Origin: a virus
Taxonomy: Duplodnaviria; Caudoviricetes
IMG/VR virus record: IMGVR_UViG_3300023314_000083
Location: 1-28,965 of that record
Length of the DNA stretch: 28,965 nt
Strand: one strand, 5' to 3'
The stretch's first letter is position 1; each line of letters starts with the position of its first letter. The position numbers and the translations under genes are program-made. Below the pieces are notes generated by a model. It was not told the origin of the DNA, made no database searches, and saw nothing but the letters and a program-made list of their open reading frames with translations. Below, in pieces: positions 1-28,965 of this stretch.

Positions 1-1317
1 TCAGGCGGCCTTACGCAGCTTGTCGAAGGCCCCGATAGTAGAGGCGTGGCGCTGCTTCTCGCGGGCCTTCGCATAGCGGCGGGTGCTTTGCAGGCTGGAG
101 TGGCCGAGCCCGTCCTGAACTTCCACTATGCTGGCGTCACCGTCCAGCAGCAGGGTGGCGAACGTGTGGCGGGCAAGGTGGCAGGTAATGAACTCATGTA
201 TTGGGCCGCGCCGGGTGTGCTGCTTGCCGCCGTAGTTTCGAACCTCGCTTATCTGCCGGTTCAGGCCCGCTACCTGGGCCGCCTCTTTGATAAGGTCGTT
301 CATTTGGGTATTGCTCTGCACCGGCAGTTCGCCGTTGTAGCGTTGCCAGATTTCGTAAGCAAGCGGGTCAAGAGCCACTTTAACTTTTGTTTTCTTGCGG
401 CCCTTGAACTGGGTGTATTCTAAGACAGGCTGGCCGCGCACCACGCGCACATCGGAGGGGCGCAGGGCGGCGAGGTTGCCGTACCGGGGGCCAGTGAAAC
501 AGTTAAACACGAAACAGTCGCGGGCACGCTCCAGCTGCAGGCGCGGCATCTCGGCCTCGGCTAGTTGTAGCACCTCCTCAAATTCGAGGGGTTCAATGTC
601 GATTTCATACGTTAGCTCATCTTTGAGCCAAGCATAGGGCAGGCCGGAAAATTGGATAATCGTGCGCAGCCGCTTTATATAGGAGCCCACGGTATTGTTG
701 TCGAGTCCGAACTCACCGGGGGCACCTCGCCGGGGCACGTCGAGCAGTAGGAAGCTAATCCACTGCTCAACCAATTCCGAGCGCCCGGTTTTGCGGTCGG
801 GCATCATTTCCTCCAACCGGACGCCGGGGCGCAGTTGCTCCCAATAGGTAACCACCGGGTTCATCAGCTTCAGGTATTTGTCGGAACGCTGGCCGCGCAT
901 CTGCTTTTGCCAATGCGCCACCACCTGAGCCAGCGTGAGCGCAGGCTCGGCCTCGGGCTCAGGCTCGGGGGTAGGCTCGGGTGGTGCTTCGTCGCGGTAC
1001 TTCAGGTAATCCCCCAGCACCTGGCGCATCTGTGCGGCCGTGACTTTTTCACCGCGAGCGGCGGCTTGGTCGATGGTAGAGCCGGCCAGCGCGTCCAGCG
1101 CCTTGATTGCATTGTTGGCCGGGCTGCCCGTCGTGCCCTGCACCCGTTGCTTTTTCCACAGGTTGGGCCGGCAGGTGTGGCCGATGCTCAGGCGCACGGC
1201 GCAGGGGTCACCCTCCACGGCCGCGTCGTGCTTTGCCCAGCGCACCTCCATATAAATGGGGCGCGTCCCGTCGCCATAGGATTTAGAATGAAGGTAGAAG
1301 CGGGTGTGGGTCTGCAT
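1..1317 (-). CDS. int: Tyrosine recombinase / phage integrase
   Basis: Catalytic motifs TGPRY (R), K, HLARH (HxxR), LGH and RRY; N-terminal arm-binding-like segment (RFYL...GTRPIYMEVRW). Start taken as ATG 1317, 2 nt after the repressor stop. Confidence 0.93.
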   Translation of the reverse strand: MQTHTRFYLHSKSYGDGTRPIYMEVRWAKHDAAVEGDPCAVRLSIGHTCRPNLWKKQRVQGTTGSPANNAIKALDALAGSTIDQAAARGEKVTAAQMRQVLGDYLKYRDEAPPEPTPEPEPEAEPALTLAQVVAHWQKQMRGQRSDKYLKLMNPVVTYWEQLRPGVRLEEMMPDRKTGRSELVEQWISFLLLDVPRRGAPGEFGLDNNTVGSYIKRLRTIIQFSGLPYAWLKDELTYEIDIEPLEFEEVLQLAEAEMPRLQLERARDCFVFNCFTGPRYGNLAALRPSDVRVVRGQPVLEYTQFKGRKKTKVKVALDPLAYEIWQRYNGELPVQSNTQMNDLIKEAAQVAGLNRQISEVRNYGGKQHTRRGPIHEFITCHLARHTFATLLLDGDASIVEVQDGLGHSSLQSTRRYAKAREKQRHASTIGAFDKLRKAA

Positions 1318-1319
1318 AA

Positions 1320-2000
1320 TTATGCGGTAATCCGTTTGCGGTAGCGCCACATCTCCTGCACCTCACTGGGCATAATAACATCCGGTTTATAAGCGGGATT
1401 ATCGCTCTCGATTATTAAATACCCTCGCTTTCCTACTGCATTGGTAACGCGCTTCAGGCAAATCCCTTCCGAGGTCACCAGTACATAAGCTTCTCCATCC
1501 ACAATATCCTCAGGGCGTTCGATGTGCTCGCATATCACTAAGTCACCCGGCTCAAATGTTGGCGACATGCTGACACCCGAAACTTCGAAGGCTCGGTAAT
1601 CGCCACCATCTAAGCCAGGAATGGAGATAGTTTCGAGCATACCGAGGTAGTCGTCATCATTTAATCGCTGACGATATCCAGCCTCTGCTTTTTGCGGGAC
1701 TAATAAAATTTGCTTGCGGCCAAAGGCATCAGCAATAACATAGCGGGTAGGCATAGAAGAAAAAGATTCTTTCCCGTTGCGTTGCCCAGTGTTAAGATAC
1801 TCAACGGTGGTGTGGTAGAGTTTGGCTAATGCCTCTAACCTAGAGGGCTTTATGTGTATAGTATCGTTTTTCTCATACTTACTAAGCTGAGAATGACTTA
1901 TTTCAGTGTCAGTGCCTTTTAGTGCATCTTCCACAGAGCGCAGCGTGTGCTCTGCTGCCAAACGGGCCTGTTGCAGCCGGTCGCCTCGCCCTTTTGTCAT
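1320..2000 (-). CDS. cI: CI-like repressor (XRE HTH plus S24 autopeptidase)
   Basis: N-terminal HTH (ISHSQLSKYEKN); C-terminal AFEVSGVSMSPT (catalytic Ser), CLKR (Lys) and ESDNPAY. Confidence 0.92.
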   Translation of the reverse strand: MTKGRGDRLQQARLAAEHTLRSVEDALKGTDTEISHSQLSKYEKNDTIHIKPSRLEALAKLYHTTVEYLNTGQRNGKESFSSMPTRYVIADAFGRKQILLVPQKAEAGYRQRLNDDDYLGMLETISIPGLDGGDYRAFEVSGVSMSPTFEPGDLVICEHIERPEDIVDGEAYVLVTSEGICLKRVTNAVGKRGYLIIESDNPAYKPDVIMPSEVQEMWRYRKRITA

Positions 2001-2073
2001 AATAGAAAACTGATTGGTACAACACAAAGGAACGCACTTTAACACATTCTAACAAACTTTGCGTCAATCATTG

Positions 2074-2104
2074 TTGCTTTGCGTTGTTTTGCGTTGTATG
2101 TTTG
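2074..2104 (+). promoter_or_regulatory. Rightward early promoter (Bacteroidota -33/-7) overlapped by putative operator repeats
   Basis: TTG at 2074-2076, 20-nt spacer, TATGTTTG at 2097-2104 (TAnnTTTG); TTTGCGT repeats at 2058, 2078 and 2088. Confidence 0.65.
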
Positions 2105-2127
2105 TATTGTTCTAACACCCCAACCCC

Positions 2128-2319
2128 ATGAACCCACTTGATAAATCCCGGCCCGACCGCTCGTATCCAGTGCGAGCACAAGCACTACCAAAAGTGCAGC
2201 AAGCACTTAATATTGAGCAAGCAAACAGGCAAAAAGCCACCGGAAAGAAAGTGCCACTCATGAGCATTGTGGCCGATTTGTTGGAGAATGCAGCTGATGT
2301 CATTATAAAAAAGGGGTAG
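2128..2319 (+). CDS. Small Cro-position DNA-binding protein
   Basis: 63-aa basic ORF divergent from cI and first gene after the promoter. Confidence 0.65.
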   Translation: MNPLDKSRPDRSYPVRAQALPKVQQALNIEQANRQKATGKKVPLMSIVADLLENAADVIIKKG

Positions 2320-2329
2320 CCTTTTTTTT
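2307..2329 (+). terminator. Weak terminator-like element at the cro stop
   Basis: AAAAAAGG-GGTAG-CCTTTTTT with a T8 run. Confidence 0.35.
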
Positions 2330-2382
2330 GCCTACCTTGTATCGTTTTGGTTCCTTTTGGAGCAGAAAGTTTCCTTATTGCC

Positions 2383-2757
2383 ATGCAAACCGCCAACGTC
2401 CACGCTCTCACGGTTCAACTGCCCTTCGACCAAATTCTGAACGTGCATCTCACCGAGGCCGCCGCCGTGCGGGTGTGGACAGAGGTAGCCGTGGCGAAGG
2501 CCCAGGCGCAGGCAGCGGCTGAGGCAGAGCAAGCCGCGCTGATGCGCCGCTACCATACCAAGCCCGAGCGCACCCCCGGCCTCGACTACGACGACCGGCT
2601 TACGGTTCGCACTGGCCGGAGTCTCAAATACCTATACAAGTTTCTGGCGCTGCCTGAGAGCAAGGGGGGGCTTCGCAATGACAAGGGCAGCTACTACGTC
2701 GTCACCGAGCTGGCCGTGCGAGAGTGGCAGCGCGACATCAAAAAGGCGCGCAAGTGA
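2383..2757 (+). CDS. Putative excisionase-like winged-helix protein
   Basis: C-terminal LTVRTGRSLKYLYK...GGL...YVVTELAVREW resembles Xis/HTH_17; early operon position. Confidence 0.5.
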   Translation: MQTANVHALTVQLPFDQILNVHLTEAAAVRVWTEVAVAKAQAQAAAEAEQAALMRRYHTKPERTPGLDYDDRLTVRTGRSLKYLYKFLALPESKGGLRNDKGSYYVVTELAVREWQRDIKKARK

Positions 2758-2792
2758 GCCCTGCCGACTACTGAACCCAACCAAAACCCCAC

Positions 2793-2826
2793 AAAAAAGC
2801 CCGCCCCGGCTGCTACCGGGGCGGGC
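2793..2826 (-). terminator. Intrinsic terminator oriented for minus-strand (antisense) transcripts
   Basis: A6 at 2793-2798, then 11-bp stem GCCCGCCCCGG/CCGGGGCGGGC with a 6-nt loop. Confidence 0.55.
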
Positions 2827-2855
2827 GAATCTTCAACACTTACCCCGCAAAGATA

Positions 2856-3155
2856 ATGGGAAAAATCATCAACCTCCCCGCCGAGCTATCGCTGGCTGAC
2901 CTCCACACCCTGGCCGTGAGCCTGCGCCAAGAAGTGGCCGCCTTCACCCCTGCCCCGCCCCGGCTCCCAGTGCGCTACGCCACCGCCAGCCAGACCGAAG
3001 AAATCGGCCGCCTCGTGAAGCACCCGCGCATCAGCCGGCAGCACAAAACCCGTGTGCTGGTGAATATCCGCCGCCTGGACACGCAGGCCGCCGCCCTCTG
3101 CATTCGCACCCTGCACCAACTGATTGCCGGGGAAACTGACACCGTAGCCGCCTAG
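2856..3155 (+). CDS. Hypothetical phage early protein
   Basis: ATG ORF tightly packed in the early operon, GC3-rich codons. Confidence 0.7.
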   Translation: MGKIINLPAELSLADLHTLAVSLRQEVAAFTPAPPRLPVRYATASQTEEIGRLVKHPRISRQHKTRVLVNIRRLDTQAAALCIRTLHQLIAGETDTVAA

Positions 3156-3159
3156 TCAG

Positions 3160-3591
3160 ATGCACCGCTCCCAACCCACTGACCTACTGCCCAACGCCCT
3201 CGTGGGCGACTGTGCCGACGCGCTGACGTGGTGGCTGCAAAACCCGGTGCTGGTGTACCACTATCCCAACAAGATGGAGGCCACGGCCGCCATTTGGGAG
3301 GCCATGCCCAACGATGAGCGGATGCGCCTGCTGTGGCGTCTGCGCGAGAAGCGCGGTAAGGCTGTGTCGTCGAAAGCCCGCCCCGAGGGGCTGCCCACGA
3401 TGGAGCAGCGTGACCTCGTGCCGCTATACGACCGCATGCCAGACCTGAAAGAGCTGGTGAACGTCCGCTCCTTCGCTTTCCGCCTCACCTCCTGCGAGCT
3501 GCCTTGGCTGGCGAAGCGATTGGAGGCGGCCCTTGCTGCCCGTGACGCGCAGGCCGCCCAAACTGACGAAACGCTGCCACTGGCGGCCTAA
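3160..3591 (+). CDS. Hypothetical phage early protein
   Basis: Starts 4 nt after the previous stop; GC3-rich codons. Confidence 0.7.
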   Translation: MHRSQPTDLLPNALVGDCADALTWWLQNPVLVYHYPNKMEATAAIWEAMPNDERMRLLWRLREKRGKAVSSKARPEGLPTMEQRDLVPLYDRMPDLKELVNVRSFAFRLTSCELPWLAKRLEAALAARDAQAAQTDETLPLAA

Positions 3592-3622
3592 CCCATCACC
3601 GCCCCGCCGCGCTGGCGAACCC

Positions 3623-4678
3623 ATGAAGTCGCAACTCATTCAACTAGATTTCTTCCAGCCCTACACGCCCCCGCCCCCAGCTATCCGGCTGGGGGCCGAG
3701 GCGCTGAATAGCTACGAACGCATTGTGGTGGCGTTCAGCGGCGGCAAGGATAGCATTGCCTGCTTTCTGGACTTGCTCGAATGCGGGGCCGACCGCTCCA
3801 AAATAGAGCTGTGGCACCACCGCGTCGATGGCTGGGACGGTGACCTGATGGACTGGCCCTGCACCAACGCCTACTGTGAAGCATTTGCCGCAGCCTTCGG
3901 GGTGCCGCTGTACTTCACTTGGAAAGAAGGTGGCTTTGAGGGCGAGATGCTGCGCGAGAACAGCCGCACCCGCCCTATCAGCTTTCAGGCCCCGCAGCCC
4001 GATGGTTCGGTGAAGGTGGTTACGACGGGCGGCACCGGGGGGAAAGAGTCCACGCGGCTAGCATTTCCCCAGGTGTCGGCCGACCTATCGGTGCGCTGGT
4101 GTTCGGCTTACCTCAAAATCGACAACGCCCGCACGGCCCTGCGCAATCAGGAACGCTTCAACCACTCACGCACCCTGTTCCTGAGCGGCGAGCGAGCCGA
4201 GGAAAGCCCCGGCCGCGCCGGCTACGCCACGTTTGAGCCCGACGACGCCGACCTGCGCCACAGCCCGAAGCTGGCCCGGCACATCGACCGTTATCGCCCG
4301 GTGCATCGGTTTAGCGAGGTCGAGGTGTGGGCTATCGTGGAGCGGTGGCGCATCAACCCGCACCCTTCTTATCGGCTGGGCTGGAGCCGCTGCTCGTGCG
4401 CGAACTGCCTCTTCAATGGGGCCGATGAGTTTGCCAGCATTCGGCAAATAGCGCCCCGCAAATTCGGGCGCGTCGATGGCTACGAAAAGCAGTTTGGCCG
4501 CACCATCAAGCGCGACATCAGCTTGTCGGCCCTGGCCGACAAGGGCAAGCCCTTCGACATGAAACCGGCCGACGTGGCCGCCGCCCTGGCGGAAACGTGG
4601 GCCGAGCCCATCATTCTGGAGCCCGGCCAGTGGGCTATGCCCGCCGGGGCCTTTGCGAAAGGAGGCGGCCCGACATGA
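3623..4678 (+). CDS. PAPS-reductase-family (PP-loop) protein
   Basis: VAFSGGKDS PP-loop, RWCSAYLK, GERAEESPGRA, HPSYRLGWSRCSCANC. Confidence 0.85.
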   Translation: MKSQLIQLDFFQPYTPPPPAIRLGAEALNSYERIVVAFSGGKDSIACFLDLLECGADRSKIELWHHRVDGWDGDLMDWPCTNAYCEAFAAAFGVPLYFTWKEGGFEGEMLRENSRTRPISFQAPQPDGSVKVVTTGGTGGKESTRLAFPQVSADLSVRWCSAYLKIDNARTALRNQERFNHSRTLFLSGERAEESPGRAGYATFEPDDADLRHSPKLARHIDRYRPVHRFSEVEVWAIVERWRINPHPSYRLGWSRCSCANCLFNGADEFASIRQIAPRKFGRVDGYEKQFGRTIKRDISLSALADKGKPFDMKPADVAAALAETWAEPIILEPGQWAMPAGAFAKGGGPT

Positions 4679-5220
4679 GCCCAGAGGCCCCGCCGCTGGC
4701 CGCTCGGGAGTGGGCACTTCCGGCGGCCAGCACAGTGGCCCGCAAGCAAAAGCTGGGCCTCTGTGTCCGCTACGGCTGCCTCGCCAAGCGAGGGGCCAAA
4801 AAGCAATACTGCTGCAAGCATCACCACCAAGCACTAAAACGCCGTGACCCCATCAGTTATATCTACTCCCAGCGGAAGCAACGGGCAAAAGCGCGGGGCC
4901 ACGCCTGGACGCTCACGCTCGACAACTTCCGCGACTGGTGCCACTTCACCGGCTACCACGAAAAAACGGGCCGCACGGCCGAAAGCGCCAGCATCGACCG
5001 CAAAATCAACGCCCACGGCTACCACGTCTGGAATATCCGGTGCATCCCCTACGGGGCCAACGCTGCCAAGTACACCCACGCAGGTGGTGGTAGCTGGGCC
5101 GTCGGTGACGACGGAGCCCACCACTACACCCCCGCCAGCGACGCCGACGCCGCCTACTACGCTGCTGCCGAGGCCCGCGCCCCAGCCTACGAGTTCCACC
5201 ACGAGCCCGCCCCGTTCTGA
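4675..5220 (+). CDS. HNH/His-Me-finger-like endonuclease with N-terminal Cys cluster
   Basis: SIDRKINAHGYHVWNIRCIPYGANAAK matches the SIDRID..GY...N......N..K pattern; ATGA overlap with the upstream gene. Confidence 0.7.
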   Translation: MSPEAPPLAAREWALPAASTVARKQKLGLCVRYGCLAKRGAKKQYCCKHHHQALKRRDPISYIYSQRKQRAKARGHAWTLTLDNFRDWCHFTGYHEKTGRTAESASIDRKINAHGYHVWNIRCIPYGANAAKYTHAGGGSWAVGDDGAHHYTPASDADAAYYAAAEARAPAYEFHHEPAPF

Positions 5221-5224
5221 GTGG

Positions 5225-5977
5225 GTGCCGCTGACGCAGGAAGAACTCACGCGGCGGGAAGGCATGTGGCGGGCCAGCGCCGTGGCCTGTTTGCCCCACA
5301 TGAGCCCCGAGGGGCAGCGGCGGGCGCTGGCCGAGTGGAAGAAACTCGGCTTTGCTCCTGCCCTGCCGGCCCCGATGGTGCCCACCGGCTCACCTGATGG
5401 GGCGGGCCTGCTCGGTGACTTCACGGTGCTGGACCTCGAATTTCAGCCCCCGGCCATCCTGCTGGAGCTGGCCGCCGTGCGCTTCGTGAACTGGAAGCCG
5501 GTCGGCCAGGTGGTGCGCTTCGTGCGGCAGCGCGGGCCGATTAACAGTAAGGTGTCTCAGCTGACGGGCATCACCTTGGCCGACGTGTACAACGCCCCCG
5601 AGGCCAAGCAGGTGCTGCAGGAGTTCCGCGAGCTGTGCGGCGACTCGGTATTGGTGTGCCACAACATCAACGCTGACCGGCGGGTGCTGGAGGCCACGCG
5701 CACCCTGCTGGGGGCCAAGGAGCCGCTGTCCAACCGTTGGCTCTGCACGCTGGCCCTGGCAAAGCGCCGGCTGCCCAAGGGCACCAAGTGCGGCCTGGGT
5801 GAGCTATGCACCGCGTTCAGCATCCCGTCGGGCGGGGCACACCGCGCCCTGCGCGACGTGCAAATGTGCTACGAGGTGCTGCGCCACCTGCATTTGCAGC
5901 AGCCCGTCACCGAACTCATCACCAGCACCGCCCAGCCCGCCGCTGGCACGGGCCTGCTATTCGCCGCTGCTGCATGA
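5225..5977 (+). CDS. DEDDh 3'-5' exonuclease (DnaQ-like)
   Basis: ExoI LDLEF, ExoII CHNINAD, ExoIII HRALRD; start uncertain, GTG 5225 chosen. Confidence 0.85.
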   Translation: MPLTQEELTRREGMWRASAVACLPHMSPEGQRRALAEWKKLGFAPALPAPMVPTGSPDGAGLLGDFTVLDLEFQPPAILLELAAVRFVNWKPVGQVVRFVRQRGPINSKVSQLTGITLADVYNAPEAKQVLQEFRELCGDSVLVCHNINADRRVLEATRTLLGAKEPLSNRWLCTLALAKRRLPKGTKCGLGELCTAFSIPSGGAHRALRDVQMCYEVLRHLHLQQPVTELITSTAQPAAGTGLLFAAAA

Positions 5978-6399
5978 ACCCCACGAAACTCACACCCGGC
6001 GAAATCGGGCTCTCGCTCTCTGCTGAGGTGCTGCGCATCAAGTGCCCGCCCGCGCATCGGTTGGTGTTGGCTGAAATCATTTCTCTATATGCCGCTAATA
6101 GCTGCTGTGACGCCTCAGACCGTCACTTCTCCGACCGTCTTACCATCTCTAAAGACACGGCCAGCGTGGCGGTGCAGTGGCTCGAAGACGAGGGCCTAGT
6201 AGTGAAGGTCACCACCCGCCTCGCGCACGGCTTGTACCGGACCCTTACCCCCGTGCCGGCTGCCATCGCGGCAAAAGCAGCCGCCAACCCCTACCCGGAA
6301 AATCCGGGTACCTACCGGCAAAATCCGGGTACCAAGCCGGAAAATCCGGGTACCCCCACCCGGAATTTCCGGGTACCCCTACCCGGAAAATGCCGGTAG
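5974..6399 (+). CDS. Replication initiator, N-terminal winged-HTH part
   Basis: ASDRHFSDRLTISKDTASVAVQWLEDEGLV wHTH followed by PENPGT repeats encoded by the iterons. Confidence 0.75.
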   Translation: MNPTKLTPGEIGLSLSAEVLRIKCPPAHRLVLAEIISLYAANSCCDASDRHFSDRLTISKDTASVAVQWLEDEGLVVKVTTRLAHGLYRTLTPVPAAIAAKAAANPYPENPGTYRQNPGTKPENPGTPTRNFRVPLPGKCR

Positions 6400-6419
6400 G
6401 GGTACCCGGAAATTCCGGG
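6295..6419. repeat. Iteron array / probable phage replication origin
   Basis: Six CCGGAAAATCCGGGTACC-like units spaced about 21,21,23,23,23 nt; includes a perfect 25-bp inverted repeat at 6359-6383 / 6395-6419. Confidence 0.8.
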
Positions 6420-7016
6420 AGTAATATTCCAGAACAATCTCCATCTACTTTCCAGATAGTTTCCAATGAGTCATTGGCGGGGGACGAAAAAAAAATGGAG
6501 GCTGATTTTTCGGCTGACGAGGTGCTGACAGTGGAGGCGGAAGAAGTCGAAACCGCGTCCCCTTCCGCCTTCGCTATCGACCCAGCCCCGACCAAAGAAA
6601 AAGTTGCGCCAAAAAGAAAGGGCAGCCACGGCGAGGCCCTGCGCGAAGGAGCCCGCACCACGACGGCCGGCAAGGGCAGCAAGCGCGGCAGCAAGCCGGA
6701 AATCACCTTCGCTGAGTCCGACCTATTCGATTTCGGCGTGTTCACCGCCGCTTTCGAGGGTACTGACTTCGCCTTGGCCGACCTGCACTACTACCACGAA
6801 AAAGTCAAGGCTTGGCGGGACCGCAAAACCGGGGAGGAACCCCGGCGCAGGGACTGGCTCGCCACCGCTAAACAATTCTTTTTAAACGATTCCCATGACA
6901 ACCGCCTCAAAATTGCCCCAGGTACCCAACACGCCCACCAGCACGGCGCTGGAGGTAGCGGCCCCGAGTCTGGAGGCGCAGCTACTGGCTACCGTTCAAG
7001 CCGCTACAGTCAGTAG
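6390..7016 (+). CDS. Replication initiator, C-terminal part (different frame from 5974-6399)
   Basis: Acidic linker, then DLHYYHEKVKAW...RRRDWLATAKQF resembling initiator C-terminal domains; start ATG 6390 or 6496. Confidence 0.65.
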   Translation: MPVGVPGNSGSNIPEQSPSTFQIVSNESLAGDEKKMEADFSADEVLTVEAEEVETASPSAFAIDPAPTKEKVAPKRKGSHGEALREGARTTTAGKGSKRGSKPEITFAESDLFDFGVFTAAFEGTDFALADLHYYHEKVKAWRDRKTGEEPRRRDWLATAKQFFLNDSHDNRLKIAPGTQHAHQHGAGGSGPESGGAATGYRSSRYSQ

Positions 7017-7758
7017 CTTAGCCCGGCAGCCGGTGACGGACGATACCCGCATGATGCTTGTGGAGATGGGCGTGGGCCTGAGCGTCGCCACGGCCGCCGC
7101 CGCCCCGAAGCTGCACCAGATTGCCCGCACCCAGGGCGAGGGGACGCTGCTCAAGCTGCTGCTCGTGGTGCTGCGGGCCTTCATCGACTCGGTAAAGGTG
7201 CCCACCAAGCCCGACGGCCCCGACCTGCTGGAGCTGGCCGAGGACTTGGCCGCCACCTACACCCACGACAGCCTCAAGGACATTGTATTGGCGCTGAAGG
7301 AGGCCCGCATGAACGGCACCAAGTTTTACCAAGCCCTCGACACGTCCAAAATCAAGGCCCTCATCATTGCCTATTTCGAGCGCAAGGCGGAATGGCTGGA
7401 AAACCGCCACCTGGACCGCAAGGCCGTGGGCAGCGGCCAGGAGGCGGCCTCGGTGCGCCTACTCGGTGACGCGGCCCCGAAGATGCTGGAAAACGTGGCG
7501 CTACGGATTCCGAAGGACCACCCCAATGCCGAGGCCCTGCGCGACAAGCTGCGCATCACCAAGGGCAAGGAAGACCGGGGCCTTATCACCCCAGAACAGG
7601 CCGAGCAGCAGCGGGCCGAGGTGCGCAAGGTCACGACGCGGAAAGAGCGCAAGGACTGGAAGCCCAGCACCGACCCCGCCCGCGCCGCCCACAATGTGAA
7701 CGCCTACCGCCGTGAGAACGGCTCCATTACCCAACAATTCACACCCCGCGACCAATGA
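6895..7758 (+). CDS. Replication accessory protein (lambda P-position, putative helicase loader/inhibitor)
   Basis: Directly follows and overlaps the initiator; helical protein; function inferred from position only; start uncertain. Confidence 0.55.
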   Translation: MTTASKLPQVPNTPTSTALEVAAPSLEAQLLATVQAATVSSLARQPVTDDTRMMLVEMGVGLSVATAAAAPKLHQIARTQGEGTLLKLLLVVLRAFIDSVKVPTKPDGPDLLELAEDLAATYTHDSLKDIVLALKEARMNGTKFYQALDTSKIKALIIAYFERKAEWLENRHLDRKAVGSGQEAASVRLLGDAAPKMLENVALRIPKDHPNAEALRDKLRITKGKEDRGLITPEQAEQQRAEVRKVTTRKERKDWKPSTDPARAAHNVNAYRRENGSITQQFTPRDQ

Positions 7759-8072
7759 GCCATAATCCATACAACCACCTGCAAGACCCGGCAGATGATG
7801 CACCAGACCCTTGCGAGGTGTGCGGCGGCAATTACGAGGGCGTGGAGTGCGCCACCCTTTGCGACGGCTGCGAAGGCTGCCAGGTGACGGGTGCAGCCTG
7901 CCACGAATGTACCTGCCCACAGATTCCGCCCCCTCTGAGCGAAGACGAAGGCTGCTGGCATTGTCGAAAAGAATCAGGCCGGTGCTGCTGCCCAGGTGGG
8001 CCGCTCACTGTCCCCCAAGCCTACGCGCTTTTTCTGCAGCGGCGCGGCAACGATAACGACCCGCCCTTCTGA
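7755..8072 (+). CDS. Cys-rich small protein
   Basis: 14 Cys in 105 aa; start and stop overlap both neighbours. Confidence 0.65.
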   Translation: MSHNPYNHLQDPADDAPDPCEVCGGNYEGVECATLCDGCEGCQVTGAACHECTCPQIPPPLSEDEGCWHCRKESGRCCCPGGPLTVPQAYALFLQRRGNDNDPPF

Positions 8073-8368
8073 TGCTCCGCACTGTCTCCCGTGTGGATGC
8101 CAACCAGCCGGCCATCGTGAAAGCCCTTCGGGGTATTGGGGCCTCGGTGCTGCATCTACACCAGCTTAAAAATTGCTTCGACCTGCTCGTGGGCTACCGG
8201 GGCCGCACCTTCCTGATGGAAGTGAAAGACCCAGCCCAGCCGCCCAGCAAGCGGCAGCTCACCGAGGGCGAGGCCGAGTTTCAGCGCGATTGGCGGGGCT
8301 CCACTTACCACATCGTTCACACACCCGACGAGGCTATACGCATCGTCACAACCCCAGAAACCAAATGA
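8072..8368 (+). CDS. PD-(D/E)XK nuclease (VRR-NUC / resolvase-like)
   Basis: RVDANQ..IV..LR..GA, FDLLVGYRG, LMEVKD, LTEGEAEF. Confidence 0.8.
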   Translation: MLRTVSRVDANQPAIVKALRGIGASVLHLHQLKNCFDLLVGYRGRTFLMEVKDPAQPPSKRQLTEGEAEFQRDWRGSTYHIVHTPDEAIRIVTTPETK

Positions 8369-8670
8369 ATTTCTTCAAAATCCGCCAGAAGAATACAGGC
8401 CTGTTTTTCATCGGCGGCTCGGGCACGGGCTTCAACGAAAACGGGGAACGCTACCACACCGCCACGCCCTGCACGGCGGCGCTCAACCGCATCGAACGGC
8501 AACGCCCGAGGGAGTTGGAATGGCTCGGCACCCGGGCGGAACGAGCGTCCCGTGGCAACGCTGAGTGGTGGGACACCAACAAGGCCCGCATCGACAACCT
8601 GCACCCCGACAACCTGGAGGTGGTCGAATACCAGGAGGTCGAAGTGCGGGTAGTGCCCCGCAAGCCATGA
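8365..8670 (+). CDS. Hypothetical phage protein
   Basis: ATGA overlaps at both ends; begins MNFFKIRQKNTGLF. Confidence 0.7.
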   Translation: MNFFKIRQKNTGLFFIGGSGTGFNENGERYHTATPCTAALNRIERQRPRELEWLGTRAERASRGNAEWWDTNKARIDNLHPDNLEVVEYQEVEVRVVPRKP

Positions 8671-8771
8671 ACCTGCCCCGCTGCTGGCGCTGTGGGCATG
8701 CTTACCACCCGCTGCTCTTCGAGGGTGTGCGCTTGGTGAAATGCCCAGACTGCCGCGCTCTACTGCTTTAA
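8667..8771 (+). CDS. 34-aa zinc-ribbon protein, Com-like
   Basis: MNLPRCWRC...VKCPDCR; ATGA-coupled to the upstream gene. Confidence 0.55.
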   Translation: MNLPRCWRCGHAYHPLLFEGVRLVKCPDCRALLL

Positions 8772-8784
8772 CCCCACCTGTCAA

Positions 8785-9117
8785 ATGAACACCAATAAAA
8801 TCTACGAGCAGACGATGGACGCCCTCACGGACTTCGTGACGACGCACCACTGCCCCGAGGGTGAGCCCAGCATCCGCAACTTCTGCCGCACCTACAAAAT
8901 CGGGCGGCAAAACCTTACGGCCAGCCTCGCCAAGAAACCGGGCCACGACATGAGCGTGGGCGTGTTCCTGCGCGTCTGCCTGCACCTGGGGCTGCTGAAA
9001 GATAGTGGCCTCACCCCCGAAGGCCAGTCTTTTCGCTCGTCCATCAGCCTGCGGCAGTACATGGAAATTGATAATACAGCACTCAGGGGAGCAATTCTAG
9101 GGGTGAATTTATCTTAA
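8785..9117 (+). CDS. Putative HTH DNA-binding protein
   Basis: SIRNFCRTYKIGRQNLTASL...MSVGVFLRVCLHLG resembles an XRE-type HTH. Confidence 0.6.
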   Translation: MNTNKIYEQTMDALTDFVTTHHCPEGEPSIRNFCRTYKIGRQNLTASLAKKPGHDMSVGVFLRVCLHLGLLKDSGLTPEGQSFRSSISLRQYMEIDNTALRGAILGVNLS

Positions 9118-9196
9118 CCAAAATCAACAGATTGTAAAATCACTAAACTCCGAGAAACTTCCCCCTCCCCGCCTCCCCTCTGCACCGACTCCGACC

Positions 9197-9397
9197 ATGA
9201 CTAAAGCTGCTATCAACACCCGCCAAGCCAATACCGAAAAGCGCAATAATAAGATTAAGGCAGCTTTTTACACGCGCTACACCACCCAGCCCCGCCCCCG
9301 GCTCTACTCCCGCGAGTACGTCATCTCGCAGCTGGCCGAGGAACACAACCTCAGCATGGGCACCATTGAGAATATCCTTTACAAGCTCAAACCATGA
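9197..9397 (+). CDS. Small Mor/C-like HTH transcription regulator
   Basis: RNNKIKAAF...QLAEEHNLSMGTIENIL resembles the Mor-family C-terminal HTH. Confidence 0.6.
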   Translation: MTKAAINTRQANTEKRNNKIKAAFYTRYTTQPRPRLYSREYVISQLAEEHNLSMGTIENILYKLKP

Positions 9398-9708
9398 ACT
9401 ACCACCGCCAACTACTCGCCGCCGCCACCATCGCGGCCGTCGTCGCTCTGTGGCACCACAACGCCTCGGCCTTTGTCGGCTTTGCCCTCGTGGTGACGCT
9501 CTGCCTCGAATTGCTTCAGGGGCCGCTCTACGCTTCTCAGCAGCCCAGCATCCCAGCCAGCCCGCAAACGTCGCCCCAGCGCCACGAAACGCCGGGCCCT
9601 GCCTGTTTTGGCTGCGGTGGTCCCGTCGTGACTGGTGACGAAGCAGTGCGCCGCCGCTGTGACGCCTGCGGCCCGTGGACCCTTGAAAAGCAAGATGCCA
9701 CGCCCTGA
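9394..9708 (+). CDS. Hypothetical membrane protein with C-terminal CxxC pairs
   Basis: Two N-terminal hydrophobic segments; CFGC...CDAC. Confidence 0.55.
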   Translation: MNYHRQLLAAATIAAVVALWHHNASAFVGFALVVTLCLELLQGPLYASQQPSIPASPQTSPQRHETPGPACFGCGGPVVTGDEAVRRRCDACGPWTLEKQDATP

Positions 9709-9710
9709 GC

Positions 9711-9743
9711 CTGGGGGTATGCGTTGCTAACGCATACCCCCAG
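9711..9743. repeat. Perfect 15-bp inverted repeat at the end of the early operon
   Basis: CTGGGGGTATGCGTT-GCT-AACGCATACCCCCAG, no U-tract on either strand. Confidence 0.8.
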
Positions 9744-10056
9744 CAGAAAGGAAACAATCGGCTTTACAAACGGAAACAAAACAAAAATTACCGTGAGTAC
9801 CGAAAAAAACAAACGCAAACAAAAACACAATCTGTGGTGGTGTTTCACAAATTAGTGAAAATAGCACTTGGCACAAAGAAGCCACTCGCGACATAATAAT
9901 AAGGCACGTGCGCGTGTACGTTTTTATGCGGGCGAAATAGAAGCAATAAATACAACTTTCTCTATTATTTGAAAAGTCATATAAAATTCGCACCTCGCCG
10001 AGCTTTTTTTATGAGCACAGTGCAAAAGCAGCAAACCAACTTTAGACAAATTGCGT

Positions 10057-10064
10057 TAGATTTG
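10057..10064 (+). promoter_or_regulatory. Bacteroidota -7 promoter element for the accessory gene pair
   Basis: TAGATTTG matches TAnnTTTG about 40 nt upstream of the ORF; no clear -33 element. Confidence 0.5.
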
Positions 10065-10105
10065 TAGTACCAATACTAACATCAACACTAACACAAGCTG
10101 TAGTA

Positions 10106-10336
10106 GTGGTTACCCGCCCCGTTCGGATATTAACGGAGACTGTACAAACGGTTCAGCGTAAGCTGGAGTCAAACATCGCCATGAAATTCGTAGCCAACAC
10201 GGTTTCCAAACCAGTAGCTGGTAAAGAAGCCAAAAAAGTAAATAACGCCCTAAAGCGAAAAGGTGGCGTTGTGACCAACAAGGCGGCAATGAACACCCTT
10301 GAACGCATTGCTCGTCGTCGCGCTGAGCAGCGCTAG
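10106..10336 (+). CDS. Small basic protein, candidate antitoxin
   Basis: Ends 8 nt upstream of the GNAT gene in an AT-rich insert; start GTG 10106 or ATG 10181. Confidence 0.6.
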   Translation: MVTRPVRILTETVQTVQRKLESNIAMKFVANTVSKPVAGKEAKKVNNALKRKGGVVTNKAAMNTLERIARRRAEQR

Positions 10337-10344
10337 TACATTAT

Positions 10345-10965
10345 ATGGCAAAAGCAGCACGCTTTGATGGCGTCGATTTTTCTGCACAACCTGTTATTAA
10401 ACTAACCCCGTCCCTAGCTAATAAAGGGGCGGGGTTTCGTTGTGAAAGGGGTGAATTTGTTTCGTTTTGGCGCGGTGGCAAAATCAGAAAAGAAGAGGAC
10501 ACTAATGTCAGCCGTTGCTGGTATATTGAGGGCAATGGCCATTTAGCTGGTTATATTACCCTTTTGGCTGACAAACTTGAACTCGAACAGCCTCCCTTAG
10601 AAGATGAGGGCATAAAATATAAGACGGTACCTGCTATAAAAATCGGGTGGCTTGCTGTGGATGAACGCACAAAGGGCAAATTTGTAGGCACACGATTGGT
10701 TGATTGGGCGATTGAATATAGTGCTGATATAGTAGCTAAAAGAATGGGAGTGCGGTTTATGACTGTTGATTCCTTTTTCGACAGAGACCCTGACAGCAAT
10801 GGGAAGCACTACGATGCGAGTAGATTTTACAAAAGCATGGGGTTCAATTTCGCAAATCCAGAAGAAACGCTGCCCCCAGTAGATGGTTACCGCACGATGT
10901 ACTTGGATTTAAAACCTTTTATCGATGCTTTTAGTGAGCCGACAGAGGTTCCGGTAGGAGAATAA
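10345..10965 (+). CDS. GNAT acetyltransferase, toxin-like
   Basis: GYITL, PAIKIGWLAVD..KGKFVGTRL, MTVD, FYKSMGF; AT-rich. Confidence 0.85.
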   Translation: MAKAARFDGVDFSAQPVIKLTPSLANKGAGFRCERGEFVSFWRGGKIRKEEDTNVSRCWYIEGNGHLAGYITLLADKLELEQPPLEDEGIKYKTVPAIKIGWLAVDERTKGKFVGTRLVDWAIEYSADIVAKRMGVRFMTVDSFFDRDPDSNGKHYDASRFYKSMGFNFANPEETLPPVDGYRTMYLDLKPFIDAFSEPTEVPVGE

Positions 10966-11007
10966 AAAAAGGCCCCACCAGCATACGCTGGTGGGGCCTT
11001 TTTTTTA
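10964..11007. terminator. Bidirectional intrinsic terminator
   Basis: A7-GGCCCCACCAGC-ATAC-GCTGGTGGGGCC-T run, between convergent genes. Confidence 0.9.
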
Positions 11008-11016
11008 GGAAAACGC

Positions 11017-11223
11017 CTATCTACGTCCCCCAGGACCGAAAACACTTTGAATCGGACCAACTTTCGCCAAGAGAGACTCGGCAAAAGTGGCCTTTTGGAG
11101 TTGCTGTTTTTCGTCAAACCACACACACCATACATCTCCGTTGCCATCGACTCCTTCCACAGTCATATGCATGCCGCCAGACTTGAGTTGTACGACATCA
11201 CCAGTGTTAATTAGGTCGGCCAT
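11017..11223 (-). CDS. DUF2158 / YodC-family small protein
   Basis: GDVVQLKSGG..MTV....VWCVWFD signature. Confidence 0.8.
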   Translation of the reverse strand: MADLINTGDVVQLKSGGMHMTVEGVDGNGDVWCVWFDEKQQLQKATFAESLLAKVGPIQSVFGPGGRR

Positions 11224-11248
11224 AAGTTTTGCGTTAAAAAGTGAACCG

Positions 11249-11773
11249 CTAAGGTAGCACAAACTCACCCCGCGCCGCCGGCTCCAGCCCGCTCACCGTC
11301 TGCGTGGCCCCGGTGTAACCCTCGGTGTCGGTGAGCAGCACCTTATACCCCATGCTGTGCTGCCAGATGCCCGGCAGCTCACTTTGCTCCTTGCGCGAGT
11401 AGGTGCGCACCAGGGCCCCAAAATGCCCGCCCCCGTCGAAGTGTTGCAGCGCCCGGTGAATATCATCGAGCCGCTCCAGCTTCTCCAGTGCCTGGCTGCG
11501 TTGGGTGCTGTGCTGGTAGCTGTCAGCCACCACCTGCACCGCGAGCGTCACGCGCACCACGGCGTCGCCGCGCTGGATGCCCTCGCCAATGTCGCGCCAG
11601 TCGGCCTCATCGAAATCAATCAGCACGACGCCGGCATGAAACGGCAGGGCGTACTCCTGCAGCTGGCCGTCGGGCGTGAGCTGGTCCTGGTCCAAATCAA
11701 TCCAGCCCAGGCCGGGCACTTCAGCGGCGAGGCGGTCGGCGAGTATCGGGTAAACGGTAGCGAAGCTACTCAT
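11249..11773 (-). CDS. Tail terminator / completion protein (Mu gp37-like)
   Basis: Acidic; WIDLDQDQL...IHRALQHF; located after the virion morphogenesis gene. Confidence 0.6.
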   Translation of the reverse strand: MSSFATVYPILADRLAAEVPGLGWIDLDQDQLTPDGQLQEYALPFHAGVVLIDFDEADWRDIGEGIQRGDAVVRVTLAVQVVADSYQHSTQRSQALEKLERLDDIHRALQHFDGGGHFGALVRTYSRKEQSELPGIWQHSMGYKVLLTDTEGYTGATQTVSGLEPAARGEFVLP

Positions 11774-11791
11774 AGTTGTGTACTTTTGAGT

Positions 11792-12055
11792 ATGGTAAAT
11801 TACAACGGACAGCATGGGAGCTTTCAAATCCACGTCGGTGCTCTGAGCGAACCACTCCCTTCACAGCCTGAAATATTATTGATAGAACAGGCTATTGTCC
11901 AGGTGACACAAATCACCAACAGCCTGCCAATAGCTGGTGATGCTCTGTTTATCCATAATGGTGGTAGTCGCTGGACTGTTAAAAACCGCGAGTTTATGTT
12001 AGATTTTAAGAGCAACCAGATGATGGTAAGCTATTATGTTGAGCACACTATCTAA
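11792..12055 (+). CDS. 87-aa AT-rich orphan, antisense to the packaging operon
   Basis: ATG ORF exactly fills an AT-rich gap between two minus-strand genes; TACTTTTG at 11781-11788. Confidence 0.55.
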   Translation: MVNYNGQHGSFQIHVGALSEPLPSQPEILLIEQAIVQVTQITNSLPIAGDALFIHNGGSRWTVKNREFMLDFKSNQMMVSYYVEHTI

Positions 12056-12507
12056 CTGCTCAATAGCTTTTTAATGTCTTTAGCTACGGTGCTGGCAATT
12101 TTGGCGCGGGCCGTCTTGCCCACGGTGATGAACGGGCGGGCGGGCAGCTTCCCGAGTCCCTCCTGCTGCGCCTGGGCGTAGTCCTGCGTGCTGCCGATGG
12201 TCACGCTGTTGGCCGTCGTGGCGACGATGCGCACCGAGCGGCGCAGCTTGCCCGTCTTGATGAGGATGGCCCGCTGCCGGGGGTTGGGCACCCGTGGCCC
12301 ACGCTTGCCGTCCCTGCGCTTGCGGCCAGGCTTCATATCGACCTGCTTCCTCGGCTCCCAGGGCACCACGCTGCCGTTGTCGTCCTCGTAGCCCTGTCGC
12401 TTGAAGTTATCGGCCGACTCCTGCACCACCACCCGGCCCATCATCTTGGGGACGGTCTTCAGGTAACTGCGCAGGTTGCGCCCGAATTCTTCCAGGTGGT
12501 CAGACAT
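12052..12507 (-). CDS. Phage virion morphogenesis protein (Mu gpG-like)
   Basis: NFKRQG...W.PRK...ILIKTGKLRRS...YAQAQQEG...LPARPFI. Confidence 0.85.
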   Translation of the reverse strand: MSDHLEEFGRNLRSYLKTVPKMMGRVVVQESADNFKRQGYEDDNGSVVPWEPRKQVDMKPGRKRRDGKRGPRVPNPRQRAILIKTGKLRRSVRIVATTANSVTIGSTQDYAQAQQEGLGKLPARPFITVGKTARAKIASTVAKDIKKLLSS

Positions 12508-12715
12508 GAGCAGGGCGCGGGTGTTGTGCCCGCCACGCGGCTTGGTGGGGCTCCAGTTGGGCCATCGTGACCCCGTAGAGCATGAACACGTCCTCGGGCG
12601 TCAGGCCCTTGTCCAAGTCGTCCAGCGCGGCCCATGTTTTCACCTGCTGCTCCATCGCGGGCGACAGTTCAAACTCAGGAATCATGGCCTCGGTGATGTT
12701 CTCGCCAGTCTTCAT
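12500..12715 (-). CDS. Small acidic protein, candidate immunity protein for the MuF C-terminal domain
   Basis: 71 aa, ATGA-coupled to the MuF stop. Confidence 0.6.
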   Translation of the reverse strand: MKTGENITEAMIPEFELSPAMEQQVKTWAALDDLDKGLTPEDVFMLYGVTMAQLEPHQAAWRAQHPRPAHV

Positions 12716-14289
12716 TTCTTCGGTTTTTTGGGCTTGGGCGGCGCGTTCAAATATTCCTCAAAGATAGCCATTTGCTGCTCGTTTTTAAGGTCTAATTGGC
12801 CGTGCCAATCCTGCCCCAGCAACAATTTTTTACCGTGTTCGGTGCCTGCCCACTTCCAGATGGGGAAAGGTTCTTTCGGGGTGCTGGCATAGTGGGCATT
12901 GAGCTGTTTTTCGTAGAGGTCGATGGCCGCCGGGGGCACCTTGCCCAGCTTGCGGGCATTCTGAATAATTGTCCGCAGCTCCGCCGGCTGTGTGGCGGAA
13001 AAGCCCACGCGGGCCCACACGTAGCCCCCAGCGTCCAAGGCCGCATGCACCCGGATGGTTTGCACGTTCAGGGCGTGGTATTGCTTGAAAAGGGCCTTGT
13101 TCAACCGTTGCGAAAAGCCCTTGCCCTGCATGGCTTCGGGCATGTCCAGCAACTCATGCACGGCGTGGAGCTTGCCCTTCTCCTGCACGATGTAGCGTTG
13201 CAGCACCACGTCGCCGTCGTTGCGCTGGGCCGCATAATCCAGCTTCAGCACGGTGTTCTCGCCACCCTTGCCGCTCTTGATATACCAGCGGGTATCCTGC
13301 CATTTCACGCGGAACGATTTAGCTGCGGCTTCCAGGTCGGCCGCGAGCTGGGGCAGGTCGGCCCCGGCCAGCATCTGGGCGTTTTCGATGATTGCCGCGT
13401 CGGTGGGGCCACCCTTCACCGTGATGCCCAGCGCCCGCAGCTTCGCCAGCGCCGCCTCATCGAAGCGGGCCGGGGCCGCCGCTAGTGGTGGCGGGGTGGC
13501 CGTTACCTTTTTGCGGGTGTTGAGCTTCTTCGCCACCCGTTGCGGCACGTCGAAGTAGGGATGCTCAGGCCCGAAGATTTCACCGGTCCGGCCCACGTTG
13601 GCCTTGAACTCATCGGGCACCGACGGCAGCCCGAGCAGCTTGGCGTCGGGCGTTACGGCCGTGTCGTCGTCCACCTCGGTTACCGAACATCTGCATGCCC
13701 AGTCACATGGCGGCATATGCTCATCCCAAAACGGGTCGTTTTTGGGCCGCACGATACCATCGTACACCGCGTGGTCGTGGCGCACCCGGTCGTCGCCGGC
13801 CGTGTCGTAGCGCAGCAGCCCGCCCTCGCTGAAGCTCGTCCACTTGCTCGCCATCTGGGCCGAGGCCACGGCCTGGTTGTACTCGGTGCGCAGGTAGTCC
13901 ACGTTGTAGACCTGATGCACGGCCAGCGCGTCGGTGCGAAAGTCGGCAAACGGCCGAATCACGCCCTCATCGTCGTAGAGCTTGCGCGTCATCTCCTGCT
14001 GCACGGCGTAGGTTTTGAAGCCCGAAAACCGCTGCACGTTGGCCGTGAGGTAGCCGCGCAGGGTCGGGTCAGTGGCGTTCCACCCCAGCGTCACCGCTTC
14101 ATTGAGGTGCGCGGCGAAGTAGGCGGCTAGTTCCTCGTCAATCGTGCCATCATTGGGCACGAGGCCACCATGCAACCGCTGAATGAGGCGGTTGGCGAGG
14201 TGTTCCAGGTCGCCGGGGTCGGCGGCCCAGATGCGGCCTACTGCTGCGCTGGGGCCTGCCGGGTCGGGAAGGCCGGCAGGCCCGGGGTC
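12712..14289 (-). CDS. MuF minor head protein with C-terminal GNAT-like domain; probably translated by -1 frameshift from the portal gene
   Basis: YLRTEYNQA, YDTAGDDRVRHDH and FWDEHMPPCDWACRC MuF motifs; frame open from 14319 with no ATG before about 13992 (TTG 14175 is the alternative start). Confidence 0.8.
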   Translation of the reverse strand, partial: DPGPAGLPDPAGPSAAVGRIWAADPGDLEHLANRLIQRLHGGLVPNDGTIDEELAAYFAAHLNEAVTLGWNATDPTLRGYLTANVQRFSGFKTYAVQQEMTRKLYDDEGVIRPFADFRTDALAVHQVYNVDYLRTEYNQAVASAQMASKWTSFSEGGLLRYDTAGDDRVRHDHAVYDGIVRPKNDPFWDEHMPPCDWACRCSVTEVDDDTAVTPDAKLLGLPSVPDEFKANVGRTGEIFGPEHPYFDVPQRVAKKLNTRKKVTATPPPLAAAPARFDEAALAKLRALGITVKGGPTDAAIIENAQMLAGADLPQLAADLEAAAKSFRVKWQDTRWYIKSGKGGENTVLKLDYAAQRNDGDVVLQRYIVQEKGKLHAVHELLDMPEAMQGKGFSQRLNKALFKQYHALNVQTIRVHAALDAGGYVWARVGFSATQPAELRTIIQNARKLGKVPPAAIDLYEKQLNAHYASTPKEPFPIWKWAGTEHGKKLLLGQDWHGQLDLKNEQQMAIFEEYLNAPPKPKKPKK

Positions 14290-15827
14290 TTTCCCGGCCC
14301 CTCTCCTTCCTCCCCTCCCTCAGTGGGTAGGGGTAGTTGGATGAGCGTATCCAGCCCGGCCAGCTTCAGCGCCTGCGCGAGCGGCACCCCGGCCGTGGTC
14401 GCGGCCTGAAGGACCGACAGCTGCGCCTTGAGTTTCTGCTGCGCCTGCGCCTCGGTGTCGTCTTCCTCGGGGAGCAGCAGTTGGGCCCGGGCCTCGTTGC
14501 GCGATACTACGCCTTCCTCGATGTGATAGCCCAGAATAGGGCGGGCCTCAGCCGGGGCGGGGGCATCGCTGCCACCCTTCCCACCGGCACCACCGGCACC
14601 TTCAGCAGCTTTCGCCGCGGCTGCTTCGTCGGGCTCGAACTCCACGCCGAACGTCTCGGCCAGGTACTTCGCGCTGACCTTCCGGCCGCTGGTCTGCATG
14701 ATGCCCTGCACGATTTCAAACTGCGCTTTCTTGCCCAGCGTCTCGGTCTGGTCCCACTCAAACGTCACGCTCAGCAGGTCCACCGGGTAGCCGTGGCGCA
14801 CCAGGAACGGCAGCAACTGCTCGTTGATGACTTCGGCCAGGTCGTCGGCATCCTCCCGCATGTAGGAGGCCGCGACGCGCTCGTGTACCTCTGACTGGCT
14901 GCGGCTGCTACCGTTGTCGGTGGTCATGGTCTGGCCCAGCACGGCCTTGCTCACCTCGGAGTTGATGCGTTCGAGGTACTTGTCGTACACGTCGCCCGTC
15001 GAGTTGGGCGCGGTCACGAACTCCATTTTGGTGTTGGCCCCGGGGAAAATGCCGTAAGCAGCCTGCCCCATGTTCGCCATCATGGTGTTGAACTGCCCAA
15101 TCAGCCCCTCGTCAAAGTCGCCGGTCAGGGCGCGGTAGGGCATGCCGAACATCTCGACAAAATCCGCCCACGCGCCAATCACCAGATTTTTCCAGATGAT
15201 GGCCGGCGCGAGCTTCAGCAGCAGCCCTAGGTCGCGCGGCTTGCCGACCTCAATTAGCCAGGGGGAGTAGCTCGGGTCGGTGCGGTAGGCAACGCCGTTA
15301 ATCATGCCGGGCATGGTGCGCACGATGCCCGCCTCGGGAAACACGTATTGCCGGGGGATAAGGTCGCAGGTGTAAAATTCTCCATCTACCGGGGGCGCGA
15401 ATTCGATGAGGCTGTGGCCGTAATCGACCTTTTCCAGCACGAACCGGCAGAACTCCCGAAACCACGGCCGCCGCAGCAGCTTGGTGAGCTTGGGGTTCTC
15501 CTTGCCATCCTTGCCCACCAGCCGGTACGACTGGCTGGTGACGTTGATTTTTCGGGTAGCCAGTACGCTCGTCAGGTGCAAGTCAAGCACCGTATCAGCG
15601 TAGATATTCAGCAGTTGGGTGCGCTCGGGATAGTACACCTGTTCCGCTCGGGCGAGGGCCTCCCGCCACTTGCCCACGTCCTGCCGGAGACGTTGCACCT
15701 GCACCGGGTACACGGTTTCCATGATGGAGCCCTTGGGCGCGCCCAGGCCCACCGGCCCGGCAGTGCCTTCATTGTTCCGGAAGGGGTTCAGGGCCACCCC
15801 CAGCGTGTTCGTGGTTGCGTACTGCAT
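14238..15827 (-). CDS. Portal protein (DUF935, Mu gp29-like)
   Basis: W..FVEMFGMPYR, INSEVSKAVLGQTMTTDNGSSRSQSEVHERV, INEQLLP. Confidence 0.9.
   Translation of the reverse strand: MQYATTNTLGVALNPFRNNEGTAGPVGLGAPKGSIMETVYPVQVQRLRQDVGKWREALARAEQVYYPERTQLLNIYADTVLDLHLTSVLATRKINVTSQSYRLVGKDGKENPKLTKLLRRPWFREFCRFVLEKVDYGHSLIEFAPPVDGEFYTCDLIPRQYVFPEAGIVRTMPGMINGVAYRTDPSYSPWLIEVGKPRDLGLLLKLAPAIIWKNLVIGAWADFVEMFGMPYRALTGDFDEGLIGQFNTMMANMGQAAYGIFPGANTKMEFVTAPNSTGDVYDKYLERINSEVSKAVLGQTMTTDNGSSRSQSEVHERVAASYMREDADDLAEVINEQLLPFLVRHGYPVDLLSVTFEWDQTETLGKKAQFEIVQGIMQTSGRKVSAKYLAETFGVEFEPDEAAAAKAAEGAGGAGGKGGSDAPAPAEARPILGYHIEEGVVSRNEARAQLLLPEEDDTEAQAQQKLKAQLSVLQAATTAGVPLAQALKLAGLDTLIQLPLPTEGGEEGEGPGKTPGLPAFPTRQAPAQQ
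14252..14295 (-). other. Programmed -1 ribosomal frameshift signal (portal to MuF)
   Basis: G_GGA_AAG at 14295-14289 phased in the portal frame; spacer ACCCC; stem GGGCCTGCCGG/CCGGCAGGCCC with a 10-nt loop. Confidence 0.75.
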
Positions 15828-15830
15828 AGC

Positions 15831-16319
15831 CTAGTAGGTGTTTTTCTGCTTGGGGAGGCTGCCGCCTCGGGGTAGAATCGTATCAGCGTTGGGGGTGCCG
15901 TCCTCGTTATTGGCGGGCAGCGGGGGCAGGCCCACGCTCAGTTCGCCCTTGCGGGCCATCTTCAGCCAGGAAAGGGCCTGGTCGTAGCGGTCCTGCCGAA
16001 TCTGGGGCACGTTGCGCGGGTTCTGGCGGCTGTGCAGGTGATACAGGGCCATGTCCACGAGGTACATCACCAGTAGCCGGTTGCGCGTATCTGGCTGGGC
16101 TTCCACGGCGGGCGTGTCGCCGCTGGCCGGCACGGCGGCCACGGGGCCGGACGCGGTGAAAATGGCGTCGCAGTCGTAGCGTCCACGCAGATAACTCTCC
16201 ATTTCAACCTGCGCCGCCAACGCGGCATCGACCAGCAGCACGTCGTCGCCGTCGGTGAGCAGGTTCTTGATTTCGTGTCGGATTTGCAGGCCGTAGTCGG
16301 CAGAGGTTAGAAAGCTCAT
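15831..16319 (-). CDS. Head-tail adaptor (DUF1320, Mu gp36-like)
   Basis: SYLRGRYD, DMALYHLHSR, RYDQALSWLK. Confidence 0.85.
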   Translation of the reverse strand: MSFLTSADYGLQIRHEIKNLLTDGDDVLLVDAALAAQVEMESYLRGRYDCDAIFTASGPVAAVPASGDTPAVEAQPDTRNRLLVMYLVDMALYHLHSRQNPRNVPQIRQDRYDQALSWLKMARKGELSVGLPPLPANNEDGTPNADTILPRGGSLPKQKNTY

Positions 16320-16335
16320 GGGTAATTGCTCGTTG

Positions 16336-17853
16336 TTAATAGCTGTTCGACCGCCGCACGGGCATGATTTGCTCGGGGAGCTGCATCACCGGGGGCCGGT
16401 GGTACCGCTGCCACTGCGCTTTAAAAGCACTGGTATAGTAGTAGTCGTTGGCGTCCGAGGTGTGGCCGAACTTCTCGTAGCGGATGCCGGTGTTTTCGTC
16501 CTTCGCTTCCTCCTTCAGCTTGGTGCCGTCGGGGGCCTCCTTCAAATAGATATAGTCGCCGATGGTGTGGACGCAGCTTTCATCAATGAGGAATTCCAGC
16601 CCGTCGAGCTTCTGCTCATGCACGGCCGTAATCCACTGGCCGCGCACCGCCACCGGGGGCGCTTTGGTCGCTACCCGGTTTTGGGGGTGCAGCTTCGCCA
16701 GCTCCTTTAGAATGATGGAGTAGTCGTTGGTGCCTTCCTCGCTGCGGGTGTCACGCTTCTTGCCCGATGGGTCGCCGTAGATGAACAGCCCGCCCTCGTG
16801 CTGGCCGAACTTCGATTTGAGGAAGGCCGCGCACACCTTGCTGGTGGAGTTGTTGGGGTTTTCCAGGCAGATTTCAGCCAGCTGCACATCAGTAGTGCCG
16901 TACTGCTGGTGAATGCAGAGCGTGTTGTAGGGAATGGCGTTCTGGTCGAAAGTCAGGTGCAGCGGCAGGGCCGGGTCGTAGCGGTGGGCGAAGTTGCCAA
17001 CGTGCTTGCTGCGGTCGAACTGCTTGTAAAACTCCCCACCAGTTCGGCTGAACGGGTCGCCATAAATGAGCATGCCCTGCTTGTCCACGTTGATGTTGGC
17101 AAACTGGTTGCTGATGTAGTTGCTCGGCAGGTTGTGCCGGTTCAGGTGGCTGGCGCTGATGGTCACCATCTTGTTGCCCGCCTCGTGCCGGAAGTATTTC
17201 GGCGGGGTGTAGATGGTGCGTTTGATTTCGGCTTGCATCCCTTCCAGCCCGAACCACTCGTTAATCCACGGCACTTTCGCGGGCGAGGTGAAGATGTAGA
17301 GCGGGTTGAAGGGCTCGGGCGTCAGGTCGCCCACTAGCTCGCCGGCCTCGTTGATGTACATACCCTGCTGGCGCAGGCGGCCCACAATCACCTCCTTCAC
17401 GGCCACTTCTTTGGTGTCCTTCGTTTCGTCCAGCATGGCCCAGCAGATTTCCATGCCGTCGAGGGCCTTGTAGTTATCGAGGCTGCCGATGTACACCACC
17501 GCGCCCCAACTGAAGCTCATAATGTTGTTGTAGCTATCGAACTCGTAGAAGGTGGTGAAGTGCTTGGGCGGGCGCTTGCCGACCACGTAGTGCCCGGTTT
17601 TCTTCTTGTCGTCCCACTCCGTAACCCCGAATTCCTGCTTCCACACCTCGCGGATGCGGAACAGCGTCGAGCGCGTGAGCTGGGAGTAGGTGTTGGCCGC
17701 GATGAGCCCGCGCATACGCGGGAAGCTCTGCAGGTACAGGTACGAGATGACGCCGGCCAGGTGGGTTTTGCCACTGCCTTGCCCAGCAAGAAAGAGGTTT
17801 ACCTGTCGCCGGCTCTCGAAAATATCAAATTGCGGGTCACTCAGGCTTATCAT
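16336..17853 (-). CDS. terL: Terminase large subunit
   Basis: Walker A AGQGSGKT, Walker B WAMLDE, nuclease TFDQN, YGDPSG, HTSDANDY. Confidence 0.92.
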   Translation of the reverse strand: MISLSDPQFDIFESRRQVNLFLAGQGSGKTHLAGVISYLYLQSFPRMRGLIAANTYSQLTRSTLFRIREVWKQEFGVTEWDDKKKTGHYVVGKRPPKHFTTFYEFDSYNNIMSFSWGAVVYIGSLDNYKALDGMEICWAMLDETKDTKEVAVKEVIVGRLRQQGMYINEAGELVGDLTPEPFNPLYIFTSPAKVPWINEWFGLEGMQAEIKRTIYTPPKYFRHEAGNKMVTISASHLNRHNLPSNYISNQFANINVDKQGMLIYGDPFSRTGGEFYKQFDRSKHVGNFAHRYDPALPLHLTFDQNAIPYNTLCIHQQYGTTDVQLAEICLENPNNSTSKVCAAFLKSKFGQHEGGLFIYGDPSGKKRDTRSEEGTNDYSIILKELAKLHPQNRVATKAPPVAVRGQWITAVHEQKLDGLEFLIDESCVHTIGDYIYLKEAPDGTKLKEEAKDENTGIRYEKFGHTSDANDYYYTSAFKAQWQRYHRPPVMQLPEQIMPVRRSNSY

Positions 17854-18331
17854 CGGTCGGGCGGTGGCGAGTGATTTGAATAATGGTTGGTGGGCCGGGG
17901 TTCTTAATCTCACCACTGTGGTTCACCTCAGCCTTATCAGTCAGGCCCTCTACAACTTGCAACCATAGCTTGGCCGCTGTAGCGTCCGGTGGGTAGTGTT
18001 CGGTGTAGGGTATTTCCTCCACATGGGAGCCTACGCCAGTCACGGAAACGGTCAGAATCTTGACCGCCTCGTGCGAGTAGCCGGTGGCGCGCTGGTAGAG
18101 CTTCAGCATCACGTCGGGCGTGAGAATCTGGAACGGGTTTTTTGACCCGTCGCCCAACTTGATACGCTTCAGGTGGGCCTTTACCGTCTTGTCCGACAGT
18201 CCCGTGAGCCCGACCAATTCCTGCACGGTAGGGGCACGCAGCTCATCCTTGATGAAGTTGAGCATGTGCTTGCGGATAAGGCTGCGGTTACGCTTGCCGT
18301 CTTCGCGCTCAGTAGGGGCTTGGCTGGACAT
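17837..18331 (-). CDS. terS: Terminase small subunit
   Basis: N-terminal HTH (PTVQELVGLTGLSDKTV) plus LYQRATGY...HYPPDATAAKLWL; overlaps the terL start. Confidence 0.8.
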   Translation of the reverse strand: MSSQAPTEREDGKRNRSLIRKHMLNFIKDELRAPTVQELVGLTGLSDKTVKAHLKRIKLGDGSKNPFQILTPDVMLKLYQRATGYSHEAVKILTVSVTGVGSHVEEIPYTEHYPPDATAAKLWLQVVEGLTDKAEVNHSGEIKNPGPPTIIQITRHRPTDDKPE

Positions 18332-18433
18332 AGTACAATCGGGCGGAACAGCGGTGGAGAGCTGCGGGGCAGACTCTGCCCTAGTAGAATAGAACGGAAA
18401 ACTACTCTCTTGCCACTCGAAAGGGGATTTCTT

Positions 18434-18528
18434 GTGAGTAATAGTGAATAGATTTCCACAACTACGGGGTAAAAATTCCACAATTACTCACTTGAAAAAG
18501 TACCGGATTTGCAGCGGCTCTAAGTTTG
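18434..18528. promoter_or_regulatory. Divergent late-gene control region
   Basis: Imperfect inverted repeat 18434-18449 / 18475-18491; direct repeats TTCCACAAyTAC at 18454 and 18476; TAAGTTTG -7 element at 18521-18528. Confidence 0.55.
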
Positions 18529-18555
18529 GGTATTGCTTTTCACGCGCTGCTGCAT

Positions 18556-19638
18556 ATGGCTACCCCAACCCTTCAGATTTATTCCGCTATCGGCTTCAAC
18601 CCGGCCACCGGGGCAGGGCTCAGCGCGGCTGAGTTTGGCGCGAGGCTGGCCGAGGCTGAGGCAACGGGCGAGAAGCGGGTGGCCGTGCGCATCAACAGCG
18701 GCGGCGGCGACTGGCAGGAAGGCCAGACCATGTACGACCTGCTCAAAGCCAGCTCGCTCAAGGTCGATACCTATTGTGTCGGGCTGGTGGCCTCGGCTGC
18801 TACCCTGCCCTTCATGGCGGGCAACAAGCGGCTGATTTCGGCCCACGCCAAGCTCATGATTCACAACTGCGCCAGCGGCGCGGCGGGCGGTATTGCCGAC
18901 CTAGAAAACGCTATCAATCAGCAGAAGGCCGTCAACGCCAGCATGGCCCAGCTGTATGCGACGGCCTCGGGCCAGACCGTGGAGAAGTGCGCCGAACTGA
19001 TGGCCGCCACCACTTACATGGATGCTGAAACGGCCGTGGCCCTGGGCTTCGCCACCGGCATCGTGGACGACGACAAAAAAGCCCTGGCCCCGCCGTCCGA
19101 CATGCCCACCGCCGAGCTGGCGGGCTACTACGCTGCATTGCTTCCCCAACCCACGAATATGAAAAACCTACTCCTTCCCATCATGGCAGCCGCTGGGCTG
19201 TCCACCATTACCGCCGCCTCGCCCGACGCTGACGTGGCCTTGGCTGTATCGGCCGCCTTCACTGAGCGCGACAAGTTCAAAAAGGACGCGGAGGATGCCC
19301 GCGCCGCCGTGGCTGAAGCCACCACCAAACTCACCGAGGCCGAGGCCAAGCTGAAGGACTTCGAGGACCAGGCCACCGCCAACGCTGCCACGGCCGCCGC
19401 CAACGCGGTAACTGCCCTGGTTGATGGTGCTGTCACTTCCGGCCGCATCACGGCCAGCATGAAGGACACCTATACCAAGCTCGCCACAGCCGACCTCGCC
19501 AGCACCACGGCCCTTATCGCTGCCCTGCCGGCTCACAAGTCGCTGCTGCATGTGGTCGAGGCTGACCTGGGCAACGCGGGCGTTCACACCGCTGGCGGGG
19601 CCATGCTCGAAATCAAGGCGAAGCTGGCCGGCCAATAG
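18556..19638 (+). CDS. ClpP-type prohead protease with C-terminal scaffold
   Basis: RINSGGG, GLVASAAT, LMIHN, TYMDAETAVALGF; Ala-rich coiled-coil C-terminal half. Confidence 0.9.
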   Translation: MATPTLQIYSAIGFNPATGAGLSAAEFGARLAEAEATGEKRVAVRINSGGGDWQEGQTMYDLLKASSLKVDTYCVGLVASAATLPFMAGNKRLISAHAKLMIHNCASGAAGGIADLENAINQQKAVNASMAQLYATASGQTVEKCAELMAATTYMDAETAVALGFATGIVDDDKKALAPPSDMPTAELAGYYAALLPQPTNMKNLLLPIMAAAGLSTITAASPDADVALAVSAAFTERDKFKKDAEDARAAVAEATTKLTEAEAKLKDFEDQATANAATAAANAVTALVDGAVTSGRITASMKDTYTKLATADLASTTALIAALPAHKSLLHVVEADLGNAGVHTAGGAMLEIKAKLAGQ

Positions 19639-19676
19639 TCTCACCTCCCACGCATTTTAACCCCCAGTAGCTCGAC

Positions 19677-20618
19677 ATGGCACTGACTATCACAGATACT
19701 ACTTACAGCGGCGAAGTAGCTTCGTCGTTCATCGTAAAGGCCACCATCGGCAACGAGATTGTGCAGGGTGGGCACGTTTACGTCAAGGACGGCATCAAAA
19801 AGAAGTACACCATTCCGCGCATGAACGTGGGGGATGACTTCATCCAGGACCGCGTAGATACGCCCGTTTCGGGTGGCTCGGGCACCGGCAAGGGCACCAT
19901 CACGGTGGACGCCCGGGTACTGGACCCGGCCGACTACATGATTTACCAGGAATTCAACCCACGCGACTTCGAGGAGCATTGGGAGGCCATCAACCTGAGT
20001 CCGAACCTGATTGACCGCAAGCTGCCGGTCACGGTGGAGTCGGTCATCATCCAGGAGGTGATGAAGAAGCACAACCAATGGTTGGGCGGTGCCATCATGC
20101 GCGGCAACACCGCCGTGACCACCAACAACCTGAAATACTTCGACGGCCTGATTACCCGCGCCATCGCGGACAGCGACGTAACGAAAGTGGCCTCGCCGGT
20201 TATCCTGACCGCCGCCAACATCGAATCGAAGTTGGAGCTGTCGCTGCAGTCGGTGCCCGCCGCCGTGCTGTACAACCCCAAGCTGAAGGTGTTTGTGAGC
20301 TACAAAACCGCCCAGTTGTGGGAGCAAGCCCAGCGAGCCGCCGGGTTCAAGGGCGTGGACAACACGATGGCCGGCATCATGCGCTTCGCTGGCCGTCAGA
20401 TGGTGTACCTCTACGGCATGCCTGACAACACCATCTTCTGGGCCGTGGGCGACGTGGATATGACCTCGAACCTGTGGCTCGGCCTCAACTCGAAGGACGA
20501 CGCCACGGTGCAAATCGCCCGCCTGCAAGCCAACAGCGAGAAGTATTTCATCAAAATGCTTTGCAAGGCCGACGCCAACTACGGCTACGGCGGCGAAACG
20601 GCGCTCTACACGCTGTAA
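19677..20618 (+). CDS. Major capsid protein
   Basis: 313 aa directly after the protease/scaffold; YFDGLI motif; strong codon bias; followed by a hairpin. Confidence 0.8.
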   Translation: MALTITDTTYSGEVASSFIVKATIGNEIVQGGHVYVKDGIKKKYTIPRMNVGDDFIQDRVDTPVSGGSGTGKGTITVDARVLDPADYMIYQEFNPRDFEEHWEAINLSPNLIDRKLPVTVESVIIQEVMKKHNQWLGGAIMRGNTAVTTNNLKYFDGLITRAIADSDVTKVASPVILTAANIESKLELSLQSVPAAVLYNPKLKVFVSYKTAQLWEQAQRAAGFKGVDNTMAGIMRFAGRQMVYLYGMPDNTIFWAVGDVDMTSNLWLGLNSKDDATVQIARLQANSEKYFIKMLCKADANYGYGGETALYTL

Positions 20619-20646
20619 GCGAGCATCTAAAAGCGACCAGCTAACC

Positions 20647-20675
20647 GGCCGCCATTCTTCGGGATGGCGGCCTTT
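20647..20675 (+). terminator. Hairpin after the capsid gene (weak terminator or RNA stabiliser)
   Basis: GGCCGCCATT-C-TTCG-G-GATGGCGGCC with a cUUCGg tetraloop, then TTT. Confidence 0.6.
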
Positions 20676-20712
20676 GGCGGCAACAATCCATTGGTTTAAC
20701 TACGCCCACAAC

Positions 20713-20925
20713 ATGGCTACTATCAACGATAAAGCGGGCATCCGCGCCACTTTCGCCGCCGTGCCTGCCTTCAAAGAAGTGTACGTGCTGCAAGATGGCA
20801 CCCACTACTTCAATAAGGACCACGCCAAGCACGCCGCTGGCGAAAAGGGCAAGTTCGACACATACAAGGAGGACGCAAAGGAGCTGCTGGACGAGCAGCC
20901 TGCTGCGCCTGCGCCCCAAGCCTAG
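20713..20925 (+). CDS. Small hypothetical virion-associated protein
   Basis: 70 aa after the capsid gene, strong codon bias. Confidence 0.7.
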   Translation: MATINDKAGIRATFAAVPAFKEVYVLQDGTHYFNKDHAKHAAGEKGKFDTYKEDAKELLDEQPAAPAPQA

Positions 20926-20965
20926 TACTGGCTACCCCACCGCTTCTACCACCCACCTGTCACTC

Positions 20966-21373
20966 ATGCGCCTAGTCCTTAAACGCACCGTTTTCACTCA
21001 GAAAAGCACCATCGGCGAGCTGTCCATTGATGGCCGCCTTGTCTGCCATGTGCTGGAGGACGTGGTGCGCCCGGCCGGGCAAAAGGTGTTTGGCAAAACG
21101 GCTATTCCGGCCGGCACTTACGACATCATCGTGAACCTGAGCAACCGCTTCCGGGTGCTGATGCCGCTGCTGTTAAAAGTGCGTGGCTTTGAAGGGGTGC
21201 GCATCCACGCGGGCAACACAGAGGCTGATACCCTCGGCTGCTTGCTCGTGGGCACCTACGACCCGCGCAAGCCGGACTTCGTGGGCAACTCGCGCCAAGC
21301 CTACGCCCAGGTGCTGGCCCGCATCAATGCCGCGCTGGCTGCCCGTGAACCTGTCACCATCACCATCTCCTAA
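20966..21373 (+). CDS. DUF5675-family protein, probable endolysin
   Basis: STIGELSIDG, TAIPAGTY, GVRIHAGNTEADTLGCLLVG; first gene of the lysis cassette. Confidence 0.75.
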   Translation: MRLVLKRTVFTQKSTIGELSIDGRLVCHVLEDVVRPAGQKVFGKTAIPAGTYDIIVNLSNRFRVLMPLLLKVRGFEGVRIHAGNTEADTLGCLLVGTYDPRKPDFVGNSRQAYAQVLARINAALAAREPVTITIS

Positions 21374-21376
21374 GCC

Positions 21377-21679
21377 GTGAGTACGACCAATAACACCGTT
21401 TCGGCGGAGTGGGTGAAGTGGGTGGCCGGGCTGGCGCTAACGCTCAGCGGCACGGCCTTCGGCTACGCCATCAACACCGAACACCGGCAAACGGCCACCG
21501 AAACCACCCTGGAGCAGCACATCACTGACGCACGGGAAACGAAGGCCGAAATAAACGCCCGCCTCAAAGCCACCGAGGACAAGCAAGCCGCCGTGCTGGA
21601 AAGCATCAACGCCGTGCGCGTGGACGTGGCCGCCATTCGTGGGGCCCTTGGCATCAAACGTCAACCCATCGACCAATAA
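21377..21679 (+). CDS. Single-TM coiled-coil protein (holin/antiholin-like)
   Basis: N-terminal TM WVAGLALTLSGTAFGYAI, then coiled coil. Confidence 0.6.
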   Translation: MSTTNNTVSAEWVKWVAGLALTLSGTAFGYAINTEHRQTATETTLEQHITDARETKAEINARLKATEDKQAAVLESINAVRVDVAAIRGALGIKRQPIDQ

Positions 21680-21682
21680 GCT

Positions 21683-22282
21683 ATGCGTATTCATATTGTG
21701 TTTAGCCTCTTGGGGGCTTCGCTGGCCCTGAGTAGCTGCAAGCTGGGCAAGATTTTCGAGCCCTCGCCTGAGCGGCAGTTGGCGAAGCTGGTGGCGGCGC
21801 ATCCTGAGCTGGCCCAGCCCGACACGGTGACCATTCACGACACCATCACGGTGCCGCAGGTCCACGTCGAAACCCGCTTTGTGTACCGCACCAACCCGGT
21901 GAAGGAGCAGCGCGACAGCCTGCGCCTCGACTCGCTGCTGCAGAAACTGGAAACGCATCTCGACACGGCCAGCCGCCGGGCCACCGTGCGCGAGGTATTC
22001 CACTACGTGCGCACCGAGCGGCCCCGCTTCCCTGACACCCTCTGCTTTGATACGCTGGGGCTACGGGGCAAAGTGTGGCGCACTGGCTCAGCCTATCAAA
22101 TCAGCCTCACCCGCAAAGAAATTCGGCAACCCCACGCCGCCCGCGCCGTGGTGGCCCGCCTTAAACCCTGCGACTGCGCCCCGCTGGTGTGGTACGACCC
22201 GCGCACCTGGCCCTACGGCTGGCTGCTGTGTGGCATCCTCATTGGCTTAATCGCTCGCTTCCGTCAATCCCGCACCGCATGA
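21683..22282 (+). CDS. Lipoprotein with C-terminal TM, candidate unimolecular spanin
   Basis: Lipobox LALSS-C19; C-terminal GWLLCGILIGLIA followed by a basic tail. Confidence 0.65.
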   Translation: MRIHIVFSLLGASLALSSCKLGKIFEPSPERQLAKLVAAHPELAQPDTVTIHDTITVPQVHVETRFVYRTNPVKEQRDSLRLDSLLQKLETHLDTASRRATVREVFHYVRTERPRFPDTLCFDTLGLRGKVWRTGSAYQISLTRKEIRQPHAARAVVARLKPCDCAPLVWYDPRTWPYGWLLCGILIGLIARFRQSRTA

Positions 22283-22506
22283 AGACGCTACTCGCCCGCT
22301 TTACCGCCCCTACCCCAGCCTTCTGGCGCAAGGTGCGCAACATCACCGTGGGCGTGGGTGCCGTGGCGGAGTTCGTGCTGCATTACGAGGCCACGCCCGA
22401 GGGCTGGCTGCCGCTGCTCAAAACCCTTGCCACCGTCGCCGCTACCGCTGCCTTCGTGGCGCAGCTGACTTGCAAAGATTCCCCCACCGACCAACCCGCC
22501 CCCTAA
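22279..22506 (+). CDS. Putative holin
   Basis: 75 aa; TPAFWRKVRN then two hydrophobic segments. Confidence 0.65.
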   Translation: MKTLLARFTAPTPAFWRKVRNITVGVGAVAEFVLHYEATPEGWLPLLKTLATVAATAAFVAQLTCKDSPTDQPAP

Positions 22507-22509
22507 CTT

Positions 22510-23712
22510 ATGGCCCTGCCTGACATCCTTATTTCCAAAGCGGCCGGTGGCCTGGGCCGCCAGCAGCCCACCGACGACGGCATCAGCGCCTTCATCACGC
22601 AGGGTATTGCCATCGCGGGCAAGCTCACGCTGGGCACCGTGTACGAGTTGCGCAGCATCCAGGCCGCCGAGGCGCTGGGCTTGACGGCTTCCCACGCCAC
22701 CTATGCTAAGCCCTACCGGCACATTGCCGAGTATTTCCGCCTGAGCCCGGGCGCGGTGCTGCTGTTCATGGCCGTGGCCCGCACGGTCACGATGGCGAAC
22801 ATCTGCGACCGCACCCTTGGCGGCGGGGCGAAGGCCCTGCTCACGAATGCCAACGGCCGCGTGAAGCAGCTCGCCGTGTGCCTCAATCCGGCCAGCGGCG
22901 GCAGCGCCCCCACCACGACGGGCGGCCTCAACGACGACGTGGTGGGTGCCATCGACAAGGCGCAGGCCCTGGCTGCCGAGGAATTCGAGCAACACCGCCC
23001 CGTCGTGGTGCTGCTGGCCGGGCACAACCTGGCTACGGACCTCAGCACCGTGGCCGACCTGCGCGGCAAATCCAGCGAGTACGTGAGCGTCGTCGTAGGC
23101 ACCGACCACAGCCTGCTACCGGGGGAGCCCGCCATCGGCACCACGCTGGGCGCGGTGGCGGCTGCCCGCGTGAATGAGTCGATTGCGTGGGTGCAGAAAT
23201 TCAACCTGACCGGCGACGGCGCTTTTGTAAACGCGGGCCTGAGCAACGGCAAAGCCCTATCGGAGCTGCTGCCCGGCGACCTGGGCGGCGTGTCGGATAA
23301 GGGGCTGATTGCGGTACGGCAGCACGCTGGCCTTGATGGCTTCTACTTCACCGATACGCCTACCTGCACCCTTGCCAGCAGCGACTACGCGCAAGTGGAA
23401 AACGTGCGCACCACCAACAAAGCGTCCCGCGTGTGCCGTACGGCCCTGCTGCCGTCGCTGAACGGCCCGCTGCTGGTGAACGCCGACGGCACCCTGCAAT
23501 CGCAGGTTATCGGCGAGCTGCAGGGCACGGCTACGGCCGCCCTGAATACGGCCCTGCTGCAAACCGGCGAAGCCAGCGCCCTGGGTGTGTACATCGACCC
23601 GTCGCAGAACGTCATCAGCACCTCCAAGCTGGCCGTCAAGGTGCGCATCGTGCCCGTGGGGGTGGCGCGGCAAATCACGGTAGACCTGGGCCTATCCACT
23701 AAACTTTCTTAA
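22510..23712 (+). CDS. Contractile tail sheath (DUF2586-like)
   Basis: SDYAQVENVRTTNKA, IDPSQNV, IVPVGVARQITVDLG sheath C-terminus. Confidence 0.88.
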   Translation: MALPDILISKAAGGLGRQQPTDDGISAFITQGIAIAGKLTLGTVYELRSIQAAEALGLTASHATYAKPYRHIAEYFRLSPGAVLLFMAVARTVTMANICDRTLGGGAKALLTNANGRVKQLAVCLNPASGGSAPTTTGGLNDDVVGAIDKAQALAAEEFEQHRPVVVLLAGHNLATDLSTVADLRGKSSEYVSVVVGTDHSLLPGEPAIGTTLGAVAAARVNESIAWVQKFNLTGDGAFVNAGLSNGKALSELLPGDLGGVSDKGLIAVRQHAGLDGFYFTDTPTCTLASSDYAQVENVRTTNKASRVCRTALLPSLNGPLLVNADGTLQSQVIGELQGTATAALNTALLQTGEASALGVYIDPSQNVISTSKLAVKVRIVPVGVARQITVDLGLSTKLS

Positions 23713-23720
23713 TCCCGACA

Positions 23721-24152
23721 ATGGCTAACGAATTCGTTCCGAACATCAACGGCCGCGCCTACGACTGGGCCAGCATCAAGCTGCAACTGCTCAAGCAGAC
23801 AGTGGCCGGCGTGACAGCCATTTCCTACGGCGTCAAGCAGGAAAAGGTCAACAACTACGGCGCGGGCACCAACCCCGTCAGCCGGGGCCTGGGCAAGCGC
23901 GAGCCCAATGCCAGTATTACGCTGGAGATGAAAGAGGTGGAGCGCATCACGGCCGCCCTGCCGCCCGGTGGCTCGCTGCTCGACATTCCGCCCTTCCCCA
24001 TCGTGGTGAGCTACGTGAACCCCAGCAACCAGTTGATTACCCACACGCTGTTTAACTGCGAGTTCACCGAGAACAAGCGCGAAATTAAGGCGGGTGACAC
24101 CTCGATTGAGGTAGAACTGCCCCTCATCCTCTCACACATTGAAGGTCTGTAA
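23721..24152 (+). CDS. Tail tube protein
   Basis: INGRAYDWASI, YGAGTNPVSRGLG; follows the sheath gene. Confidence 0.85.
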   Translation: MANEFVPNINGRAYDWASIKLQLLKQTVAGVTAISYGVKQEKVNNYGAGTNPVSRGLGKREPNASITLEMKEVERITAALPPGGSLLDIPPFPIVVSYVNPSNQLITHTLFNCEFTENKREIKAGDTSIEVELPLILSHIEGL

Positions 24153-24155
24153 TTT

Positions 24156-24479
24156 ATGAACCCGACTCCCGAACAAATTGCCGCCTGGAAAGAACAGCAC
24201 GGCACGCTTACGGCCATTTCGGTCACCGTTGCCGAGGGCGACGTGGCCGTGGCCTACCTCAAGGAAGCTGACCGCAACGTGATGGCATTCGGCCTGACCA
24301 AGATGGCGAACGACCGCATCGTGGAGGCGGGCGAGTTCGTGCTGAAAAACTGCTTCATCGGCGGCGACGAGCGCCTGAAACTCACCGGCCCCGCCGCCGA
24401 AACCAAGCCCCAGGTCGCGGCCTCTATCGCGGCGGCCTCGCTGCTGCGGGCAATGGAAGTTTCGGTAAAAAACGTGTAG
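24156..24479 (+). CDS. Tail assembly chaperone (short form)
   Basis: EQIAAWKEQHG motif; lies between tube and tape measure genes. Confidence 0.85.
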   Translation: MNPTPEQIAAWKEQHGTLTAISVTVAEGDVAVAYLKEADRNVMAFGLTKMANDRIVEAGEFVLKNCFIGGDERLKLTGPAAETKPQVAASIAAASLLRAMEVSVKNV

Positions 24480-24676
24480 CCGCCGCGCCGGTCCTCAGCG
24501 ACAAGCCTGAAGCTGACGACCTGCAGAAAATGGCGGCCCTCATCAGCCACTTCCTCCACATTCCCGACCCTGAAAAGCTCAGCGATGAGGACTTTGGGGC
24601 CAAGTTTCAACAAGCCGACTGGCTACGTCGCAACCCTCAGGTGCGCGGCGTGCAGTACGTCGGACTGGTTGCCTAA
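24467..24676 (+). CDS. Tail assembly chaperone -1 frameshift extension (gpGT-like)
   Basis: Phased A_AAA_AAC at 24467-24473; -1 frame open to TAA at 24674-24676 (...HIPDPEKLSDEDFGAKFQQADWLR...). Confidence 0.8.
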   Translation, partial: KKRVAAAPVLSDKPEADDLQKMAALISHFLHIPDPEKLSDEDFGAKFQQADWLRRNPQVRGVQYVGLVA

Positions 24677-24681
24677 TTCAC

Positions 24682-24714
24682 CAGCGCCGCCCTCCCCGGC
24701 GGCGCTGCTTTTTT
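24682..24714 (+). terminator. Intrinsic terminator between chaperone and tape measure genes
   Basis: CAGCGCCGCC-CTCCCC-GGCGGCGCTG-C-T6. Confidence 0.65.
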
Positions 24715-24723
24715 ACCCCGCAC

Positions 24724-26376
24724 ATGGCTACTGTTCTTCCGTTTAAGCTCACTCTTGAGGATATGCTGGGCCCGAAAGTGGCTGGTGCTATCCGACAAGT
24801 GCAGAACCTGGGCTCCGAGGTGGCAAAGCCGCACAAGCTCAACGTCGATGCCAGCGGGGCCAAGGGTGCCCTGTCGGGTGTTATGGGCATGCTGGGCGGG
24901 CTGGGCATCGCGGCCGGTATTGCTGCCGGGGCGAAGGCCATTGTGGGCATGGGCGTAGGGCTTGAACAAACTCGTGTCCAGTTCGAAACCTTCACCGGCT
25001 CGGCCGAAAAGGGGAACGCTGTTATTGCCGACCTGCAGAAGTTTGCCAACCTGACCCCGTTCGAGGACGACCAAGTAATCAGCGCCGGCCGGCAGCTACT
25101 GGCGTTCGGCGAGGATGCTAAAAACCTGAATCCTATCCTGACCAAGCTCGGCAACATCAGCTCAGCCACCGGCAAGGATTTCAACGAGCTAGTGAGCATC
25201 TACGGCAAGAACAAGCTCAGCGGCGTTATTCAGGGCGAAGACCTCAACCAGCTCACCGAGTCGGGCATTCCCGTGATGGATTCGCTGGCCCGGCAGTTGG
25301 GCGTCACCACCGACCAAGTGAAGAAGATGGGTGCTGACGGGAAAATCAGCTTCAAGATGCTGGAGAAGTCCTTCGATGAGTTGGGCGGCGCGGGCGGCAA
25401 GTGGGGCGACTTGATGGACAAGCAGAGCAAAACCGTAGCGGGCCGGTGGTCGTCGCTGGTGGGCTTCGCGCAGAACCTGGGCGGCAAGGCGGGCGAGGCG
25501 CTGCTGCCCATCATGGGCGGCATCGTGGACGGCGGCAACGAGTTGTTGGCCTTCATCCAGACGAACACGGCCAAACTGAAGCAGATGTTTGACCCGGTGG
25601 TGAAGGCCGTGCAGCCGCTGGTCGATGAATTCCGCAACATCAAAAACGAGATTTTCGGCACGAGCGAGGCAGGCGACATTCTGAACACCGTGTTCAACGT
25701 CATCGCCACCGTCATTAAATACATTTCGCCAGTTATCAAGGTAGTGGCTACGCTGCTGGCGGAGGTGTACAAGCAGATTTTCCGCGTGGTGCAGGTGATT
25801 GGGCACTGGCTCGCCACCAGCCCCCGGGTGCAGAAGTTCCTTTCAGGGCTCTGGGAGGGTGCCGTGGCGACCTTCAAGGGCATTGCCGAGGCGGCCGGCA
25901 AGTTTCTGGGCGGCGTGGGTGGCATCATTGAGGGCGTGTTCACGGGCGACTTTGGCAAAATCAAGGAAGGGCTACTGCAGACGATGAACGCCGTCGGTGA
26001 TACTCAATTTGACAAGCTGGGCAAGAAAGCGGCCGATGGCTTTAACCAAGGCTACCGCGATGGCTTCCAGCCCATGAAGCTGTTCGGCGCTGATAAGGTA
26101 GCGGGCACTGACGCCGCCAGCACCTTCATGGGTGGCGGCGGCAAGCCCGGCGGCGCGAAGGCCCCCGCGATGACGGCTGCTGCCAGCAAGGGTGAAAGCG
26201 TGAGCGGCGTGGGCGGGAAGGGTATCACTAACATTCACCTGACCACGGGCAACATCTTCCCCAATGCCACTATCACGGCCGGCACCACGCAGGAGGCGGC
26301 CCGCGATGTATCGGGCCAATTCGGGGACTGGATTCGGGCCGCTCTCAACGACGTGAACACCTTAGCCTCGACCTAA
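24724..26376 (+). CDS. Tape measure protein
   Basis: FETFTGSAEKG...TPF...GEDLNQL...GIPV tape-measure domain; Gly/Ala-rich amphipathic repeats. Confidence 0.9.
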   Translation: MATVLPFKLTLEDMLGPKVAGAIRQVQNLGSEVAKPHKLNVDASGAKGALSGVMGMLGGLGIAAGIAAGAKAIVGMGVGLEQTRVQFETFTGSAEKGNAVIADLQKFANLTPFEDDQVISAGRQLLAFGEDAKNLNPILTKLGNISSATGKDFNELVSIYGKNKLSGVIQGEDLNQLTESGIPVMDSLARQLGVTTDQVKKMGADGKISFKMLEKSFDELGGAGGKWGDLMDKQSKTVAGRWSSLVGFAQNLGGKAGEALLPIMGGIVDGGNELLAFIQTNTAKLKQMFDPVVKAVQPLVDEFRNIKNEIFGTSEAGDILNTVFNVIATVIKYISPVIKVVATLLAEVYKQIFRVVQVIGHWLATSPRVQKFLSGLWEGAVATFKGIAEAAGKFLGGVGGIIEGVFTGDFGKIKEGLLQTMNAVGDTQFDKLGKKAADGFNQGYRDGFQPMKLFGADKVAGTDAASTFMGGGGKPGGAKAPAMTAAASKGESVSGVGGKGITNIHLTTGNIFPNATITAGTTQEAARDVSGQFGDWIRAALNDVNTLAST

Positions 26377-26379
26377 GCC

Positions 26380-27081
26380 ATGCCCTACGGAATCAATTCA
26401 GCGACTGTCACCGACGACCTGAAAGGGCGCGGGCTCGCCGTGTCCACCAACCAGGTGAACACCGGGCTGGGCAGCAGTGCCTCGCTGCCGGTGGACCTGC
26501 GCGCCCTGACGCTGGAAGCCTTCGGGTACTCGGGCCTGCGCCGCTACCAGGTGCCCGGCCAGCAGCACCCCGAGGGCAACGACGGGTTCTACCCGCAGCA
26601 GCCGGGCACTACCTCGGCCGGGCCCAAAAATATGTTCGGGCTGCCGGTGTTTGTGCAGGTGAATTTCGGGGCCGTCGCGGGCACCAGCACCCGCATGGCC
26701 TTCTACGGGCTGAACCTGCTCGACCCGTTGGTGAGTGTTGATGAGCCTTTCAACATCCTCACCACCCCCATCACGGGCCGCAAGGGCACCGTCAAGGAGT
26801 ACATCGGCAAAGGCGACTACGGCGTGACCATTCGCGGCATCCTGGCAACGGACATTCACACGGCCAACCGCTTCGAGTACCCCGTGGTGCAGGTGCGCGA
26901 GCTGGAGCAACTCGCCAACCTGGGCGTGGCCGTGCCCGTGTCGGGCCACCTGAACGACATATTTGGCATTAAAACGCTGATAATCCGCAACGCCCGCTAC
27001 GAGGCGCTGGCCGGTTTCGTGAACCTGCAAGCCTACGAGTTGGACTGCTTATCTGATGACCCTATTGAACTGACCCTCTGA
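26380..27081 (+). CDS. Tail tube initiator / DUF6046-like protein
   Basis: ITGRKGTVKEYIGKGDYGVTIRG, QAYELDCLSD. Confidence 0.75.
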   Translation: MPYGINSATVTDDLKGRGLAVSTNQVNTGLGSSASLPVDLRALTLEAFGYSGLRRYQVPGQQHPEGNDGFYPQQPGTTSAGPKNMFGLPVFVQVNFGAVAGTSTRMAFYGLNLLDPLVSVDEPFNILTTPITGRKGTVKEYIGKGDYGVTIRGILATDIHTANRFEYPVVQVRELEQLANLGVAVPVSGHLNDIFGIKTLIIRNARYEALAGFVNLQAYELDCLSDDPIELTL

Positions 27082-27084
27082 GTT

Positions 27085-28131
27085 ATGTTTTCCCTCGCTG
27101 ACGGCATTTCTATTCAAATCGGTGAACTCCGGCCCATTACGGTGGTCCACGAGGTCGCCATTGAATCGGCGTGGGCGAAGTTCACCGACTCGGCTACCAT
27201 CACGCTGCCGCGCAACCTGAACGTGCTGCACGCGGGTGTCACCACCCCGCTGCCCGACCTCATCAGCGTGGGCCTGCCCGTCACCATCCGCTACGGCTAC
27301 GACGGCCAACTGCGCACCGAGTTCATGGGCTACGTGTCGGAGCTGAAGCCGGGCACGCCCTTTGTGATTAAGTGCGAGGATATGATGTGGGCGCTGAAAC
27401 GGCAGAGTCTGAGTAATTCGTGGCGCTCGGCTACGCTGCTGGATGTGCTGCAGTTTATCCGCGAAAAGTCGGGCCTGAGCTTCGACATTCGGGAGCTGGG
27501 CAAACTGACCGTGGGCAAGTACCAAATCAACCAGGCCACCGGGGCGCAGGTCTTCGACGACTTGAAAAAACGCTTCGGGCTCAACTGCTTTTTCCGCGCT
27601 GGGGTGCTGGTGGCCGGCGACCCGTACAAGTCCGACACGAAACCGGCTGAACACCGCTACGGCTTCCGGCAGAACATCATCGAAAGCGACCTGGCTTATA
27701 CCAATGCCGAGGACGTGGCCCTGCATTTCCGCGCCACCAGCACCCAGCGCGACGGCAAAAAGGTGCAGGTGGATGCCTCGGGCGTGGTGAAGACCAAGAA
27801 GGAAAAAGGCGACACCACGGCCCGCGTGACGGCCCTCAGCGCCGGCATCAGCAAGGGCGAGCTGCGGACGCTCATCGGCCCGCCCGGCCTGAGCAGTGCC
27901 CAACTGCTGGCGTGGGTAGAGCAGGAGGCGGGCCGCCTGCGCTTCGACGGTTACCGGGGCGGGCTGACGGCCTTCGGGCTGCCAGCGGCCGAACACGGCG
28001 ACCTCGCCACCATCACCGACCCCGACTACCCCGAGCGGGCCGGCTCCTACTTCATCGACAGCGTGAGCAAAACATTCGGCGTGAACGGCTCACGGCGCAA
28101 ACTCAAACTAGGCCCCAAAGCACGAGCATGA
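27085..28131 (+). CDS. Baseplate hub (gpD / Mu gp44-like)
   Basis: FTDSATITLP, YGYDG...EFMGYV, CEDMMWALK, GSYFIDSV. Confidence 0.8.
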   Translation: MFSLADGISIQIGELRPITVVHEVAIESAWAKFTDSATITLPRNLNVLHAGVTTPLPDLISVGLPVTIRYGYDGQLRTEFMGYVSELKPGTPFVIKCEDMMWALKRQSLSNSWRSATLLDVLQFIREKSGLSFDIRELGKLTVGKYQINQATGAQVFDDLKKRFGLNCFFRAGVLVAGDPYKSDTKPAEHRYGFRQNIIESDLAYTNAEDVALHFRATSTQRDGKKVQVDASGVVKTKKEKGDTTARVTALSAGISKGELRTLIGPPGLSSAQLLAWVEQEAGRLRFDGYRGGLTAFGLPAAEHGDLATITDPDYPERAGSYFIDSVSKTFGVNGSRRKLKLGPKARA

Positions 28132-28577
28132 ACGAGCGCGAACTTCTGAGCCAATTCGTTCTGAGCCAGATTCCTACTCAAATCGTGGGTGGGGTGGTGA
28201 AGACCGTGGACAAGGCCCGCGCCCTGTGCGACGTGCAGCCCGCCGACGAGGGCGCGCCGCTGCTGCTGGACGTGCAGTTGCGGGCCGTGGACGATGGCAG
28301 CGCCACGGGCTTCGTGCTGTGGCCCGTGGAGGGCTCGCCCGTGCTGGTGGGCCTCATCGACAACGACCCCAACAACTGCGTGGTGGTGGCCGTGTCGAAA
28401 GTGGAGCAGTTCACCCTCGCCACCGAGGCCGACAGCCTGGGCAAGCTCTGGGCCGACACCTTCACGGCCCTGGGGCAGCTCACCGTCACCACCGGCACAG
28501 GCCAGAGTGGGCCACCCATCAACCTGCCTGCCTTTCAACAACTCGCCCAACGGGCCGCCCGCCTTTTCACTTCCTGA
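28128..28577 (+). CDS. Baseplate spike (gpV-like OB-fold)
   Basis: CDVQP...DVQLRA...P.EGSPVLVG; C-terminal TGQSGPPIN. Confidence 0.7.
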   Translation: MNERELLSQFVLSQIPTQIVGGVVKTVDKARALCDVQPADEGAPLLLDVQLRAVDDGSATGFVLWPVEGSPVLVGLIDNDPNNCVVVAVSKVEQFTLATEADSLGKLWADTFTALGQLTVTTGTGQSGPPINLPAFQQLAQRAARLFTS

Positions 28578-28579
28578 CT

Positions 28580-28801
28580 ATGCCCCTGAACACCGTCCAA
28601 GCTGAAAACGACGTGCTGGCCCTGCTCGATGACATGGCCGCCCGCACTGACAATCCCCAGCAGTCGCGCCGCGACTATGCCCGCGAACTGGTGCGCATCA
28701 TGGCCGACATGATGCGCAGTGGCAACGTGACGGGCACCGTGACCACCGCTGTACTCGGCACGCCCACTATCGGCACCATCACCACCGCGACCATCTCCTG
28801 A
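28580..28801 (+). CDS. Small baseplate / spike-tip-position protein
   Basis: 73 aa tightly packed after the spike gene. Confidence 0.6.
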   Translation: MPLNTVQAENDVLALLDDMAARTDNPQQSRRDYARELVRIMADMMRSGNVTGTVTTAVLGTPTIGTITTATIS

Positions 28802-28803
28802 CC

Positions 28804-28965
28804 ATGCCCGCCGCCACCGACCTTTTACTTGGCCCTGATTACGACCTCGCTTTCACTGAAGGCGGCGACCTGGCCGTGGGTGCCAGCGACGGCCAAAACT
28901 TGGCGCTGCTGCTGCACACCTACCAAGGCGAGTGGAAAGGCGACCCGCTCGTGGGCATCGGCCTG
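28804..28965 (+). CDS. Baseplate wedge protein (gp25/gp46-like), truncated by the window edge
   Basis: MPAATDLLL...GDLAVGASDGQ...GEWKGDPLVGIG. Confidence 0.7.
   Translation, partial: MPAATDLLLGPDYDLAFTEGGDLAVGASDGQNLALLLHTYQGEWKGDPLVGIGL

Follow-up and report, generated by a model that had tools for sequence, protein, structure and literature searches.

In the E. coli dnaX gene, the source of tau and gamma, an X_XXA_AAG heptamer is followed about 5-6 nt downstream by a stem-loop and assisted by an upstream SD-like stimulator, in a host that has only tRNA-Lys(UUU). The presence of tRNA-Lys(UUU) without tRNA-Lys(CUU) is the situation that makes X_XXA_AAG heptamers very shift-prone in E. coli. 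The orfAB genes of the IS3/IS911 elements employ an A-rich heptamer of the X_XXA_AAG type and a downstream structure, often together with an upstream SD stimulator, to fuse two overlapping ORFs. Long A runs are known substrates of a different process, transcriptional slippage. Among virion genes, a close comparison is the lambda G/GT-type frameshift of the tail chaperones (Levin, Hendrix and Casjens 1993; Xu, Hendrix and Duda 2004, as cited in PMC7302621 and PMC2628397). Portal and MuF proteins encoded as one polypeptide are represented by in-frame fusions in Microbacterium phages of clusters EA3/EA5/EA8/EB (PMC7302621), by portal-MuF-PBECR architectures (PMC5512222) and by phrog_35074, an in-frame portal-MuF fusion in PHROG. 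The MuF polymorphic toxins have the MuF gene right after the portal gene and exchange their C-terminal domains (Jamet et al. 2017, PMC5576092), and in SPP1 the portal binds one or two copies of the MuF protein gp7 (PMC5576092). No description of recoding at the portal/MuF junction was found in a literature search outside subscription journals and bioRxiv supplements. The accessible portions of PMC7302621, PMC7911831, PMC5576092, PMC2628397, PMC12664050, PMC5512222 and PMC3556154 do not describe a frameshift at this junction; within these portions, the word frameshift does not occur in PMC5512222 and is used only for tail chaperones in PMC7302621, and frameshifting is not mentioned in PMC5576092.

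Here we describe a portal/MuF junction in a 28,965-nt stretch of viral DNA (the window, that is, the whole stretch analysed). All coordinates of the junction are read on the minus strand. The portal gene, in the zero frame, was delineated from the ORF list and translation (14238..15827) and encodes a Mu-type portal of 529 aa. Residues 74-395 of this protein match positions 2-336 of the 336-position Pfam model Portal_Mu (PF06074, E 6.6e-71), and the protein also matches phrog_113 (portal) in PHROG. The gene ends with a TAG codon at 14238..14240, and the MuF gene is located directly downstream. The Phage_Mu_F core (PF04233, 13681..13896) was detected with E 4.7e-11 and 43.9 bits, compared to the gathering cut-off of 29.6, at residues 142-213 of a 535-aa stop-to-stop read, and the PHROG matches of MuF include phrog_19194, phrog_220 and others.

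The MuF frame is open across the putative slip site and has no canonical start codon before the conserved N-terminal helix of MuF. As the sequence-only reading of this DNA had claimed, this frame is exactly the -1 frame of the portal gene and opens after a TGA codon (14320..14322, 24 nt upstream of the slippery heptamer). The read starts with GRGGRRGAGKDPGPAGLPDPAGPSAAVGRIWAADPGDLEHLANRLIQRLHGG and remains open from 14319 to 12715, for 535 codons; ATG first appears at codon 110, TTG at 14175 and GTG at 14160. The helix (DLEHLANRLIQRLHGG, 14164..14211) is preceded by no ATG, GTG or TTG in this frame and lies mostly upstream of TTG 14175 and GTG 14160, both of which fall inside it. The L..L..RLI...H.G pattern of the helix is kept in the alignment of fused and split relatives. 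Because the DLEHLANRLIQ part of the helix (14211-14179) is upstream of both codons, initiation at either one would truncate it.

The portal reads ...CCG GGA AAG ACC... and thus contains a G_GGA_AAG heptamer (14289..14295) in the X_XXY_YYZ phase relative to the portal frame, 16 codons ahead of the portal stop. This is also the slippery heptamer of lambda G/GT. Here, the codons CCG GGA AAG encode P-G-K, with the lysine at position 513 (K513). The heptamer is followed by a 5-nt spacer, ACCCC (14284..14288), and a stem-loop (14252..14283) that consists of a perfect 11-bp stem, in which GGGCCTGCCGG (14283-14273) pairs with CCGGCAGGCCC (14262-14252), and a 10-nt loop. All these elements were found where the sequence-only reading had placed them. 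Taken alone, the strength of the hairpin is modest: the minimum free energy of -36.6 kcal/mol over 71 nt corresponds to z = -1.66, and 10 of 200 dinucleotide shuffles fold equally well, although, of the 412 local windows of 50 nt, only 1.7% match the folding of the 50 nt that follow the heptamer. The case beyond chance is carried mainly by the relatives, in which the heptamer, the spacer and the stem are kept. The hairpin lacks a T-run, neither a sigma-70-like promoter nor a T-run terminator was found in 13900-14600, and a search of Rfam yielded no matches at E <= 1 within 14100-14450. A second in-phase heptamer, C_CCG_GGC (14286-14280), was dropped from consideration because it is not kept in the closest relative. 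The purine run GGAGGAAGGAG, suggested earlier as an SD-like stimulator just upstream of the heptamer, is indeed present in the window, but we rejected this role because the run is not conserved: it is absent in 12 other loci whose portal linker contains GGGAAAG and whose 21 nucleotides upstream of the heptamer differ.

The same cassette is present in diverged relatives, which keep the heptamer, the spacer, the hairpin and the -1 frame relation, in agreement with the expectation of a conserved junction. The closest of these is the isolate genome of Hymenobacter negativus (L002; MuF identity of about 70%), where CCG GGA AAG is followed by a 5-nt spacer and the stem of the window with an inner G-U, MuF is shifted by -1 relative to the portal, and its helix is not preceded by a start codon. 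The 43 tRNA hits in the H. negativus genome include tRNA-Lys(UUU) and tRNA-Gly(UCC) and no tRNA-Lys(CUU). Each of the 14 Hymenobacter-type portal/MuF junctions with P-G-K has an in-phase G_GGA_AAG; six of them are split (the window, L002, L005, L010, L089, L090) and eight are fused (L003, L004, L006, L007, L008, L085, L086, L087). All 14 sites read CCG GGA AAG, and GGA makes up 14 of the 497 Gly codons in those genes (2.8%); the rarity of GGA elsewhere in the same genes points to a constraint on the nucleotides, beyond the P-G-K motif. Nine loci share the distance of exactly 5 nt between the heptamer and the first pair of the stem, with four unrelated stem sequences among them, and the fraction of local windows that fold equally well in these loci is 0.000-0.085. 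In eight aligned sequences, 97.7% of the cells are paired and 7 of the 11 pairs changed on both sides, a covariation score that was reached by none of the 500 shuffles, with slid controls pairing at 34-50%; the tested structure was derived from the same eight sequences, which contain only about five stem types. The stem arms covary, and the loops drift. In five of the fused loci (L003, L004, L006, L007, L087), no hairpin is convincing, the fraction of local windows that fold equally well being 0.046-0.415.

Single-protein portal scans were too narrow for a broader comparison, as they recovered one distant locus among viral contigs and only the window's own contig (L083) among metagenome contigs. 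We surveyed 132 non-identical portal-MuF junctions across Bacteroidota, of which 87 are split at -1, 26 are split otherwise and 19 are fused; L083 and L001 were left out of all counts. The 113 split junctions divide into 64 with a heptamer but no start codon within 8 nt of the portal stop, 39 with such a start but no heptamer, 6 with both and 4 with neither (Fisher p = 2e-19, although the loci are interrelated, so that the counts are not independent events). An in-phase heptamer is located in the last 75 nt in 63 of the 64 junctions that are split at -1 and have no adjacent start, compared to 0.13 expected from portal bodies. The heptamers are TTTTTTC (49), AAAAAAA (6), GGGAAAG (4), TTTTTTT (2), AAATTTT (2) and AAAAAAG (1). 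The heptamer type varies by lineage; it is the slipperiness that is conserved, not the peptide. In 32 of the 63 loci, the 50 nt past the heptamer rank in the top 5% of local windows by folding; in this count, the row of the window (0.224) pertains to C_CCG_GGC, not to the GGGAAAG site.

The near mutual exclusivity of heptamers and adjacent starts in the 113 split junctions speaks against the strongest alternative, namely, that MuF is made only from its own start (TTG 14175, GTG 14160 or a rarely used codon, for instance ATC 14232), with the cassette serving another role, for example, in mRNA stability or translational coupling. Under this alternative, which we consider improbable, a start at 14175 or 14160, with no ATG for 110 codons, would delete the conserved L..L..RLI helix, even though fused relatives and those with a separate MuF start both align with the part of the helix that precedes TTG 14175. 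The choice of the rare codon GGA in the heptamer would be left unexplained, and the hairpin has no T-run. Nevertheless, these two codons could give free MuF, and GTG 14160 was the start picked by the gene caller behind P0002. Furthermore, L005 and L084 have a GTG near the portal stop in addition to the heptamer, and the annotation of an isolated Bacteroides phage gives MuF an ATG of its own, overlapping the portal stop.

The variety of the heptamers is similarly hard to reconcile with conservation of the P-G-K peptide or the linker, for example, as a protease site, with the slippery sequence and the stem being by-products of GC-rich coding. PGK is kept in all aligned fused relatives, and both frames of the junction region encode Pro/Gly/Ala-rich peptides. 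Yet, other lineages have TTTTTTC, AAAAAAG or AAATTTT at this position, encoding different residues, the invariant use of CCG GGA AAG runs against the codon usage of the genes, and it is the stem arms that covary while the loops drift, so that we regard this explanation as quite unlikely.

The sequence-only reading had also called for a search for natural in-frame portal-MuF fusions, and these were found (P0009, P0010, P0012-P0021 and others). The fused relatives keep the slip site, and their -1 frame ends after 1 to 34 codons; in L008, L085, L086, L013 and L016, the -1 stop is one codon past the slip site and is followed by an 11-12-bp stem. Because the -1 frame stops so soon, a slip in the fused genes would give the portal alone, whereas in split genes of the window type it would extend the portal into MuF. 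Both wirings would yield the same two products, the portal and portal-MuF. It counts against this reading that the ratios of the products would be opposite unless slipping occurs about half of the time or with a different efficiency in each wiring. The two opposite wirings would amount to a natural experiment on the setting of the product ratio.

The fused forms could also suggest that the split is mere damage, that is, a recently broken fusion gene or an assembly indel, with MuF absent or poorly made, the more so as the window is a metagenome-derived provirus, and the fused forms have a Cys-containing segment of about 35 aa that is missing from it. We give this explanation very little weight because the same split occurs in the isolate genome L002 as well as in L005, L010, L089 and L090, both ORFs are intact and conserved, and the -1 relation with the heptamer recurs in 63 junctions. 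Furthermore, contigs from three other samples contain no listed differences or indels across 14225-14301, with variable flanks; all the contigs compared are of low depth, X1 may be the source sample, and no RNA run is listed among those that contain the stretch. The least likely possibility is that RNA polymerase slips and adds a base to the mRNA, thereby changing the frame. Nine or more consecutive A occur at the site in some relatives, with no hairpin, but the runs in GGGAAAG are only three bases long, too short for such slippage, which argues for a ribosomal mechanism family-wide, and the codon phase and the hairpin 5 nt downstream are features of a ribosomal shift.

The comparison of the junction sequences supports the main claim of the sequence-only reading, a -1 frameshift from portal to MuF. 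The junction contains a conserved -1 programmed frameshift cassette that very probably diverts some ribosomes into MuF, which would produce a 1038-aa fusion in addition to the portal of 529 aa. In the proposed mechanism, the ribosome would pause at the hairpin while tRNA-Gly occupies GGA (P site) and tRNA-Lys occupies AAG (A site); the two tRNAs would then shift onto GGG AAA, and translation would resume at GAC 14289. The predicted trans-frame continuation (12712..14289) spans 525 aa from GAC 14289 to the stop at 12712-12714 and encompasses the linker, the MuF domain and the C-terminal domain, with full-length homology to separate and fused MuF proteins in the alignment; added to the 513 residues of the portal, it gives the 1038 aa of the predicted fusion. 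Among the peptides expected from this fusion is DPGPAGLPDPAGPSAAVGR, as are others encoded in the -1 frame between 14289 and 14176.

The C-terminal domain of MuF (12715..13449, 245 aa) is predicted to adopt a GNAT-like acetyl-CoA-binding fold. Its AlphaFold model has a pLDDT of 86.8, the best Foldseek matches are GNAT-type domains (E 3e-4 to 1e-2, with a query TM of only 0.24-0.32), and an Atlas lead points to a cluster with PF00583 in 20% of the members; there were no Pfam or PHROG matches. Given the low TM values, the GNAT-like assignment is a lead, and the domain is a candidate effector. Thus, of the earlier proposal that the portal is fused to MuF and an effector, the fusion is supported by comparison, and the effector part comes down to a predicted fold with weak structural matches. 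The relatives follow the pattern of MuF polymorphic toxins, with a conserved N-terminus and a variable C-terminus: P0007, P0008 and P0011 show 58-70% identity over the N-terminal 40% and have a different C-terminus with a HESGHW/HEHGH motif, and other relatives carry PBECR2 (P0025), CdiA_C (P0028) or LPD3 (P0032).

Functionally, the frameshift could serve to tether a few copies of MuF, together with the GNAT-like domain, to that end of the portal ring which faces the interior of the capsid. Such tethering would guarantee the packaging of MuF at the portal vertex, and MuF might later be released by proteolysis of the Pro/Gly/Ala-rich linker. Extending this scenario to Bacteroidota in general, we somewhat favor the possibility that the portal-MuF junction is an old, conserved recoding switch, the head counterpart of G/GT, which is wired both ways, sets the ratio of portal to portal-MuF and doses ejected effectors onto the vertex. 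If so, this would be the second widely conserved frameshift in virion genes of tailed phages, beside the G/GT site of the tail chaperones, and would join by recoding two genes whose products are routinely annotated as separate. The switch would explain how MuF arrives at the portal in fixed small numbers and how MuF-borne enzymes and toxins enter the capsid. It would also call for a correction of annotations, with many MuF genes of Bacteroidota prophages being called from internal starts at the cost of the conserved helix.

Compared with the known systems, the portal-MuF junction resembles MuF toxins (Jamet et al. 2017) in the conserved N-terminal MuF and in the swapping of HExxH-type, PBECR2, CdiA_C and LPD3 domains among relatives, and differs in that the C-terminal domain of the window is known only as a predicted GNAT-like fold. 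The in-frame fusion genes combine the portal, MuF and an optional enzyme domain in the same order in one polypeptide but are described as single ORFs in PMC7302621 and PMC5512222. In IS3/IS911 orfAB, the second ORF has no efficient start of its own, and MuF in the window has no canonical start ahead of its conserved helix; the product of orfAB is a transposase, not a virion protein. The similarity to dnaX includes X_XXA_AAG with a downstream stem-loop, tRNA-Lys(UUU) as the only such tRNA in the genome of the relative, H. negativus, and, in fused L008, L085 and L086, a stop one codon after the slip, as in gamma; unlike in dnaX, the purine run of the window is not conserved, and the shift in the window would lengthen the product. 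As in lambda G/GT, a -1 shift near the end of the upstream structural gene would add a downstream ORF, which in lambda has no start of its own and in the window no canonical start before the MuF helix, and the position is conserved across diverged phages whereas the slippery sequence varies. Unlike the chaperone pair, which is located upstream of the tape measure, the genes in the window encode the Portal_Mu and Phage_Mu_F head proteins, with the tape measure at 24724-26373 on the other strand; moreover, the portal-MuF site has a strong conserved hairpin, and some relatives are wired in reverse, so that the shift would truncate the product.

A -1 frameshift joining the portal protein to MuF, as proposed from the sequence-only reading, is supported by comparison of related junctions, and we consider it quite likely. 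The Mu-type portal ORF of the window (529 aa; PF06074, E 6.6e-71) occupies positions 15827..14238 on the minus strand and ends with ...GAG GGG CCG GGA AAG ACC CCG GGC CTG ... CAG CAG TAG. Because its codons run CCG GGA AAG, the slippery heptamer G_GGA_AAG (14295-14289, minus strand) is in X_XXY_YYZ phase. Downstream, the spacer ACCCC separates it from an 11-bp stem without mismatches and with a 10-nt loop (14283-14273 with 14262-14252, minus strand). The -1 frame on this strand, which comprises 535 codons, opening after a TGA at 14322-14320 and ending at 12712, encodes the Phage_Mu_F domain (PF04233). The features originally described, heptamer, spacer, stem and -1 MuF frame, are all present, and the statement that the MuF frame lacks an ATG for about 100 codons agrees with the first ATG being codon 110; the first TTG is at 14175 and the first GTG at 14160. 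Between the heptamer and the first start codon, the -1 frame encodes the peptide DPGPAGLPDPAGPSAAVGR. A slip at the heptamer would yield a portal-MuF protein of 513 + 525 = 1038 aa.

The window hairpin is moderately unusual for GC-rich DNA (z-score -1.66; 10/200 shuffles fold equally well), and the folding of the 50 nt after the heptamer is matched by 1.7% of 412 local 50-nt windows. Another in-phase heptamer, C_CCG_GGC (14280-14286, minus strand), shares bases with both the spacer and the 5' stem arm and is absent from the related locus L002 of Hymenobacter negativus. The purine run GGAGGAAGGAG, suggested earlier as an SD-like stimulator, is found in the window only and does not belong to the conserved signal; the 21 nt 5' of the heptamer are different in the 12 other loci whose portal linker contains GGGAAAG.

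The closest kin of the window portal and MuF come from Hymenobacter (Bacteroidota). When the stop-to-stop MuF read was searched against proteins, 35 relatives were identified, many of them single proteins of 680-850 aa in which PF06074 and PF04233 occur together (P0009, P0010 and P0012-P0021 among them). Covalent portal-MuF thus exists in this lineage, and the natural in-frame fusions that had been suggested as a check are present among the MuF relatives. The isolate genome of H. negativus (L002) encodes a MuF about 70% identical to that of the window and has the junction CCG CCG GGA AAG CCCCA GGGCCTGCCGG...TCGGCAGGCCC, sharing with the window the heptamer, the 5-nt spacer and the stem (with an inner G-U in L002). 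The portal stop in L002 lies 22 codons past the heptamer, the MuF frame is -1 and already open upstream, and the annotated MuF ATG falls within a conserved helix (LADRLMAMLHSG).

An in-phase GGGAAAG at the portal linker was detected in 14 loci, of which six are split into portal and MuF ORFs (window, L002, L005, L010, L089, L090) and eight are fused in frame (L003, L004, L006, L007, L008, L085, L086, L087). Since P-G-K, encoded by the GGGAAAG site, is retained in the fused proteins as well, a constraint on this peptide alone could be suspected to explain the conserved site. However, GGA is rare, accounting for 14/497 Gly codons when the portal and MuF bodies are counted in 13 of these loci (L005, which lacks a portal body, was left out), yet it is used at 14/14 heptamer sites, always preceded by CCG. 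In L084, a Hymenobacter-type locus with 58% portal identity, the heptamer is exchanged for A_AAA_AAG immediately before TAG; a 10-bp stem (GGCTCACAGG/CCTGTGAGCC) comes next, and there is a GTG 14 nt past the stop.

Conservation of the predicted frameshift signal, proposed earlier as a check on related junctions, extends from the heptamer and the -1 relationship to the hairpin. The stem starts exactly 5 nt past the heptamer in 9 loci, with four unrelated stem sequences: GGGCCUGCCGG in the window, L002 and L005; GGGCUCACCGG in L008 and L085; GGGCCCCGCUGC in L086; and GGCGCGG(GCG) in L010, L089 and L090. In these 9 loci, the fraction of local 50-nt windows that fold as well as the 50 nt after the heptamer is 0.000-0.085. 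An alignment of 8 sequences, including two A_AAT_TTT loci (L013, L016) with an 11-bp stem at equal distance, showed pairing in 97.7% of the cells and changes on both sides in 7/11 pairs; these values were reached in 0/500 shuffles, and slid controls paired at 34-50%. Because the tested structure was derived from the same 8 sequences, which represent only about five stem types, we regard the covariation support for the hairpin as good but not overwhelming. No convincing hairpin was found in five fused heptamer-bearing loci (L003, L004, L006, L007, L087; fractions 0.046-0.415).

The survey of Bacteroidota junctions included 80 genome loci, 81 viral-contig loci and the window, with the window's own copies (L001, L083) dropped. 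In 146/162 loci, tblastn located the portal and, after it on the same strand, MuF; removal of identical junctions left 132, namely, 87 split with MuF in the -1 frame, 26 split otherwise and 19 fused. Heptamers were counted when in phase within the final 75 nt of portal sequence, and start codons (ATG/GTG/TTG) when no more than 8 nt from the portal stop. Among the 113 split junctions, 64 have a heptamer and no adjacent start, 39 an adjacent start and no heptamer, 6 both and 4 neither (Fisher's test p = 2e-19), figures that overstate independence because the loci are interrelated. Where MuF is in the -1 frame without an adjacent start, an in-phase heptamer is present in 63/64 junctions, against 0.13 per 75 nt in portal bodies. 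By type, the heptamers closest to the stop comprise TTTTTTC (49), AAAAAAA (6), GGGAAAG (4), TTTTTTT (2), AAATTTT (2) and AAAAAAG (1). In 32/63 loci, the 50 nt past the heptamer rank among the best-folding 5% of local windows (median fraction 0.048, mean z -1.69); where A runs are long, a hairpin is mostly absent. Even given the kinship of these loci, a heptamer type that changes between lineages and alternates with a start codon is what a functional slip site predicts. In the isolated Bacteroides phage BKO1-TP4 (PQ571270.1; L164, 3763-3811), an in-phase T_TTT_TTC lies before the portal stop, a GCCCCG/CGGGGC hairpin is found 6 nt past this heptamer, and the -1 frame stays open as far as MuF. 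Portal and MuF are nonetheless annotated as separate CDSs in this phage, with a MuF ATG that overlaps the stop codon of the portal.

Free MuF might still be initiated at TTG 14175 or GTG 14160, a less likely reading. The MuF helix of the window, DLEHLANRLIQRLHGG, aligns to KLNKLAERLIKAIHSG and similar stretches of the fused proteins, and to the N-termini of P0005, P0006 and P0011, which have their own start just upstream. No ATG, GTG or TTG precedes the helix in the window, where both candidate starts lie inside or after it, so that a protein initiated there would miss this conserved element. An assembly indel, raised earlier as a concern, is not apparent at the slip site: the probable source run matches the window, and contigs of three other samples covering parts of 14137-14486, with many substitutions at 14167-14222 and 14302-14355 and an in-frame 6-nt insertion behind 14224, list zero differences or indels at 14225-14301, a check that is weak but consistent, given contigs at low depths (2-3.4).

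The tRNA supply was assessed in H. negativus (G001, loci L165-L202), the carrier of L002, whose set may not be that of the window host. Across all 43 Rfam tRNA hits, UUU is the anticodon of the sole lysine tRNA, and tRNA-Gly(UCC), the GGA reader, is present. Lys, Glu and Gln each have single wobble-U tRNAs, with no CUU, CUC or CUG species among the 43 hits. In E. coli, X_XXA_AAG is highly prone to shifting because tRNA-Lys(UUU) is the only lysine tRNA.

The predicted slip site occurs in two arrangements. In the split forms, the zero-frame stop lies 0 to 22 codons past the heptamer (directly after it in L010 and L090), and the -1 frame runs on into MuF. The ALYARAC segment is encoded in the -1 frame in L010, L089 and L090 and in the zero frame in fused relatives, which shows that this stretch is coding even without a start codon. 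In the linker alignment (A1), the stretch of the fused relatives that links the PGK site to the MuF helix contains a ~35-aa segment bearing a Cys motif similar to ALYAxxCxxC; this segment is missing in the window, L002 and L005 and encoded in the -1 frame in L010, L089 and L090. In the fused forms, portal-MuF is the zero frame, and the -1 frame stops after 17-34 codons in L003, L004, L006, L007 and L087, or after one codon, combined with an 11-12-bp stem at 5 nt, in L008 (2904-2952), L085 (3979-4027), L086 (4000-4047), L013 (3033-3076) and L016 (3000-3043). Because a slip would extend the product in split forms and truncate it in fused forms, either arrangement would give plain portal and portal-MuF, with slip efficiency setting which is the minor product. 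The use of one site for both extension and truncation would be an unusual feature.

The window is an IMG/VR provirus record of 28,965 bases. At its left end (1-2045, minus strand) the prophage encodes a tyrosine integrase together with an S24/HTH repressor, and its head module, likewise on the minus strand, is of the Mu type (TerL, Mu gp36-like, portal, MuF and a protein of the Phage_tail_S virion morphogenesis family). The plus strand encodes, among others, a Clp-type protease, a DUF2586 protein and the tape measure. The protease gene (18526-19635, plus strand) is divergent from the terminase-portal-MuF operon, and its product could be a candidate cutter of the portal-MuF linker.

The last 245 residues of MuF (12715-13449, minus strand), previously called an effector domain, had no match in Pfam or PHROG. 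AlphaFold, given 6 sequences, produced a confident model (pLDDT 86.8), whose best PDB matches by Foldseek are GNAT-type acetyl-CoA-binding domains (E 3e-4 to 1e-2; M. tuberculosis ICL2 C-terminal domain, Rv1916, KKT23, AAC(3), Nat enzymes), all weak at TM 0.24-0.32 on the query; a protein atlas lead is a cluster with PF00583 in 20% of members. A separate GNAT acetyltransferase ORF (PF13508/PF00583; 10345-10962, plus strand) is located on the other strand downstream of the head genes, in the window's lowest-GC kilobase (0.45 vs about 0.6). Close relatives swap the C-terminal domain, with HExxH-type domains in P0007, P0008 and P0011, PBECR2 in P0025, CdiA_C in P0028 and LPD3 in P0032.

Such replacement among close relatives resembles the MuF polymorphic toxins (Jamet et al. 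2017, PMC5576092), a paper in which the word 'frameshift' is not used. Portal-MuF fusions have been published for Microbacterium phages (PMC7302621), as have portal-MuF-PBECR architectures (PMC5512222), and neither paper ties them to frameshifting; no description of recoding at the portal/MuF junction was found in the full-text literature searched. The fused L008, L085, L086, L013 and L016 resemble dnaX in layout, in that a slip would give portal without MuF. A -1 frameshift of this kind would be a known mechanism in a new gene context.
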